This document shows, one piece after another, positions 1 to 64,000 of a stretch of DNA of 64,000 bases; position 1 is the stretch's first letter; every line of letters begins with the position of its first letter. Both the position numbers and the translations under genes were made by a program. The notes beneath the pieces were generated by a model. The model saw only the letters and a list, made by a program, of their open reading frames with translations. It was not told the origin of the DNA and did not search any database. The DNA comes from Bacteroidales bacterium (lineage in GTDB: Bacteria; Bacteroidota; Bacteroidia; Bacteroidales; GCA-2748055), in the NCBI GenBank assembly GCA_021738565.1, contig JAIPBT010000002.1:7774-71773 (forward strand), written 5' to 3'.

Positions 1-65
1 TAAGAAATTTATCATATGGTTCATATAATTCTATATTTTTACGACATGATCAACCTTTTATAAAA

Positions 66-656
66 ATGAAGCATACGTTGTTTGTATTTTTATTTCTGGC
101 CGCTGTTTCAAGCTCGTTTTCTCAGGGCATTTACAGAAATTTTCAGGAGCAATCGAATAAAAACAATGCATCGGGCATGCTTGTGCTTGGTGGATGGGCC
201 ATTACCAATATTGCCACCGGGGCAATAGGATGGTCCAATACAACGGGAACTGAAAAATATTTTTACCAGATGAATTTTATGTGGAACCTTGTGAACCTTG
301 GTATTGCAGGGTATTCTCTAAATACCTGGGAGAATATCAATCCCTGGAAATTCAACCAACAGCAGATCATGGAAAGGCATATTAAATTTGAGAACATTTA
401 CCTGATCAATACAGGCCTTGATGTGGTATATGCCGGTACAGGTTTTTTATTGAGACACCTTTCTGAAAGCAGCCAGAAACGCCCTGATCTGCTGATGGGA
501 TATGGGAATTCAATTATATTGCAAGGCGGCTTCCTGTTCCTGTTTGACGGGTTGATGTATGTGATTCAGAGAAATCACAAGGCCAGGTTCATAAAAAACC
601 TGGATTTGACAATTGTACCCAATGGTGCGGGGATTCATCTTACGCATTCTTTCTGA
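66..656 (+). CDS. hypothetical membrane protein
   Basis: 196-aa ORF. Signal-like N-terminus MKHTLFVFLFLAAVSSSFSQ, then several hydrophobic helices (GGWAITNIATGAIGW, NLVNLGIAGY, GGFLFLFDGLMYVI). No assignable motif. Confidence 0.5.
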   Translation: MKHTLFVFLFLAAVSSSFSQGIYRNFQEQSNKNNASGMLVLGGWAITNIATGAIGWSNTTGTEKYFYQMNFMWNLVNLGIAGYSLNTWENINPWKFNQQQIMERHIKFENIYLINTGLDVVYAGTGFLLRHLSESSQKRPDLLMGYGNSIILQGGFLFLFDGLMYVIQRNHKARFIKNLDLTIVPNGAGIHLTHSF

Positions 657-744
657 CAGGAATTATAGCAAAATGTTCTTGTCTGTTTCATACCAGCAAA
701 AATTGTTGCTAAATTTAATGGATCAATGATTTAATCCGACAGTA

Positions 745-2286
745 ATGAGGTTACAAATATTTTTCATATTGTTTTTTTTGCATTTAACAACTGCACAGAT
801 ATTCGCGCAGCCCGGTTCACTGGTTTCGCTGTCTGATATCACCTATCACAGTGATCTTGAAAAAAGCACTTTCTGTAACAAGTCTGACTCTGTTTCAGTG
901 CCATTTGAGTTCTACCTGGCCATAGATCCCGGCATTTCAGGTAAGGATGCAACTCATTACCGGGACTCCATGAATTTGGCATTGAATTTTCTGGAGCAGG
1001 AAAATATCGGTAAAAAGAAACCGTCACAAAAGATCAGTTTAATCTGTGATTTTGTGTATGACCGTTATTTGAAGGAGTATGATCCTGATGTGACATTGCC
1101 TGTGACGATGCAGGAGGGCAGGTACAATTCGCTGACTGCCGGTATACTCAGTACGCTGATACTAAAAGAACTGGACATCCCGTATTATGTAATGGCTTCC
1201 GGTTTCAATATATTTATTGTTTCCTACCCGGGCTCCGGGTCGGTTGCTATGGAATTCCCGGATCCCGGCAAGGAAAGAGAAGCGTATTCCAACCGCTACA
1301 AGCGCAATTATGTTTATGATTTGCGCCAATCCTATAAAATCTCAGAAACTGAATATACTTCGAAATCTGTTGACGAGATATTTGTTGCATGGACCAATAA
1401 GGCGGAGATAATCAATGAATCCGTCCTGGCAGGTATGCAGTATTATTTTGAAGCTGAAAGTAATTTACAGCAGCAGCAGTACAAGGAGGCCTATGAACTT
1501 GCCAAAAAGGCATATTATTTTTATCAAAGTGAGCACACCTCATATGTGTTGTCTGCTTCGTTACAGTTCCTGATCGAACTTTCTGATTTTGAAAATATTG
1601 GGGATGTGGATATGCTGTTAAAATTTGCAGAAATGAATACTGCAGATGCTGAACTGGTGACAGAGATGTTCCTGCGTGTCATTTCAAAATTCCAGGATAT
1701 GGAAGAGAAAAGATTGCATTGTGATGCATTGTATGGTCGATTGAAATCCGGATTGCAGGATAGTACAATGAAGGAACAGATTTCTTTCAGGTATAATCTT
1801 ACGATGAGTCTTCAATACCGCGGTTCAGAATATGAAGATCGTTATCTTATCGCTGCGCTGAAAGTGCGCGGCGATCAACCGGAACTTCAACGCCGCCTTG
1901 ATAATTATTATTACAACTTTTTCAGGGAAATATACGAGGATCCGGCCAGGACCATTGATGAGATCGAGCGGGTCAGGGGAAACGCACCTTTTCAATATCT
2001 TGACGGTACGCTCAACTTCTTTGAGATGCTTGCATCCCTAAAACTGGCAGGGACCAGCTACAAAGCTGAAAAGATCAGGGAAGGAGATCAATTTCTAACC
2101 AGATTTGAAGAACTCTGGTCTCCCGAATACAGCGATGATTATGTGGCCAATGAAATTGCCAAAACATACAGGACCCTTGCAGTATATTATTTTTATAATG
2201 GCAACAACGAGAAGGCAAAGTCTGTTGTTGACAGGGGGCTTGAATATGTTCCGGGGAACAGTTATTTGAAATCAGCTGTTTACTAA
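745..2286 (+). CDS. secreted hypothetical protein with helical repeat-like C-terminal half
   Basis: 513-aa ORF with a signal peptide (…LHLTTAQIFAQ). The Tyr/Glu/Lys-rich helical C-terminal half is reminiscent of TPR-like repeats. No catalytic motif recognised. Confidence 0.5.
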   Translation: MRLQIFFILFFLHLTTAQIFAQPGSLVSLSDITYHSDLEKSTFCNKSDSVSVPFEFYLAIDPGISGKDATHYRDSMNLALNFLEQENIGKKKPSQKISLICDFVYDRYLKEYDPDVTLPVTMQEGRYNSLTAGILSTLILKELDIPYYVMASGFNIFIVSYPGSGSVAMEFPDPGKEREAYSNRYKRNYVYDLRQSYKISETEYTSKSVDEIFVAWTNKAEIINESVLAGMQYYFEAESNLQQQQYKEAYELAKKAYYFYQSEHTSYVLSASLQFLIELSDFENIGDVDMLLKFAEMNTADAELVTEMFLRVISKFQDMEEKRLHCDALYGRLKSGLQDSTMKEQISFRYNLTMSLQYRGSEYEDRYLIAALKVRGDQPELQRRLDNYYYNFFREIYEDPARTIDEIERVRGNAPFQYLDGTLNFFEMLASLKLAGTSYKAEKIREGDQFLTRFEELWSPEYSDDYVANEIAKTYRTLAVYYFYNGNNEKAKSVVDRGLEYVPGNSYLKSAVY

Positions 2287-2320
2287 AACATTACCTTCCT
2301 TGTAATATGTATTGATACAT

Positions 2321-3520
2321 TCAGGCAATTCTTCCGGGGTAGACCTTCAATGCTTCGGTCAATACTTCCATGGCATTTTTCAGCTCCTCTTTTTTTAAGA
2401 CATAGGCAATCCTGACTTCCTGCTTGCCAAGTCCCGGGGTTGAATAGAAACCACTGGCAGGGGCCATCATCACGGTCTGGTTCCTGAATTCGAATTTACT
2501 CAGGATCCATTTTGCGAATTCATCCGTGTCGTCAACAGGCAGGTGCACGGTTGTATAGAAGGCCCCTCCGGGCAACGGGCATTTAACGCCGGGCATTTGA
2601 TTCAGTGCATCGACCATAAAATTGCGACGTTCAATGTATTCATCGTATACTTCCCGGAAATACGCGTCAGATGTATCCAGCGCAGCTTCACCTGCGATCT
2701 GACCAAAAGATGGCGGGCTCAGACGGGCCTGGGCAAATTTCAGCGCAGTGTCCAGCACTTCGCGGTTCTTTGTAACCATTGCACCAACCCGTGCACCGCA
2801 CATGCTGTACCTTTTTGAGACGGAGTCCATCATGATGACATTGTCTTCGACTCCTTTTAGATACATGGCAGAAAAGTGATGCTTGCCATCGTAACAAAAT
2901 TCACGGTATACTTCGTCGGAAAAAAGGTAGAGGTCATGCTTTTTAACGATGACAGCCAGTTGCTTCATTTCAGTTTCGCTGTAAAGATAGCCTGTGGGAT
3001 TGTTGGGATTGCAGATAATAATCCCCTTGGTTGCTGGTGATAATTTCTTTTCGAATTCCTCAATGGGAGGCAGGGCGAATCCTGAATCGATGGAGGATGT
3101 CACAGGTACAACTTTAACACCTGCCGCAATTGAGAAACCATTGTAGTTGGCATAGAACGGTTCAGGGCATATGACCTCTTCCCCGGGATTGACAGTAGAC
3201 ATCAGGGCAAATGAGATCGCTTCGGAACCGCCCGTTGTAATCAGTAATTCGGTATGATCAACGTTGATGTTGATTTCGCGGTATTTGTCAGACAGTTTCT
3301 TTCTATAGCTTTCATTTCCTGCCGAATGGCTGTATGCAATAACATCCTCTTTCAGATTTCTTACAGCCTCAAGCGCCACCTCAGGTGTCTTTATGTCGGG
3401 CTGCCCGATGTTGAGATGGTAGACTTTTCGACCCTTCTTTTTTGCTTCTTCAGCATATGGCACAAGTTTGCGAATGGGAGAGGCCGGCATGGCCAACCCT
3501 TTTTCTGATATTTTTGGCAT
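2321..3520 (-). CDS. PLP-dependent aminotransferase, class I (AspC/AlaT-like)
   Basis: 399 aa. Fold-type I pattern with IICNPNNPTGY and the PLP-lysine motif SVSKRYSMCGARVG. Confidence 0.85.
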   Translation of the reverse strand: MPKISEKGLAMPASPIRKLVPYAEEAKKKGRKVYHLNIGQPDIKTPEVALEAVRNLKEDVIAYSHSAGNESYRKKLSDKYREININVDHTELLITTGGSEAISFALMSTVNPGEEVICPEPFYANYNGFSIAAGVKVVPVTSSIDSGFALPPIEEFEKKLSPATKGIIICNPNNPTGYLYSETEMKQLAVIVKKHDLYLFSDEVYREFCYDGKHHFSAMYLKGVEDNVIMMDSVSKRYSMCGARVGAMVTKNREVLDTALKFAQARLSPPSFGQIAGEAALDTSDAYFREVYDEYIERRNFMVDALNQMPGVKCPLPGGAFYTTVHLPVDDTDEFAKWILSKFEFRNQTVMMAPASGFYSTPGLGKQEVRIAYVLKKEELKNAMEVLTEALKVYPGRIA

Positions 3521-3524
3521 GATA

Positions 3525-3929
3525 TTATGTTTTGTTCTTTGGAACTACTTTTCCTTTTACTATGAGTTTAACGGGTGAATTCCCTGCACTCGAATAGACA
3601 TAGACTGATTTCATGAAGGAGCCGGTCAGTGCAGTGTTGTACCTTACCTCAATGGTGCCGCTTTCGCCCGGTTCAACAGGTTTTTTGGGCCAGGAGGGGA
3701 TGGTACAGCCACATGATGACCTGACCCTGTTAATGACAATGGCACTGTCTCCAATATTTTTGAACTCTATTGTATAGCGTCCGTCACTGTCTTCTTCCAT
3801 CTCTCCAAAGTCATAGGTGGATTGGTCGAAATAGATTTCACGGCCTGTATTTTTCGCCTGTTGTTCATTATTTGAATTGCAGGAATACAGGAACATCAGA
3901 GCAATGATACCGGGAAAATACCTTATCAT
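3525..3929 (-). CDS. DUF1573 domain lipoprotein
   Basis: 134 aa. Lipoprotein-type signal (…LMFLYSC). The SCGCT motif and PGESGTIEVRYN strand are characteristic of DUF1573. Gap of 4 nt to the aminotransferase gene. Confidence 0.75.
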   Translation of the reverse strand: MIRYFPGIIALMFLYSCNSNNEQQAKNTGREIYFDQSTYDFGEMEEDSDGRYTIEFKNIGDSAIVINRVRSSCGCTIPSWPKKPVEPGESGTIEVRYNTALTGSFMKSVYVYSSAGNSPVKLIVKGKVVPKNKT

Positions 3930-4030
3930 ATACTTTTGTTTGTATCAGCATATAAAATTAATAGAATTTCAGGAATTTTGACATGGTAAAGAACATGCAG
4001 GAAAGATGTATTAAATCAGTTGTTAATGGA

Positions 4031-4324
4031 TTAATACATGTTCTCTATATTCCAGACGAATGCCCTTGCACCGACATTTTTATTGATCTCATCCATTTTC
4101 CTAACGGCTTCCAGAACAGGTTCGACCAGGTTGTCATCCACCACCGTTAACCTGGCTGTGTTCTGCTCAGGCCAGGTATGGGTATTCATATGCGGATCTC
4201 CGGTTTCTGATCCCCTTCCGGTGAGATCTGTCCAGCGAGTAAATCCCCTGATACCAAGTTTTTCAAACAGGTATTCTACTTTTTCTGTATGCGCCTGGTT
4301 GTATACAATAAAAATTGCTTTCAT
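4031..4324 (-). CDS. small P-II-like transporter-associated protein (PG0541-type)
   Basis: 97 aa, no signal peptide, alternating beta-alpha pattern. Lies immediately downstream of the RND permease, a position typical of the PG0541 family in Bacteroidota. The family assignment is from memory. Confidence 0.55.
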   Translation of the reverse strand: MKAIFIVYNQAHTEKVEYLFEKLGIRGFTRWTDLTGRGSETGDPHMNTHTWPEQNTARLTVVDDNLVEPVLEAVRKMDEINKNVGARAFVWNIENMY

Positions 4325-4399
4325 TCCTTAAAAAGTTTTATTTTCGTTCTGTAACATATGATATAATTAGGGTTTGCTGATGATCTATTTACATGACCT

Positions 4400-7300
4400 T
4401 TACCTGATATCTTCAAGAAATTCAAAATCTTCGTAAGATCTTCTTTTTCTGCGAGATCCGACAAACCAGCTGTAAACTACGGGTACAAGGATCAGTGTTA
4501 TGAAAGTTGAGAATATCAATCCGCCTATAACTGCAATGCCCATTGGACTCCATATCTCCGATCCGTCGCCGGTACTTAATGCCAGTGGAAGCATTCCGAG
4601 TATCGTTGTGAAGGATGTCATTAATACCGGTCTTAACCTTGATTTTCCTGACAGAACAATGGCTTCTTTCAGCTCATAACCACGGTCGCGCATCAGGTTG
4701 ATGTAATCGACCAGGACAATTGCATTCTTTACCACAATACCGATCAACATGACACCTCCCACCAGTGAGATGGTACTCATGGTGATTCCTGTAAATAGAT
4801 GCGCAAGGATTACACCGGTAAAAGCGAAAGGAATTGAGAACATGATGATAAACGGCATTTTATATGATTCAAACTGAGATGCCATAACTATATACACCAG
4901 TACAATTGACAGCAACAACAACAGTCCAAGGTCCCGGAAAGTATCTGCCATATCTTCCACGGCCCCTCCGGATTCAATGTAGACATCGGATGGAATATCC
5001 ATATTTTCGATGATCCTGTCAATTTCTGCAGAGATCACATTTACGGGAACTTTATATGGTGTGGTTGTTACGGTTACTATCCTTTGCCGGCTTTTATGTT
5101 CGATATTCGGAGGTACCCAGTATTCTTGAATATTTGCTATTTCCCTTAACCTCACAGATTGCCCCTGCTGGTTGGTCAGAAGGATATTGTATATATCCGA
5201 GATCGAATTCCGGTCTTCTTCATCAAACCTGATGACGATATCATATTCATAGCCTTTCTCACGGTATTTTCGCATGAATGGACCTTCGATCCTGTTCCTG
5301 ACAGCATTTGCAATAGTATAGGTATTCAATCCATGCATTGCCATCTTTTCACGGTCAGGAATAATTTGCAACTCCGGTTTGGTCGGATCGCGGCTGACTG
5401 TGATATTGGTGGCGCCGTTGACATTTTGCAGGCTGTCAGATAGCTGATTTGCAATAATGGAAGTTTTTGAAAAGTCATACCCGTATATCTCAATTGCAAT
5501 ATTGTTATCCATCATTCCACCCATTCCGCCGTTGGGAACTACATTGAATGTAACAATTTCAGGTATGGTGCTGAGATAATTCCTGAGGTTTTCGCAAATC
5601 TCCCAGACATTCCTGTCGCGTTCTTCCAGGTCGACAAGGCTGGCGGAAACATTGATAATGTGTGTTCCGGCTTCTGCAAACAGCGACATGATCCCTCCCT
5701 GATCGTCGGCCCCCGTTGAAGTGCTCAGGAGGTCAATCTCGGGATTGGTTTCGGTCAGGTAATTATCGATTAACCTGGCAATTTTGGAAGACTCATCCAC
5801 CCTGGTTCCGGTAGGCAACTCGATCATTGCCGTGAACCTGCCTTCATCTGCTTCCGGAAATACAACGAATCCAATGTTTTTGATCAGCAACAAAGAAGCT
5901 AAAAAAAGAAGAATTGCTCCCGATATAACGACCCATTTGATATTGAGTGCTACCCGCAGGGAAGATCCGTACACTTCATTCGTCCAATTGAGAAATCTCT
6001 CGATGGTCCTTTCGTATAGGCTCTTTTTGATCCTGGATGAATGATTGTGCAGTTTCAGAAGCTTTGAGGCAAGCATGGGGGTGAGTGTGATTGCTGCAAC
6101 TGTTGATGTCACCACAGTGATTGAGACCACAAAACCAAGTTGCTTGAACATCATTCCTGTGAGTCCTGATATCATTGTGAGGGGCAGGAAAACAGCAAGA
6201 ACCGTCAGTGTGGTCACGATCACAGCCAGCCAAACCTCATTGGTTGCATAGATGGCTGCTTCCCTGGGGCTGCTTCCCCTTTCCACATGTTTTGTTATGT
6301 TTTCCAGGACAACTATGGCATCATCCACAACCATTCCAATGGCTATTGAGAGTGACGAAAGAGAAATGATGTTAATTGAGTTTTCAGTAACAAAAAGGTA
6401 TACAAAAGAAACGATCAGTGAAATGGGGATTGTCAGTATAACAATAAAGGTCGCCCTCCATCTCCCCAGGAAAAACAGTACCACCAGTATAACAAAAACC
6501 CCAGCAAACGCGAGTGACCTGGTAAGGTTATTTATGGATCCCCTTATAAAATCGGATGAATCAAAGAACAGGGTAATTTCAATATCCGGAGGCAGTGTTT
6601 TAATGAGTTTGGGCATCATCTCCTTGATTTCATCTGAGATTTTTACCGTATTTGCACCGGATTGTTTCTGTACTACGATTCTTAAACCTGACTTCCCGTT
6701 TATCTTTTCATCGAAGCTGATGTCTCTGATAGTATCTTTCACTGTTGCAACATCACTCAGGTATACGGTCTGACCATTGAAGTTAGTAAGGACGATATCT
6801 TTAATCTCATCACTGCTGTTGAATTCACCCTGAATTCTAAGCGGATAATCCATCAGTCCCATTTCAATGTTCCCGGCCGGCAGGTTCAGATTTTCAGCAT
6901 TCAAGACTGCAGCTATCATTTCCACCGAAAGGTTATATCCTTCCATTTTTTGAGGATCAATATCAACTTGTATCTCTCTTCCGGGAGCACCGTTTATACC
7001 CACGGCACCCACCCCGTCGATCCTGTTCAGCGGATTGATGATCTTTTCATCAAGGATCTGCTCCAGCGCGGGGTAACTTTCATCGGCCGTAACTGAATAA
7101 TATAAGATGGGCATCATCGATGAATTGAATTTAAAAATTGCGGGTTTTGATACCTCATCAGGCAGGTAAGGTTCGACAAAGTTCATTGCATCCCGTATCT
7201 CATTGGTAGCTTCGTCAAGGTTCTTTCCAAACTCAAATTCAAGGACCACCACCGACATGTTGTCCCTTGATACCGAAGTAATATCTTTTAGGTCACTGAC

Positions 7301-7519
7301 CGTGTTCAGGTTACCTTCGATCAGGTCGGTCACATTTGTTTCTATATCTGATGCGCTGGCACCATCATACATGGTTAAAACTGAAATTGCCGGGAATTCA
7401 AGTTCCGGGTAAAAATCTATTGGCAGCTGTTTCAGGCTGTACCCACCCAGCACAACCACTGCAATGAACAACATGATGGTTGTAACCGGGTTCTTAACTG
7501 CTCTTCCGTATATGCTCAT
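4400..7519 (-). CDS. RND efflux transporter permease (AcrB/HAE1-type)
   Basis: 1039 aa. Shows 12-TM topology with two large periplasmic loops and a typical N-terminus (…VKNPVTTIMLFIAVVVLGGYSL…). Sits in an operon with adaptor and TolC genes. Confidence 0.92.
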   Translation of the reverse strand: MSIYGRAVKNPVTTIMLFIAVVVLGGYSLKQLPIDFYPELEFPAISVLTMYDGASASDIETNVTDLIEGNLNTVSDLKDITSVSRDNMSVVVLEFEFGKNLDEATNEIRDAMNFVEPYLPDEVSKPAIFKFNSSMMPILYYSVTADESYPALEQILDEKIINPLNRIDGVGAVGINGAPGREIQVDIDPQKMEGYNLSVEMIAAVLNAENLNLPAGNIEMGLMDYPLRIQGEFNSSDEIKDIVLTNFNGQTVYLSDVATVKDTIRDISFDEKINGKSGLRIVVQKQSGANTVKISDEIKEMMPKLIKTLPPDIEITLFFDSSDFIRGSINNLTRSLAFAGVFVILVVLFFLGRWRATFIVILTIPISLIVSFVYLFVTENSINIISLSSLSIAIGMVVDDAIVVLENITKHVERGSSPREAAIYATNEVWLAVIVTTLTVLAVFLPLTMISGLTGMMFKQLGFVVSITVVTSTVAAITLTPMLASKLLKLHNHSSRIKKSLYERTIERFLNWTNEVYGSSLRVALNIKWVVISGAILLFLASLLLIKNIGFVVFPEADEGRFTAMIELPTGTRVDESSKIARLIDNYLTETNPEIDLLSTSTGADDQGGIMSLFAEAGTHIINVSASLVDLEERDRNVWEICENLRNYLSTIPEIVTFNVVPNGGMGGMMDNNIAIEIYGYDFSKTSIIANQLSDSLQNVNGATNITVSRDPTKPELQIIPDREKMAMHGLNTYTIANAVRNRIEGPFMRKYREKGYEYDIVIRFDEEDRNSISDIYNILLTNQQGQSVRLREIANIQEYWVPPNIEHKSRQRIVTVTTTPYKVPVNVISAEIDRIIENMDIPSDVYIESGGAVEDMADTFRDLGLLLLLSIVLVYIVMASQFESYKMPFIIMFSIPFAFTGVILAHLFTGITMSTISLVGGVMLIGIVVKNAIVLVDYINLMRDRGYELKEAIVLSGKSRLRPVLMTSFTTILGMLPLALSTGDGSEIWSPMGIAVIGGLIFSTFITLILVPVVYSWFVGSRRKRRSYEDFEFLEDIR

Positions 7520-7542
7520 GGTTCCGATCTTTGCTAAATTTA

Positions 7543-8598
7543 TTAATTTACCACCTTTACTTTGTCTCCGTCCATCAGGTTAACATGACCCGCATAGATC
7601 AGTTGATCTCCTTCCTTCACGCCGTTTTCTAAAATCTCAAGTTTGTCATCCAGTCTTTCCCCCAGGGTAACCTGTATCTTATTTGCTGTTCCGTTTTTTT
7701 CAATAAAAACATACCTGTTGTTTGTTCCGGGCTGCTTTTGCACAGTTATGGCAGGGATCAGCAGAGCATCCCTGTCTCCAAGCTCCAGTGTAACCACACT
7801 GTACATTCCCGGTCTTAAAAGATAATCCGGATTTTTCATGCGAAGTTCAACAGTAAAGGTTCTTGTAGCCGCGTTAATGGTAGGATAGATACGATGCACT
7901 TTTGCTTCGGATACATCTTTCGGATATACTTCAGTTCTGACCTTTGCTGTCAGACTTTTTTTAACCAGAGGCAAATAGGTTTCAGAAAGATTGATAAATA
8001 CCTTCAGAACATCCATTTTTACCAGGCTTACAATGGCTGCTTTTCCGGCAGGTGTATTTGGAGCAGGGGAGAATAATTCACCATCATTGAAATACTTACC
8101 TGTGATTACAGCGTTGTAGGGTGCCCTGAGCGTGGTATTTTCCTCGAGGTTTTCCAGCATGACCCCGGTGACCTCTACCTGTGTCTTCATCTGATCATAT
8201 GACTGTTGGGAGATGGTGCCATACTGAATCAAAGTATCCATCCGGGCAAGATCCTTTTTCAGGTTTTCATATTGTACCCTGGTCTGGGATAACTGTGATT
8301 TGTCCATTCTCACGAGGACCTGTCCTTTTTTTACCCTGTCATTCACATCAACATCAATGGATCTTATTATTCCTGATATGCCCGGCGCAAGATAGGTTTC
8401 CTCCTCAGCCTCCAGGTTGGCAGACAACTTAACTGTCCTTTGTATGGTATTGTATTCAACCTTCATTGTCTTTACGGGATTAACAATTGCTGAAGCATCA
8501 TTTACCGGAGTTTCATTTTCAGAAGAACCCATTTGATTGCAAGAGACAAATGCAGCAGTGAATATGACCGGTATGGCGAATGATAGTAACTTTTTCAT
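7543..8598 (-). CDS. RND efflux periplasmic adaptor (MFP/HlyD family)
   Basis: 351 aa. Lipoprotein signal (…FTAAFVSC), with lipoyl/hairpin/beta-barrel order. Lies between the TolC and RND permease genes. Confidence 0.85.
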   Translation of the reverse strand: MKKLLSFAIPVIFTAAFVSCNQMGSSENETPVNDASAIVNPVKTMKVEYNTIQRTVKLSANLEAEEETYLAPGISGIIRSIDVDVNDRVKKGQVLVRMDKSQLSQTRVQYENLKKDLARMDTLIQYGTISQQSYDQMKTQVEVTGVMLENLEENTTLRAPYNAVITGKYFNDGELFSPAPNTPAGKAAIVSLVKMDVLKVFINLSETYLPLVKKSLTAKVRTEVYPKDVSEAKVHRIYPTINAATRTFTVELRMKNPDYLLRPGMYSVVTLELGDRDALLIPAITVQKQPGTNNRYVFIEKNGTANKIQVTLGERLDDKLEILENGVKEGDQLIYAGHVNLMDGDKVKVVN

Positions 8599-8608
8599 AT
8601 TTATACTT

Positions 8609-10078
8609 TTATAAGGTGCTTAAATTATTCATTAATTTTTCTAATTGAATCCTGGCGCTCATGACTTCGAACATGGCATTAAGGTATGTGCTTTGTGCAT
8701 CAAGGTAATTGCTGTTTGATTGTGTAACGTCAAGGCTTGAAGCCATGCCATGCTGATATTTTCGCTGGTAATTTTCAAGCAGGTTTCTGGCTACTTCAAC
8801 ATTTTCTTCTTGTGTGTTGTAATTTTCGAGACTGCTCTGAAGGTTGTATTTAAGCTGACGGTTCTGAAGTTCCAGTTGATCGCTCAATATTTCCGCATCA
8901 CGTTTTGATATCTCATAATCGATGCGGGCCTGGTCTGCTTTCGCATCCCTCATACCACTTGAAAATATTGGTAACGTAAATGAAAAACCAAGCATGTGAT
9001 TGGGTGTCATGTCAAAACCGGTTGTAAGGATCTTGAAATTGTAGTTATAAAAACCTGCCAGCGTGGGACCGTAATTCCATTTTTCCATGTTCCAGAGTTT
9101 TTTATTAATCTCGGCCTGGGATGTCAGTATCTGGTAAGTTATGTTTTCTTCCACTTTGAATTCTTTCATTAACAGGTTAACCGCTTCCATCTCGGTGAAA
9201 AGATTGTCCAATTCATCCGTAAGAATAATTTCACTTCCTGCAGGTAATCCAAGAGTAAATCGAAGCATGTTGTAATTGAGCTCGAGGTTGCGTTCCATCA
9301 TTCTTTTGGTGTTTTCAAGTTGATTCACTGTAATCTGGAATTGATCTGCATCGATTTGTTCTGCCATTCCTGCATCAACCATTCTTTTAGTCTGACCAAA
9401 TATTTTTTCCAGGTTCTCAAGATTTTGATCGACAAAACCAAGGGAACGTTCTGAGATCAGAACCAGGTAATAGGCATTGATTACAGATTCCTTGGTGCCT
9501 ATCTCATTGTTCTCCAGTGCCTGCTGTGAAATGATCTTTGCAAGTTTTGCCGTCTGGATCCCAACAATGTACTGGCCGCTGAAAACAAGCTGCGACAGTT
9601 GTAATTTTGCGGTAAGCTGATCGGACATCAGGATGGTACTGGGAGGCAGCATAGACTGCAGTTCAGAATCGAAGTAACTTCCTGCAAAGTGTATGTTGAG
9701 ATCCTGGGGAGTCAACATGGAAAACTGCGGCTGCGATAAAGTATTTGCTAAGGCTGTATTGATCTGATCCTGGGTGAAAGAAACATCACCTCCGCCAAAT
9801 TCGAATTCCAGCTCATAATTGAAATAGGTCATGTAATCCATGAGGAAATCTGCCTGCGGAAGGCCCTGGCTAATCGCCTCCCATATACTTCGTTCCGATT
9901 TCACAAGTTCCTGTCTTGCACTCATCAGGGATTTGTTTTTTTCCATTGCATAATTAACTGCTTGTTGCAGGCTTAGTTGAACCGGATTATCTCCCTGGGC
10001 ATGCAGAGAGGCAGTTATCAGCAGTGAAACAACAAAAATGATTGGTTTTGTCATATTATGCTTAGGTTGAATTTTCAT
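8609..10078 (-). CDS. TolC-family outer membrane efflux protein
   Basis: 489 aa. Signal peptide and two internally repeated coiled-coil/beta halves. First structural gene of the efflux operon. Confidence 0.85.
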   Translation of the reverse strand: MKIQPKHNMTKPIIFVVSLLITASLHAQGDNPVQLSLQQAVNYAMEKNKSLMSARQELVKSERSIWEAISQGLPQADFLMDYMTYFNYELEFEFGGGDVSFTQDQINTALANTLSQPQFSMLTPQDLNIHFAGSYFDSELQSMLPPSTILMSDQLTAKLQLSQLVFSGQYIVGIQTAKLAKIISQQALENNEIGTKESVINAYYLVLISERSLGFVDQNLENLEKIFGQTKRMVDAGMAEQIDADQFQITVNQLENTKRMMERNLELNYNMLRFTLGLPAGSEIILTDELDNLFTEMEAVNLLMKEFKVEENITYQILTSQAEINKKLWNMEKWNYGPTLAGFYNYNFKILTTGFDMTPNHMLGFSFTLPIFSSGMRDAKADQARIDYEISKRDAEILSDQLELQNRQLKYNLQSSLENYNTQEENVEVARNLLENYQRKYQHGMASSLDVTQSNSNYLDAQSTYLNAMFEVMSARIQLEKLMNNLSTL

Positions 10079-10083
10079 ATCGG

Positions 10084-10686
10084 TTATAAATTATTTTGTT
10101 GATCGATTAATTTTATCCCCTTGTCGGTTGAGATCCCCCGCAGGTAAGGAATCAGTATATTGTTAAACAATTCTTTCCTGTCATATCCTTCATTTGTGAG
10201 CCTGCTATCCGGACTGAAAAGGTTGAAAAGTTCGTGAAGCGTCAGGTTGATCAACTCCAGGTTAAGGTCTTTCCTGAATATGTCCTGTTCGGTTCCCTCT
10301 TTAAGTATTCGTCTTGTTATGGAATGATCCCGGATGTCACCTTTTTCCTGCAGTTTTTTAAAAATATCTGAATGAAAACGTTTCATGTCATGAAAGAAAA
10401 CAGGATTGATCTGTTTCATGATATTGATCATTCCGTTTAGCAGACTGAACAACACCTCGACAACATTCTGACTTCTGGTAAAAATTTCATTGGCGTCTTT
10501 TAGTTGCCTGGTTTTATAAAAGGAGATGACCTCCATGAGCAAAGTGTCCTTGTCCTTGAAATTCTCATAGATCGTTCTTTTTGAAATACCCATCTCTTCC
10601 GCAAGTGCATCCATCGTAACGCTTCTTATGCCATATTTCGAAAACATTGTTCCGGCTTCAACAATAATTCTTTCCCTGATTTCCAT
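10084..10686 (-). CDS. TetR/AcrR-family transcriptional regulator
   Basis: 200 aa. N-terminal HTH (…TMDALAEEMGISKRTIYENFKDKDTLL…). Lies 5 nt upstream of the TolC gene on the same strand. Confidence 0.9.
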   Translation of the reverse strand: MEIRERIIVEAGTMFSKYGIRSVTMDALAEEMGISKRTIYENFKDKDTLLMEVISFYKTRQLKDANEIFTRSQNVVEVLFSLLNGMINIMKQINPVFFHDMKRFHSDIFKKLQEKGDIRDHSITRRILKEGTEQDIFRKDLNLELINLTLHELFNLFSPDSRLTNEGYDRKELFNNILIPYLRGISTDKGIKLIDQQNNL

Positions 10687-10809
10687 AATTACAGAAATTT
10701 GTGCAATAATAGAAAAACTTTATTGGTTTTTTAAGTTTTTAACATTAATCTTTCTTGAAATTCGGTAACCGGCTGTTATTTTCCGGTGAAACTCCAGAAA
10801 AAGGATTTC

Positions 10810-10846
10810 CGAACTTTATGATCCAGCCACTCCAACTTTATTGACA
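10810..10846 (+). repeat. solo copy of the dispersed repeat (variant CACTCCAAC)
   Basis: Sequence CGAACTTTATGATCCAGCCACTCCAACTTTATTGACA. The 29-nt core is identical to the reverse complement of 41122-41150. Confidence 0.6.
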
Positions 10847-10961
10847 AACCCTAAATACCTGTTGTCCTCTATTCATGCTTCTGTCGTACTCTCAAAACTT
10901 TTATTTATTTTTGCACCCTGATTCAATCAACGATTACAGGTATTTTCTTGAACTAGTTATT

Positions 10962-13610
10962 ATGGATATTCCTTCAAAGTACAATCCGGCATCGGTTGAG
11001 GAAAAATGGTATGGTTACTGGATGGAGCATGACCTTTTCAAAAGCATTCCGGATGAAAGGGAACCCTATTGCATAGTTATCCCCCCACCGAATGTCACGG
11101 GAGTTTTACACATGGGACATATGCTGAACAATACGTTGCAGGATGTATTGATCCGTCGAGCACGCATGCAGGGAAAAAATGCGCTCTGGGTACCGGGAAC
11201 CGACCATGCTTCGATTGCCACTGAAGCCAGGGTTGTTAACATGTTAAGGGAAAAAGGCATAGAAAAGAAAGATCTTACCAGGGAAGAGTTTCTTAAATAT
11301 GCATGGAGATGGAAAGAAAAGCACGGAGGGCTCATACTTGAACAGCTTAAGAAACTGGGTGCAAGTTGTGATTGGAGCAGGACCAGGTTCACCATGGACG
11401 ATGATATGTCGGAAAGCGTATTGCGTGTGTTTGTTGATCTTTACAGGAAAGGGCATATATACAGGGGAATAAGGATGGTGAACTGGGATCCGCAGGCACG
11501 GACCGCAGTATCAGATGAAGAGGTGGTATACAGGGAAGTGCAATCGAAATTGTATTACCTGAAATACAGGGTGGAAAGTGAAGAGGACCATATTACGATT
11601 GCTACCACAAGGCCAGAGACGATTCTGGGTGACACGGCAGTATGTGTTCATCCCGAGGATGAAAGGTTTGTAAAGTACCATGGGAAAAGGGTCATTGTTC
11701 CCCTTGTTGAACGGCCTGTTCCGGTAATTGTGGATGAGTATGTTGATCGCGAATTTGGTACCGGGGCCCTGAAGATAACTCCTGCGCATGATATCAATGA
11801 CTATGAATTGGGGTTGAAGCATAACCTGGAGGCCATTGACATTTTCAATGATAACGGAACTTTGAATGAAGCTGCAATAGTGCTTGTTGGTCAAGACAGG
11901 TTTGAAGCAAGAAAAAAGATCATCCCCATGCTTGATGAAGCTGGGAGCCTCATCAGGCAGGAAGATTATATCAATAAAGTGGGTTTCTCTGAACGTACAG
12001 ATGCTGTTATTGAGCCAAAACTTTCAGTTCAGTGGTTTCTGAAAATGGGTGAACTCTCCAAGCCTGCACTTGAGCATGTAATGAATGATGACATCAGGCT
12101 CCAGCCTGCAAAATTTAAGAATGTCTACCGGCACTGGATGGAGAATGTAAAGGACTGGTGCATTTCCAGGCAGCTATGGTGGGGACAACGGATACCTGCA
12201 TATTTTTATGGTGAAAATCCAGGGCCAAATGATTATGTAGTAGCCCTTACTCCTGAAGAAGCATTGGAGGAAGCAAAAAAAGTTACCGGGAACAATGAAC
12301 TGACAGTAAACGATCTGCAACAGGATGAGGATGTGCTTGATACATGGTTTTCATCATGGCTCTGGCCCATTTCTGTTTTTGACGGTATAAGGCACCCTGG
12401 CAATGGGGATATGAAATATTATTATCCCACCAATGACCTGGTTACTGCACCGGAGATTTTATTTTTCTGGGTTGCAAGGATGATCATTGCCGGTTATGAA
12501 TATGAGAATCAGAAGCCTTTCAGGAACGTATATCTTACCGGTATTGTGCGCGACAGCCAGCGGCGAAAAATGTCAAAATCACTCGGTAATTCCCCGGAAC
12601 CCATCGAACTGATGAAGAAATACAGTGCCGACGGTGTACGTGTTGGAATGTTGCTTTGTTCACCTGCGGGCAACGACCTGCTTTTTGATAAAAGTCTTAC
12701 CGAGCAGGGAAGAAATTTCAGCAACAAGATATGGAACGCTTTCAGGTTAATTAGTAACTGGACCGTAGATGAAAATTTTGAACAGCCGGAATCTTCACTC
12801 GAAGCAGTGCAATGGTTTGATGCAAGGCTGAACAAGGCATTGACAGATATCGATGACCAGTTCAGCAAGTACAGGATCTCAGATGCCCTGATGATCCTCT
12901 ACAGGTTGTTTTGGGATGATTTTGCATCCTGGTACCTTGAAATTATAAAACCTGCCTACGGTAAGCCGGTTGACAGTCAGACCTTTTCTTCCACACACCT
13001 GTTTTTTGAGAAGTTATTGAAAATGCTGCATCCCTTTATGCCGTTTATCACCGAAGAACTCTGGCAGCTGATGGAAAAAAGGGAAGATGGGGAGAGCATC
13101 ATGGTCTCTGAATGTCCGGAAAAGCAAAAATACGATAAAAAGCTGCTGCGGTCATTTGACACCATGAAAGAGGTTATTGTACAGGTGCGCAGCATCAGAA
13201 AAGACAAGAAACTTGCGAAGAATGATTATTTGGAGTTATACGTTAAAAATTCTTCATGCGACGACTACCCGGGAACCCTTGAGCCGGTAATCAGGAAATT
13301 GGGTAATATTTCTAAAATGATCAGGCAGGAAGATAAGGTTGAAGGGGCAGTTTCCTTTATTGTGAAGAATGTGGAATATTACCTTCTTTTGGGAGATCTT
13401 GTTGATCCGGAAGAAGAAATCTCCAGGCTCGAAAAAGAATTGAAATACACAGAAGGTTTCTTAAACAGTATTCAAAAGAAACTGGGAAATGAAAGATTTG
13501 TACAGAATGCCCCTGCAGTAGTTGTAGATGCAGAAAAGAAGAAAAGGTCCGATGCAGAAATGAAGATTGGGACCCTGAAGGAACAGATCAGGTCCTTGCG
13601 ATCAGACTGA
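10962..13610 (+). CDS. valS: valine--tRNA ligase
   Basis: HIGH-type motif [16 protein letters not shown] motif ([10 protein letters not shown]) and a C-terminal coiled coil. The ORF-track start at 10875 adds 29 non-conserved residues. The ATG at 10962 ([17 protein letters not shown]) fits ValS N-termini. Confidence 0.96.
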
Positions 13611-13660
13611 ACGTTCTTCGTGATTCAGGCATATTAAACGGAGTTGATACAGCAACCGGA

Positions 13661-14305
13661 TCAGGGACTCAATCGCTGATTGCACCATCTCCCTGATGCA
13701 TCTGTCAGGTATTCGATCCTGTCGTGTAAGCGGTTTTCCCGACCCTGCCAGAATTCGATCCTGTCGGGAGTCAGTCTGTATCCCCCCCAGTGCCTGGGTC
13801 TAGGGATCACTTCTTGTTTTTCAAATGCCTTTCTTACAGCTTCATACTGAGATTCAAGTGTTTCCCTGTCTTGTATCGGCTGACTTTGCTCAGATGCCCA
13901 GGCACCCAGTTGGTTATTCCTGGGACGTGCCGAATGATAAAGGTCGGAATCCCTGCCAGAGATTTTTTCAATGGTTCCTTCAATGCGAACCTGTCTTTCC
14001 ATTTCAGGCCAGAAAAAGTTCATTGATCCGATTTTTGTCTCATCAATGTCTTTTGCTTTTTGACTTTTGTAATTGGTGTAAAACTGGAATCCGGAGGAAT
14101 CAAATCCTTTTAGTAAAACGATCCTGGCGGAGATACGTCCATCATTGTTGCATGTTGCCAACGTCATTGCAGAGGGTTCAGGAAGATCTGCTTCAAATGC
14201 CTCGAGGAGCCATTTTTCAAAAAGTTCAACCGGACCGCTGGGCAAATCGTTTTCCAGCAGTTTCTGCTTACCATATTCATTCCTGTAATAGCCGGGATCT
14301 TTCAT
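13661..14305 (-). CDS. pdxH: pyridoxamine 5'-phosphate oxidase
   Basis: 214 aa. Conserved C-terminal …RIEFWQGRENRLHDRIEY… and an FMN-binding split-barrel pattern. Confidence 0.9.
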   Translation of the reverse strand: MKDPGYYRNEYGKQKLLENDLPSGPVELFEKWLLEAFEADLPEPSAMTLATCNNDGRISARIVLLKGFDSSGFQFYTNYKSQKAKDIDETKIGSMNFFWPEMERQVRIEGTIEKISGRDSDLYHSARPRNNQLGAWASEQSQPIQDRETLESQYEAVRKAFEKQEVIPRPRHWGGYRLTPDRIEFWQGRENRLHDRIEYLTDASGRWCNQRLSP

Positions 14306-14354
14306 TAAACCTGTTTTGTATAAAACAGGATTCTTATCTGAATGTTCGAATGTC

Positions 14355-15200
14355 TTAAAAATTTGCTTTCAAACTCAGGTCAAGACTTCTGATATGGTGG
14401 GTCAGTGCGCCCACTGATATGTAATTTACACCACACTCAGCATATTCTCTGATGGTTTCAAGCGTAATGCCACCGGAGGATTCTGTTTCAACCTTTCCAC
14501 TGATTATTTTCACGGCCCTGCGCGTCAACTCCGGAGAAAAATTATCCAGCAATATGCGGTCAATATGGCCAGATTGAAGCACAATTTCTATCTCTTGTAA
14601 GTTTCTGACTTCAATTTCAATTTTCAGGTTCAACTGATTCTTTTCAAGATAATCGAGTGCGCTTTCAATTGCCTGCCTGATACCACCGCAAAAGTCAATG
14701 TGATTGTCCTTGATCAGGATCATATCATACAATCCTGTCCTGTGGCTGAATCCACCACCAATCCGTACGGCCTGTTTTTCCATATACCTGAATCCCGGTG
14801 TTGTTTTTCGGGTGTCAAGAATGCGCGCACCGGTACCTTCCAGTTTTTTTACATATGCTGCAGTTTCGGTCGCAATGCCGCTCATTCTCTGCATAATATT
14901 CAATACCAGCCGTTCCGACTTCAAAATGGATCTTACGCTGCCGCTTATTTTAAGGATGGTATCCCCACTGGAAAGAGTTGCTCCGTCGGTCTTATAAAAA
15001 TCTTTCGAAAGATCGGGATCCACCATTTTAAAAACGACATCTGAGATTTCGCAACCGGCCAGTATGCCATCTTCTTTTGATAAAAGGGTGGCACTGCCCC
15101 GGGCATCTTCAGGAATGGTGCTTAAACTTGTGTGGTCCCCCTCTCCCACATCTTCTTTTATCCATGTTTCAATTAACGATCCGAAAGGGTAAGTATACAT
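14355..15200 (-). CDS. nadC: nicotinate-nucleotide diphosphorylase (quinolinate phosphoribosyltransferase)
   Basis: 281 aa. Motifs …ILDTRKTTPGFR…, …MILIKDNHI… and …ESSGGIT… are typical of NadC. Confidence 0.9.
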   Translation of the reverse strand: MYTYPFGSLIETWIKEDVGEGDHTSLSTIPEDARGSATLLSKEDGILAGCEISDVVFKMVDPDLSKDFYKTDGATLSSGDTILKISGSVRSILKSERLVLNIMQRMSGIATETAAYVKKLEGTGARILDTRKTTPGFRYMEKQAVRIGGGFSHRTGLYDMILIKDNHIDFCGGIRQAIESALDYLEKNQLNLKIEIEVRNLQEIEIVLQSGHIDRILLDNFSPELTRRAVKIISGKVETESSGGITLETIREYAECGVNYISVGALTHHIRSLDLSLKANF

Positions 15201-15203
15201 TTT

Positions 15204-15587
15204 CTATTCTTTTTCTATGCTAAGAAAATAGATGGTCTTCTCTTTCTTTTTTTCCATGAAGTACATATTGATTCGAAAGAAACCTTTCCCGGTGATCAAT
15301 GAACCAAGCCCGTATTTTGATCCCTGCCTGCTGCCGTTGAAATTTACTATAAATGCCCCCGGCTTATTCTCTTCAAAGAATTTTTCAAGTATTCTTTCAG
15401 CCTGGGGTTTGCTCACCAAATAGACTTCTTCAAACATCTTTAGTTCAATGGTCTCGTGAAAGTACCCGGATAGCTGTTTGGAATTGCCTGCTTCAATTGC
15501 CGTAATGATCTCATCAGTGATGGCCTGACTGAAGACCGGAATAAATGAAAACAGAAGGATCCATACAGATAATATTTTTTTCATCAT
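15204..15587 (-). CDS. DUF4783-like secreted protein
   Basis: 127 aa with a signal peptide. Pattern …AIEAGNSKQLSGYF…SKPQAERILEKFF…KYGLGSL…. Sits directly downstream of nadC, as often seen in Bacteroidota. The family call is from memory. Confidence 0.55.
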   Translation of the reverse strand: MMKKILSVWILLFSFIPVFSQAITDEIITAIEAGNSKQLSGYFHETIELKMFEEVYLVSKPQAERILEKFFEENKPGAFIVNFNGSRQGSKYGLGSLITGKGFFRINMYFMEKKKEKTIYFLSIEKE

Positions 15588-15722
15588 GCGTGTTTTCTCA
15601 CTTTTTGGCCGGGTTATTGTGTAAGAATCTGAATTGGTTTAAGTTTGTATAACAGTGCAATAACCGGTTGGTAAAGTACCCGTGCAATTTAAGAAAAATA
15701 CCTGTACCAACTTATTTATTAA

Positions 15723-16193
15723 ATGAGAATTACTTTGATATTCACAGGAAAGACACGCTCGGATTACCTGGCGGAAGGTATAAAAGAATACTGTAAAAGG
15801 ATCAGTCGTTATGCACCGTTTGAAATAGTTACCACGGAAGATCTTAAGGGCAAAAAAAAGAACAACCAGTCATTTCTTAAGATACAGGAAGGAAAGCAGG
15901 TTTTACAACGCTTAAAACCCGGAGATCATTTGATATTGCTTGATGAAAAGGGAAAACGTTACAATTCGAGGGAATTTGCTGATCACCTTGTCTCATTGGA
16001 AGGCAAGACAGGACATTTGGTTTTTTTAATTGGAGGAGCCTATGGATTTTCAGATGATGTATACAGCAGGGCCGATGAACAGCTCTCATTGTCCGAAATG
16101 ACCTTTTCGCATCAAATGGTAAGACTTATTTTTACTGAACAATTGTACAGGGCATTTACCATATTAAACGGGGAACCTTACCATCATAATTAG
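15723..16193 (+). CDS. rlmH: 23S rRNA (pseudouridine1915-N3)-methyltransferase
   Basis: 156 aa. SPOUT-family RlmH pattern (…FLIGGAYGFS…LSLSEMTFSHQMVRL…). Confidence 0.9.
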   Translation: MRITLIFTGKTRSDYLAEGIKEYCKRISRYAPFEIVTTEDLKGKKKNNQSFLKIQEGKQVLQRLKPGDHLILLDEKGKRYNSREFADHLVSLEGKTGHLVFLIGGAYGFSDDVYSRADEQLSLSEMTFSHQMVRLIFTEQLYRAFTILNGEPYHHN

Positions 16194-16198
16194 CTGAC

Positions 16199-19100
16199 AT
16201 GGATAAAATAAAAGGGAATCTTTTCAGCCTTACACAGGACAAGCATTACAGGCTCCTGGCGATATTAGTCGCACTGATATCAATGGCTGGATTACTGATT
16301 CTGCAGCATAAGTTTTACAACGACAAATATGGAGATAAGCACCTGGATCATTTTGAAAAGACGATTCATTCAAAGCAGGAAAAATTGAACCGGCATTTTG
16401 ACAGGATCATTAAGGAGTTCGATAACAATGATCCGATGCAGATCCTGCACAACTACACTGATGCTTTCGAACAACTTCGCGAACAGCAGGGGATCTCGGT
16501 TTTTTATTTCGAAAAGGGCAGCCTGGTATATTGGTCGGATCATTCCGTTGATCTGGGGGTGGAATGGACTGAAAGCATGAATGAAAAAGTATACGAGACC
16601 TTGAATGCTACCTATGTATCAATCAGCCAGCCAACTGAAGAGGGTATGCTTTTTGGGTTGATACTGATCAGGACAGAATATCCTTACCAAAATGAATACT
16701 TGAAAAACAGTTACCAGAAGGAATTTAAACTGGGGCCGGAAGTTGATATCGTTCTCGGGAAATCACCACTTTTGAGCCCTGTTCATGGCATTGCCGGGCA
16801 GTATCTTTTTTCACTTGACCTGGGATCAAATCTTGTAAAGAACAGGGAAAACGTAACGATTTCATTCTTGCTTCTAATGATCTCAATGTTGTCTGTATTT
16901 GCATTTTTTATTTTACAAACGGATGCCGTTGGGGATCCACGCAGAAGAACCTACTGGTTTTTGGCCAGTATACTTTTCATGATGGCAGTATATTTTTTTG
17001 TGATATACCTGGAATTTCCTCCTGTAATTTTTGAATCAGACCTTTTCAGTCCCTATGTCTTTGCCAGTAAATATTTCATGTCACTCGGACATCTGTTGAT
17101 ATCTGTTTGCCTGATACTGATGGTAACATTGCTTATTTATTGGTTCTTCAACCGAAGTGACCGACTTCCCTCAAAATTCCAAATTCCAGCTGCAATCGCC
17201 TTTGTTCTGGCAGCATCTGTATGGTTTGTCATCCATCATAACCTTGAAGAATCACTGGTTATAGATTCCACAATATCTTTTGAAGCATACAAACTCAATA
17301 ACCTGTCGATTTATACCTACGTGGGTGTTTTGATACTGTTCATGGGAATTCTTGTTTTTTGTTTGCTGATTGACAAGGCAATCCGACTCACTTTCCCGCT
17401 AAAGAGCAGGAAATATTATCTGCTGTATATTTCCGGGATCCTTGTTGTTGTCCCTTTTCTTTTTTTCAGTTTTGGACATGTGGATATTTTAACTATGGCT
17501 GCATACCTATTGATCATTTCTTCCCTGATATTTCTCAGGAACAATATGAAAAGAAAGATCAGGTTCTCGCGGTTTCTTCCCTTGCTTATCATAGTTTCTG
17601 TTTACATGACACTGGATTTTCAGTTCCATACCTTTGAAAAAAGGAGTGCGCAAATGGATGTTTACCTTGCTAAGCTTTCATCTGAACAGGATGCAGTTGC
17701 AGAAATGTTATTTACTGATATTTCCGACAGACTGAGACAGGACAGTGTCATGATGAGTAAACTTTCTTACCAGTATATCAATGATGAGAGGATACTGGAA
17801 TACCTGCAGAGGAATTATTTCTCAGGTTACTGGACCAAATACGACCTGCGCATTACCATTTGCAGGCCGGATGACAACGTTTATATTGAGCCCCCCGTAG
17901 GGAAATGGTTTCCCTGTTTTCCATTTTTTGAAAAAATAATTATGGACGACGGTATGAGTCTGGAGGACAGCGACTTCTATTTTCTAAACAATTTGAATGG
18001 CAGAATTTCATACCTGGCAGAAATACCCTACATTACCAGAAGGGGTGATGTCTCTCTTTTTATTGAACTGGATTCGAAGATCATTTCGGAAGAATTGGGA
18101 TATCCTTCTCTTTTGCTGAAGGAAAAGCCGGAGTTGAAGAATCCTTTTTCCTTTGCCAAATACAACCAGGGCAAACTGATCAATAGTGGGGGTGATTTTA
18201 ATTATCGCCTGACAGTCGATTACTATTCCGAAGGTGATAAGACGTTCGAGAGAAAACAAATTGGGGGATACAACCATGCAATTTATAATGTTGATCCCGA
18301 AAATACTGTTATAGTAAGTGTTTCAGTAGTTTCGGCAGGGGATAAACTGATCTCTTTCTCATATACTTTTGCCCTGCTGTTTGCAGTTTTTTCTGTTATT
18401 TACCTGATCGCATCCGCATCGCACGTGAAGGCCAATGTAACGTGGGACTTTAAAAATAAGATCCAGTATTCGGTAATCGGTGTACTTTTCCTTACGTTCA
18501 TTTTTATCTGTTCCGGAACGATCTATTTCGTGATCCAGCAGTATCGCATCAAACATGAGGATAACCTCCAGGCGGCAATGCGGTCATTGTATATTGAGCT
18601 GATTCACAAGGTGGAATACGAAGACGACCTGCGCAATTGGTCTTCGGAGAGCTATTATAACCTTGATGAGCTTCTGAGAAAATTTTCAAATGTTTTTTAT
18701 ACAGATATCAACCTGTATGATGAGAATGGATTTCTCCTGGCAACTTCTCGAGCTGAGATCTTTAATCAGAAACTACTGAGCGACAGGATGGATCGGAATG
18801 CCTATCAGAAACTTGCAGAAGAAAATTATTCTGCATTTATACAGACTGAAAAGATAGGCAGAATGACCTACCAGTCGGCTTATGTGCCTTTGTTAAACAG
18901 TGAAAATAACTTCCTCGCTTATTTGAATCTTCCATACTTTACACAGCCGGAAATACTGACACAGGAGGTAACAAATCTCGTAGTCGCCATTCTGAATATT
19001 TATGTATTTTTAATGCTTCTTATCCTGTTCCTCAGTGTGCTCATCGCCGACAGGATCACACAGCCGCTCAGGTTTATTCAGGACCGCATCAAACACCTTA

Positions 19101-19897
19101 GCCTCAGTAAGATCAATGAAAAAATCGTATACAATGGAAAAGACGAAATAGCAGGGTTGGTTCATGAATACAATTCAATGGTTGATGAGCTTGAAAAGAG
19201 TGCAAGGTTGCTTGCACAATCAGAGCGCGAATCTGCATGGAGAGAGATGGCCAAGCAAATAGCCCACGAGATCAAAAATCCGCTTACACCTATGAAATTG
19301 AATGTTCAGCATATGCAACGCATGTTGTCTGAAGAAACAGAGAACCTCCATGAAAAGATTGAACAGGTCGGACAAACACTGATAGAACAGATCGACTCAC
19401 TTACTTTTATTGCAAATGAATTTTCAGATTTTGCAAAGATGCCGAGGGCACGGAACAGGGAAATCGATGTGCTTAAAAAACTCAGGAATGCAGTAAGCCT
19501 GTTTGAGAATACAGAGGGACTTGAAATCACCCTGGATGCAAAAGATGTTGATGATACCAGTACATTTGGTGATCCGGAACAGTTCCAGAGGGTAATCATC
19601 AACCTGATAAAAAACGGAATTCAGTCGGTTCCGGAGAGAAGGACCAAAGTTATTTCCGTGACTGCAGAAAAAAGCAATGATGGCACCGTTATAATAAGCA
19701 TTTCCGACAATGGTAAAGGTATAAGTGAATCGATACGCGACAAACTCTTCCGGCCCAATTTTACCACGAAAAGCAGTGGCATGGGAATGGGACTTGCCAT
19801 TGCAGCGAACATAATAAGTTCAATGAACGGGAAAATTCGTTATGAGACCGAAGAGGGCAAAGGAACCACTTTCTTTATTGAAGTGCCGCTCGTTTGA
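16199..19897 (+). CDS. large multi-pass sensor histidine kinase (NtrY/AtoS-type H-box), orphan
   Basis: 1232 aa. About 12 hydrophobic helices separate three soluble segments. These are followed by a HAMP-like linker, H-box AHEIKNPLTPM, and an HATPase domain (…SDNGKGI…GMGMGLAIA…). No receiver-domain gene is present in the window. Confidence 0.85.
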   Translation: MDKIKGNLFSLTQDKHYRLLAILVALISMAGLLILQHKFYNDKYGDKHLDHFEKTIHSKQEKLNRHFDRIIKEFDNNDPMQILHNYTDAFEQLREQQGISVFYFEKGSLVYWSDHSVDLGVEWTESMNEKVYETLNATYVSISQPTEEGMLFGLILIRTEYPYQNEYLKNSYQKEFKLGPEVDIVLGKSPLLSPVHGIAGQYLFSLDLGSNLVKNRENVTISFLLLMISMLSVFAFFILQTDAVGDPRRRTYWFLASILFMMAVYFFVIYLEFPPVIFESDLFSPYVFASKYFMSLGHLLISVCLILMVTLLIYWFFNRSDRLPSKFQIPAAIAFVLAASVWFVIHHNLEESLVIDSTISFEAYKLNNLSIYTYVGVLILFMGILVFCLLIDKAIRLTFPLKSRKYYLLYISGILVVVPFLFFSFGHVDILTMAAYLLIISSLIFLRNNMKRKIRFSRFLPLLIIVSVYMTLDFQFHTFEKRSAQMDVYLAKLSSEQDAVAEMLFTDISDRLRQDSVMMSKLSYQYINDERILEYLQRNYFSGYWTKYDLRITICRPDDNVYIEPPVGKWFPCFPFFEKIIMDDGMSLEDSDFYFLNNLNGRISYLAEIPYITRRGDVSLFIELDSKIISEELGYPSLLLKEKPELKNPFSFAKYNQGKLINSGGDFNYRLTVDYYSEGDKTFERKQIGGYNHAIYNVDPENTVIVSVSVVSAGDKLISFSYTFALLFAVFSVIYLIASASHVKANVTWDFKNKIQYSVIGVLFLTFIFICSGTIYFVIQQYRIKHEDNLQAAMRSLYIELIHKVEYEDDLRNWSSESYYNLDELLRKFSNVFYTDINLYDENGFLLATSRAEIFNQKLLSDRMDRNAYQKLAEENYSAFIQTEKIGRMTYQSAYVPLLNSENNFLAYLNLPYFTQPEILTQEVTNLVVAILNIYVFLMLLILFLSVLIADRITQPLRFIQDRIKHLSLSKINEKIVYNGKDEIAGLVHEYNSMVDELEKSARLLAQSERESAWREMAKQIAHEIKNPLTPMKLNVQHMQRMLSEETENLHEKIEQVGQTLIEQIDSLTFIANEFSDFAKMPRARNREIDVLKKLRNAVSLFENTEGLEITLDAKDVDDTSTFGDPEQFQRVIINLIKNGIQSVPERRTKVISVTAEKSNDGTVIISISDNGKGISESIRDKLFRPNFTTKSSGMGMGLAIAANIISSMNGKIRYETEEGKGTTFFIEVPLV

Positions 19898-20095
19898 TCC
19901 TGTAATACGGCTCACTGAATGGATTATTGAGCCGAATACAGATGGTCCATAGCCTGTTTTTTAATATATCACCCCAATACATACAGATAAATATGTTCAA
20001 ATGCACTAATTTTGACACGTTTAATAAATTACCCAGAGGGGGATTTGTATTTTTTTCTATCTTAGATTTTATTAAGCTTTAATTTATCGTTTAGA

Positions 20096-23000
20096 TTGAC
20101 CAGTTGCAGGATTATAGCACTATTATTGATGCTGGGCATCATGCAGGGATTTTCAATAATTCATGCCCAGATCATACCGGATACAACTGAAATTTCAGGA
20201 ATAGTCAATGGCTATTCCCGTGTTTATGAATTCTATGAACGCAGGGAAGGCAGTGATGTGAATGCTGTGAAAGTTGAAGATACATCTGTTTTTGCACACG
20301 GGGATGTGGTTATGCTGTATGTTGCAAAGGGATGGCATATAGAAGATTCGATCAATGAAGTGGATAAATTGGAGCCCGGAGAAGCTTCATTCAGGGAACC
20401 ACATCCCAATGTCGGGGCATACTCAATCAACAAAGTGGACAGTATTCTCCTGAAAGACAATATTATTGTTTTTGTTGCTCCAACCCCATTCAGGGATTCA
20501 CTGCGCGGTGGCGAAATGGCCCAGCTGGTCAGGGTTCCGAGTTACAGGAATGCACATGTTACCGGAACTATACTTGGTCAGGATTGGTCAGCATCCACCG
20601 GTGAAGGAGGTGTGATCGCTCTCTATGTGGAGGGCAACCTGATCATGGATGCGGACATTGATGCCACTGGTATTGGATTCGAAGGAGGGGATCCTTCGGG
20701 AGATGAATATGAGGGAGGATGTTACCAGGACGATCCTGATTTGTATGATGGATATTTTTACAGGACAGATGATGATGACTTGGCGGGTTTGAAAGGAGAG
20801 GGATCATCGCATATGTCATTTAACGATTCATTGAGAGGAAGGGCCCCCGTTTTCAACGGTGGTGGCGGTGGTAATGCCAGGTTCTCAGGTGGTGGCGGGG
20901 GCAGTAATTTTAATCCGGGAGGACTGGGAGGAGGGCAAGCTGCGGATTGTGATTTAACATCTGCAACAAGTGGGCAGGGAGGAATCGGACTGGGAGATGA
21001 ATTCTACTACAATTATACCGATCCTCTGTTTACCCCGCTCGCAAACAGGATATATTTTGGTGGAGGAGGAGGTACAAGTACGCAGACCAGTGAATATCAA
21101 GCTACCGCCGGAGGTGATGGCGGTGGAATTGTAGTGATCATTGCGGACACCATTGAGGCGGACAATACGGTAGCAATAAACGCAAATGGTCAGAGTGTTA
21201 ACGATGTTGCACTGGCAGGTGCCGGCGGTGGTGGTGGCGGTGGAGCTATTGTTTTGGATGTTTCCTATTACAAAGGTGAAATATACCTCAAGGCCAGAGG
21301 AGGAAAAGGGGGGGGTACAAACAATTCATTCTACACAGGTCCAGGAGGAGGCGGTGGTGGTGGGATTTACTGGCTGAGCAGCGATTCTTCAAATTTATAT
21401 ATCGATATATCTGAAAGCAGCGGTGGCAGGTACCTGAGTGCACCGGGACAATCGCCGGGCCAAAACGGAACCGGCGCTGAAAAGGAATTGGGACTGGTTC
21501 CACCGCTGAATGGTTTCCTGTTCAATACGTTGCCCAACAACAGGACAGTCTGTACGGATGAAGTTCCTGATACACTATTTGCATCGACTCCAAAAGGAGG
21601 GGGAGGACCCGGAACATATGAATACCAGTGGCAATTCAAAAGTCCGGCTGTCACCCAGTGGGACAGCATCGCTGCAGACACCTTTATTTATTATGTCTTC
21701 AAAGATAAATTGACAGAGCCCGTAATGTTGAGAAGACTTGTTAGAAGTGAGGGTCTTGAGGAAGGCGGTGATGTTTCTATTACATATTCAATTACTGAAC
21801 AGCTGGAGGAAAATGTAATCGGTTCTCCGGATATTATTTGCTCGGGATTGACCGGTGAAGCGCTTATACAGGATGGTAATTATACATTGCAGGGAGCGGA
21901 TATGCCATCCGACACATCCTTCAGGTGGATAAGAAGTGTTGATGACGGTACCACGTGGGATACTGCTACCAATGTATTTGACAAAAAGGATTATGTTCCT
22001 TCAGGCATAACTAAATCTACCCTGTACAGCAGGATCGTATATTCCGGTGTATGTGATGATACAAGCAATGCGGTCCTGATAACCGTACTTCCCTCAATTA
22101 CAACAAATAAAATTGAAGATTCCGATACCATTTGCCTGGGGCAGACACCGGGCATTTTCACGGGAGATGATCCCGGAGGTGGAGACGGCAATTATACTTT
22201 TGCCTGGCAAGTCAGTGCTGACCTGTTCAACTGGGGTGATTCCCTTGTATCATCAACAAACCAGGATTTCAGCCTGTCGGAATACAACCAAACGCGTTAT
22301 ATCCGGAGGACAATTTATTCTGGGGAGGACAGCGCATGTGTCGATATCAGCGAATCGGATACCATTACGGTACTTGAACTCATTTCTGAAAATGAAATAT
22401 TGACAATTGGCGATACAATTACAATCTGTGAGGGATCCAACCTGCCAGGTGGTGGAATAGATGGAAAACAAGCTGAAGGAGGTGATGGCATGTATACCTA
22501 TAACTGGCAGGTCAGGACGAAAGGAACTTCATGGACTACAGTTTCCAATGTTGAACCAGGTACACTTTTTAATTTGAGCGAATTTACCGATACTTCCTAT
22601 ATCAGGAGGGAGGTCATTTCCGGAAATGATGATGTATGCCAGGATATAAGTGATACACTGGTAATAGGAATGGTTTGGAAAATCACTGCCAACCAGCTTA
22701 CTTCTGCTGATGCAGTTTATTGTCAAAGCGATGCCCTGGCTGAACTGACAGGTCAGACCGCTGAGGGAGGGTCAAACGGTATCGGAACCCTGTGGCAGCT
22801 GAAAACAGAATCCGGGGATTGGGAACCTGCACCGGGCAGCAATTCAGGCTGGAATTACTCATTTCCTGATCTGCTGGATGAGACACTTTATTTCAGAAGG
22901 ATGGTTTGGTCGGAACCGACCGACAGCGTTTGCATTGACTTTGGTGATTCTGTTAAGATAACCGTGCAGCCAGAAATCCAGAACAACGATATAGTATCGA

Positions 23001-24538
23001 TCAATGATAACATACTCGCGGATGACCTTGATTCTATATGCTCCGGGCTGGATCTTTACCTGATGGGGTCAGATGGATTCACACTGAACGGTGGTGATGG
23101 GGTGAATTACAGTTTTTTGTGGGAAGAAAGCAGTGATGAGAATTTTTCATTGATCGACAGTACAGGCCTGGATTCCGGATATACCAAACGCAATTTCAGG
23201 GAGTCCAGGTATTTCAGAAGAACTGCTTTTTCAGGTGAATGTGAAGATACCACCTATCTGCTGGTTCGTACTATTCAGCTTCCGACAGGTAGGTTGGATT
23301 ATGCAGGGGACCAGGCTGCTGAGATCTGTGCATCCGATGAGACCCCCGTTTCATTGATCATTGATCCCGAACTGGATCCGCTGGCGAAAAGCTATACTGC
23401 TTATGTAAGCTACATCGCCGAGCAACATTCAGGATCAGATAGCTTTAATTTCAACAGTCAGCAGGATCCGGGTGATATTGATTTTACCGCGGAGACAGAT
23501 TCCGTGGAAACATATATTTATATACTCGACAGCATCATCGATGACAGGAACTGTGTGTCGAAAGTACTCGACGCCAATGAGCCTGCGATCAAAGTATATT
23601 TTTCTCCTGAAGCATCCATTACAGCGGGCGACACGGCTGTCTGCGGGCCGAATGTAAGTCTGTCAGCAACCAACAAGGGCGGGGTCATCCTAAGCTGGCT
23701 GGTTAAATCAGATCAGCTTGAGGGTTCTGATGTTCCGGTTTACCTCGAGGTAAATGGATTGACAGCAGAAGCTTCTGTCAATGAATGGTACAATGATACA
23801 GCCATTATCAATTACGGCTTCAAGATAGAAACAAGCGGATCCCTTGGTTTAACCTGCGCTGATTCATCATTTGTCACGGTAAGGCATTATCAGCCACCAA
23901 AAGTACCTCCGTATTTCATGAGAACTGATATCAATGAGCAGGGAGACAGTGTTTCCATTGATTCAGTATATTTTGCAAACACCTATCCCATGATCATTGA
24001 TTTTCCGTCCCCCTCAGGTAAAGGTGAGTGGAGTGTTCCGGAGGATTCTTATGGGGAGCTGGGTGAAGATCCGGAAGATCCGGGTATGATCGCCCGGCTC
24101 GGGAATAAACTGGACGTGGATAACTTGTATACCTGGACTGTTTACAACGGTAGCTGTGAACCAAGATCAGATGACATCATTGTCAGGAGGAAGGATGTTC
24201 AGATATATGAAGGCATCTCCCCAAATAACGATGGGTATAATGACGTGCTGGCGATGAGAGGAATAAAGCATGCAGAGAAAATTAGTTTCACCGTCTTCAA
24301 TAGTTGGGGAACTCCAATTTACAGGATGACAGAAACGGATGAAGAACAATTTGTATCGCTGATCCCGAGTGACGATGGATCGGAACAACTCAGGGTATTG
24401 TGGGATGGTAAAGTTAACGGTGTGGTTGTTCCGGACGGGACCTATTACTATAACATAAGTTTCTCCATCAATGTTGGGACACCCAGGGAAAGAAGTTATA
24501 CAAAGAAAAGTTACCTGGTAATCAGTACTCAGGATTAA
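20096..24538 (+). CDS. T9SS-secreted giant surface protein (glycine-rich domain, Cys-anchored repeats, type-B C-terminal sorting domain)
   Basis: 1480 aa. The TTG start yields signal peptide MTSCRIIALLLMLGIMQGFSIIHAQ. Poly-Gly tracts alternate with short hydrophobic strands (aa ~255-425). Six ~95-aa repeats each contain a Cys and a Y.W(Q/E) motif (aa ~480-1040). The C-terminus (…YEGISPNNDGYNDVLAMRG…FNSWGTPIY…PDGTYYY…) matches the gliding-motility/T9SS type-B CTD. Confidence 0.85.
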   Translation: MTSCRIIALLLMLGIMQGFSIIHAQIIPDTTEISGIVNGYSRVYEFYERREGSDVNAVKVEDTSVFAHGDVVMLYVAKGWHIEDSINEVDKLEPGEASFREPHPNVGAYSINKVDSILLKDNIIVFVAPTPFRDSLRGGEMAQLVRVPSYRNAHVTGTILGQDWSASTGEGGVIALYVEGNLIMDADIDATGIGFEGGDPSGDEYEGGCYQDDPDLYDGYFYRTDDDDLAGLKGEGSSHMSFNDSLRGRAPVFNGGGGGNARFSGGGGGSNFNPGGLGGGQAADCDLTSATSGQGGIGLGDEFYYNYTDPLFTPLANRIYFGGGGGTSTQTSEYQATAGGDGGGIVVIIADTIEADNTVAINANGQSVNDVALAGAGGGGGGGAIVLDVSYYKGEIYLKARGGKGGGTNNSFYTGPGGGGGGGIYWLSSDSSNLYIDISESSGGRYLSAPGQSPGQNGTGAEKELGLVPPLNGFLFNTLPNNRTVCTDEVPDTLFASTPKGGGGPGTYEYQWQFKSPAVTQWDSIAADTFIYYVFKDKLTEPVMLRRLVRSEGLEEGGDVSITYSITEQLEENVIGSPDIICSGLTGEALIQDGNYTLQGADMPSDTSFRWIRSVDDGTTWDTATNVFDKKDYVPSGITKSTLYSRIVYSGVCDDTSNAVLITVLPSITTNKIEDSDTICLGQTPGIFTGDDPGGGDGNYTFAWQVSADLFNWGDSLVSSTNQDFSLSEYNQTRYIRRTIYSGEDSACVDISESDTITVLELISENEILTIGDTITICEGSNLPGGGIDGKQAEGGDGMYTYNWQVRTKGTSWTTVSNVEPGTLFNLSEFTDTSYIRREVISGNDDVCQDISDTLVIGMVWKITANQLTSADAVYCQSDALAELTGQTAEGGSNGIGTLWQLKTESGDWEPAPGSNSGWNYSFPDLLDETLYFRRMVWSEPTDSVCIDFGDSVKITVQPEIQNNDIVSINDNILADDLDSICSGLDLYLMGSDGFTLNGGDGVNYSFLWEESSDENFSLIDSTGLDSGYTKRNFRESRYFRRTAFSGECEDTTYLLVRTIQLPTGRLDYAGDQAAEICASDETPVSLIIDPELDPLAKSYTAYVSYIAEQHSGSDSFNFNSQQDPGDIDFTAETDSVETYIYILDSIIDDRNCVSKVLDANEPAIKVYFSPEASITAGDTAVCGPNVSLSATNKGGVILSWLVKSDQLEGSDVPVYLEVNGLTAEASVNEWYNDTAIINYGFKIETSGSLGLTCADSSFVTVRHYQPPKVPPYFMRTDINEQGDSVSIDSVYFANTYPMIIDFPSPSGKGEWSVPEDSYGELGEDPEDPGMIARLGNKLDVDNLYTWTVYNGSCEPRSDDIIVRRKDVQIYEGISPNNDGYNDVLAMRGIKHAEKISFTVFNSWGTPIYRMTETDEEQFVSLIPSDDGSEQLRVLWDGKVNGVVVPDGTYYYNISFSINVGTPRERSYTKKSYLVISTQD

Positions 24539-24540
24539 GA

Positions 24541-25476
24541 ATGAGAAAGTACCTGTCTATATTATTCATATTGTTTGCTGCAGGCTTGGCGGCGCAGGAC
24601 CTTGATCTTCCTGACCTGAGTAATTACCAGCACAACTGGGTGATCTATAATCCGGCTTTCTCCGGATCAAGGGAGGTATCCAGTACAAGCGTTTTCTACA
24701 GACAGATAGATTTCAACATCCCTGCACCGATTTACGGACAGGTATCGTGGCACAGTCCGATGAAAAACAGTAAAGTGGCTCTGGGAGTTTCTTATTTCAA
24801 CGAATCTAATCCCGGAGATCTCTTTAACGGCGCATCTTCAAGGAGCAGGCAGACAAAAGATAATCTCTATTTCAACTATGCATTCAGGATCAGAGTGGGT
24901 AGCGGACGACTTGCTTTCGGGATCACTGGTGGAGCTACGGCATATTCCTATTCATTAAAGCCAACCCTGCTGCATCCGGGTGACGATTTCTTAACAAGGG
25001 AGGGATTCGAGATTATACCAAATGTGGGTGCCGGTATTTTGTATTACAATGAGAATTATTTCTTCGGGATATCCATACCCAAGTTCTTAAGCAAGGGGGA
25101 GAGCCTGCAGGAGATAACCCACGATTTTAAGGCATATACAGGTGTTTTAACTGCAGGCTATGAGATATTTGTGCATGAGAATATTGTTATTAATCCAACG
25201 GCACTGCTGCTATACAAACTCAACCAGCCACTGAATATTCAGGGTGGGGTTAATTTCGGGTTATTCAGGGAAAGGATCTGGCTGGGAGCAGTTTATAAAC
25301 GGCCCGATTTTGTGTCCGCATTGTTTAATATTGAACTGACGCCGCAAATAATGCTTGGATATGCTTTTTCATTTTCGGTAAACAGTACGAGTAACTATTA
25401 TGATAAAACCCATGAGATCATTTTAAGACACGAATTGCGAAGGACCATTTCATCCAACATCCCATTTTATTATTAA
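24541..25476 (+). CDS. PorP/SprF-family T9SS membrane protein
   Basis: 311 aa. Signal peptide then …LSNYQHNWVIYNPAFSG…, the N-terminal hallmark of PorP/SprF beta-barrels. The start is 2 nt after the cargo gene stop. Confidence 0.85.
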   Translation: MRKYLSILFILFAAGLAAQDLDLPDLSNYQHNWVIYNPAFSGSREVSSTSVFYRQIDFNIPAPIYGQVSWHSPMKNSKVALGVSYFNESNPGDLFNGASSRSRQTKDNLYFNYAFRIRVGSGRLAFGITGGATAYSYSLKPTLLHPGDDFLTREGFEIIPNVGAGILYYNENYFFGISIPKFLSKGESLQEITHDFKAYTGVLTAGYEIFVHENIVINPTALLLYKLNQPLNIQGGVNFGLFRERIWLGAVYKRPDFVSALFNIELTPQIMLGYAFSFSVNSTSNYYDKTHEIILRHELRRTISSNIPFYY

Positions 25477-25478
25477 AA

Positions 25479-26912
25479 TTGAAGAGAATTGTTTCCATAC
25501 TGCTTTTTATCCTGCTGTCGCTGAAGGTTTCAGTTGCTCAGAAATTTTACATTATTGACAGACTGAATTTTTCCACAAGGGCTTACTGGGAACTTGCAGC
25601 TGTTGAATATGACCAGGGACTTGTTTTCCTTTCCAACAGGTCCACCTCTGCATTTATTGATTACAGCGACCAGAACAACCAGGATTTCAGCAACATATAT
25701 TATGCCAAAAGAATAGATGAAGACGATTATGAATCGCCGGTGATACTTTCAGACAAATTCGTGACCAGGTACCACGACGGACCTGCGGCTTTTGCAAAGA
25801 ATGGACAAATGGTTTGTATATCAAGGGCCTATGTTGTGGAGCTGGGAGAAGGGATCAGGCGAAACAATCCGAACGGCGGTCTCTATTTTTCTGAAAAGAA
25901 TGAAGAAGGGGAGTGGAGTGATCCGGAGCCATTTGAGCACAACAATACCAGGTACATCTACTATACGCCCTACCTGACACCTGATGGGATGAACCTGTAT
26001 TTCGCTGCAAACCTGGATGATTCTTACGGGGGATTTGATTTATACATATCAAGGTGGGACAGGAACCGCTGGACAGAACCCGAAAACCTTGGAAACAAGG
26101 TCAATACTTCCCAGGATGACCTTTATCCTTACCTGCATTCCAGTGGCAGGTTATATTTCAGCAGCAAAGGTCATGATGCCTTTGGTGGTGCAGATATCTT
26201 TTATTGCAACAATATAAACAATGAGTGGACGGATGCCGTTAAGCTTTCCTCTCCCATAAATTCAGGTTCAGATGATTATTCGCTGATCATCTCAGATGAT
26301 TTCAGTGAAGGATATTTTACCTCAAAAAGAGTGGGGGGAACCCCCGACATTTACAGGTTCTATTCGTCGTTTCCTACTTTCGATTACCCGCGTCCGATCA
26401 GACGTGTGTCTTTCTGTTACAGGTTATATGAGAATTCCATGGATACGATTGATTACACAATCTTTGATTACGAATGGGTGATCAACGACACATTGAAAAT
26501 ACCCGGTCATGATATAAAATATTGTTTCCCGGGACCAGGAGATTACTTTATCAATTTCAACGTAACGAACAAAGTGACTGACACGGTTATGTATGGCGTT
26601 GCCAGCCTCAGACTTCCCCTTGACTATGTTCATCAACCGGTGATAGACTGTCCGGATACCGTCAGGGTAAATGAACAGGTTAACTTCAGTGCAGAAGAGA
26701 CGTATTTGCCTGAAATAAATATAGATGGATATTACTGGGATTTTGATGACGGAATGAAGGAGGAAGGTGTGAATGTTAGACATTATTACGTTGATCCCGG
26801 CAGGTACAAAGTAGTACTCGGTATAGTGGAAAGAGTGAGGAGTCGAAGGTTTGAACCTGAAAAGTATGCTGTGTATAAAGATGTAGTAGTACTTCCGGAA
26901 AATGGGTTGTAA
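25479..26912 (+). CDS. secreted PD40/TolB-like beta-propeller protein with two PKD-like modules
   Basis: 477 aa. TTG start 2 nt after the porP/sprF stop, with a signal peptide. Repeated blades (…DDLYPYLHSSGRLYFSSKGHDAFGGADIFY…, …GMNLYFAANLDDSYGGFDLYISRW…). C-terminal PKD-like units (YEWVINDT…, YYWDFDDGM…RHYYVDPGRYKVVL). I could not see an OmpA-type peptidoglycan-binding domain. Confidence 0.7.
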   Translation: MKRIVSILLFILLSLKVSVAQKFYIIDRLNFSTRAYWELAAVEYDQGLVFLSNRSTSAFIDYSDQNNQDFSNIYYAKRIDEDDYESPVILSDKFVTRYHDGPAAFAKNGQMVCISRAYVVELGEGIRRNNPNGGLYFSEKNEEGEWSDPEPFEHNNTRYIYYTPYLTPDGMNLYFAANLDDSYGGFDLYISRWDRNRWTEPENLGNKVNTSQDDLYPYLHSSGRLYFSSKGHDAFGGADIFYCNNINNEWTDAVKLSSPINSGSDDYSLIISDDFSEGYFTSKRVGGTPDIYRFYSSFPTFDYPRPIRRVSFCYRLYENSMDTIDYTIFDYEWVINDTLKIPGHDIKYCFPGPGDYFINFNVTNKVTDTVMYGVASLRLPLDYVHQPVIDCPDTVRVNEQVNFSAEETYLPEINIDGYYWDFDDGMKEEGVNVRHYYVDPGRYKVVLGIVERVRSRRFEPEKYAVYKDVVVLPENGL

Positions 26913-26978
26913 AATATTCTGTAATTTTGTTTTGCACGAATTTTGTATATTTTTATGAAATTGTGTAAAAAGGTTGAT

Positions 26979-27968
26979 ATGAAGAGGATTATATTATTGG
27001 GTATTGTCATTTTGCTGGGTATTTCAGCAGGAGCCCAACCAGTCCCAAATAAGGAAGAGAACATTCCTCACCTAATGACATTTGGAAAAGAAGCTGGCAT
27101 CAGTTGGGGTGATGATGATTTTTCACAGGCATTTTTCTTTTTAATCCCAAAGGATTTTACGCAGCAGATATTTATAAGGGTATTTGATCCCGATACAGGT
27201 GGTGAAATCGATGAGATTCGTGGTTTCTGGAACACTCAGTGCAGTTATGAAGTTTTTGGAGGCGAAGGCTGTCATTCTGAAGTTGATGCCAGGGAAACCA
27301 GGCCGTTTGGAAATTACAAAAGTGGAACGCTTTTATCAATGAAAGTTTTTGGAGAGAATCCCAGGTACGATAATAACTGGTATACTTTTGGTCCATACAG
27401 TCCTGAAGAAGGGGAATTTGAGCCGATGTTCGATGGCTATATATTTAAAATTATATGTGAAGGAATTGCAGGGGATGATGGCAACATGTACAACTATTAC
27501 CTGAGCACGAGTGCCAATGAAAACATACCCATTGAAGGCTCCAATGCTTTTGCCTACGAATATTCTTTCAGAATGCACAATGACCCCAATGAGGTTTCGC
27601 ATATTTATCCTTACATTACAGAAGGCACAATAACGGTACAGATCCAAAATTTTGACTGGGATTTTGACGGGGAAATACTTATCGTTTCCAGGGAACGGGA
27701 TGGTGCACGTGTTCCGGTTTCAGGCGATGCAGATGATGATGGTGGAGAGGAAAACTGGGTGACTGCTGAGATGAAGGTAGAAGAAGGGGAGATCAATAGC
27801 TCGTATGATCTTCAATTTGCAAAGTCAAGAAATCCGCTTGTCAGGAACAACAATGTTGTTATCAACATTCGCAACCAGTATGATGAAACGATGCCATTTT
27901 ACACCAGTCCTATCGGTGGTGTGCCAAAATATAAATATTCCGTGATCGCCGAACCAATTGATCCATAA
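26979..27968 (+). CDS. secreted hypothetical protein (acidic, beta-rich)
   Basis: The ORF-track start is TTG at 26943. The ATG at 26979 gives a clean signal peptide MKRIILLGIVILLGISAGAQ. Contains an acidic patch DADDDGGEENW. No recognisable domain. Confidence 0.5.
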   Translation: MKRIILLGIVILLGISAGAQPVPNKEENIPHLMTFGKEAGISWGDDDFSQAFFFLIPKDFTQQIFIRVFDPDTGGEIDEIRGFWNTQCSYEVFGGEGCHSEVDARETRPFGNYKSGTLLSMKVFGENPRYDNNWYTFGPYSPEEGEFEPMFDGYIFKIICEGIAGDDGNMYNYYLSTSANENIPIEGSNAFAYEYSFRMHNDPNEVSHIYPYITEGTITVQIQNFDWDFDGEILIVSRERDGARVPVSGDADDDGGEENWVTAEMKVEEGEINSSYDLQFAKSRNPLVRNNNVVINIRNQYDETMPFYTSPIGGVPKYKYSVIAEPIDP

Positions 27969-27983
27969 TACAAGAACCAGTTG

Positions 27984-30900
27984 ATGAAAATTAAGCTATC
28001 CTTTCTTCTTATATTAATAGTCTTCGCACATATACTTAATGGGCAGTCCTACCAGATCATGCGTTACGGGATCAAGGATGGACTTTGCCATGAATCCACA
28101 AATTCTGTCATACAGGATTCAAACGGGTATTTGTGGATATCCACGACACAGGGATTGTGCAGACTTGACGGAAAAAATTTTGATTCACAATTCCTCGGGG
28201 ACACACTACCGACTTCCATTGCTTCAACGAGTTTTATTGACAGTAAAAACAGGTTGTGGTTCGGCTACAAGGATGGTGAAATAGTCATGTACGACGGATC
28301 CCGTTTCGAGGTTATTAACCTGCAGGAGGGATCGTCATCAATTATTGGTTTTGCCGAAGACGATGGAGGAAATATCCTTGCCATGACGCAGCAGAGCGGA
28401 TTGGTTATTATCAATGAGAAGTTCAAAACAGATTTTCATACCCAGGCTTTTTCCGGATTGTTTGCGTCTCATTTTCACCTGGCAAGAGATGGGAACCTGC
28501 TTATTGGAGGATTTAACGGGATCACGCTTTTTACAAAAAATGATACAGGATCTTATACCAACGCGGGCAGGCTTACTGATATTCCATACGTACAGGTATT
28601 TGATATCATTGACGGATCAATTGACAATCTGTATTATGTAGGGACTGATGAAGATGGATTGTACGCACTGTCAGGATCCGGAAATGATCCTGCCGCATAC
28701 AGTGCTTCAAAGCTAGGTGTTGACCAGGGGCTTCAATACGGGATCATTAAATCCTTGATGCTTGATGACAATGGTTACCTGTGGGTAAGTGATTTTGGAG
28801 TTGGGGTATACAGGTTTAAACTGAATGAACCGTTTGAATTATCGGAAGGAAGGTTATTTTCTGTCTCCGGTGGATTGCCCGAGGAGTATATTGAAAATAT
28901 TTATAAGGATGACGAGGGAAATATCTGGTTTGCATCAAACAGCAATGGTATTGCAGTTCTCAGGGACCAGGCATTCACTTTTTTTGATTTGATCAACGGA
29001 GATCTTGATGTTCCCGAAATATCCGCTATATGTATGGAAGGAGATTATTACTGGTTTGGATCCAGCAGCGGTGAGCTTTACCTGGCAGGTCCCGTTACCA
29101 GCGGAGGATTCAAAAAATATACTTCCTCAAACGGGTTGACTGGAGAAAGTATTACTGCGTTGTGGCAGGATGAGAACTATGATCTTTATATCGGGACTTT
29201 AACATCGGGTGTCTTTAGAATGGAAAGATCGGGTGCGTTCGCAAGGAATTTCTTCACTGCAGATAATTCATTGGGAAATTCCGTGAATGCGATTGACGGT
29301 GATAAACAATTCATCTGGATCGCCACCAACGGTGGATTATACAAAATTGATAAGAGTACAGGTGAAGTAGAGATTCAAAACACCTCTACCGGTTTGCCTC
29401 ACAATGTGATCAATGATGTTTTGGTCGACAGGGATGGCCATACCTGGATCGCCACCAAAGGAAGCGGAATATATTGTGTAAATGATGATGATCCGGCCCT
29501 TGATATAATTATTCAGGGCAACCCAAAACTTGAATTCGGTTGCCTTACAGAAGATAACAAAGGCCAGATATGGGCCGGCAGCAGTGAGGACGGAGTATTT
29601 AAATTTACCGAGGATTCACTTAAGGTTTATTCCACAGAACAGGGGTTGAAATCAAAATATACCTATGCAATTGATATTGATTCAAAGGGATTTGTCTGGG
29701 TTGGACACAGGCTTGGTTTGAGCAAGATAAATCCGAAAACAGGTAATGTTGCCATATTTGATCAGGAGATGGGGTTTACTTCAGATGTTCTGCACCGGTC
29801 TATAGAATCAAATAAAGAAGGGTTGACACTTTTTGGGACGAACAATGGTTTGATCGTGTACGATGCAAATCAATCAAGACCCGATACCGTACCGCCCCGG
29901 CTGAACATTTCCCAGTTGAATATTTCTGATTCCATTTATGATGTTTCAGGTGATATCAGTTTGCCTTATGGTATCTATAAACTCAGAATAGATTATGTGG
30001 GGATCAACCTGAGCAATCCTGATCAGGTCCTTTACAGGTATAAACTTGACGGATTTGACGAATGGTCTGAACCGACCAGGGAAACCTTTGCAAAATACAG
30101 CAGGATAGAGGACGGCGACTATACATTTATGCTTTCGGCATGTGATGGAAACGGCAATTGCACCGGTGAGGTCGCGATGTTTAATATTTCGGTTAAGATC
30201 CCGATATGGAAAGCATGGTGGTTTATTGTGAGCCTTGTAGTTATTGCAATTGCATCGGTATTCCTCATTATCAAGATCAGGGAAAGAAACCAGAAAGCAC
30301 TGCAGGAATACCTTGAGCAACAGCTTGAGGAACGTACAAGGGAAGTAATACAACAGAAAGAGGAGATCGAGATAAAAAACAGGGACATTACCGATAGTAT
30401 CAATTATGCCCAAAGGATCCAGGCAAGTATTTTACCCCCCCTGCAGAGACTCAGGACTGCATTCCCGGAATCATTTGTTTTTTATCAGCCCAGGGACATT
30501 GTGAGTGGAGATTTTTACTGGTATGATAAACTGGACGAAGAGAGGTTCCTGATTGTTTGTGCCGACTCAACGGGCCATGGTGTTCCGGGTGCATTTATGT
30601 CGATGATCGGTACAACATTGATCAAGGATATTTGTCAACGGCCGGGAGTTATCACCCCCAGTGATGTTTTGCGCACACTTGATCGTGAGGTCAGGTCGGC
30701 ACTTCATCAGAATAAGGAGAGCGATGGTTCCAATGACGGAATGGATATAATTGTCGCAGAGATTAATATGAAGACAAATAAGCTTACAGTAAGCTCTGCG
30801 ATGCGGCCCGTTGTATTGTATCTGAACGAAGAACAGATATATGTAAAGGGCAGCCGCAGTTCTGTTGGCGGACAACTTGATGACACAAATTTGGATAAGG

Positions 30901-31175
30901 ATTTTGCGAATGAAGAGTTCATGATGTCTCAAGGGGATATACTGTATATGTTTTCTGATGGCTATCCTGACCAGTTTGGGGGTCCGCTGGGCAGAAAATT
31001 CAAAATGGCACGTTTGAAAAATCTACTTCGTGATATCAATAAGAAGCCGATGGAAGAGCAGTACAATTATGTAAAGAGCAATTTCTTTCTATGGAAGGAG
31101 GATCTGGAACAGGTCGATGATGTCCTGTTCATGGGCATAAAGATCCATCCACCCGACTTTATTGACAAGCACTAA
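27984..31175 (+). CDS. membrane sensor: periplasmic two-component-regulator propellers + Y_Y_Y domain, TM helix, SpoIIE/PP2C-type phosphatase
   Basis: About 1063 aa from the ATG at 27984. Propeller repeats (…DSNGYLWISTTQGL…, …DRDGHTWIATKGSG…). Y_Y_Y motif (YRYKLDGFDEWSEP…GDYTFMLSA). TM helix WWFIVSLVVIAIASVFLII, then a coiled coil. PP2C core (…SGDFYWYD…VCADSTGHGVPGAFMSMIG…MFSDGYPDQFGG…DDVLFMGIKI). Confidence 0.85.
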   Translation: MKIKLSFLLILIVFAHILNGQSYQIMRYGIKDGLCHESTNSVIQDSNGYLWISTTQGLCRLDGKNFDSQFLGDTLPTSIASTSFIDSKNRLWFGYKDGEIVMYDGSRFEVINLQEGSSSIIGFAEDDGGNILAMTQQSGLVIINEKFKTDFHTQAFSGLFASHFHLARDGNLLIGGFNGITLFTKNDTGSYTNAGRLTDIPYVQVFDIIDGSIDNLYYVGTDEDGLYALSGSGNDPAAYSASKLGVDQGLQYGIIKSLMLDDNGYLWVSDFGVGVYRFKLNEPFELSEGRLFSVSGGLPEEYIENIYKDDEGNIWFASNSNGIAVLRDQAFTFFDLINGDLDVPEISAICMEGDYYWFGSSSGELYLAGPVTSGGFKKYTSSNGLTGESITALWQDENYDLYIGTLTSGVFRMERSGAFARNFFTADNSLGNSVNAIDGDKQFIWIATNGGLYKIDKSTGEVEIQNTSTGLPHNVINDVLVDRDGHTWIATKGSGIYCVNDDDPALDIIIQGNPKLEFGCLTEDNKGQIWAGSSEDGVFKFTEDSLKVYSTEQGLKSKYTYAIDIDSKGFVWVGHRLGLSKINPKTGNVAIFDQEMGFTSDVLHRSIESNKEGLTLFGTNNGLIVYDANQSRPDTVPPRLNISQLNISDSIYDVSGDISLPYGIYKLRIDYVGINLSNPDQVLYRYKLDGFDEWSEPTRETFAKYSRIEDGDYTFMLSACDGNGNCTGEVAMFNISVKIPIWKAWWFIVSLVVIAIASVFLIIKIRERNQKALQEYLEQQLEERTREVIQQKEEIEIKNRDITDSINYAQRIQASILPPLQRLRTAFPESFVFYQPRDIVSGDFYWYDKLDEERFLIVCADSTGHGVPGAFMSMIGTTLIKDICQRPGVITPSDVLRTLDREVRSALHQNKESDGSNDGMDIIVAEINMKTNKLTVSSAMRPVVLYLNEEQIYVKGSRSSVGGQLDDTNLDKDFANEEFMMSQGDILYMFSDGYPDQFGGPLGRKFKMARLKNLLRDINKKPMEEQYNYVKSNFFLWKEDLEQVDDVLFMGIKIHPPDFIDKH

Positions 31176-31179
31176 TTAT
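31136..31179 (+). repeat. copy of the dispersed repeat overlapping two convergent gene ends
   Basis: AAGATCCATCCACCCGACTTTATTGACAAGCACTAATTA (31140-31178) has 2 mismatches to the 41377-41415 copy. It encodes the last ~10 codons plus the TAA of the SpoIIE sensor, and it contains the TAG (31172-31174, minus strand) of the convergent lipoprotein gene. Confidence 0.6.
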
Positions 31180-31681
31180 TTAGTTCAATGCCAGACAGGA
31201 TCCTTATTTCAGTTGTATCCGTATTGCTTTTATTGAAATCCCTGTCGTATATAAAAAATGTATAGAATATCGTATCGTATCGGATGATGGGGTATTCTAT
31301 GGTCACAGAAACCGTTCCTGATAAAGGTTGTTTGTCAAGATAAGGGATGATGTATTTCAGATAACCGCCATCTCCCTCGGGAATCTTCACATAATTATGG
31401 TCCTGGTAGTCATATAATTGCAAAAACAGGTTGTATCGCTGACTATCCGGTAACCCGAATGCCAGTGTATCCGGGATCGGATCAAAACCTACATTTCCAT
31501 CGCCGTCGGTGAAACTGAAATTCAGTTTTCCGGTAAGCGTCTCCTGGTCCAGACTGTTTACGGTAACATACAGGTAAAAGCTTTCATAATTTATAAAAGG
31601 TTCATCCGGGTATTCAGGGATTTCCTGGCACTGCTGCAGGGAGATCAGGAGAAGGGACAATATGACAAACAGCTTTTTCAT
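31172..31681 (-). CDS. hypothetical lipoprotein
   Basis: 169 aa. Signal with lipobox-like …LLLISLQQC. Beta-rich and Asp/Tyr-rich. No recognisable domain. Has a 4-nt convergent overlap with the SpoIIE sensor gene. Confidence 0.5.
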   Translation of the reverse strand: MKKLFVILSLLLISLQQCQEIPEYPDEPFINYESFYLYVTVNSLDQETLTGKLNFSFTDGDGNVGFDPIPDTLAFGLPDSQRYNLFLQLYDYQDHNYVKIPEGDGGYLKYIIPYLDKQPLSGTVSVTIEYPIIRYDTIFYTFFIYDRDFNKSNTDTTEIRILSGIELNN

Positions 31682-31780
31682 CTATCATTGCTTATTTTAA
31701 TTTGTCAGATGGAGCTCGCCATGACAGCTTTTCAAAGGTTCCTTGCCTATAAAGTGTTATAATCATAATCTTAATTGTTC

Positions 31781-31870
31781 CGCCAACTGGCGGATCATGG
31801 CTCGGTTCAGTCATCGATCCCGATGGCTATCGGGATGCTCTTGTCGCTTTCATATCAAGCACTGCAAAAT
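31781..31870. repeat. degenerate core of the repeat family (hairpin ATCCCGAT-ggct-ATCGGGAT)
   Basis: The order GGCGGATCATGG … TCATCGATCCCGATGGCTATCGGGATGCTCT … TCAAGCACTG parallels GGCTGGATCATAATG … GTCCCGATATATTTCGGGATGAGC … GCAAGCACTA inside the 41122-41419 element. Confidence 0.35.
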
Positions 31871-31913
31871 AATATGAGTTTTCTTTCTGATACTAATTAT
31901 ACAAAAATCCTGC

Positions 31914-33218
31914 CTATTTTTTTCTCATGAATATTTGAATGGGGACACCCGAAAAATCGAAGTTTGTCCTGATTTTATTCTCAAGGTACCTTTTGTAAGG
32001 CTCCCTGATGTATTGAGGCAGGTTACAATAGAACGCAAAAGAAGGTGTTCTTGTCGGCAATTGGGTTACATATTTAATTCTAATGTATTTTCCTTTTACC
32101 GAAGGAGGGTGATAGGCTTCTATTGCTTCCAGCATAACCTGGTTTAACCGGGAAGTAGGTATTTTTCTCTTGCGGTTTTCGAATACATGTATGGTCTCTT
32201 CAAGCGCTTTATGGATTCTTTGTTTTGTTGTGGCAGATATAAAAATTACCGGCACATCATGAAAAGGCTCCAGTCTATTCCTGACCGCACTTTCAAAAGT
32301 TTTTACCGATTCATTGTCTTTTTCAACAAGGTCCCACTTATTCACCAGTACCACCACACCTTTTTTATTTCTTTCTATAAGGTGAAAGATATTCACATCC
32401 TGGCTTTCAATACCGATGGTGGCATCAATAAGAAGCATGCATACATCAGCATGCTCAATAGCCCTGACAGACCTCATTACCGAGTAGAATTCAAGGTTGT
32501 TCCTTACCTTGCTTTTTTTTCTTATTCCTGCCGTATCAACAAACGTAAAATCCAGGTTGTATTTCGAATACCTTGTATGAATTGAATCACGCGTGGTTCC
32601 TGATACTTCAGTTACAATATTCCTCTCTTCTCCGATGAGTGAATTGATCAAAGATGATTTCCCAACATTTGGACGGCCTACGACAGCAATGCGGGGCAAC
32701 TCACTTTCTTCCTCCTGGTCGTCTTTCCTGAAATGCTGTAAAAGGTTGTCCAGAAGATCACCGGTACCGCTACCATTTATGGATGATACAGTGTGGATCT
32801 CACCCAATCCAAGTCCATAAAATTCAGTACTTTCATTGATCCTTTCCGAGGTGTCCACTTTATTTGCAACGACCATTACCGGCTTACGGATCTTTCGGAG
32901 CATTCTTGCTATGTATTCATCCAGATCGGTGATGCCATTGGTGACATCCACCAGGAACATGATCACATCTGCTTCGTCAATGGCCAGATGAACCTGTCGC
33001 TTTATCTCCTCTTCAAAAACATCCTCGGAATTATTGATGTATCCGCCGGTATCAATCACTGTAAAGGTCCTGCCGTTCCAGAACACCTTGCCATAATGCC
33101 TGTCTCTTGTCACGCCGCTTTCCCGGTCAACGATGGCCTGCTTTGTCTCTGTAAGCCGGTTGAAGAAGGTAGATTTACCCACGTTGGGTCTTCCTACTAT
33201 TGCTACGATGTTACTCAT
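31914..33218 (-). CDS. der: ribosome-biogenesis GTPase Der (EngA)
   Basis: 434 aa. Two tandem GTPase domains, each with the P-loop GRPNVGKS(T/S). C-terminal KH-like domain. Confidence 0.95.
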
Positions 33219-33226
33219 CTTTCAAA

Positions 33227-34117
33227 TTACCTGTAACCAAAGTTTTTTAATTTTCGATCATCATTTCTCCACTCCTTCTGAACCTTTACAAATAATTCAA
33301 GATATATTTTCTTGCTGAAAAAGTTTTCCATTTCAGTCCTGGCTTCGATACCTACCTTTTTCAGCATGTTGCCCCTGTGACCGATAAGTATTCCTTTCTG
33401 ACTTTCTTTTTCAGTGTAAATAACGGCCCTGACTCTGATTATATTCTTGTCCTCTTTGAACGATTCGATCTCAACTTCCACGGAATACGGGATCTCCTGT
33501 TTGTAGTACTGAAGGATCTTCTCCCGGACAATCTCTCCTGCAATAAACCGTTCGGATTTGTCGGTGAACATATCTTTTGGGTAAAAGGGCGGAGCATAGG
33601 GAAGTAATTCCAGTATCCGGTTGAATACACGGTCAATATTAAAATTTTTCAGCGCGCTCAATGGAACAATCTCTGCATCCGGAAAAATGTTATGCCAGTT
33701 CTCAACGGTTGCTGCCAGAGAATCCTGGTCGGTGAGATCAATTTTGTTGATCAGCACCAGCAAAGGGGTTTTACTGGCTTTTAACTTTTTAATAAAAAAT
33801 TCATTTTCATCAGGTTGCTGACCAGCCTCTGCCATATAGATGAATACATCGGCATCACTGAGCGCTGATTTTGCATTCTTTAGCATATATTCCTGGAGCT
33901 TGTAGCCGGGGTCCAGGATACCCGGTGTATCAGAGAAGACGATCTGGTAATTCTCACCATTCAGGATCCCATGGATCCGGTGTCTCGTTGTCTGGGCTTT
34001 GGATGTTATGATGGACAATTTTTCACCCACCATACTGTTCATCAATGTGGATTTTCCGACATTGGGCTTGCCAAGAATATTGACAAAACCGGCTTTATGT
34101 GATTCCTGATCATTCAA
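33227..34117 (-). CDS. era: GTPase Era
   Basis: 296 aa. P-loop GKPNVGKSTL, plus DTPG and NKID motifs. C-terminal KH domain (…VVEIESFKE…IGHRGNMLKKVG…). Confidence 0.95.
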   Translation of the reverse strand: MNDQESHKAGFVNILGKPNVGKSTLMNSMVGEKLSIITSKAQTTRHRIHGILNGENYQIVFSDTPGILDPGYKLQEYMLKNAKSALSDADVFIYMAEAGQQPDENEFFIKKLKASKTPLLVLINKIDLTDQDSLAATVENWHNIFPDAEIVPLSALKNFNIDRVFNRILELLPYAPPFYPKDMFTDKSERFIAGEIVREKILQYYKQEIPYSVEVEIESFKEDKNIIRVRAVIYTEKESQKGILIGHRGNMLKKVGIEARTEMENFFSKKIYLELFVKVQKEWRNDDRKLKNFGYR

Positions 34118-34994
34118 AGGCGTTGGTTTTCAGAATTTTAATTTCTCTGTCTGTCAGGAACCTGTATCTTCCGCGGGGCAAATTCTTTTTTGTGAGTCCT
34201 GCAAAGTACACCCTGTCAAGTTTTGTAACTTCATACCCGATTTTTTCAAAGATCCTCCTGACAATCCTGTTTCTGCCCGAGTGGATCTCGATACCAATCT
34301 CCTTTTTGTTATCCTTATTCGCGTAGGCGATAGCGTCCACTTTAATAGGTCCATCATCTAGTGTCAGACCCTCCCTGATTTTCACAAGGTCGTTGTGCAA
34401 TAGGTTTTTGTTTAAAAAAACATGGTAGATCTTTTTTTTGTTGAATGAGGGGTGTGTCAGTCTCCTTGTAAGTTCACCGTCATTTGTAAAAAGCAGTACA
34501 CCTGTTGTGTTCCTGTCAAGGCGCCCAACCGGATAGATCCTTTCCTTGCAGGCCTTGCCGACAAGGTCCATTACAGTTTTTTTTGCATGCGGATCCTCCA
34601 CCGTGGTAATATAGTTTTTAGGTTTGTTGAGCAACAGGTAGACTTTTCGCTCACTCCCCAATCTTTCACCATTGTATCTTATGTCGTCGCCCGGATTGAC
34701 TTTACTTCCCAGTTCAGTGACGATTTTCCCGTTTACCGATACCAGTCCGGCTTCAATAAATTTGTCTGCTTCCCTTCTGGAACATATTCCCGAGTGGGCA
34801 ATGTATTTATTCAGGCGCATCTGCTCCTGGGAAGGCATCTTTGAGCGGCTGTTTCCCGAAGGATAATTTTTTTTACTTCCGGGCCTGCGTACACTCTTTT
34901 TTGATTGGTCCTTTCTGCCTGTTCCGGAATCCTGCCCGGCATCTTTTTTGTTATACTTCCGGGGATTTATTCTATCATGCTTATTTTGTGCCAC
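34110..34994 (-). CDS. rRNA pseudouridine synthase (RsuA/RluB family) with basic N-terminal tail
   Basis: 294 aa. S4 domain (MRLNKYIAHSGICSRREADKFIE) and catalytic motif GRLDRNTTGVLLFTNDG. Has a ~55-aa Lys/Arg/Ser-rich N-terminal extension. Overlaps era by 8 nt. Confidence 0.85.
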   Translation of the reverse strand: MAQNKHDRINPRKYNKKDAGQDSGTGRKDQSKKSVRRPGSKKNYPSGNSRSKMPSQEQMRLNKYIAHSGICSRREADKFIEAGLVSVNGKIVTELGSKVNPGDDIRYNGERLGSERKVYLLLNKPKNYITTVEDPHAKKTVMDLVGKACKERIYPVGRLDRNTTGVLLFTNDGELTRRLTHPSFNKKKIYHVFLNKNLLHNDLVKIREGLTLDDGPIKVDAIAYANKDNKKEIGIEIHSGRNRIVRRIFEKIGYEVTKLDRVYFAGLTKKNLPRGRYRFLTDREIKILKTNAFE

Positions 34995-35187
34995 TTATAT
35001 GTGAGATATATGAAGATGCAAAGTTACGATTATAATTCAGAACAGAATAATATTTATATCTTTGTTCTCCTGAAAAAAAAAAGCAGTGACCAGTTAAAAG
35101 AAATTAAGGTTATTTTTGTTTTTTTAAGTTAGTAATTAAACCTTTTATATTCACTGTAGTCTTAATACAATAGAGCCAAAAACTAAT

Positions 35188-36576
35188 ATGACCTTAATTT
35201 CTTCAATCTCAGGCATACGTGGCACCATTGGGGGCACTCCCGGGAAAGGACTCACCCCTGTGGATGCAGTTCAGTTTGCATCGGGGTATGCACAATGGTT
35301 AAAAATAAATACCCGGAAAAACAACCCAACCGTGGTTTTGGGAAGGGATGCCAGGATATCGGGGCCAATGATGTTCCATCTTGTTTCCGGAGCATTAACA
35401 GGAATGGGTGTGCATGTGGTTGATATTTCACTTGCCACAACACCGACCGTGGAAATTGCGGTACCGGAACTGAATGCAGACGGGGGAATTATTCTCACTG
35501 CCAGTCATAATCCCAGGGAGTGGAACGCTTTGAAACTGTTGAACAGTAAAGGAGAGTTTCTTTCGGCAAAAGATGGGGACCTGATCCTTCAGCTAATTCA
35601 AGATGGTGATTTCGAATATGAAAGTGTTGATGGCCTTGGAAGCATCTCAGAGAATGATGCAATGAACGAATTGCACATTCAGAAAGTGCTGGATCTTCCA
35701 CTTGTGAATACCGAAAAAATTGCCACTGCAAATTTTCGTGTTGCCATTGACTGCGTTAATTCAGTGGGGGGCATCATAATACCTTCACTTTTAAAAAGGC
35801 TGGGGGTGGAGCATGTAGTTAAGCTGTATTGTGATCCAACAGGTGAATTTCCGCACAACCCGGAGCCCTTACCGGAAAACCTGACTGCAATCTCAGAATT
35901 GGTTGTCTCTGAAAAAGCCGATGTGGGATTTGTGGTTGATCCTGACGTGGACCGCTTAGCTATTATTAATGAGGACGGGACTATGTTCGGAGAGGAATAT
36001 ACACTTGTTGCAGTAGCAGACTATGTTTTGAACCATACACCCGGAAGCACATGTTCAAACCTTTCTTCATCAAGGGCATTGCGTTACATTACGGAACAAC
36101 ACGGTCAATCGTATTTCCCTGCAGCAGTGGGTGAGGTTAATGTTGTGGAAAAGATGAAAGAAGAAGGATGTATAATAGGTGGAGAAGGGAACGGAGGTGT
36201 GATCTATCCTGATCTTCACTATGGAAGGGATGCCCTTGCAGGTATTGCACTTTTTCTCTCGCATCTTGCAGAAAAGCAGATGAAATGCAGTGAGCTGAGG
36301 AGATCTTACCCGGGCCTTGAGATGATAAAAAGTAAAATCGCACTTACACCGGAGACCGACGTGGATGACATACTTAATCGTCTGGAAGAGAAATTTAAAA
36401 ATGAGAATATTACAACCATCGATGGTTTGAAAATCGATTTTGAGACCGGTTGGGTACATTTGAGGAAATCCAATACCGAGCCGATCATAAGGGTATATGC
36501 AGAGGCTGCCTACCGGAAAGAAGCAGAAAGACTTGTGGCAGATATAATTAATGAGATCAATCCTATGAAATTTTGA
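35188..36576 (+). CDS. glmM: phosphoglucosamine mutase (alpha-D-phosphohexomutase family)
   Basis: 462 aa. Active-site loop TASHNPREWNALK, metal loop FVVDPDVDRL, and sugar loop GGEGNGG. Substrate specificity is inferred from the Bacteroidota GlmM-like length and architecture. Confidence 0.8.
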   Translation: MTLISSISGIRGTIGGTPGKGLTPVDAVQFASGYAQWLKINTRKNNPTVVLGRDARISGPMMFHLVSGALTGMGVHVVDISLATTPTVEIAVPELNADGGIILTASHNPREWNALKLLNSKGEFLSAKDGDLILQLIQDGDFEYESVDGLGSISENDAMNELHIQKVLDLPLVNTEKIATANFRVAIDCVNSVGGIIIPSLLKRLGVEHVVKLYCDPTGEFPHNPEPLPENLTAISELVVSEKADVGFVVDPDVDRLAIINEDGTMFGEEYTLVAVADYVLNHTPGSTCSNLSSSRALRYITEQHGQSYFPAAVGEVNVVEKMKEEGCIIGGEGNGGVIYPDLHYGRDALAGIALFLSHLAEKQMKCSELRRSYPGLEMIKSKIALTPETDVDDILNRLEEKFKNENITTIDGLKIDFETGWVHLRKSNTEPIIRVYAEAAYRKEAERLVADIINEINPMKF

Positions 36577-36889
36577 TTTTATTAATACATATCCCGGCAT
36601 AAATTCCCCAACAATTATAGTAGTTGAATTTAGTGAAACGAAATTTGTACTATCAATTATATGATTAATAAATATCATGTGAGAACGCAGCCATTACATG
36701 AGTGAAGAAGTTTATTATTTCTTCATTTTCAATTAAATAATAAATATTAACGAATGAAACCCTCATGCACTATCGATCGCAACAGGGAATGAATATAACA
36801 TGAGGGTTCCACGGTATCAATATCGAAATTATCAAATTTTTTAGTTTTTAATTATCTGAAATACAAATGCTTAACTAAATTATGTACTA

Positions 36890-38263
36890 GTGAAAAAAAG
36901 AACACTTATTATTAGCATAAGCCTCGCAGCAGTTGTGGTTGCAATCATCATTTATTCCGCTGTATCGGGTAAGGAGAAAGAAGTGGTCCTCGAGACCGAA
37001 GTGCAGAAGAGCCTGTTTGAAATCTCTGTGATGGTCACTGGAGAATTGCAGGCATTGAATGTTACAGAAATTCAGGGCCCGTCGGAATTGAGAAGCCGTT
37101 CTCTGAGAATTCGGAATGTTAAGATACAGGAATTGATCACAGAAGGTTCGGTTGTTGATTCTGGTGATTGGGTAGCTACACTTGACAGGTCTGAGGCCGA
37201 CAATCAGCTGAAGGATATTATGGATGAGATCGAGCGGCTTGAATCAGTGTATCTCAGGGCAAGACTCGACACAACCATTGAGCTCAGGAGCCTGCGTGAT
37301 AACCTGATCAATCTGAGGTTTGCCGTGGAGGAAGCAAAAATAACTCTTGAACAGTCCAAATATGAACCTCCCGCTACCATCCGGCAGGCAGAGATCAACC
37401 TTGAAAAAGCTGAAAGAGCCTATGCCCAGACTCAAATGAATTACAAGCTGAAGGTCCAGGAATCAAAAGCAAATGTACGTGAGGTGCAGATCAACCTGGA
37501 CAGGGCAAAAAGAAGGCAGGTGGACATGCTGGCTGTGCTTAAGAAGTTTGATATCACAGCTCCTTCACCGGGAATGGTCATATATCAGCGCGACTGGGAT
37601 GGTACCAAAAGAACGGCCGGGACTGAAATTAATCCATGGGACCTAACCATTGCTACATTACCCGATATGTCGACCATGATATCCAAGACCTATGTGAATG
37701 AAATTGATATAAGTAAGATCAAGTCAGGCCAGGAGGTAAGGATCGGAGTTGATGCATTTCCTGAAAGGAAGTATACTGGAGCAGTCTTTGAAGTGGCAAA
37801 TATAGGGGAGCAGCTTCCCAATACCGATGCAAAGGTTTTTGAGGTCAGGATCGAATTAAATGAGAAAGATACCATACTCAGACCTTCGATGACCACCAGC
37901 AACCAGATAGTTACAAAAGTCTATGATGAGGTATTGTACCTTCCGCTTGAGGCTGTGAGGACCAATGACAGCATTACCTTTGTATACACTCACAACAAAG
38001 AGCGTCAGGTCGTGGTTGTGGGTGAATCGAATGAAAATTCGATTATTATTGAGCAGGGCTTAGAGGAAGGAGATATGGTTTATCTTTCAACACCGAAAGA
38101 GCCGGAACTTTTTACTTTTACAGGAACTGAACTGATAGATGTAATAAAACAAAGGGAAGAGGAAGAACTCAAGGCCATGCAGAACAGCGGCCCACGTGAC
38201 AGTGCAAAGAGAAGGCCGTCAAATGTCAATCAACTCAGGAGACCACGGCAAAACAGAAATTAA
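36890..38263 (+). CDS. periplasmic adaptor (HlyD/MacA-like membrane fusion protein)
   Basis: 457 aa with a GTG start. N-terminal anchor, a long coiled-coil hairpin (aa ~95-215), beta-barrel segments, and a basic C-terminal tail. Lies 2 nt upstream of the MacB-like permease gene. Confidence 0.75.
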   Translation: MKKRTLIISISLAAVVVAIIIYSAVSGKEKEVVLETEVQKSLFEISVMVTGELQALNVTEIQGPSELRSRSLRIRNVKIQELITEGSVVDSGDWVATLDRSEADNQLKDIMDEIERLESVYLRARLDTTIELRSLRDNLINLRFAVEEAKITLEQSKYEPPATIRQAEINLEKAERAYAQTQMNYKLKVQESKANVREVQINLDRAKRRQVDMLAVLKKFDITAPSPGMVIYQRDWDGTKRTAGTEINPWDLTIATLPDMSTMISKTYVNEIDISKIKSGQEVRIGVDAFPERKYTGAVFEVANIGEQLPNTDAKVFEVRIELNEKDTILRPSMTTSNQIVTKVYDEVLYLPLEAVRTNDSITFVYTHNKERQVVVVGESNENSIIIEQGLEEGDMVYLSTPKEPELFTFTGTELIDVIKQREEEELKAMQNSGPRDSAKRRPSNVNQLRRPRQNRN

Positions 38264-38265
38264 CA

Positions 38266-39609
38266 ATGAGAAGATATTTTCACGATATAGTCATTGCCAT
38301 TGAGTCGATCCTGTCCAACCAACTTCGCAGTTTGCTTACGGCACTTGGCATTATATTCGGGGTAGCAGCAGTGATCACTATGCTGGCCATTGGTAAGGGA
38401 GCACAGCAGGAAATACTCGAACAGATCAAAATGGTGGGGGTAAACAATATAGTAGTGATGCCTATTGTTACACCGGACACCGGCGAAGATTCTGAAGCTG
38501 GTTCTGAAAAAAAGGAGAAGAAGAAATTTTCCCCGGGATTAACAATGTTAGATGTTGAAGCAATAAAGGAGAACCTGCCGACAATGAAACAGTTAAGTCC
38601 TGAAATTACTTTAAATTCATTTGTTATAAAAGGGGGAAAAAGGGAATCCGCCAAATTGATTGGGGTTTCAAATGAGTATTTTGATATTTTTAACCTGCAG
38701 TTGGACCGGGGGAGTTATTTTAATGAATACCATGAAGAAAATGGTATACCGGTTTGTGTGATCGGGGCAAATATAAGGAACAAGTTTTTTGCCTCCGAGA
38801 ACCCCATTGGTAATTACTTAAAATTTGACAATGTATGGTTAAAAGTTGTGGGAGTGCTCGAAAAAACGGAAGTCAACCTAACGCGTTTTGAAGATATCGG
38901 TGTAAATGTCATGAATGACAACATTTACATTCCCGTGAAGACCATGATACTGCGTTACCAGAACAGGGCCCTGGTCGCAACAAGAATGAAATCTTCCAAT
39001 GTCAGGGTAAGCAGACGTTTTATAAGCATCCAGCCAAATCAGAACAACAGCGGCAATTACAATCAGCTTGACAGGATAGTGGTGCAGGTGAATGAATCCA
39101 ACGAATTGAATCCCTCATCTGATGTGCTATCAAGGTTGTTGTTGAGAAGGCACCAGGAAGTGGAAGACTTTGAAATTACTGTCCCCGAATTGTTACTGAA
39201 ACAGGAACAACGTACCAAGGATATTTTCAATATAGTTCTTGGAGCCATAGCGAGTATATCACTGTTGGTCGGGGGCATAGGAATCATGAACATCATGTTC
39301 GCTTCGGTCATGGAAAGGATCAAGGAAATTGGAACACGGCTTGCAATAGGGGCCAAGAAAATGGACATTGTGGTGCAATTTCTTGCTGAAGCCGTCCTGA
39401 TCAGTGTAACAGGCGGATTGATAGGAGTATTACTGGGTGTGGTGGCATCGGCACTTATTACCAAATTTGCGGGAATATTAACCATTGTTTCTCCGGTAAG
39501 TGTCATGATTGCATTTTTTGTATCTGCTTCCGTTGGCGTGATCTTTGGTTATTCTCCAGCCAAACGTGCATCAGAAAAAGATCCCATTGAATCATTACGA
39601 TATGAATAA
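38266..39609 (+). CDS. MacB-like ABC transporter permease (FtsX family), no ATPase domain
   Basis: 447 aa. N-terminal TM (LRSLLTALGIIFGVAAVITMLAIG), a large periplasmic domain, and a C-terminal 3-TM FtsX bundle ending …PAKRASEKDPIESLRYE. No Walker A/B motifs. Confidence 0.85.
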   Translation: MRRYFHDIVIAIESILSNQLRSLLTALGIIFGVAAVITMLAIGKGAQQEILEQIKMVGVNNIVVMPIVTPDTGEDSEAGSEKKEKKKFSPGLTMLDVEAIKENLPTMKQLSPEITLNSFVIKGGKRESAKLIGVSNEYFDIFNLQLDRGSYFNEYHEENGIPVCVIGANIRNKFFASENPIGNYLKFDNVWLKVVGVLEKTEVNLTRFEDIGVNVMNDNIYIPVKTMILRYQNRALVATRMKSSNVRVSRRFISIQPNQNNSGNYNQLDRIVVQVNESNELNPSSDVLSRLLLRRHQEVEDFEITVPELLLKQEQRTKDIFNIVLGAIASISLLVGGIGIMNIMFASVMERIKEIGTRLAIGAKKMDIVVQFLAEAVLISVTGGLIGVLLGVVASALITKFAGILTIVSPVSVMIAFFVSASVGVIFGYSPAKRASEKDPIESLRYE

Positions 39610-41113
39610 TAAATGTTTACCCGGAATGATAAGAAAATTTTTTTTTACTGTTTGTTCTGCATGCTATCTGCTTCCGGCCATTGCACAAAATGACACACTT
39701 AAACTTGAACTGACACTGGAAGATGTTGTGGCAGTGGCAAGTGAGCAATCCCCCATGGCGACAATGGCACGACACCAGTTTCGCAGCAGCTACTGGGAAT
39801 TCAGGACTTTTAAGGCAAGTTTTCTTCCATCACTGACATTAAACTCCACTTTGCCTGACATTAACCGTTCCATAGATAAGATAGTAAGGGATGATGGAAC
39901 AGAAGGTTTTGTCTCACGCGCTGTTATGAACAGCAGCCTCGAACTCGGGCTTTCACAGAATGTTGGTTTCACCGGTGGCAATATCTTTCTCAATTCAAGC
40001 CTTCAGCGAATCGATAATTTAGGTGAAAATCCTGACCTAAGTTATCTTTCTTACCCGTTTACATTCGGTTTTTCCCAGCCAATCAATGGATATAACGCTT
40101 TCAAATGGGAAAAGAAAATAGAGCCTGCAAAATATGAGGAGGCAAAAAAGGAACTGATCGCAACACTCGAGGAAGTGAGCAACCGTGCAGTCGGTTATTT
40201 CTTTGACCTGGCACTTGCACAGATCAACCTGGAGATAGCAAGGAAGAACTATGCAAACAGCGATACATTGTATAACATTGCAACAGGACGTTACCAGCTT
40301 GGAACCATTGCTGAGAATGAATTGCTGAATATGGAACTGGGTTTTTTGAATGCCGGAACCGCCCTTAATGCAGCCAATATTGACCTTGAAGTCAAGAAAT
40401 TCCGTTTGCGATCATTCCTTGGTTACAATGAAATGGTCGATATTGAACTGGCGCTGCCCACAGAAATACCGGAAATAGAGATGGATCTCGGAAGAGCCCT
40501 TGAAGAGGCCAATACAAACAATCCCGAAGTTCTTGCGATGAAAAGAAGATTGATGGAGGCAGAGCAAAATGTAGCCCAGGCCAAATCTCAGAAAGGGATT
40601 CAGGCAAATTTGTTTGCGCTTTACGGATTAAGTAAAAATGCAGATGACCTGGGCAATGTATATGTTGATGCTGAGGATCAGCAGCGCTTGCGCGTTGGCT
40701 TTGAAATACCCATCCTCGACTGGGGATTGGGAAGGGGAAGATATAAGATGGCACAATCTGCACAGGAGGTGGTGAAAACAAATGTTGTGCAGTCGAGAAG
40801 CGACTTTGAGCAGCAGGTGTTTTTGCAGGTAATGCAATTTAACCTGCAGGATGATCAGTTAACCATTGCAGCAAAATCTGACACAATTGCTGAAAAAAGG
40901 TACGAGGTTACAAAGCAACGGTTTCTTATCGGCAAGATCGATGTACTGGAATTAAATGATGCCCTTGAGAAAAAAGATGTTGCACGGCGAGGATATGTCC
41001 AGGCCCTGCGTAATTACTGGGATTATTTTTACAGTTTAAGGATCCTCACCCTTTATGACTGGATCAGCGACAGGAAGATCGAGCAGGATTTCGACGAAAT
41101 ACTTCTTAAATAA
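39602..41113 (+). CDS. TolC-family outer membrane protein
   Basis: The ATG at 39602 (MNNKCLPGMIRKFFFTVCSACYLLPAIAQ) overlaps the permease stop (ATGAATAA). The ORF-track start at 39545 lies inside the permease gene. Shows the two-repeat TolC architecture. Confidence 0.8.
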   Translation: MNNKCLPGMIRKFFFTVCSACYLLPAIAQNDTLKLELTLEDVVAVASEQSPMATMARHQFRSSYWEFRTFKASFLPSLTLNSTLPDINRSIDKIVRDDGTEGFVSRAVMNSSLELGLSQNVGFTGGNIFLNSSLQRIDNLGENPDLSYLSYPFTFGFSQPINGYNAFKWEKKIEPAKYEEAKKELIATLEEVSNRAVGYFFDLALAQINLEIARKNYANSDTLYNIATGRYQLGTIAENELLNMELGFLNAGTALNAANIDLEVKKFRLRSFLGYNEMVDIELALPTEIPEIEMDLGRALEEANTNNPEVLAMKRRLMEAEQNVAQAKSQKGIQANLFALYGLSKNADDLGNVYVDAEDQQRLRVGFEIPILDWGLGRGRYKMAQSAQEVVKTNVVQSRSDFEQQVFLQVMQFNLQDDQLTIAAKSDTIAEKRYEVTKQRFLIGKIDVLELNDALEKKDVARRGYVQALRNYWDYFYSLRILTLYDWISDRKIEQDFDEILLK

Positions 41114-41121
41114 TTTGAGTC

Positions 41122-41419
41122 TGTCAATAAAGTTGGAGTGGCTGGATCATAATGTTCGTTTGCAAGGCCTGCGAAGTTGGGAAATGCGGAGTCCCGATAT
41201 ATTTCGGGATGAGCAATTTACCGACGAGCATAACGCAGCTATTGGCGTTTTCTTGCAAGCACTAATTAGTGTCTGTCCATAATGTCCGATATCTACGTTG
41301 CTGCAAAAATTTTAAATCCTCGAATACGTTAGTATACTGCGGTTTAAAATTTTTACGCGCCTTGATCTCGAACATTATGATCCAGCCACCCGACTTTATT
41401 GACAAGCACTAATTAGTGC
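41122..41419. mobile_element. MITE-like non-autonomous element with 36/37-bp terminal inverted repeats
   Basis: Left arm TGTCAATAAAGTTGGAGTGGCTGGATCATAATGTTCG (41122-41158). Right arm CGAACATTATGATCCAGCCACCCGACTTTATTGACA (41369-41404). The two arms are reverse complements except for a 6-7-nt central patch. Internal hairpin TCCCGA-tatatt-TCGGGA (41192-41209). Internal duplicate of the tip CAAGCACTAATTAGTG (41256-41271). Terminal palindrome GCACTAATTAGTGC (41406-41419). No credible ORF. Confidence 0.55.
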
Positions 41420-42591
41420 CTGAATTCTTTGGTCTTTTCAAAGATGTGCCGGAAAATATCCCTTTCGGTCTCATGTAACACCTCTCCCCTGCGATCCATT
41501 ACCAGTTGCATGGTTTCAATAGCTTTGTCAAGCCTGTATTCACTCATTCCTGATGCACCTCCCCAGGTAAATGACGGTGTGAAATTTCGGGGAAATCCCG
41601 ATCCGAAGATGTTTGCAGACACCCCTACCACTGTACCGGTGTTGAACATGGTATTGATGCTGCACTTTGAATGATCTCCCATGATCAGCCCGCAGAACTG
41701 CAAGCCGGTTTTAATGAAATGCCTGGCAGGATAGTTCCATACCTTAACTTCAGTATAATTGTTCTTAAGGTTGGAATTGTTTGTGTCTGCTCCCAGGTTG
41801 CACCATTCACCGATAACAGCATTACCCAGAAAACCATCATGACCTTTATTGGAATATGAATGAAACACAGCATTGTTTATTTCGCCTCCTGCTTTGCAGT
41901 AGGGACCTATTGTGGTTGGCCCGTATATCTTTGCACAAAGTTTTACAGTTGCATGGTCGCCAAGAGCAAAAGGCCCTCTTATGACCGCTCCTTCCATGAT
42001 CTCGCTGTTTTTACCAAGGTAAACAGGGCCATTTGATGCATTGATCGTAAAGTATTCGCCACTGAATCCTTCCTCAACAAAGACTTTTCTTCTTTCGATC
42101 ACATTGACGGTTTCACTGAGAGATCTGGATTTTCTGCCTGAGGTGATCATCTCATAATCAGAAATGATCTCTTTTTCGTTCAGTGAAAAGATCTTCCAGG
42201 GATAATCAACCAGGAAGATTTCTCCTGTATACTCTGTTGCATTATCAACAATGGCAGGATCATTCAGATCAAAACTGGCAGCATTTGTTTTTACTGCAAG
42301 CAGTGTACTGCCCTTTTTCAGGGATTGTCCGCTTTTCAGAAGTCCAATTGCTTCAATGATATCGGTATCTGGAAGTAAGGAACCATTTACGAGGAGATTG
42401 CTGTTTGAAATGGAGACGTTGTACTTTGTCTGGAGGTAATCCTGAGTAAGATAGGATGCTTTTAAGGACAGCCTCAATTCCCATTTTTCCCTGATGGTCA
42501 ATATTCCGACCCTCAACGCTGCACTCGGTTTTGTAAAAGTGAGCGGAAGCAGGTTTTCCCAGCTGTGGTCGTCAAACAGGATGAGATTCAT
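41413..42591 (-). CDS. GlmU-like sugar nucleotidyltransferase / left-handed beta-helix protein
   Basis: 392 aa. The N-terminal half is nucleotidyltransferase-like. The C-terminal half carries hexapeptide repeats (…GPTTIGPYCKAGGEINNAVF…GNAVIGEWCNLGADTNNSNL…). The stop codon lies within the repeat palindrome. Confidence 0.6.
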   Translation of the reverse strand: MNLILFDDHSWENLLPLTFTKPSAALRVGILTIREKWELRLSLKASYLTQDYLQTKYNVSISNSNLLVNGSLLPDTDIIEAIGLLKSGQSLKKGSTLLAVKTNAASFDLNDPAIVDNATEYTGEIFLVDYPWKIFSLNEKEIISDYEMITSGRKSRSLSETVNVIERRKVFVEEGFSGEYFTINASNGPVYLGKNSEIMEGAVIRGPFALGDHATVKLCAKIYGPTTIGPYCKAGGEINNAVFHSYSNKGHDGFLGNAVIGEWCNLGADTNNSNLKNNYTEVKVWNYPARHFIKTGLQFCGLIMGDHSKCSINTMFNTGTVVGVSANIFGSGFPRNFTPSFTWGGASGMSEYRLDKAIETMQLVMDRRGEVLHETERDIFRHIFEKTKEFRH

Positions 42592-42621
42592 CTTTTTTTA
42601 TTAAAGGTAAGGAAAATGGAT

Positions 42622-42650
42622 CAAAAAAAAAGCACCGCTCGAGGGGTGCC
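42622..42650 (-). terminator. intrinsic terminator downstream of rpmE2
   Basis: On the minus strand: GCACC-cctcgagc-GGTGC followed by T9 (plus-strand A-run 42623-42631). Lies 25 nt after the rpmE2 stop. Confidence 0.7.
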
Positions 42651-42674
42651 TTAATTTCATAGCGACAGAAAAAA

Positions 42675-42935
42675 TTATTTTTTCTTGTCGTAATGTTTTT
42701 TGTACCTGTTCATGAACTTATCCACACGTCCTGCAGTATCCACAAGCTTCATCTTTCCTGTATAATATGGATGAGATGCACTTGATATCTCAAGCTTGAT
42801 CAGTGGGTATTCGACACCATCAATCTTAATTTTTTCTTTAGAGGCAGCAGAAGATTTTGTAATGAAAACCTGCTCATTTGACATGTCTTTGAATGCCACC
42901 AACCTGTAATTATCCGGATGTATTCCTTTTTTCAT
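42675..42935 (-). CDS. rpmE2: 50S ribosomal protein L31, type B (no zinc ribbon)
   Basis: 86 aa. MKKGIHPDNYRLV…SHPYYTGK…VDKFMNRY. No cysteines, so this is the Zn-independent type B form. Confidence 0.9.
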   Translation of the reverse strand: MKKGIHPDNYRLVAFKDMSNEQVFITKSSAASKEKIKIDGVEYPLIKLEISSASHPYYTGKMKLVDTAGRVDKFMNRYKKHYDKKK

Positions 42936-43066
42936 GGTCTTGATATTTCCTTAAACATCTTATTTTCTAACGGACTGCAAAGATAATCATGTTTCAGATT
43001 TAAACAAAAAATATTATATGTCTAATACTGCTTTCGAGCTATTTTCTGTATGGGGTATACTAAAAG

Positions 43067-43101
43067 GTGCTTGTCAATAAAGTCGGGTGGCTGGATCATG
43101 A
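43067..43101 (-). repeat. copy of the dispersed repeat (variant CACCCGAC), inverted relative to 41377-41409
   Basis: GTGCTTGTCAATAAAGTCGGGTGGCTGGATCAT (43067-43099) is the exact reverse complement of 41377-41409 (33/33). Confidence 0.7.
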
Positions 43102-43144
43102 TTGAACTGGTTGGGATAGGACATTTCATTTTGTATTCTGATTT

Positions 43145-44335
43145 TCAGACCCCGGGTTGTATCGAAGGATCCACTTTCTCCGGCATAAAGCGTTTGAACG
43201 GGATCTTCTTGTTGATCATATAACGGTAGGTATGGTGTGTTTTTGCATGATACGCACCTGTCGCCCTGTAGAGGGCGATCATTTTTGAATTGAAGTCACC
43301 TACCCAGGATAATTCAACCTGCTTGTAATGGGGATTTTTTTCCACAACTTTTTTGAGCTGATAAATAATGCCTGATTCCACGCCGGATTTCTGAAATTTT
43401 GGACACACACCAGCTGCACTTCCACGCATTCTTGTCATTGTTTTCCTGTTTTTCAAATAGAGGAATTTAATCTTGTTGTACAGGTGCAGTTTGCCATTCA
43501 GATGCTTCAGTATCTGGTTTGCATCGGGCAGGAAAATAAAAAATGCAATGGGTTCATCTTTGTAGTAGGCAAACCAACAGAGTTCAGGATCCAGGATAGG
43601 TTTTGCCTTTTGTAATATCTCGTAAACCGAGTCTGGTTCCATGGGAGTAAAATCGTCCTTCAGGTGGGGCCATGTTTCATTGTATACCTTCACCATATCT
43701 TTTACAAACCTGTCGGTATGCCTGTATTCAAAATGTCTGAAGCTGTAGTGCTGTCGCTTATTGATCCATTCAGCAATTTTCCAGAACCGCTCCGGAAAAG
43801 GTTTTTCAATATCAATATGAAAACTATACTGCTTGTAGTAGAGTTGAAATCCATAGTTTTCGAAGAGTTCACGGTAGTATGGAGGGTTGTAGGCCATACC
43901 GTATCCCTGGGGTTCAAATCCGTGCACCAGGCATCCCCAGTTCGATTCACTCTCACCGAAATTGACCGGACCGGTCATTGCCTCAAGGCCTTTATCCTTA
44001 AGCCACCCTGCAGCAGCGTCAAACAGCAAGTTTGCTGCATCCTTGCTGTTGATGCATTCGAAGAACCCGCATCCTCCGCTTTTTACATAATCAGCCCTGG
44101 CTTTATCTTTTTCATAAAATGCTGCTATTCTGCCGATTATATTACCTGAATCGTTGATGAGAATCCACCTGCACGCGTCTCCGTTTTGAAAATGAACATT
44201 CCTGATCGGATCGAAAGCTGCCTTAATTTCATTGTCAAAAGGCATGACATGTTTCGGGTCGTTCTTATACAGCTTCCGGGGGAGGTCAAGAAATTCCCTT
44301 TCACTCTTTTTATCATCTACTGTATTGATCTTCAT
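43145..44335 (-). CDS. GNAT-like acyltransferase-fold protein of unknown function
   Basis: 396 aa, cytoplasmic. N-terminal …EFLDLPRKLYKNDPKHVMPF… and …IIGRIAAFYEKDKA… resemble a widespread Bacteroidota ~390-aa family usually annotated as GNAT. The assignment is tentative. Confidence 0.45.
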   Translation of the reverse strand: MKINTVDDKKSEREFLDLPRKLYKNDPKHVMPFDNEIKAAFDPIRNVHFQNGDACRWILINDSGNIIGRIAAFYEKDKARADYVKSGGCGFFECINSKDAANLLFDAAAGWLKDKGLEAMTGPVNFGESESNWGCLVHGFEPQGYGMAYNPPYYRELFENYGFQLYYKQYSFHIDIEKPFPERFWKIAEWINKRQHYSFRHFEYRHTDRFVKDMVKVYNETWPHLKDDFTPMEPDSVYEILQKAKPILDPELCWFAYYKDEPIAFFIFLPDANQILKHLNGKLHLYNKIKFLYLKNRKTMTRMRGSAAGVCPKFQKSGVESGIIYQLKKVVEKNPHYKQVELSWVGDFNSKMIALYRATGAYHAKTHHTYRYMINKKIPFKRFMPEKVDPSIQPGV

Positions 44336-44344
44336 AACAGTGGT

Positions 44345-45817
44345 CTAATCTAAGCTGAACCATGAATTCAATATCTTTTGATCTGTATCGGAATGAATTT
44401 CAGATTGATGAATATACTCATTTTTTGCAGGAACGTAGGTATATTCATTCTCATAATGCCTGATATTCTCAACAATTTCACTTACAGAAGAAATAAAAAT
44501 TTCAACCTCTTTATCAGTCATCGTGGGGTGCAGGGACCATCTTACCCATCCTGGTTTTTCGAACAGATCTCCGTGATTGATTTTATCGGTGATCTCCTTG
44601 CTCCGGTCATAAGTTACTTCCAGAAGGTAATGTCCGTACGTTCCCGCACAGGCGCAACCGCCCCTGGTCTGGATACCGTATTTATCATTCAGGATCTTAA
44701 CCATCAGGTTGAAATGTATAGCGGGATGATAGAATGAAATAACCCCGATGCGCCTGGTGACATTGTTTGCAAGTATTTTTATTCCCGGAATTGATCTTAA
44801 ACCATCAAATGCAATTTTCAAAAGCTCATCTTCCCTTGCAAGGATGTTTTCGACACCCATTTGCTCTTTTAATTTAATGGCCAGCGCAGCCTTAATGGAC
44901 TGGAGAAATCCCGGGGTTCCACCATCTTCCCTGGCTTCAATGTCATCAACATACTTGTATTTGCCCCACGGGTTGGTCCAGTCGACTGTTCCTCCGCCGG
45001 GATTATCGGGCACCTGTAGTTTGTACATAGCCTTGTCAAAAATCAGCACACCGGAAGATCCCGGTCCGCCCAGGAATTTATGGGGCGAGAAGAAAACCGC
45101 ATCCAGTTTTTCCATTGGATCCTTTGGATGCATATTGATATTTAAGTAAGGCGCCCCTGCTGCATAGTCCACAAAAATGAGTCCCCCGTATTCATGCATC
45201 AACCTGGCCATCTGGTGGATGGGGGTTCTGATTCCTGTAACATTGGAGCATGCGGTAAAGGATCCGATCTTGAATGTCCTGTCTCTGAAATTTTCCAGCT
45301 TCTTTTTCAGATCACCCAGGTCCACAAGAAGCTCTTTGTCGGGTTGCAGTTGCACAACTTCGGCGATTGTTTCAAACCATGATGTGTGATTTGAGTGGTG
45401 TTCCATATGGGTGACAAAGACTACCGGTTTGTCCTTGGTTTTTACACAATCTTCTTTTCCTCCACAGCCTTTAAGGCTAAGAATTCGCATCAATTTATTG
45501 ATGACGGCCGTCATACCAAAACCTGCCGTTATGATGACGTCATTCGGGCCGGCATTGACATGTTTTTTTATATAATGGTGGGAATAATTGTACGCTTTGG
45601 TCATCAATGTGCCGGTAGTGGTAGCTTCAGAATGTGTGTTGGCCACAAAAGGACCAAATTGATCAGTGATGCGCTTCTCTATTGGACCGTATAACCTCCC
45701 GCTGGCGATCCAGTCGGCATAATGGATCTTTTTTCTGCCGTAAGGTGTTGAAAATTCTTCTTTCAAACCTACAATATTCTCCCTGAATTTTCTGAAATAA
45801 TTTTCCAGTGATTCCAT
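44345..45817 (-). CDS. class V fold-type I PLP-dependent enzyme (cysteine desulfurase/selenocysteine lyase-like)
   Basis: 490 aa. PLP-lysine context FFSPHKFLGGPGSSGVL and …THMEHHSN…. Lies 9 nt upstream of the GNAT-like gene. Confidence 0.8.
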   Translation of the reverse strand: MESLENYFRKFRENIVGLKEEFSTPYGRKKIHYADWIASGRLYGPIEKRITDQFGPFVANTHSEATTTGTLMTKAYNYSHHYIKKHVNAGPNDVIITAGFGMTAVINKLMRILSLKGCGGKEDCVKTKDKPVVFVTHMEHHSNHTSWFETIAEVVQLQPDKELLVDLGDLKKKLENFRDRTFKIGSFTACSNVTGIRTPIHQMARLMHEYGGLIFVDYAAGAPYLNINMHPKDPMEKLDAVFFSPHKFLGGPGSSGVLIFDKAMYKLQVPDNPGGGTVDWTNPWGKYKYVDDIEAREDGGTPGFLQSIKAALAIKLKEQMGVENILAREDELLKIAFDGLRSIPGIKILANNVTRRIGVISFYHPAIHFNLMVKILNDKYGIQTRGGCACAGTYGHYLLEVTYDRSKEITDKINHGDLFEKPGWVRWSLHPTMTDKEVEIFISSVSEIVENIRHYENEYTYVPAKNEYIHQSEIHSDTDQKILNSWFSLD

Positions 45818-45922
45818 TTTGAAATGATTTTCAAGATCACTTATTGCTCACCAATATAATCAAAAAATGGTGCGTAAAGATACACACCATTCTTAAAATA
45901 GAAAGAATAATATATGTGTTGT

Positions 45923-46675
45923 CTAATCTCTTCCGGCAAACCTGGACAACAACCTCAGGAATTCAATGTATAGCCATACCAGCGTGACCAGGAGGCCAAA
46001 GGCGCCATACCATTCCATGTACTTTGGTGCAGACATGCCGGCTCCTTTCTCAATGAAATCAAAATCAAGGATAAGGTTCAAAGCGGCAACTACAATTACG
46101 ACGAGATTGATAATGATCCCGATGGGACCGCTGCTGTGCAGGAATCCAAGGGTTACACCGAAAAGGCTGAAAATAAAACTCAGCAGATAGGCAAAAAATA
46201 TCGCGCCGGTAGCCATGATGATCCCTCTCCTGAACCTGGGTGTTGCCCGGAGCCGTCCCGACCTGTAGAGGAACAGCATTGTAAATAATGTTCCCAGTGT
46301 AAGGATCACAGCCTGGAAGGGGATTCCCTGGTATTTGGCATTGATTATGGCACTGATGCCCCCCAGGAATAGTCCCTCAAGTATTGCATAGATCGGGGCG
46401 GTCACACCAGCGGTTCTGGGTCTGAATATGGTTATCAGTGCCGCAATCAGGCCGCCGATGGCACCGATCATAACATACGTTTGTGCAGCTGCCGGATTTT
46501 CACCCAGTGTCATCTTCCATGTATATGCTGCCCCCGCTATTACCAGCAGTAACAGTACCCCAATCTTGTTGATCGTCCCGTTTATCGTCATTGCGCCGCT
46601 TTTGCCGGCAGTGTCAGAAATGCGTTCGAAAATGGCCCCCGACATGGCAGGATTTGAAGATCTTATCATTCTCAT
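45923..46675 (-). CDS. Bax-inhibitor-1/YccA-like integral membrane protein
   Basis: About 250 aa from the ATG at 46675 (MRMIRSSNPAMS…). Seven hydrophobic helices. The ORF-track start at 46717 adds 14 residues. Confidence 0.6.
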   Translation of the reverse strand: MRMIRSSNPAMSGAIFERISDTAGKSGAMTINGTINKIGVLLLLVIAGAAYTWKMTLGENPAAAQTYVMIGAIGGLIAALITIFRPRTAGVTAPIYAILEGLFLGGISAIINAKYQGIPFQAVILTLGTLFTMLFLYRSGRLRATPRFRRGIIMATGAIFFAYLLSFIFSLFGVTLGFLHSSGPIGIIINLVVIVVAALNLILDFDFIEKGAGMSAPKYMEWYGAFGLLVTLVWLYIEFLRLLSRFAGRD

Positions 46676-46938
46676 ATCTGTAAATTTTATGCTACACTGA
46701 GTCAAACCGTGTGCCAAAGGGATTTATTGTAAGAATCATGACATTTTAACATATTCAAATGGTATGCTGCATTCAGGGATAAGAATTTTTAACTTTTCCT
46801 GATGCAATACATCCCCCTGAAATTTAACTTATGGAATAGATCCGGTGACACTCCCAAATTTTTTTTCTGATACCATTGTATTGTATTCATAAAAAACATT
46901 GTGTAGGTTTGGTAATGCGCGGGAGAATACGACCTATT

Positions 46939-48213
46939 ATGAGAAGTGACTTTTTTCGCAATGTTGCAACGCTGATGACAGGTTCGACGGTCGCTCAGCT
47001 GATCGCTCTTGCAATTTACCCCATTCTGACAGATTTATACGAACCGGAGGATTTTGGACTTTTTTCCCTGTATATGGGGATCATAGCAATTACAGGCATT
47101 CTCTCCACAGGCCGTTATCATCTTGCCATACTGATGCCTTCTGATGATAAAAATGCCCTTAATGTAGCATCAGTTGCCTTTGTAATATCTGTGATGGTTG
47201 GCTTGTTTTTGCTTTCAATTGTTGCATTATTCAGGAAGCCGATCGCGGCAGTTTTTAACAATCCCGGAATTGAACAGTGGCTGTGGCTTGTACCCCTTTC
47301 AACATTCCTGATCGCATTTTTCCAGATATCCATTTACTGGCACAACAGGAGGATGAGTTTCAGGAATACAGCAGCCGGAAACCTGGTTCAGTCCATCACC
47401 AATTCAGCTGTTAAACTGAGTACTTCGGGCACCCTTCCTTCGGGTGGCGGTCTTATTTCAGGAGCTATAGCAGGACAGCTGGCAGGAAGTGGTTTTTTCT
47501 TTTACAGGTGGATTGTCAAATTCCGTCATTACTTTAAGAATATTAGCTGGGTTTCAATGAAGGAGGTTTCCAGGACCTATTACCGGTTTCCTGGATTCAA
47601 TATGCCCAATAACCTGGTTAACAATATATCCAACTCATTGCCGGTTTTCCTTATAAGCGCCTATTTTGGCGCAGCAGAACTTGGGTTTTACAGCCTTGGT
47701 TTTACAATGATCTTCAGTCCCATGAACCTCGTGACCAATTCCATGGAACAGGTGTTTTCGCAACGCTTGATCGCAAAATATAACAACGGAGTTACCATCT
47801 GGAAAGATTTTTCGACCTTGTTGAAAAGATCTTTTCAGCTGGGATTCATTCCTTTTCTGCTGGCCGGTATATTCGGACCTTTTCTTTTCAGGATCATTTT
47901 TGGAGCCGAATGGGAGGTATCAGGAAATTACATGCGTTTGCTGATGCCCTGGTTCTTTACTGCTTTTATGGCGAATCAGCTGACTTTTATCCCGGATCTC
48001 TTTTCCCGGCAAAAAACTGCATTTCTACTGAATGTAATACGGCTGCTACTGAGAATTGCCGGACTGGCAATCGGGATCTATTATCAGGACATTATGCTGG
48101 CTCTCGGACTGTTCAGCCTGTCAAGCCTTACAATAGTCATAGTAACCTTGATCTGGTACATCCGACTGGTAAAAAGATTCGAGGGAGAATTAGTCAATTC
48201 AGGTGAGGAATAA
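46939..48213 (+). CDS. Wzx-like oligosaccharide flippase / polysaccharide biosynthesis protein (MOP superfamily)
   Basis: About 424 aa from the ATG at 46939 (MRSDFFRNVATLMTGSTVAQLIAL…). At least 10 TM helices. No other glycan-synthesis genes are adjacent. Confidence 0.6.
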   Translation: MRSDFFRNVATLMTGSTVAQLIALAIYPILTDLYEPEDFGLFSLYMGIIAITGILSTGRYHLAILMPSDDKNALNVASVAFVISVMVGLFLLSIVALFRKPIAAVFNNPGIEQWLWLVPLSTFLIAFFQISIYWHNRRMSFRNTAAGNLVQSITNSAVKLSTSGTLPSGGGLISGAIAGQLAGSGFFFYRWIVKFRHYFKNISWVSMKEVSRTYYRFPGFNMPNNLVNNISNSLPVFLISAYFGAAELGFYSLGFTMIFSPMNLVTNSMEQVFSQRLIAKYNNGVTIWKDFSTLLKRSFQLGFIPFLLAGIFGPFLFRIIFGAEWEVSGNYMRLLMPWFFTAFMANQLTFIPDLFSRQKTAFLLNVIRLLLRIAGLAIGIYYQDIMLALGLFSLSSLTIVIVTLIWYIRLVKRFEGELVNSGEE

Positions 48214-48303
48214 AATTACAGATAGTGGTCCTTGAAAAGCAAAAATTCTATTTGATCGGTTTATTACTTCAGAAAATATCTTTAAATTTGCACACCGAAA
48301 AAT

Positions 48304-48378
48304 GGTGGATGTAGCTCAGCAGGTTAGAGCGCTGGATTGTGGTTCCAGAGGTCGCCGGTTCGAACCCGGTCCTCCACC
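48304..48378 (+). tRNA. tRNA-His (GUG)
   Basis: Cloverleaf read by hand: G-1 + GTGGATG / TA / GCTC-AGCAGGTTA-GAGC / G / CTGGA-TTGTGGT-TCCAG / AGGTC / GCCGG-TTCGAAC-CCGGT / CCTCCAC + C73. The anticodon is GTG. The extra 5' G pairing with C73 is the His identity element. CCA is not encoded. Confidence 0.9.
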
Positions 48379-48390
48379 CAACAAGGAATA

Positions 48391-48420
48391 CCGCCTGGCT
48401 TTTGCCTGGCGGTTTTTTTT
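48391..48420 (+). terminator. intrinsic terminator after tRNA-His
   Basis: CCGCCTGGC-tttt-GCCTGGCGG (one mismatch) followed by T8. Confidence 0.75.
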
Positions 48421-48422
48421 AT

Positions 48423-48454
48423 AAAAAAGGGGATGCGATGTGCACCCCCTTTTT
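48423..48454. terminator. second, bidirectional terminator-like hairpin
   Basis: A6-GGGGATGC-gatgt-GCACCCCC-T5. The stem has one A/C mismatch and is flanked by an A-run and a T-run, so it could act in either direction. Confidence 0.5.
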
Positions 48455-48715
48455 ACTAACCACTTAAACCTAAAAAAAGAACTTGTCTTAACCCGTTAAT
48501 TAATCTAAAAGGACTTATAATTTGTTCATTATATAAGTTACAATCTGCATGCCAAAATTTTTAAGTAATTAAAAACCAATAATTTGTATTTATTATTGAT
48601 ATGTAAAGAGTCATAATTAGGTGGTCGCATTTGGTACAATTGCGTACGAAAATGAACGATTTTAACATTTTTAAATCGCCGGTTGGCTTGTTCGCAGGAT
48701 GGGATGAAAGGATAC

Positions 48716-48746
48716 AAAAAAAGCAGATCCGTACCGATCTGCTTTT
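48716..48746 (-). terminator. intrinsic terminator downstream of the DUF2147 gene
   Basis: On the minus strand: GCAGATC-ggtacg-GATCTGC followed by T7 (plus-strand A-run 48716-48722). Lies about 50 nt after the stop at 48794. Confidence 0.7.
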
Positions 48747-48793
48747 ATGTTGCCGAAGCAACTATTGTGTTTAGGTGAAGTGATTTAGCTGTT

Positions 48794-49243
48794 CTATTTT
48801 TTTCTTTTCCAAATGGTTTCCCTTCCAAGAAATTTTATTCCAAGTACATATCCTTTCAAATACAGGACATCATAGTTCCCGTTTTCAAACCATGCATAGC
48901 AGGAATAGGTTTTGCCATTATCCGGATCATAGATGGTCCCGCTGTCCCACCTGTCCTTATTTGAATTGTATTCGAATGCCCGCAAAATTTTTAGTCCAAG
49001 TATGGGTTGATTTATTTTATCAGGATCCGGATTCTCATCGTCTACCTTGGGTTTTCCGAATTCATCATTGGGTTCCATGAGCCAGTTGATATGCCCGATG
49101 TATTTTCCATTGGTGTGTTTGGTGATCTCGACTGACGATGAATCATTTTCTGTGAACCATACTCCGGTTATCCTGTAAGCCTGGGCTGATATGAAAACAG
49201 GGATCAGTAAAAACAGGGCAACAATAAAAAGTACTTTTTTCAT
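48794..49243 (-). CDS. DUF2147 domain secreted protein
   Basis: 149 aa with a signal peptide. …GVWFTE…IEI…GKYIG…D.ENPDP…RPILGL…YDPDNGKTYSC… is the DUF2147 pattern. Confidence 0.7.
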   Translation of the reverse strand: MKKVLFIVALFLLIPVFISAQAYRITGVWFTENDSSSVEITKHTNGKYIGHINWLMEPNDEFGKPKVDDENPDPDKINQPILGLKILRAFEYNSNKDRWDSGTIYDPDNGKTYSCYAWFENGNYDVLYLKGYVLGIKFLGRETIWKRKK

Positions 49244-49458
49244 CTTGATAGTTTTTGGTTTGAAGTCGAAAATTAAGATTTTTTTTGATTATTACAACAT
49301 ATCGTGCTTTTATGCTGAATTTTAATCCTCCTTCGCGTTCCGCTACGGAGGACGCTTAGGAAGAGGTTTAATTCCTCGGAGTTCTACTTCGAAAATATGA
49401 GTTCATCCCGATATATCATCGGGATACTCTGAGGTTTAATACCATTTAATTTATTCAA

Positions 49459-49494
49459 ATATATATATTTATATAGTGATATAAATATATATAT
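49459..49494. repeat. 36-nt A/T-only perfect palindrome (16-bp stem, 4-nt loop)
   Basis: ATATATATATTTATAT-agtg-ATATAAATATATATAT. All 16 positions pair. It directly abuts the G+C-rich block. Confidence 0.85.
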
Positions 49495-49790
49495 GCCACA
49501 GGACAGGGGCCATGAGCCAGGGGGGGCAATTCGTCAGTGAGACGGTGCGACAGTGCGGTAATGAGCAGTCCCTCGATAGGCTCGGGAACCGGCGGGTTGG
49601 GGTGTGAGGAGGGAAGATCGAGCTTGTCGAGATCGGTTCCTAACAAAAAAGACCGGTTCCTGAGCGAAGAGGTGAGCTTCGCCGAACCTCGATCCGAAGG
49701 ACCTGGGATATAACCCACCCTTTTCCCATACGTAATAATGTACTCCGCCTAGCTGACAGCCGGGGGATTTAACTCATTAGAACAGGAAGT
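49495..49790. ncRNA. candidate unclassified structured RNA (G+C-rich ORF-free island)
   Basis: About 55-60% G+C by hand count, against ~10% in the 54 nt upstream. Stops occur in all frames. There are several mutually exclusive helices (see findings). Strand and ends are unknown. Confidence 0.25.
49645..49688 (-). terminator. terminator-like extended hairpin, about 200 nt downstream of the folA stop
   Basis: On the minus strand: GGTTC-g-GCGAAG-ctcacct-CTTCGC-tcag-GAACC, then GGTC, then T6. The 4-nt spacer before the T-run lowers confidence. Confidence 0.4.
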
Positions 49791-49886
49791 AAATTATTAC
49801 ATAAAATAAGCGTAATATATTAGACCGGCGCCATTAATATATACATTGAAGCACTTTGTTTCAGATCAGAGCGAAAATCATTTGTA

Positions 49887-50387
49887 TCAATGAATGCGTT
49901 TGTAGAAATGAAAAGTATGTGGAAAGTCGTTTTTTGCATCAGCATCCACGAATTCTGATTCAACTTCTTTCCAATGTGAGGGATCAATTTCAGGGAAGAA
50001 AGTATCGGCATCGAAAGTATGATGTACCCTTGTAAGGTATAATTTCCCGGCAATGGGCAGCAATTGACGATACACCATGCCACCTCCCATAACAAAGCAC
50101 TCTTCGCCAGTGCCTGCCAGTTCAAGGCCCTCTTCCAATGAATATGCCATTTCACAACCCTCAAATTTCTCATTTTCAATATTGGTGATCACGATGTTCC
50201 TCCTGTTGGGCAATGCTCCTTTGGGTAAAGACAGATAGGTATTCCTTCCCATCATTACAGCATGACCGGAAGTGATTTTTTTGAATCTTTTCAGGTCATC
50301 AGAAAGGTGCCAGAGCAGCTTATTGTCCTTTCCAATGGCATTGTTTTCAGCGATGGCTACGATGATGGAAATATTTTCTCTGATCAT
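49887..50387 (-). CDS. folA: dihydrofolate reductase
   Basis: 166 aa. …IVAIAENNAIGKDNKLLWHLSDDLKRFKKITSGHAVMMGRNTYLSL… is the DHFR signature. Lies 9 nt downstream of thyA. Confidence 0.92.
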   Translation of the reverse strand: MIRENISIIVAIAENNAIGKDNKLLWHLSDDLKRFKKITSGHAVMMGRNTYLSLPKGALPNRRNIVITNIENEKFEGCEMAYSLEEGLELAGTGEECFVMGGGMVYRQLLPIAGKLYLTRVHHTFDADTFFPEIDPSHWKEVESEFVDADAKNDFPHTFHFYKRIH

Positions 50388-50396
50388 ATTTTTTTA

Positions 50397-51191
50397 TTAA
50401 ACAGAAATTTTGCCTTTAATATGGGGATGCGGGTCGTAATTGACAAGTTCAAAATCTTCATATTCAAAATCAAATACTGACTTTCTTATATTTTTTATTT
50501 TCATCTGAGGCAATTCCCGTGGCTCCCTTTTAATCTGAAGTTTTACCTGCTCAATGTGATTAAGATAGATGTGTGCATCCCCGAGGGTATGTATGAACTC
50601 CCCGGGCTGGAGTCCGGTTGCCTGTGCGATTATCAAAATGAGAAGTGAATAGGAGGCAATATTGAAAGGAACACCAAGGAATATGTCTGCGCTCCGCTGG
50701 TATAGCTGGCAGGAGAGTTTTCCATCGGCAACATAGAACTGGAAAAGGATGTGGCATGGCGGAAGGGCCATTTTTTCAAGGTCCCCAACATTCCATGCAC
50801 TTACAACGTGCCTTCTGCTGCTGGGATTGTTCCTAATGGATGCAATAACATTGCTGATTTGGTCGATGTTCCTGTTATCGGCGGTTGTCCAGGAGCGCCA
50901 CTGGTAACCATATATTCTTCCGAGTTCTCCGGATGTATCGGCCCACTCGTTCCAGATACGGACACCATGTTCATTCAGGTACTTTGTATTTGTGTCTCCT
51001 TTCAGGAACCAGAGCAATTCATAAATGATCGATTTGAGGTGTAATTTTTTCGTGGTCAGTAACGGAAATCCTGCGGAAAGGTCAAACCTCATCTGGTGGC
51101 CAAAAATACTGATCGTTCCTGTTCCTGTGCGGTCTTCTTTGGTTGTGCCGTTCTCCAGCACGTGTTCAAGTAGATCAATATACTGCTTCAT
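50397..51191 (-). CDS. thyA: thymidylate synthase
   Basis: 264 aa. The catalytic Cys is in …[13 protein letters not shown]…, plus …[19 protein letters not shown]…. Confidence 0.96.
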
Positions 51192-51362
51192 TGCAAATCC
51201 TCTGTTTCAACGGGGTAAAAATACTATTTCACAAGGGATAATGAAAGGCCTTTTTATAAACATGATAATAACATCTTAAAAACTATTTCAAACAGACAAT
51301 ATTTTTTGTATAACTTTAACCTGACCTTTAATGAAGTTGCTCTCAGCCACTTTTGATCATAT

Positions 51363-52244
51363 ATGATAGCGCAGATATTTTATACCATTATTTTCATGTT
51401 CATCCTGTCGTTTGTTTCACTGGCACAGGAATCAATTTCAGCTGACGTGAAGGAAGGGTGTGACAGTCTTGAAGTAAATTTCAACCTTGAAAATGCTTAT
51501 GATCCTTCGGTATACAGTTCCGTGGAATGGAAATTCGGTGATGGAAATTCGGCTGTTGATCTTCTTGAGGTTGCACATTATTATACAACACCGGGTGTTT
51601 ACGATTCGGTGATCTGCATACTGGATGGTTTGAGGATCATCGAGTTCAATGACACAATTTTTCTTGGCAGGACACCTTTTGCGGATTTTGTGTATGGGAA
51701 CACATCTGAAAATGAAAATCAGGTCCGGTATATTTTTGAATCCAGAAATTTCGTGCCTGTTGAGGGGATAGATTTGACATATAGCTGGAATTTTATTGAG
51801 GTTAATAGTGGTTTACTGTTATCAAGGTCGAGTATGACAGGATCACGTGTGATTTACGACCTTCAGGATCCCGATGCCGACACCCTGGAAATAAAATTAT
51901 CGCTGACCGATGTGGTCGGTTGCAGCGCCGATACAACACGTATAATTGAGGTCATAACGAATATCCGGCCCGATTCTCTGGCCCTGAGCGTGCCCAATGC
52001 TTTCAGTCCGAATTATGATGGGATCAACGACAATTTCAGGGTGATCACATTGGGCGAGGATACCTATCTGTTTTCAGTTTTTTCAACGGAAGGGATGCAG
52101 GTTTTTCGTTCTGAATCGCCTGTAATTGTGTGGAATGGAAGGACGTATGACGGATCTGAAGCAAGGGAAGGGGTCTATTTTTACGTTATAGAAAGCAGGA
52201 ATACAGGGAAATCTAAAAAAGGATTCATCTACCTTTTCAGGTAG
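51363..52244 (+). CDS. small T9SS cargo: PKD-like domains + type-B C-terminal sorting domain
   Basis: 293 aa with a signal peptide. PKD-like unit (…VEWKFGDGNSA…AHYYTTPGVYDSV…). The C-terminus (…VPNAFSPNYDGINDNFRV…VWNGRTYDG…REGVYFYVIE…) matches the type-B CTD. Confidence 0.8.
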   Translation: MIAQIFYTIIFMFILSFVSLAQESISADVKEGCDSLEVNFNLENAYDPSVYSSVEWKFGDGNSAVDLLEVAHYYTTPGVYDSVICILDGLRIIEFNDTIFLGRTPFADFVYGNTSENENQVRYIFESRNFVPVEGIDLTYSWNFIEVNSGLLLSRSSMTGSRVIYDLQDPDADTLEIKLSLTDVVGCSADTTRIIEVITNIRPDSLALSVPNAFSPNYDGINDNFRVITLGEDTYLFSVFSTEGMQVFRSESPVIVWNGRTYDGSEAREGVYFYVIESRNTGKSKKGFIYLFR

Positions 52245-53166
52245 AGGGCCTCTCTTTACTGATTTTTTTTATTCCCCATCCAAAGAGTGCGGTTGAAAAG
52301 AAAGTGAACGATCCATACACAACTGCAACAAGGGCCATTTGCCTGCTGCCCAAAAGTGTGCTGGCCACAAAGATAGCCAGCGCTGAATTCTGTAACCCAA
52401 CTTCAATCGCAATGGTATAACGCTCTCTTCTTTTCAGTTTTGAGAGATAGGCGATCTGCCACCCCAGGAACATGGATGATGCATTTAGCAATAATGCAAC
52501 AGGAATCAGGTTTATGAAATCCATGCGCGTGGTGGTTTTATCCCCTTCATCGATGAACAATACACCAAGGTAAACCACAAGGAGAATAAGCGGAAGTATT
52601 ACTTTAAGCGGACGGTTCAATTGATCAGCAAATTTGCTTTTATGGTGCCTTATTGTAACCCCGATATAAGCCGGAACAATGGTCAGTAGAAATACTTTCA
52701 GGATGGTATCCCACACATCCAGGTGGATCTCAGCATCCTGGTGAAGGAAGACAAACAGTGCCAGGCTAACGTTTAAAGGAATACTCACCAGCGTAATGAG
52801 GCTGTTCATGGCCGTCATGGATATCGACAGGGCAACGTTCCCGCTGAGCAGGTAGGTGACCAGGTTGGATGTCGCTCCACCAGGACAGGCCGCAATAATG
52901 ATCAGTCCAACTTTCAGATAAGGGTTAATGCCGGTAAGCAGTGCAATACTGAATGCAATCAGTGGCAAAAGCAATATCTGGCAGCAAATACCTATGACAA
53001 TGGCCCTCGGTTTCAGGAACACATTCTTGAAGTCCTGGTGTGTTATAGATAAACCCATCCCCAGCGTTATCACCGCCAGTGTAACAGGAAGGAAATATGA
53101 AGAGAATAGATTGGCCATAACTGGTTTTATTTCGGCCATGCAATTTAGAAAAAGATTGTTAAACAA
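52237..53166 (-). CDS. bile acid:sodium symporter (BASS) family transporter
   Basis: 309 aa with ~9-10 TM helices. …IIIAACPGGATSNLVTYLLSGNVALSISMT… is typical of SBF/BASS. The start is uncertain (alternative Met 9 or 16 codons in). Confidence 0.75.
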   Translation of the reverse strand: MFNNLFLNCMAEIKPVMANLFSSYFLPVTLAVITLGMGLSITHQDFKNVFLKPRAIVIGICCQILLLPLIAFSIALLTGINPYLKVGLIIIAACPGGATSNLVTYLLSGNVALSISMTAMNSLITLVSIPLNVSLALFVFLHQDAEIHLDVWDTILKVFLLTIVPAYIGVTIRHHKSKFADQLNRPLKVILPLILLVVYLGVLFIDEGDKTTTRMDFINLIPVALLLNASSMFLGWQIAYLSKLKRRERYTIAIEVGLQNSALAIFVASTLLGSRQMALVAVVYGSFTFFSTALFGWGIKKISKERPST

Positions 53167-53411
53167 CCATTACCAAAGATGTTGGTGCGATCAGCAAATA
53201 TTAACTTTCTTAGAATTAATCCAATTAACAATAGAATAACAATTCAAACATTGTATTAAAATATTACATGGAGGTTGACTATATTCAGCATTAACTTTAA
53301 ATTAGCTTTTTGCTGATTGTCGTTGTTGTAATTCGATCTGATTGGTTAAGCATATTAAAGTATTGAAATTCAATAAGATATTAAAATATATTTAATCTAA
53401 CCCTAATATAC

Positions 53412-54605
53412 ATGATAAAGAGCTGTCAGCAACATGGGTTTCCCGGCAGGGGAACAACTATTTTACCATGTATTCAAAAATCCGGAAACCGCATTCTGAT
53501 TTTCATCCTGTTCTTCTTTTTTATGCTTCCCGTCAATATTGTCATTGCTGCCGATGAGTCCGGTGGAGATAATGAAAATCATTACTCTCCCGGATTGAAG
53601 CGCGGTGAGCGTTTGTTTTACGGACTTATTGAGGGAAAGTTTCAAGGCAATGCATGTGGTGATTGTCACAACACCATGGAGATAGACACCTTTAACTGGA
53701 ACCCCAATGCCTGGGAAATTGCCCACAAATACAAAGACAGAAGTGTTGAGGAGTTTCAAAAGGCGGTTTTGAACCCAACAGGAAGGACCATGTCGGTTAC
53801 GCACACCTCCTTTAACCTGAATGAAGCTGAGGTTGAACTGATCAAGAAATACCTAGATCACTTTGAAGAACAGGGACTTACCAAGCAAAAACCCATCATC
53901 AACAAGATCCTTCTTTTTCTTTTACTGGGAGCTTTACTTACCTGGATCGTATTGGAGGTACTGTTCCTGAAAAAGGTCAGGCGGAAGTGGATCCTGGGTG
54001 TTCTTTTCATTGGAGCACTGGGCTGGCAGATTCAGTTGCTGCTTGATGCAGGGATTGCACTTGGCAGACAGGAGAATTATGAGCCCGATCAGCCCATCAA
54101 ATTCTCGCATTGGGTGCATGTTACAGATAATCATATTGATTGTAATTATTGTCACCACACCGTTGAACACAGCAAGTCAGCCGGCATTCCTGAAACGGAA
54201 CTTTGTATGAATTGTCACATCATCGTGAGAGAAGGAACCTATTCCGGCCGGCATGAAATCAACAAATTGGTCAACGCATATGAAAATGGAGATCCCATCG
54301 AGTGGATCAGGATCCATAATTTGCAGGATCATGTATTCTTCAGTCATGCCCAACATGTTGCAGTGGGGAAAATAGAGTGCCGGACCTGTCATGGCCCCAT
54401 CGAAAATATGCATCGCGTTAAACAGGTTACTGATCTTTCCATGGGATGGTGTATTAACTGCCACCGGGACACAGAGGTGCAATTTTTTGAAAATGATTTT
54501 TATGATAAATATGAAGCACTGCACAGGGCAGTTAAGGCTGGAGAAATTGAAAGGGTGACCGCCGAACAGGTGGGCGGTACGGAATGCTCTAAGTGCCATT
54601 ATTAA
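53412..54605 (+). CDS. actA: alternative complex III subunit ActA (multihaem cytochrome c)
   Basis: 397 aa. Membrane anchor and six CxxCH motifs (CGDCH, CNYCH, CMNCH, CRTCH, CINCH, CSKCH). First gene of a six-gene act-type cluster. Confidence 0.85.
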   Translation: MIKSCQQHGFPGRGTTILPCIQKSGNRILIFILFFFFMLPVNIVIAADESGGDNENHYSPGLKRGERLFYGLIEGKFQGNACGDCHNTMEIDTFNWNPNAWEIAHKYKDRSVEEFQKAVLNPTGRTMSVTHTSFNLNEAEVELIKKYLDHFEEQGLTKQKPIINKILLFLLLGALLTWIVLEVLFLKKVRRKWILGVLFIGALGWQIQLLLDAGIALGRQENYEPDQPIKFSHWVHVTDNHIDCNYCHHTVEHSKSAGIPETELCMNCHIIVREGTYSGRHEINKLVNAYENGDPIEWIRIHNLQDHVFFSHAQHVAVGKIECRTCHGPIENMHRVKQVTDLSMGWCINCHRDTEVQFFENDFYDKYEALHRAVKAGEIERVTAEQVGGTECSKCHY

Positions 54606-54625
54606 TTTTTGCAAACAACTCACAA

Positions 54626-57607
54626 ATGGAAAAATACTGGAGAAGTCTGGATGAATACAAAAACGGTCCTGATCAAAGGACAGAGAAGGTTGCAGAGGAA
54701 GAGCAGAAGAATCTTGTTCTTGATCTTGCCAGCGATAAAGTGGCAGGGGCCAAAGCATCCAGGAGGGATTTCTTAAAACTTGTTGGTTTTAGTTTTGCCA
54801 CTGCTGCAATTACAAGCAGTTGTGAGAAGCCGGTTCAGAAAGCCATTCCTTACCTTATCAAACCGGAGGAAGTTACTCCCGGCAAAGCAAGTTATTATGC
54901 CACAAGCTTCTTTGATGGAAATGAATACTGCTCCGTGGTTGCAAAGGTCAGGGATGGCAGGCCCATTAAGATTGAGGCCAATGAACTTTCACCGGTGTCA
55001 GGCGGGGGTACATCTGCAAGGGTCCAGGCTTCGGTACTTGAATTGTACGACCAGGCAAGACTGAGAGCGCCCGGTAAAGGAAGGAACAAATCTTCATGGG
55101 AGGAGATTGACACACTGGTAAAGGAGCAATTGAGGGCTTCCTCTTCAGGCAGAAAGGTGCTTTTATCATCAACAATCATTAGTCCAACCACCAAAAAGAT
55201 CATCAGGGAATTGCAGGACAAGTATCCGGATCTTGAATGGATCGTATATGATGAGGTTTCAGTGGAATTTATAAGAATGGCTCATGAAAAGATCTTTGGT
55301 AAAGCAGTGATCCCCGGCTATCATTTCGATAAGGCAGATTATGTTGTTTCCTTTGATGCCGATTTTCTCGGCACCTGGCTGGCCCCTGTTGAATTCGCTT
55401 CAGGTTATGCAAAGAAGAGGGATGTGAGCAAAGATCACCCGGAAATGTCGAAGCACATACAATTCGAGTCGGGTTATTCTGTTACCGGCTCAAATGCTGA
55501 TGAGCGATTTCCGGTGTCTCCGGCAAGATCAAAGGCCATCCTGGTGAAACTGTATAATGCAGTTGCCCTTAGAACCGGTGCTGCCGGACTCAGCGGGACT
55601 GCATGTGATTTCGATGTGAACGCTGTTGCGGAAGGGTTGCTGGAAAACCAGGGCAGCTCAATTGTAATAAGCGGAACCAATGATCCGGACATTCAGATGA
55701 TGGTTGCCGGTATCAACGTTATGCTGGGCAATTATGGAAGCACACTGGACCTCTTCCGGACCCTTAATATAAAACAAGGGAACGACCGGGACTTTCTGGA
55801 ATTGAAAAAATCCCTGAAGGAGAAGGATGTAAGCCTGCTTATTATGAGCAATGTCAATCCGGTTTTCAGTGATCCGCAGGGGGCAGAGATAGGTGAGGCA
55901 ATCGGTAGCAATGGACTGAGTGTTTATATTGGCAGTTCTTACAGCGAGACTGCAAAACAATGTCAATACGTGGCACCCGATCATCATTACCTTGAATCAT
56001 GGGGTGATGCAGAACCAGTCAGGGGCACTTTCAGTCTTCAGCAACCCACCATCAATCCCCTCTATGATACGAGGTCTTTCCAGGATTCTCTTTTGCGATG
56101 GACTGGTTCGGATCAAACATATTATGAAGAGATTAGAAAATACTGGAAAAGTGCCCTTTACCCGTTATCCGGAAGTACCGGCCGTTTTGAAGATTGGTGG
56201 AACGAACAACTACAGAAAGGAGTTTTCATGGTAAATGGCAACCCTGTTTCATACAAGGATCCGAATCTTTCAATGATCGGTCCCGGAAACATCCCAAAAG
56301 AGGAAGGCATGTCACTGACATTGTACACTTCTGTTGGTATCCTGGACGGCAGGCATGCCAATAATCCCTGGCTCCAGGAGCTGCCGGATCCTGTTACCAA
56401 AGCTTGCTGGGACAATTACCTGGCAATCTCAGTTGCGGATGCAGGGGAATTGGAACTTGCCGATGAGGATGTGGTTGAGGTGAACGGGCTAAGGGTCCCG
56501 GTTCTGATACAACCAGGTCAGGCAAAGGGAACGTGCTCACTGGCACTCGGGTATGGCAGGACCGTGGCAGGAAAGGTTGGGGACAACGTGGGGGTCAATG
56601 CTTATGGACTGGTAACTGCAGAGGGCGGATTCAGAAGATACACAGTGCAGGGCATTACCATCGGAAAAACTGGAAAAACCTATGAGCTGGCCAGGACGCA
56701 GACACACCACAGCATGGAAGACCGGCCGATCGTAAGGGAAACAACGCTTGATGCATACAGGAGGGATCCCAATTCCGGAAACCAATTTCACCTGGATGCA
56801 GAATCACACCATGATTCACTGTACCCGGAGACAGAATTCGATGGCTACCACTGGGGACTGGCCATCGATCTCAACAAGTGTGTGGGTTGTAACAATTGTG
56901 TTGTTTCATGTATTGCAGAGAATAATATTGCCACTGTTGGAAAGGAGGAGGTGAAGAAACACCGCATCATGCACTGGCTCAGAATAGACAGGTATTACAG
57001 TGAAGATGTCAATAACCCGAAAACCTATCTTCAGCCGGTGATGTGTCAGCATTGTGACAATGCCCCCTGTGAAAATGTCTGTCCTGTTGCTGCAACCATG
57101 CACAGCAATGAAGGACTGAACCAAGTTGCATATGCACGTTGTATCGGCACCAAGTATTGTATCAACAACTGCCCCTACAGGGTGAGGCGCTTCAATTGGT
57201 TCAAGTATGTCAACAACGATGAATTCAATTTCCACCTGAACGAGGAAACATCAAAACTTGTTCTTAATCCTGATGTGACGGTCAGAAGCAGGGGAGTGGT
57301 TGAAAAATGTTCGTTCTGTGTGCAGCGTATTCAGGAAAAGAAACTGGAAGCAAAACTTGAGGAACGGTCACTTGAAGATGGTGAAATCCAGCCTGCATGT
57401 GTGCAATCCTGTCCGACCGGGGCACTGGTATTCGGTGATCTAAACAACAAGGAATCACAGGTTGCAGAATTGAAGGAGAATGAGAGGAATTACCACCTCC
57501 TGGAGCAGCTGCATACGCTTCCTTCGGTCGGTTACCTTACTAAGGTACGCAATGCTGAGGGTGGTGATGATGAATACCATGATCACCATACAATTGATCA
57601 TAGTTAA
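54626..57607 (+). CDS. actB: alternative complex III subunit ActB (molybdopterin-oxidoreductase-like + FeS)
   Basis: Start moved to the ATG at 54626 (MEKYWRSLDEY…). Twin-arginine-type signal SRRDFLKLVGF. A large MopB-like domain is followed by 4Fe-4S motifs (CVGCNNCVVSC, CQHCDNAPCENVCP, CIGTKYCINNCP, CSFCVQR…CVQSCP). Confidence 0.9.
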   Translation: MEKYWRSLDEYKNGPDQRTEKVAEEEQKNLVLDLASDKVAGAKASRRDFLKLVGFSFATAAITSSCEKPVQKAIPYLIKPEEVTPGKASYYATSFFDGNEYCSVVAKVRDGRPIKIEANELSPVSGGGTSARVQASVLELYDQARLRAPGKGRNKSSWEEIDTLVKEQLRASSSGRKVLLSSTIISPTTKKIIRELQDKYPDLEWIVYDEVSVEFIRMAHEKIFGKAVIPGYHFDKADYVVSFDADFLGTWLAPVEFASGYAKKRDVSKDHPEMSKHIQFESGYSVTGSNADERFPVSPARSKAILVKLYNAVALRTGAAGLSGTACDFDVNAVAEGLLENQGSSIVISGTNDPDIQMMVAGINVMLGNYGSTLDLFRTLNIKQGNDRDFLELKKSLKEKDVSLLIMSNVNPVFSDPQGAEIGEAIGSNGLSVYIGSSYSETAKQCQYVAPDHHYLESWGDAEPVRGTFSLQQPTINPLYDTRSFQDSLLRWTGSDQTYYEEIRKYWKSALYPLSGSTGRFEDWWNEQLQKGVFMVNGNPVSYKDPNLSMIGPGNIPKEEGMSLTLYTSVGILDGRHANNPWLQELPDPVTKACWDNYLAISVADAGELELADEDVVEVNGLRVPVLIQPGQAKGTCSLALGYGRTVAGKVGDNVGVNAYGLVTAEGGFRRYTVQGITIGKTGKTYELARTQTHHSMEDRPIVRETTLDAYRRDPNSGNQFHLDAESHHDSLYPETEFDGYHWGLAIDLNKCVGCNNCVVSCIAENNIATVGKEEVKKHRIMHWLRIDRYYSEDVNNPKTYLQPVMCQHCDNAPCENVCPVAATMHSNEGLNQVAYARCIGTKYCINNCPYRVRRFNWFKYVNNDEFNFHLNEETSKLVLNPDVTVRSRGVVEKCSFCVQRIQEKKLEAKLEERSLEDGEIQPACVQSCPTGALVFGDLNNKESQVAELKENERNYHLLEQLHTLPSVGYLTKVRNAEGGDDEYHDHHTIDHS

Positions 57608-57626
57608 TTAAGTAAAACATTATATA

Positions 57627-58988
57627 ATGTACAAAACGGAAATCAGAGGCCCACTTATCCTGGGGAACAAAACCCTGGGCCAGATATCAGATGAGATCAC
57701 ATCCCCGATCTACCAGCGACCCAAAATGTGGTGGCTGATCGGTATGGGGATCAGTTCCGTAATGATGCTGCTGGGATTTTGGGCAATCTATGTTACAATC
57801 GCAACCGGGATCGGCAGTTGGGGTGTCAACAATACGGTTGGATGGGGCTGGGCGATCATCAATTTTGTTTGGTGGATCGGTATTGGTCATGCCGGAACAG
57901 CGTTTTCGATCTTCCTTCTGATCCTCAGGCAGGAATGGCGTTCATCTGTCAACAGGGCGGCAGAGGCCATGACCGTTGTAGCGGTAGGTTGTGCGGCAAT
58001 CTTCCCTGCTTTGCATATGGGGAGGATCTGGGATGCATTCTTTATCTTTCCCTATCCCAACACAAGGGGGCCGCTCTGGGTCAATTACAACTCACCGTTG
58101 TTCTGGGACTTCATTGCCATTTCAGCTTATTTGCTGATATCTGCCTCTTTCTGGTTCCTGGGGATGATCCCTGATTTTGCAACCATACGTGATACAACGA
58201 AATCAAAGGTCAAAAAAGCCGTATATGGTTTCTTTGCAATGGGCTGGAGGGGTTCTTCCGGTGAATGGAAAAGATACGAAGGCCTGGCATTCGTGCTTGG
58301 AGGTATTGCAGCTGTACTGGTAGTCTCAGTTCACTCCATCGTATCTACGGATTTCGCTGTTTCAATTGAACCGGGATGGCATACCACCCTGTTCCCACCC
58401 TATTTTGTAGTAGGAGCGATTTTTTCCGGCTTTGCAATGGTTATGACGCTGATGGTCATCATTAGGAAATTTTACAAGTTGAATGATTTCATTACAGACC
58501 GGCATCTTGATAACGTGGCAAAGATCCTTGTCTATATTTCCCTGATTATGGGAACAGCCTATCTTACAGAGGTATTTATAGCATGGTATTCAGCCAACGA
58601 GTATGAATTGTTTACCTTCTTCCGAAACAGGATCACGGGAGAATACACATTCCAGTTCTGGGCGATGTTTGTCTGTAATGCACTGATTCCCCAATTGATG
58701 TGGTTCAAAAAAATAAGGAGAAACATCAACATTGTTTTTGTCATATCCCTGTTTATCAACATCGGGATGTGGTATGAGCGTTTCAATATTGTAGTGACTT
58801 CACTGGCAAAAGATTACCTGCCTTCTGCCTGGGCAAGTTATACGCCGACATTTGTTGAGATATCTGTCTTCCTGGGGACGCTTGGTATATTTGCATTTGG
58901 TGTGCTTCTATTCTTCAAATACATACCGATGATTGCAATTCACGAAGTTAAAATGGTAAATAAGTTCAAAGTGAATAAAAAGAGATAG
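57627..58988 (+). CDS. actC: alternative complex III subunit ActC (NrfD/PsrC-like quinol-binding membrane subunit)
   Basis: 453 aa with ~10 TM helices. NrfD-like, and third gene of the cluster. Confidence 0.85.
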   Translation: MYKTEIRGPLILGNKTLGQISDEITSPIYQRPKMWWLIGMGISSVMMLLGFWAIYVTIATGIGSWGVNNTVGWGWAIINFVWWIGIGHAGTAFSIFLLILRQEWRSSVNRAAEAMTVVAVGCAAIFPALHMGRIWDAFFIFPYPNTRGPLWVNYNSPLFWDFIAISAYLLISASFWFLGMIPDFATIRDTTKSKVKKAVYGFFAMGWRGSSGEWKRYEGLAFVLGGIAAVLVVSVHSIVSTDFAVSIEPGWHTTLFPPYFVVGAIFSGFAMVMTLMVIIRKFYKLNDFITDRHLDNVAKILVYISLIMGTAYLTEVFIAWYSANEYELFTFFRNRITGEYTFQFWAMFVCNALIPQLMWFKKIRRNINIVFVISLFINIGMWYERFNIVVTSLAKDYLPSAWASYTPTFVEISVFLGTLGIFAFGVLLFFKYIPMIAIHEVKMVNKFKVNKKR

Positions 58989-58990
58989 TC

Positions 58991-59500
58991 ATGAAAAACG
59001 ACAAGCAACATATCATAGGTGTTTTCGATGGTGAAGAGACTCTTGTAAATGCATTCAGGGAACTTAAGAAAGAAAAGATCGAAATATCGGATGTATTCAC
59101 TCCATTTCCTATCCATGAAGTACTTGAGGGCCATGGCAGGAAATCTAACATCATCACTTTATCATGGTTTTTTGGATTGTTTGCGGCACTTGCAGTATTG
59201 TCCTTTTTGTATTATACAGCCGTGGTTGACTGGCCATTGAACTACGGGGGAAAACCCAGCAGTGCTTTTCCTTCATTCATAGTGATCACAATCGTACTGA
59301 CAATATTCTCGGTAACAATTCTCAGCCTCTTCACATTCTCTGTTCGCGCAAAATTATGGCCCAACATTGAAAAGCCAATTTATCATGACGGCGCTACAGA
59401 TGACAAATTTGTGATCCTCTTCGACAAGGATAAAGTGGATGAAGGAAAGCTTAAAAAATTATTAAAGGACCTCGGTGCTACCGAAATAATTGAAAAGTAA
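58991..59500 (+). CDS. actD: alternative complex III subunit ActD (DUF3341-type)
   Basis: 169 aa. Soluble N-terminal half followed by two TM helices. Position and architecture match ActD. Confidence 0.75.
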   Translation: MKNDKQHIIGVFDGEETLVNAFRELKKEKIEISDVFTPFPIHEVLEGHGRKSNIITLSWFFGLFAALAVLSFLYYTAVVDWPLNYGGKPSSAFPSFIVITIVLTIFSVTILSLFTFSVRAKLWPNIEKPIYHDGATDDKFVILFDKDKVDEGKLKKLLKDLGATEIIEK

Positions 59501-59501
59501 T

Positions 59502-60056
59502 ATGAAAATGAAATACGTTTTTACAATACTTGCTGTATTATTAATGGTCTCTTCATCCTGTGACAGGACCCGTTCAAGCACGGGATGGGATTATATGCCG
59601 GATATGTATTATTCCGATGCATATGAAACCTATACGCCCAATGAGAATTTTGAGGATGGATTGACAATGCGGACACCGGTGGCAGGGACGGTTCCCCGGG
59701 AGATGGTCCCGTTTGCCTATGAAAAGACAGATGGGGACAGGATACTTGCAGGAGAAGAACTGGTAAATCCTGTGCCCTTGACCCGGGAAAGCATTGCTTC
59801 CGGTAGCAAATTGTATGGTGTATTTTGTCTGACATGCCATGGTGAAGAGGGAGACGGACAGGGGTATCTTTACACCTCACAACGTTATCCCTTTCCACCT
59901 GCAAGTCTCGTGAATAAAAAGGTCCAGGCGCTTTCCGATGGTGAGATCTACCATACAATTACTGTCGGCTATGGTGTAATGGGCCCACATGGGGCCATGA
60001 TCCCGCAGCAAGACAGGTGGAAGATCATTAATTATATAAGGTCTGAATTACAATAA
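59502..60056 (+). CDS. actE: alternative complex III subunit ActE (monohaem cytochrome c lipoprotein)
   Basis: The ATG at 59502 is one nt after the actD stop (the ORF-track start at 59490 is TTG). Lipoprotein-like signal …LLMVSSSC. A single CLTCH motif. Confidence 0.8.
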   Translation: MKMKYVFTILAVLLMVSSSCDRTRSSTGWDYMPDMYYSDAYETYTPNENFEDGLTMRTPVAGTVPREMVPFAYEKTDGDRILAGEELVNPVPLTRESIASGSKLYGVFCLTCHGEEGDGQGYLYTSQRYPFPPASLVNKKVQALSDGEIYHTITVGYGVMGPHGAMIPQQDRWKIINYIRSELQ

Positions 60057-60076
60057 CTGCTGAAAAAACCAAAGAA

Positions 60077-61240
60077 ATGGAAGAGCGATTAAAATTATCA
60101 TCCCTGTTTTTTATTGGAACATTTGTACTGATTGCCATAGGCCTGGTGGCATTTATCACAGGTTTTATTGGTGATCCTGAACGTGCCTGGGCCAATTTCC
60201 TGCTGAACAATGTATATTTTGTCTCTCTTTCAGCCGGTGCAGTATTGTTTCTTTCGCTGCAAAGGGTGACCCAGTCGGGCTGGTCTGCAGGTTTTATAAG
60301 GGTCCCCGAAGCAATGGGAATGTACTTGCCTGTTGCAGCAGTGCTTTTTATTGTAATGATATTCGGTATTCAATCAATATACCACTGGTCGCATGCAGAT
60401 GCCGTTGCGCATGATCCGATACTTCAGCACAAACAGCCTTACCTGAATGTCCCTTTCTGGGTAGGAAGAATGGTCGTTTTCTTTGTTCTCTGGATCGTTC
60501 TTGCGCAAATGCTGAGGCACTATTCCCTGAGGGAAGATGAGGAGGGAGGACTAAGCATTTTCAGAAAGGCCGAACATATAGCAAAGGTATTCATCTTCGT
60601 GATCATTATCACTTTTTCAGTTGCAGGATTTGACTGGATAATGTCAATCGATCCCCATTGGTACAGTGCACTTTTTGCTTTAAAGAATTTTGTGTCGGCA
60701 TTTTACCATGCAGTTGCAATAATCACATTTATTGTGCTACTGTTGAACCAGTTCGGATATTTTCCTTTCCTGACAAAGAGCCATATGCATGATTTTTCAA
60801 GTTACATTTTCATGCTTTGTATCATATGGGGATATTTCTGGTTTGCTGAATTCATGCTGATCTGGTATGCCAACATACCGGAAGAAACTTCCTATTTTAT
60901 TTCCAGGATGCAAGCAGATGGATGGAGGATATTTTTCTTTGCCAATATTGTTATCAACTGGTTCATTCCTTTTGTAATTATGATGCCGGCTGCATCGCGA
61001 CGAAGTGAAATCACACTGAAGATCGTTATTCCCATTTTGCTGGTGGGTATGTTCATCGATTTATACGTCCAGATTTTCCCTGGTGTTGTTGGAAAACAGA
61101 TGCTTGGCTTCAATGAGATCGGTGGTTTTCTTGGCTTTGCAGGAATATTCATGCTTGTAGTGGGTTATTACCTTTCAAGGGCAAATCTTTATCCCAAAAA
61201 CCATCCATACATGGAAGAATGCCTGGAACATCATGTTTAG
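60077..61240 (+). CDS. actF: alternative complex III subunit ActF (ActC-related membrane subunit)
   Basis: 387 aa with ~10 TM helices. Sixth gene of the cluster. Confidence 0.75.
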   Translation: MEERLKLSSLFFIGTFVLIAIGLVAFITGFIGDPERAWANFLLNNVYFVSLSAGAVLFLSLQRVTQSGWSAGFIRVPEAMGMYLPVAAVLFIVMIFGIQSIYHWSHADAVAHDPILQHKQPYLNVPFWVGRMVVFFVLWIVLAQMLRHYSLREDEEGGLSIFRKAEHIAKVFIFVIIITFSVAGFDWIMSIDPHWYSALFALKNFVSAFYHAVAIITFIVLLLNQFGYFPFLTKSHMHDFSSYIFMLCIIWGYFWFAEFMLIWYANIPEETSYFISRMQADGWRIFFFANIVINWFIPFVIMMPAASRRSEITLKIVIPILLVGMFIDLYVQIFPGVVGKQMLGFNEIGGFLGFAGIFMLVVGYYLSRANLYPKNHPYMEECLEHHV

Positions 61241-61417
61241 TTGATTGTAAATATATAAATGACAATCCGATATTGTCGCCGTTAAACCCCCATGTTATTT
61301 GCATGCTCTTTTGTGAACAATAGTGGTTGAATTTTTTATTGTAATACTGTGACATGGTTATTAACTTTTGATGTGTTCTTATCCAGGAATGCCTTTGTAA
61401 GGAAAAATACTTCGAAT

Positions 61418-63037
61418 ATGACATTCAGACACCTGTTTGTATTTCTTTCAGTTGCCATCTTTACTGGCTCCTGTATAAATGATCGGCGGTCAGACCGGAG
61501 GGAGGAACCCGCTCAACCCAACATTCTCCTGGCCATCAGCGATGACCAATCCTACAATCACACGAGTTTTACGGGATGTGGGTTTGTTGGCACCCCGGCC
61601 TTTGATCGAATTGCATCCGAAGGAATCTATTTTACCAATTGCTATGCAGGTTCTCCAGGCTGTGCACCATCGAGAAGTGCCCTGGTAACAGGCAGGCACC
61701 ACTGGCAGAACGAACAGTCCGGACAACATGCTTCTTCGTGGATGAAGAAGTATGTTCCTTTTGTTGATATGCTAGATAGTGCCGGTTACTACACGGGTCG
61801 AACTGGAAAAGGAGTATCTCCATTTCGTTATGCCCGCAGTGAAGAAGATTCTTTAATGCGCTCCACAGATGCCGCAGGAATTGAACACAGCAGGATCACG
61901 TACAATGATGAAACTGAAGATGAGCGTTTCGCGGATCAGATCAGTTCTGTAAATTATTTCGAAAATTTTAAATATTTCATGGAGCAACAGGAAGAGGGAA
62001 AGCCTTTCTTTTTCTGGTATGGCAGTACCGAACCCCACCGGGCTTATGAACAGGATTCCTGGAAAAGGTTTGGAAAGGATCCTGCGGATGTTGAAGTTCC
62101 GGGATTTTTACCCGATCACGATGTAATAAGACGCGACCTGCTCGACTATGCAGTAGAAATAGAATGGTTTGACCTGCATTTGTCTCGGATGATCGCATAT
62201 CTTGAAGAGATCGGTGAACTGGAAAATACGATCATCATTGTTACTTCTGATAACGGCATGCCATTTCCCAGGGCAAAAGCCAATGGGTATGACCATGGGG
62301 TGCACGTTCCTCTTGCTGTTCTCTATCAGAAAGCATTTCCGGGGGAAAGGGTAGTGGATGACCTGGTGAGTTTTGCAGATTTTGCCCCCACGATCCTGGA
62401 ACTTTCAGGGGCGTCACCGTGTGGTATGCTTCCTATGCGTGGAAAAAGCTTCTTGCAGATCCTGAAGTCGAAAAAACAGGGAATAGTGGATAATTCTAAA
62501 AATTATGTATTTGCCGGAAGGGAGCGCCATTCTTCCTCAAGACACTTGAATTGGGGGTACCCGATGCGCATTATGCGTAGCAGGGATTACCTGTTTATCT
62601 GGAACATGAAACCTGATCGCTGGCCTGCAGGGGCACCGCAACGTATTGATCCTGAAAACCCGGGACTGCTTTTGCCCATGTATGGACTCGATGAAAATGG
62701 AAAGCACCATTCAGAATGGGCATTTACCGATGTAGATGCTGCTCCTTCAAAATCTTTCCTGGTAGAGTATATGGATGATCCTGGTATACGCCCATTCTTT
62801 GATCTATCCTATTTAAAACGACCGGAATTTGAAATGTATTACGTGCCGGAAGATCCGGGTTGCGTTAATAACCTGTATGGCGATCCTGCACACAGGGAAA
62901 TGCAGGTCGTTTTAAAGAAAAGACTCATCAAAGAACTTGCAGATTCAAAGGATCCCCGTATTGCCGGACCGGACAAGGAGATCTTTGATTCTTATGTCCG
63001 GTACAGCAGGATGCGGGCGTTCCCGAAGCCTGATTAA
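61418..63037 (+). CDS. sulfatase (formylglycine-dependent arylsulfatase family) lipoprotein
   Basis: Start moved to the ATG at 61418 (MTFRHLFVFLSVAIFTGSC). FGly motif CAPSRSALVTGR, N-terminal metal ligands …LLAISDDQSYNH…, and …TSDNGMPFPRAKAN…. Confidence 0.85.
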   Translation: MTFRHLFVFLSVAIFTGSCINDRRSDRREEPAQPNILLAISDDQSYNHTSFTGCGFVGTPAFDRIASEGIYFTNCYAGSPGCAPSRSALVTGRHHWQNEQSGQHASSWMKKYVPFVDMLDSAGYYTGRTGKGVSPFRYARSEEDSLMRSTDAAGIEHSRITYNDETEDERFADQISSVNYFENFKYFMEQQEEGKPFFFWYGSTEPHRAYEQDSWKRFGKDPADVEVPGFLPDHDVIRRDLLDYAVEIEWFDLHLSRMIAYLEEIGELENTIIIVTSDNGMPFPRAKANGYDHGVHVPLAVLYQKAFPGERVVDDLVSFADFAPTILELSGASPCGMLPMRGKSFLQILKSKKQGIVDNSKNYVFAGRERHSSSRHLNWGYPMRIMRSRDYLFIWNMKPDRWPAGAPQRIDPENPGLLLPMYGLDENGKHHSEWAFTDVDAAPSKSFLVEYMDDPGIRPFFDLSYLKRPEFEMYYVPEDPGCVNNLYGDPAHREMQVVLKKRLIKELADSKDPRIAGPDKEIFDSYVRYSRMRAFPKPD

Positions 63038-63351
63038 TTGGCTACAGTATAACCTGCATCGGCGATCTTGAGTTCAATCTCTTCCCTTGTCACTTTTGAT
63101 TTATCATAGGAAACGACGGCCAAAGAATCTACATGTGATGCACTTACCTCATCTATTCCTGCGAGCGTTCCAATGCTTTTCTTTACAGCATTTTCACAGC
63201 CTTCACAGGTCATTCCGTGTACGGGGATCGTGACTTCCACCAGTTGTTCCATATTGATCTCCTGGGTAGATTCTTCTGTTTTCTTGTTTTCAGGAGAATT
63301 GCATCCGAATGCCAACATGGCCAGGATAGCGATCAATCCAATGTTTTTCAT
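63034..63351 (-). CDS. heavy-metal-associated (HMA) domain lipoprotein, putative copper chaperone
   Basis: 105 aa. Lipobox …MLAFGC. HMA fold with the GMTCEGC motif. Has a 4-nt convergent overlap with the sulfatase gene. Confidence 0.8.
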   Translation of the reverse strand: MKNIGLIAILAMLAFGCNSPENKKTEESTQEINMEQLVEVTIPVHGMTCEGCENAVKKSIGTLAGIDEVSASHVDSLAVVSYDKSKVTREEIELKIADAGYTVAN

Positions 63352-63477
63352 ATCGTATTTTTTTTTGTTAGTTAATAACCAACAAATACAATAACAAATG
63401 AAAAATAAAATAGTTTCGTACTGTCGGGGTTTGTTTTAATTAGAATCAGTTCAATGTTGGATTCATTTTGGTTAATA

Positions 63478-64000
63478 TTACATATAAAGGTAACCTTCCA
63501 GGAACTTATCTACAATAAGGATGAGTATGATGAACAGGTAAAAGAGATTTTCAGTGACAAAAGCCTGTTTCCATTTCACCATGATCTCTCCCCTGAAAGA
63601 CAATAAATACATCCTAAATAGAAAAAACAAAGCTCCGGCGATCATTACAAATGATACCACACTGCTGTGCATTATCCCTGATACAGGAAATATGGTAACT
63701 GCGATGGCTGCAGCAAAGATCCAGATAAAACTGATGTTTCTGAGCTGAGTTTTTGAGAAAAGATCCGTGATCACCGGAAGTCCTGCTTGCTTGAACTGAT
63801 CACTTACTTTCATAAGCAGAAGCCAGTAATGGGGCATTTGTCCGATAAAAAGGAAAAGACTGATTAAAATAATCTCGTAATCTGTAATGCTGCCTCCTGC
63901 CGCAGTCCATCCAATCAAAGGTGGCAGGGCACCGATCACAGCGCCGGGAAAGACGGCAAATGGGGTGATCTTCTTAAGGGGAGTATAGACAAGGTTATAC
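63478..64000 (-). CDS. cyoE: protoheme IX farnesyltransferase (heme O synthase), 5'-truncated by the window edge
   Basis: Only about 173 C-terminal codons are present. The frame stays open upstream of the track's GTG to position 64000 (…YTPLKKITPFAVFPGAVIGALPPLIGWTAAGG…). This is the UbiA-family CyoE/CtaB signature. Confidence 0.85.
   Translation of the reverse strand, partial: YNLVYTPLKKITPFAVFPGAVIGALPPLIGWTAAGGSITDYEIILISLFLFIGQMPHYWLLLMKVSDQFKQAGLPVITDLFSKTQLRNISFIWIFAAAIAVTIFPVSGIMHSSVVSFVMIAGALFFLFRMYLLSFRGEIMVKWKQAFVTENLFYLFIILILIVDKFLEGYLYM

What the first reader, a model, noticed from the sequence alone, without database searches (positions are those of the whole stretch)
49495..49790. 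Unassigned G+C-rich, ORF-free, highly structured block between DUF2147 and folA: candidate novel RNA
Seen: the 643-bp gap between 49243 and 49887 has no credible ORF. A ~300-nt block within it is ~55-60% G+C by hand count, against ~10% just upstream. It contains mutually exclusive pairings:
- GGAACCGG (49585-49592) is complementary to both members of the direct repeat ATCGGTTCCT / ACCGGTTCCT (49632-49641 and 49652-49661).
- The second repeat member is also the 5' arm of the extended hairpin GGTTC-ctga-GCGAAG-aggtgag-CTTCGC-c-GAACC (49655-49688).
- Read on the minus strand, that hairpin is followed by GGTC and T6, which is terminator-like, about 200 nt after the folA stop.
- There is also a local stem TGGG-atataa-CCCA (49704-49717) and a G-rich tract (49591-49616).

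Known: in A/T-rich genomes, G+C-rich non-coding islands usually mark structured RNAs.

Inference, three options:
- a 3'-UTR-derived or independent sRNA on the minus strand;
- a long regulatory leader of the DUF2147 gene;
- cargo of a decayed mobile element, since the family hairpin at 49405-49425 lies just to the left.

From memory I could not match it to the consensus features of RNase P, tmRNA, SRP, 6S, TPP, cobalamin, SAM, ZTP or c-di-AMP RNAs.
Basis: partly seen in the sequence, partly recalled or inferred. Interest (0 to 1): 0.6.

Follow-up and report, generated by a model that had tools for sequence, protein, structure and literature searches.

The report
Two-copy GC-rich noncoding repeat after folA
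The G+C-rich, gene-free block after folA is real and matches no known RNA family, but its core is a repeat found twice in this one uncultured Bacteroidales genome and missing from its closest relatives, so it looks more like inserted repeat DNA than a proven new RNA.

Summary

"Highly structured" does not hold. Folding energies are no better than shuffled sequence (z -0.05 to -1.4).

No Rfam family matches. There is no protein homology, no tRNA or tmRNA, and no period-3 signal.

All syntenic relatives (DUF2147 82-83% identical, one from the same sample) have a folA-DUF2147 spacer of only about 103-114 bp. About 540 bp is therefore lineage-specific extra DNA.

The key new result is a second copy. 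Window 49582-49722 (141 nt) is 82% identical (86% over the central 122 nt) to a stretch on another contig of what is very probably the same MAG. There it abuts a short-chain dehydrogenase (SDR) gene cut off after 25 codons. Substitutions show no codon phase. A 42-nt hairpin segment is nearly invariant. The T6 that makes the window hairpin terminator-like is not conserved.

Two copies cannot establish covariation. Best reading: a small family of noncoding repeats of probably mobile or foreign origin. A paralogous small RNA (sRNA) gene remains possible. Interest is low to moderate.

The parts
49301..49886 (.). Lineage-specific extra DNA between the folA stop and the conserved DUF2147 upstream block. 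Relatives have about 45-50 nt here.
   Evidence: Spacer is 103-114 bp in L083, L084, L087, L088 and L093, and about 60-210 bp in L003-L013. Homology to relatives stops at 49300 and at the folA stop.
49495..49790 (.). The plus strand is G-rich (G 80, C 55 in 49496-49725).
49582..49722 (.). Repeated core. The window minus strand aligns to L107 5067-5206 plus strand: 141 nt, 81.6% identity, with 86% over the central 122 nt.
   Evidence: E 7e-36; nhmmer. No codon phase in the 25 substitutions, which fall 10/8/7.
49651..49692 (.). Most conserved segment: 42 nt differing from the paralogue by a single 1-nt indel.
   Evidence: P about 0.01 for such a stretch if the 26 differences were placed at random.
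49645..49695 (-). Terminator-like structure on the folA strand: an interrupted 17-pair hairpin (49695 to 49651/49650) followed by U6 (49650 to 49645), about 190-240 nt after the folA stop.
   Evidence: Fold (-19.3 kcal/mol, z -0.15). Not flagged by the simple terminator scan. The U run is AATAAT in L107.
49580..49665 (.). Long-range inverted repeat GCTCGGGAACCGG (49580-49592) / CCGGTTCCTGAGC (49653-49665), kept in both copies (11 perfect pairs in L107). It is mutually exclusive with the 49655-49688 hairpin.
   Evidence: (I6), and (the MFE uses this helix in both copies and on both strands).
49632..49641 (.). Not conserved in the paralogue, which reads ATATGCTCCT.
49459..49494 (.). A+T-only palindrome (16-nt perfect arms, 4-nt spacer) directly next to the island.
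   Evidence: (I1).
49456..49463 (-). The only perfect match to the Bacteroidetes -7 promoter motif TAnnTTTG in the gap. It points towards DUF2147. It lies in a 48-nt A+T-rich block weakly similar to the stretch just upstream of the GH97 gene in L107.
   Evidence: 64.6% over 48 nt, E 0.03; 16 of 500 shuffles. The motif consensus is from my own knowledge of Bacteroides promoters.
49244..49300 (-). Native DUF2147 upstream block, conserved in relatives. It includes TAATTTTC at 49275-49268.
49405..49425 (.). Hairpin ATCCCGAT-atatc-ATCGGGAT inside the extra DNA. One other copy of the stem is at 31818-31835.

Best explanation
The island is part of about 540 bp of extra DNA that entered the folA-DUF2147 spacer in this lineage only.

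Its 141-nt core (49582-49722) belongs to a small family of G+C-rich noncoding repeats. At least two diverged copies exist in what is very probably the same uncultured Bacteroidales genome.

I read it as a relic of mobile or foreign DNA, copied between intergenic sites by transposition or illegitimate recombination. I do not read it as a conserved regulatory RNA of folA or DUF2147.

Shown:
- it is an insertion relative to relatives;
- it is repeated;
- it is not coding;
- the hairpin segment is the best-conserved part.

Inferred:
- On the gene strand, the window copy happens to place a hairpin plus U6 about 200 nt after folA, and this probably ends the folA transcript.
- The A+T block after it carries a TAnnTTTG motif that could add a promoter in front of DUF2147.
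- The repeat would then act locally as a terminator-promoter spacer, as a by-product of insertion.
For: - Absent at the syntenic site in every relative retrieved, including one from the same sequencing run.
- A second copy lies on a different contig (L107). Its ORF product is MCF8225937.1; the window's DUF2147 and folA products are MCF8224404.1 and MCF8224405.1. All are 'MAG: Bacteroidales bacterium' from run SRR12088348.
- The L107 copy starts right after a 25-codon SDR-like N-terminus (adh_short positions 1-26, E 0.016). No rest of that gene is present, so the copy is associated with a disrupted gene.
- No coding signal: six-frame searches found nothing, period-3 is absent, substitutions fall 10/8/7 by phase, and there is an indel in the most conserved part.
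- It is the most extreme G+C stretch of the window, which is consistent with foreign origin.
- Logan contigs of the same run stop at 49349 and 49797, on either side of the island. This is expected for repeated or polymorphic DNA.
- In the GC-IGR surveys, many long G+C-rich intergenic regions have no homologues, or fewer than 5 representatives, and stay unclassified (PMC6429828).
Against: - No terminal inverted repeats and no significant direct repeats lie at the borders of the extra DNA. The 9-bp ATTATTACA at 49288-49296 and 49793-49801 occurs 3 times in the window.
- Only 141 of about 540 extra bp are shared with the other copy.
- No transposase or recombinase gene is nearby.
- Only two copies are known. 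No third copy was found in the window or in 112 loci.
- A 42-nt near-invariant segment suggests some constraint, which a dead relic would not need.
- The Logan breaks could simply reflect low coverage. Another break lies at about 48449, and contigs of this genome are only 1-20 kb.
- The U run of the terminator-like hairpin is not conserved.
Confidence: 0.42

Rival explanations
1. Paralogous small RNA genes. The core encodes a structured sRNA of about 140-240 nt, present in at least two diverged copies. It is most likely read from the G-rich strand (window plus strand, antisense to folA and DUF2147). A 12-bp closing helix would enclose two inner helices, in competition with the 49655-49688 hairpin.
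For: - G+C-rich island in a 43% G+C genome.
- The two-sequence consensus fold is stronger on the plus strand (-40.5 against -29.2 kcal/mol). Four G.U to A-U changes and one A-U to U.G change all keep the pairs, and these would be A.C mismatches on the other strand.
- Differences concentrate in predicted linkers: A6 becomes ATTATT, and the 49632-49641 repeat changes.
- The closing helix is chosen in the MFE of both copies.
- The hairpin segment is near-invariant.
- Both copies have the same orientation relative to co-directional flanking genes.
Against: - The consensus structure was fitted to these two sequences, so 100% compatibility is by construction and the shuffle control is uninformative (252 of 500).
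- In the unbiased test, the window-only MFE checked on L107 breaks 7 of 43 pairs on the plus strand (P 0.08) and 4 of 40 on the minus strand (P 0.026).
- MFE z-scores are ordinary.
- No TAnnTTTG promoter motif lies upstream on the G-rich strand in the window (TATATTTA only). By eye I saw none in L107 either.
- No conserved terminator on either strand.
- No Rfam family.
- Absent from relatives.
Confidence: 0.27
2. It is only the folA 3' UTR and intrinsic terminator (minus strand), possibly giving a 3'-UTR-derived sRNA, with no meaning beyond ending folA transcription.
For: - Hairpin of 17 pairs followed directly by U6 on the folA strand, about 200 nt after the stop.
- This genome does use hairpin plus U-run terminators, for example after DUF2147 at 48746-48719.
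Against: - Relatives manage with a spacer of about 100 bp without it.
- The U run is AATAAT in the paralogue, while the hairpin itself is conserved. The conserved feature is therefore not a terminator.
- This does not explain 49495-49644, or the second copy next to a truncated gene.
- The simple terminator scan did not flag it.
Confidence: 0.1
3. Decayed fragment of a protein-coding gene (a pseudogene), possibly from a G+C-rich donor.
For: - Foreign-looking composition.
- An 87-97-codon open frame runs on the minus strand.
- The paralogue is fused to a real SDR-like start.
Against: - No hit in six frames against 5.8 billion proteins (both reached the 8000-candidate limit, and one search missed P0094, whose own sequence was in the query). 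Exhaustive phmmer of the open frame found only the ORF called on the paralogous DNA.
- No Pfam hit apart from the SDR start in L107.
- No period-3 signal in composition (P 0.28) or in substitutions.
- A 1-nt indel lies in the most conserved part.
Confidence: 0.06
4. Local misassembly of the MAG: a foreign fragment bridged in between the A+T-rich low-complexity stretches at 49455-49495 and 49810-49850.
For: - An independent Logan assembly of the same run does not join folA and DUF2147. It stops at 49797 and 49349.
- The island is flanked by A+T-only repeats.
Against: - A homologous but clearly different copy (14-18% divergent) sits in a contig of similar G+C. That contig was recovered both by NCBI and by Logan, so the sequence type belongs to this organism.
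- The Logan break points are not at the A+T repeats.
- Both flanks are syntenic.
Confidence: 0.05

Closest known systems
Unclassified long G+C-rich intergenic regions of the GC-IGR surveys ('unnamed' or 'low-ranking candidate', Breaker laboratory; PMC6429828, PMC8632094)
   Same: Long, G+C-rich intergenic region in a lower-G+C genome. No ORF, no known RNA, and fewer than 5 representatives, so no consensus model can be built (for the categories).
   Different: This one is shown to be an insertion relative to syntenic relatives, and to have a diverged second copy very probably in the same genome. That points to repeat or mobile DNA rather than a gene-associated motif.
Miniature non-autonomous elements: MITEs, and IS200/IS605-derived palindrome-associated elements
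   Same: Short, noncoding, and present in more than one copy per genome. It is present or absent between close relatives, lies next to a disrupted gene in one copy, and has a conserved hairpin near one end of the shared block.
   Different: No terminal inverted repeats. No convincing target-site duplication. Only two copies seen. No cognate transposase could be looked for, because the rest of the genome is not available here.
Multicopy paralogous bacterial sRNAs (for example Qrr1-5, OmrA/B; from my own knowledge)
   Same: Two copies of 80-86% identity in unrelated intergenic sites of very probably one genome. A conserved hairpin segment sits between more variable parts.
   Different: No promoter or terminator conserved between the copies, no expression data, and an unusually high G+C content and length for a base-pairing sRNA.
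Rho-independent terminator
   Same: On the folA strand the window copy has a G+C-rich interrupted hairpin followed at once by U6.
   Different: The U run is not conserved in the paralogue, and the stem is bulged. The conserved unit is much larger than a terminator.
Yfr1 (RF01116) and Cyano-1 (RF01701)
   Same: The minus strand contains CUCCUCACACC, as in the unpaired Yfr1 motif. These are the only Rfam alignments listed for the island.
   Different: Scores are 12.9 and 14.9 bits against gathering scores of 38 and 41, with E 4.7 and 6.4. The motif reads AUCUCACAUCC in the paralogue. The phylum is also wrong. This is a chance resemblance.

Membership tests
Any Rfam 15 family | Covariance-model score at or above the family's gathering score | tested here: not met
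   Whole window: only tRNA at 48305-48378. At E up to 10 on 49200-49950, on 49480-49810 and on the L107 copy, only sub-threshold chance hits appear. ARAGORN finds only tRNA-His.
cis-regulatory leader or riboswitch of DUF2147 | Lies between the gene's promoter and its start codon, and is conserved with the gene | tested here: not met
   Relatives with DUF2147 59-83% identical lack it. The conserved upstream block is 49244-49300 only.
Structured RNA family (novel) | Base pairs supported by compensatory changes beyond what relatedness gives | tested here: inconclusive
   Only two sequences are available. There is one double change and five one-sided changes in a structure fitted to them. The unbiased test gives P 0.08 (plus strand) and 0.026 (minus strand).
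Structured RNA family (novel) | Folds more stably than sequences of the same composition | tested here: not met
   z-scores from -0.05 to -1.4.
Rho-independent terminator (folA strand) | G+C-rich hairpin followed immediately by a U run | tested here: met
   Window copy: stem 49695-49651, then U6 at 49650-49645. The simple scan did not flag it because of the bulges.
Rho-independent terminator (folA strand) | The feature is kept in homologous copies | tested here: not met
   L107 has the hairpin, but AATAAT in place of T6. No terminator-like site was found in L107 4700-5460.
MITE / non-autonomous IS derivative | Terminal inverted repeats | tested here: not met
   The best inverted match between the two borders is no better than shuffles (470 of 1000 reach it).
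MITE / non-autonomous IS derivative | Target-site duplication | tested here: inconclusive
   A 9-bp ATTATTACA lies at 49288-49296 and 49793-49801, but it is A+T-rich and occurs 3 times in the window. No significant direct repeat was found.
MITE / non-autonomous IS derivative | Several copies per genome, and present or absent between relatives | tested here: met
   Two copies. Absent at the syntenic site in all relatives. The copy number in the full genome could not be determined.
IS200/IS605-type palindrome-associated element | Subterminal hairpins recognised by a Y1 transposase (TnpA) encoded elsewhere in the genome, with insertion next to a fixed tetra- or pentanucleotide | not testable with these tools
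   A conserved hairpin lies about 30 nt from one end of the shared block. The rest of the MAG cannot be searched here, and two copies do not define the ends.
Pseudogene / decayed coding sequence | Detectable protein homology, or codon-phase signal | tested here: not met
   homology; phase.

The most novel reading that the evidence does not exclude
The 141-nt core is the gene for a new structured RNA that travels with, or is all that remains of, a small mobile element in uncultured Bacteroidales. One example would be an orphan guide-type or bridge-type RNA of a transposon. Another would be a new multicopy regulatory RNA whose conserved 42-nt hairpin is the protein- or target-binding module.
Probability: 0.12. 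Interest if true: 0.6.

Novelty: new member of a known kind. Interest (0 to 1): 0.27.

Why it matters
If the core turned out to be a transcribed, structured RNA with more members, it would be a new Bacteroidales RNA class from uncultured sediment-type lineages. It might be linked to DNA mobility.

As it stands, it mainly shows that the rule 'a G+C-rich intergenic island means a structured RNA' can be met by inserted repeat DNA. Synteny with close relatives and a search for paralogous copies are cheap tests that change the reading.

It has no bearing on folate metabolism or on DUF2147 function. Relatives lack it.

Tried and rejected
**Searches that found nothing**
- Rfam at gathering score and at E up to 10, on three ranges and on the paralogue.
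- blastn 'distant' against phages and plasmids.
- Copies elsewhere in the window.
- A two-sequence nhmmer profile against the window and 112 loci: no third copy.
- Exact look-up of the 87-aa and 58-aa ORFs: not on record.
- A paper search for the run accession.

**Searches limited by the tools**
- The two six-frame concatenated protein queries returned no hit, but both reached the 8000-candidate limit. The second also missed P0094, whose own sequence was in the query. I treat them as weak negatives.
- The single metagenome scan used the 19-mer GGGAACCGGCGGGTTGGGG and returned 12 chance matches in high-G+C contigs. In hindsight this stretch is not conserved in the paralogue, so the scan was poorly aimed.
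- Six viral scans gave only chance matches. The L108 hit lies inside a 279-codon ORF.

**Ideas rejected**
- A resemblance to the RNase P RNA P10-P12 region and to the cobalamin riboswitch core, recalled from memory. cmscan lists neither, even at E up to 10.
- Integron attC and group II intron domain V, by inspection of the hairpin geometry.
- Homology of the flanks beyond the 141-nt block. The left flank is not significant. The right flank 49491-49581 scores no better than its reverse-complement control.
- A remnant of the SDR start upstream of the window copy. No local alignment and no tblastn hit.
- Terminal inverted and direct repeats at the insertion borders.
- The 'family hairpin' as a repeat family. 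Only the stem recurs, once.

Full report
**Context**
- The window is 42.6% G+C and comes from an uncultured Bacteroidales genome.
- On the minus strand the gene order is thyA (51191-50397), folA (50387-49887), a 643-bp gap, then the DUF2147 gene (49243-48794). A canonical hairpin plus U-run terminator follows at 48746-48719, and a tRNA-His lies at 48305-48379 on the plus strand.
- The proteins are MCF8224404.1 and MCF8224405.1, 'MAG: Bacteroidales bacterium', on a 144-kb NCBI contig. They also occur in the Logan assembly of run SRR12088348.

**Check of the observation**
- The gap is the longest gap between ORFs of at least 110 aa in the window.
- G+C reaches 0.55-0.64 between 49500 and 49750, next to an A+T-only palindrome at 49459-49494.
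- 49496-49725 is 58.7% G+C. Only 0.014% of windows of that size are as high.
- The 13-nt inverted repeat 49580-49592 / 49653-49665 is somewhat longer than chance gives (7 of 300 shuffles reach it).
- 'Highly structured' is not borne out. MFE z-scores are -0.05 and -0.25 on the plus strand, -1.3 and -1.4 on the minus strand, and -0.15 for the hairpin region alone.

**What it is not**
- It matches no Rfam family at gathering score. At E up to 10 only chance alignments appear.
- It is not a tRNA or tmRNA.
- It is not coding. No frame has homologues. There is no period-3 composition (P 0.28). The internal ORFs are not on record as called genes.
- It has no match in phage or plasmid records and no other copy in the window.

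**Synteny**
- The closest species-level genomes (folA up to 74-75% identical) keep folA next to the DUF2147 gene, with a spacer of about 60-210 bp and nothing resembling the island.
- Closer relatives were reached through the DUF2147 protein (82-83% identity). They are L083/L084, L087/L088, and L093, which comes from the same run. Their spacers are 103-114 bp.
- Similarity to the window is confined to 49244-49300, the native upstream block of the DUF2147 gene, and to the end of folA.
- Roughly 49301-49886 is therefore extra DNA specific to this lineage.
- This rules out a conserved leader of DUF2147.
- No protein between 83% and 100% identity exists in the 15-billion-protein collection, and the exact proteins occur only in this one run. 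Within-species comparison is therefore impossible with the data at hand.

**A second copy**
- Exhaustive phmmer with the open minus-strand frame across the island found one hit among 1.84 billion representatives. It is a 72-aa 'hypothetical protein', P0094 = MCF8225937.1, locus tag K9J30_08670.
- Its accession lies about 1,500 after those of the window proteins, and it comes from the same run. It is therefore very probably from the same MAG, on another contig (67 kb at NCBI; a 20-kb Logan contig, fetched here as the 8,125-nt locus L107).
- At the DNA level, window 49722-49582 (minus strand) aligns with L107 5067-5206. The alignment is 141 nt at 81.6% identity, E 7e-36. The central 122 nt are 86% identical.
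- Beyond this block the similarity is not significant. One exception is a weak match between two A+T-rich promoter-like stretches (E 0.03).
- In L107 the block sits in a 644-bp gap between a redoxin gene and a GH97 gene. It begins exactly where a short-chain-dehydrogenase-like reading frame (MKNVVITGSSRGIGYGLALEYLKGG; adh_short positions 1-26, E 0.016) loses all resemblance to that family. This copy is therefore associated with a truncated gene.

**What the comparison says**
- The 25 substitutions fall 10/8/7 by codon phase, and a 1-nt indel lies in the best-conserved part. The block is noncoding.
- Conservation is uneven. 49692-49651 (42 nt) differs only by that indel (P about 0.01).
- The long-range pairing GGGAACCGG / CCGGTTCC is kept in both copies and is perfect over 11 bp in L107.
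- The T6 that makes the minus-strand hairpin look like a terminator reads AATAAT in L107.

**Structure**
- RNAalifold on the two copies gives a stronger consensus on the G-rich plus strand (-40.5 against -29.2 kcal/mol). Four G.U/A-U changes and one double change keep the pairs.
- That structure was fitted to these two sequences, and the shuffle control is uninformative.
- An unbiased test took the MFE of the window copy alone and asked how many pairs the L107 differences break. On the plus strand 7 of 43 pairs break (P 0.08). On the minus strand 4 of 40 break (P 0.026).
- Structure conservation is therefore suggested at most, and the strand is not decided.

**Mobility signatures**
- No terminal inverted repeats or significant direct repeats lie at the borders of the extra DNA.
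- A 9-bp ATTATTACA flanks 505 bp, but it is A+T-rich and occurs three times in the window.
- The Logan contigs of the same run end at 49349 and 49797, either side of the island. This would fit repeated or polymorphic DNA.
- Contigs of this genome are short in that assembly, and another break lies about 900 bp away, so this is circumstantial.

**Interpretation**
- The best-supported reading (0.42) is inserted repeat DNA. The island carries a member of a small family of G+C-rich noncoding repeats of probably mobile or foreign origin. In the window copy it happens to place a hairpin plus U6 after folA and an A+T block with a TAnnTTTG motif before the DUF2147 gene.
- A paralogous structured sRNA gene is the main rival (0.27).
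- The lesser rivals are a plain folA terminator or 3' UTR (0.10), a decayed gene (0.06) and a misassembly (0.05).
- The mobile-DNA and sRNA readings are not strictly exclusive, because a mobile element can encode an RNA.

**Comparison with the known**
- By the criteria of the GC-IGR surveys this would be an 'unnamed' or 'low-ranking' candidate, with fewer than 5 representatives and no consensus model (PMC6429828).
- That paper notes that many selected G+C-rich intergenic regions have no homologues, and that only about a fifth yield RNA candidates.
- The element fails the tests for MITE membership (no inverted repeats), for a conserved terminator, for a leader of DUF2147, and for every Rfam family.
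- It behaves like a small dispersed repeat.

**Limits**
- The key question of how many copies exist, and where, could therefore not be answered here.

Noticed in passing
L107 5001-5219 (Logan SRR12088348_519; NCBI MCF8225937.1): The annotated 72-aa 'hypothetical protein' is a chimera. It joins 25 codons of a short-chain-dehydrogenase start to the translation of the noncoding repeat. It is almost certainly not a real protein.
   Followed up: partly
window 48449, 49349 and 49797 (ends of Logan contigs L002 and L001): Three contig breaks fall within 1.35 kb in the independent Logan assembly of the same run. Two of them bracket the island. The cause (repeat, strain polymorphism or low coverage) was not resolved.
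   Followed up: partly
window 49405-49425 and 31818-31835: The same 7-8-bp palindromic stem (A)TCCCGAT...ATCGGGA(T) occurs in two intergenic spacers between co-directional minus-strand genes. 0.00 copies are expected by chance. There is no similarity outside the stem, and none in the other 112 loci.
   Followed up: partly
window 49459-49494: A perfect A+T-only palindrome (16-nt arms, 4-nt spacer) lies directly next to the G+C island. A weaker A+T-rich counterpart lies at 49833-49847.
   Followed up: no
window 49363-49375 and 49431-49443: The direct repeat GAGGTTTAATTCC / GAGGTTTAATACC flanks the 49405-49425 hairpin. CCTCGGAGT (49374-49382) and ACTCTGAGG (49426-49434) are complementary, so a longer imperfect hairpin is possible. 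This part of the extra DNA is not shared with L107.
   Followed up: no
L092 1-251 (relative, DUF2147 82% identical): Upstream of the DUF2147 gene this relative has 21-nt tandem repeats (GCATCCTGAAAAATGCTGAAT and variants) running to the contig end, instead of the usual short spacer. The spacer upstream of this gene seems to be a variable spot.
   Followed up: no
window 49598-49611, minus strand: CUCCUCACACC is identical to the core of the unpaired Yfr1 motif of cyanobacteria. The score is sub-threshold (12.9 bits) and the motif is not conserved in the paralogue. Judged a coincidence.
   Followed up: yes
window 48719-48746, minus strand: A textbook intrinsic terminator (11-bp stem, then a T run) lies right after the DUF2147 gene. 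It shows that this organism uses hairpin plus U-run terminators.
   Followed up: no
window 48380-48793 versus L087-L090: Downstream of the DUF2147 gene the window has tRNA-His and a 445-aa membrane protein gene. The 82%-identical relatives have a 411-aa GldL_N-like gene instead. Synteny ends at the DUF2147 gene.
   Followed up: no
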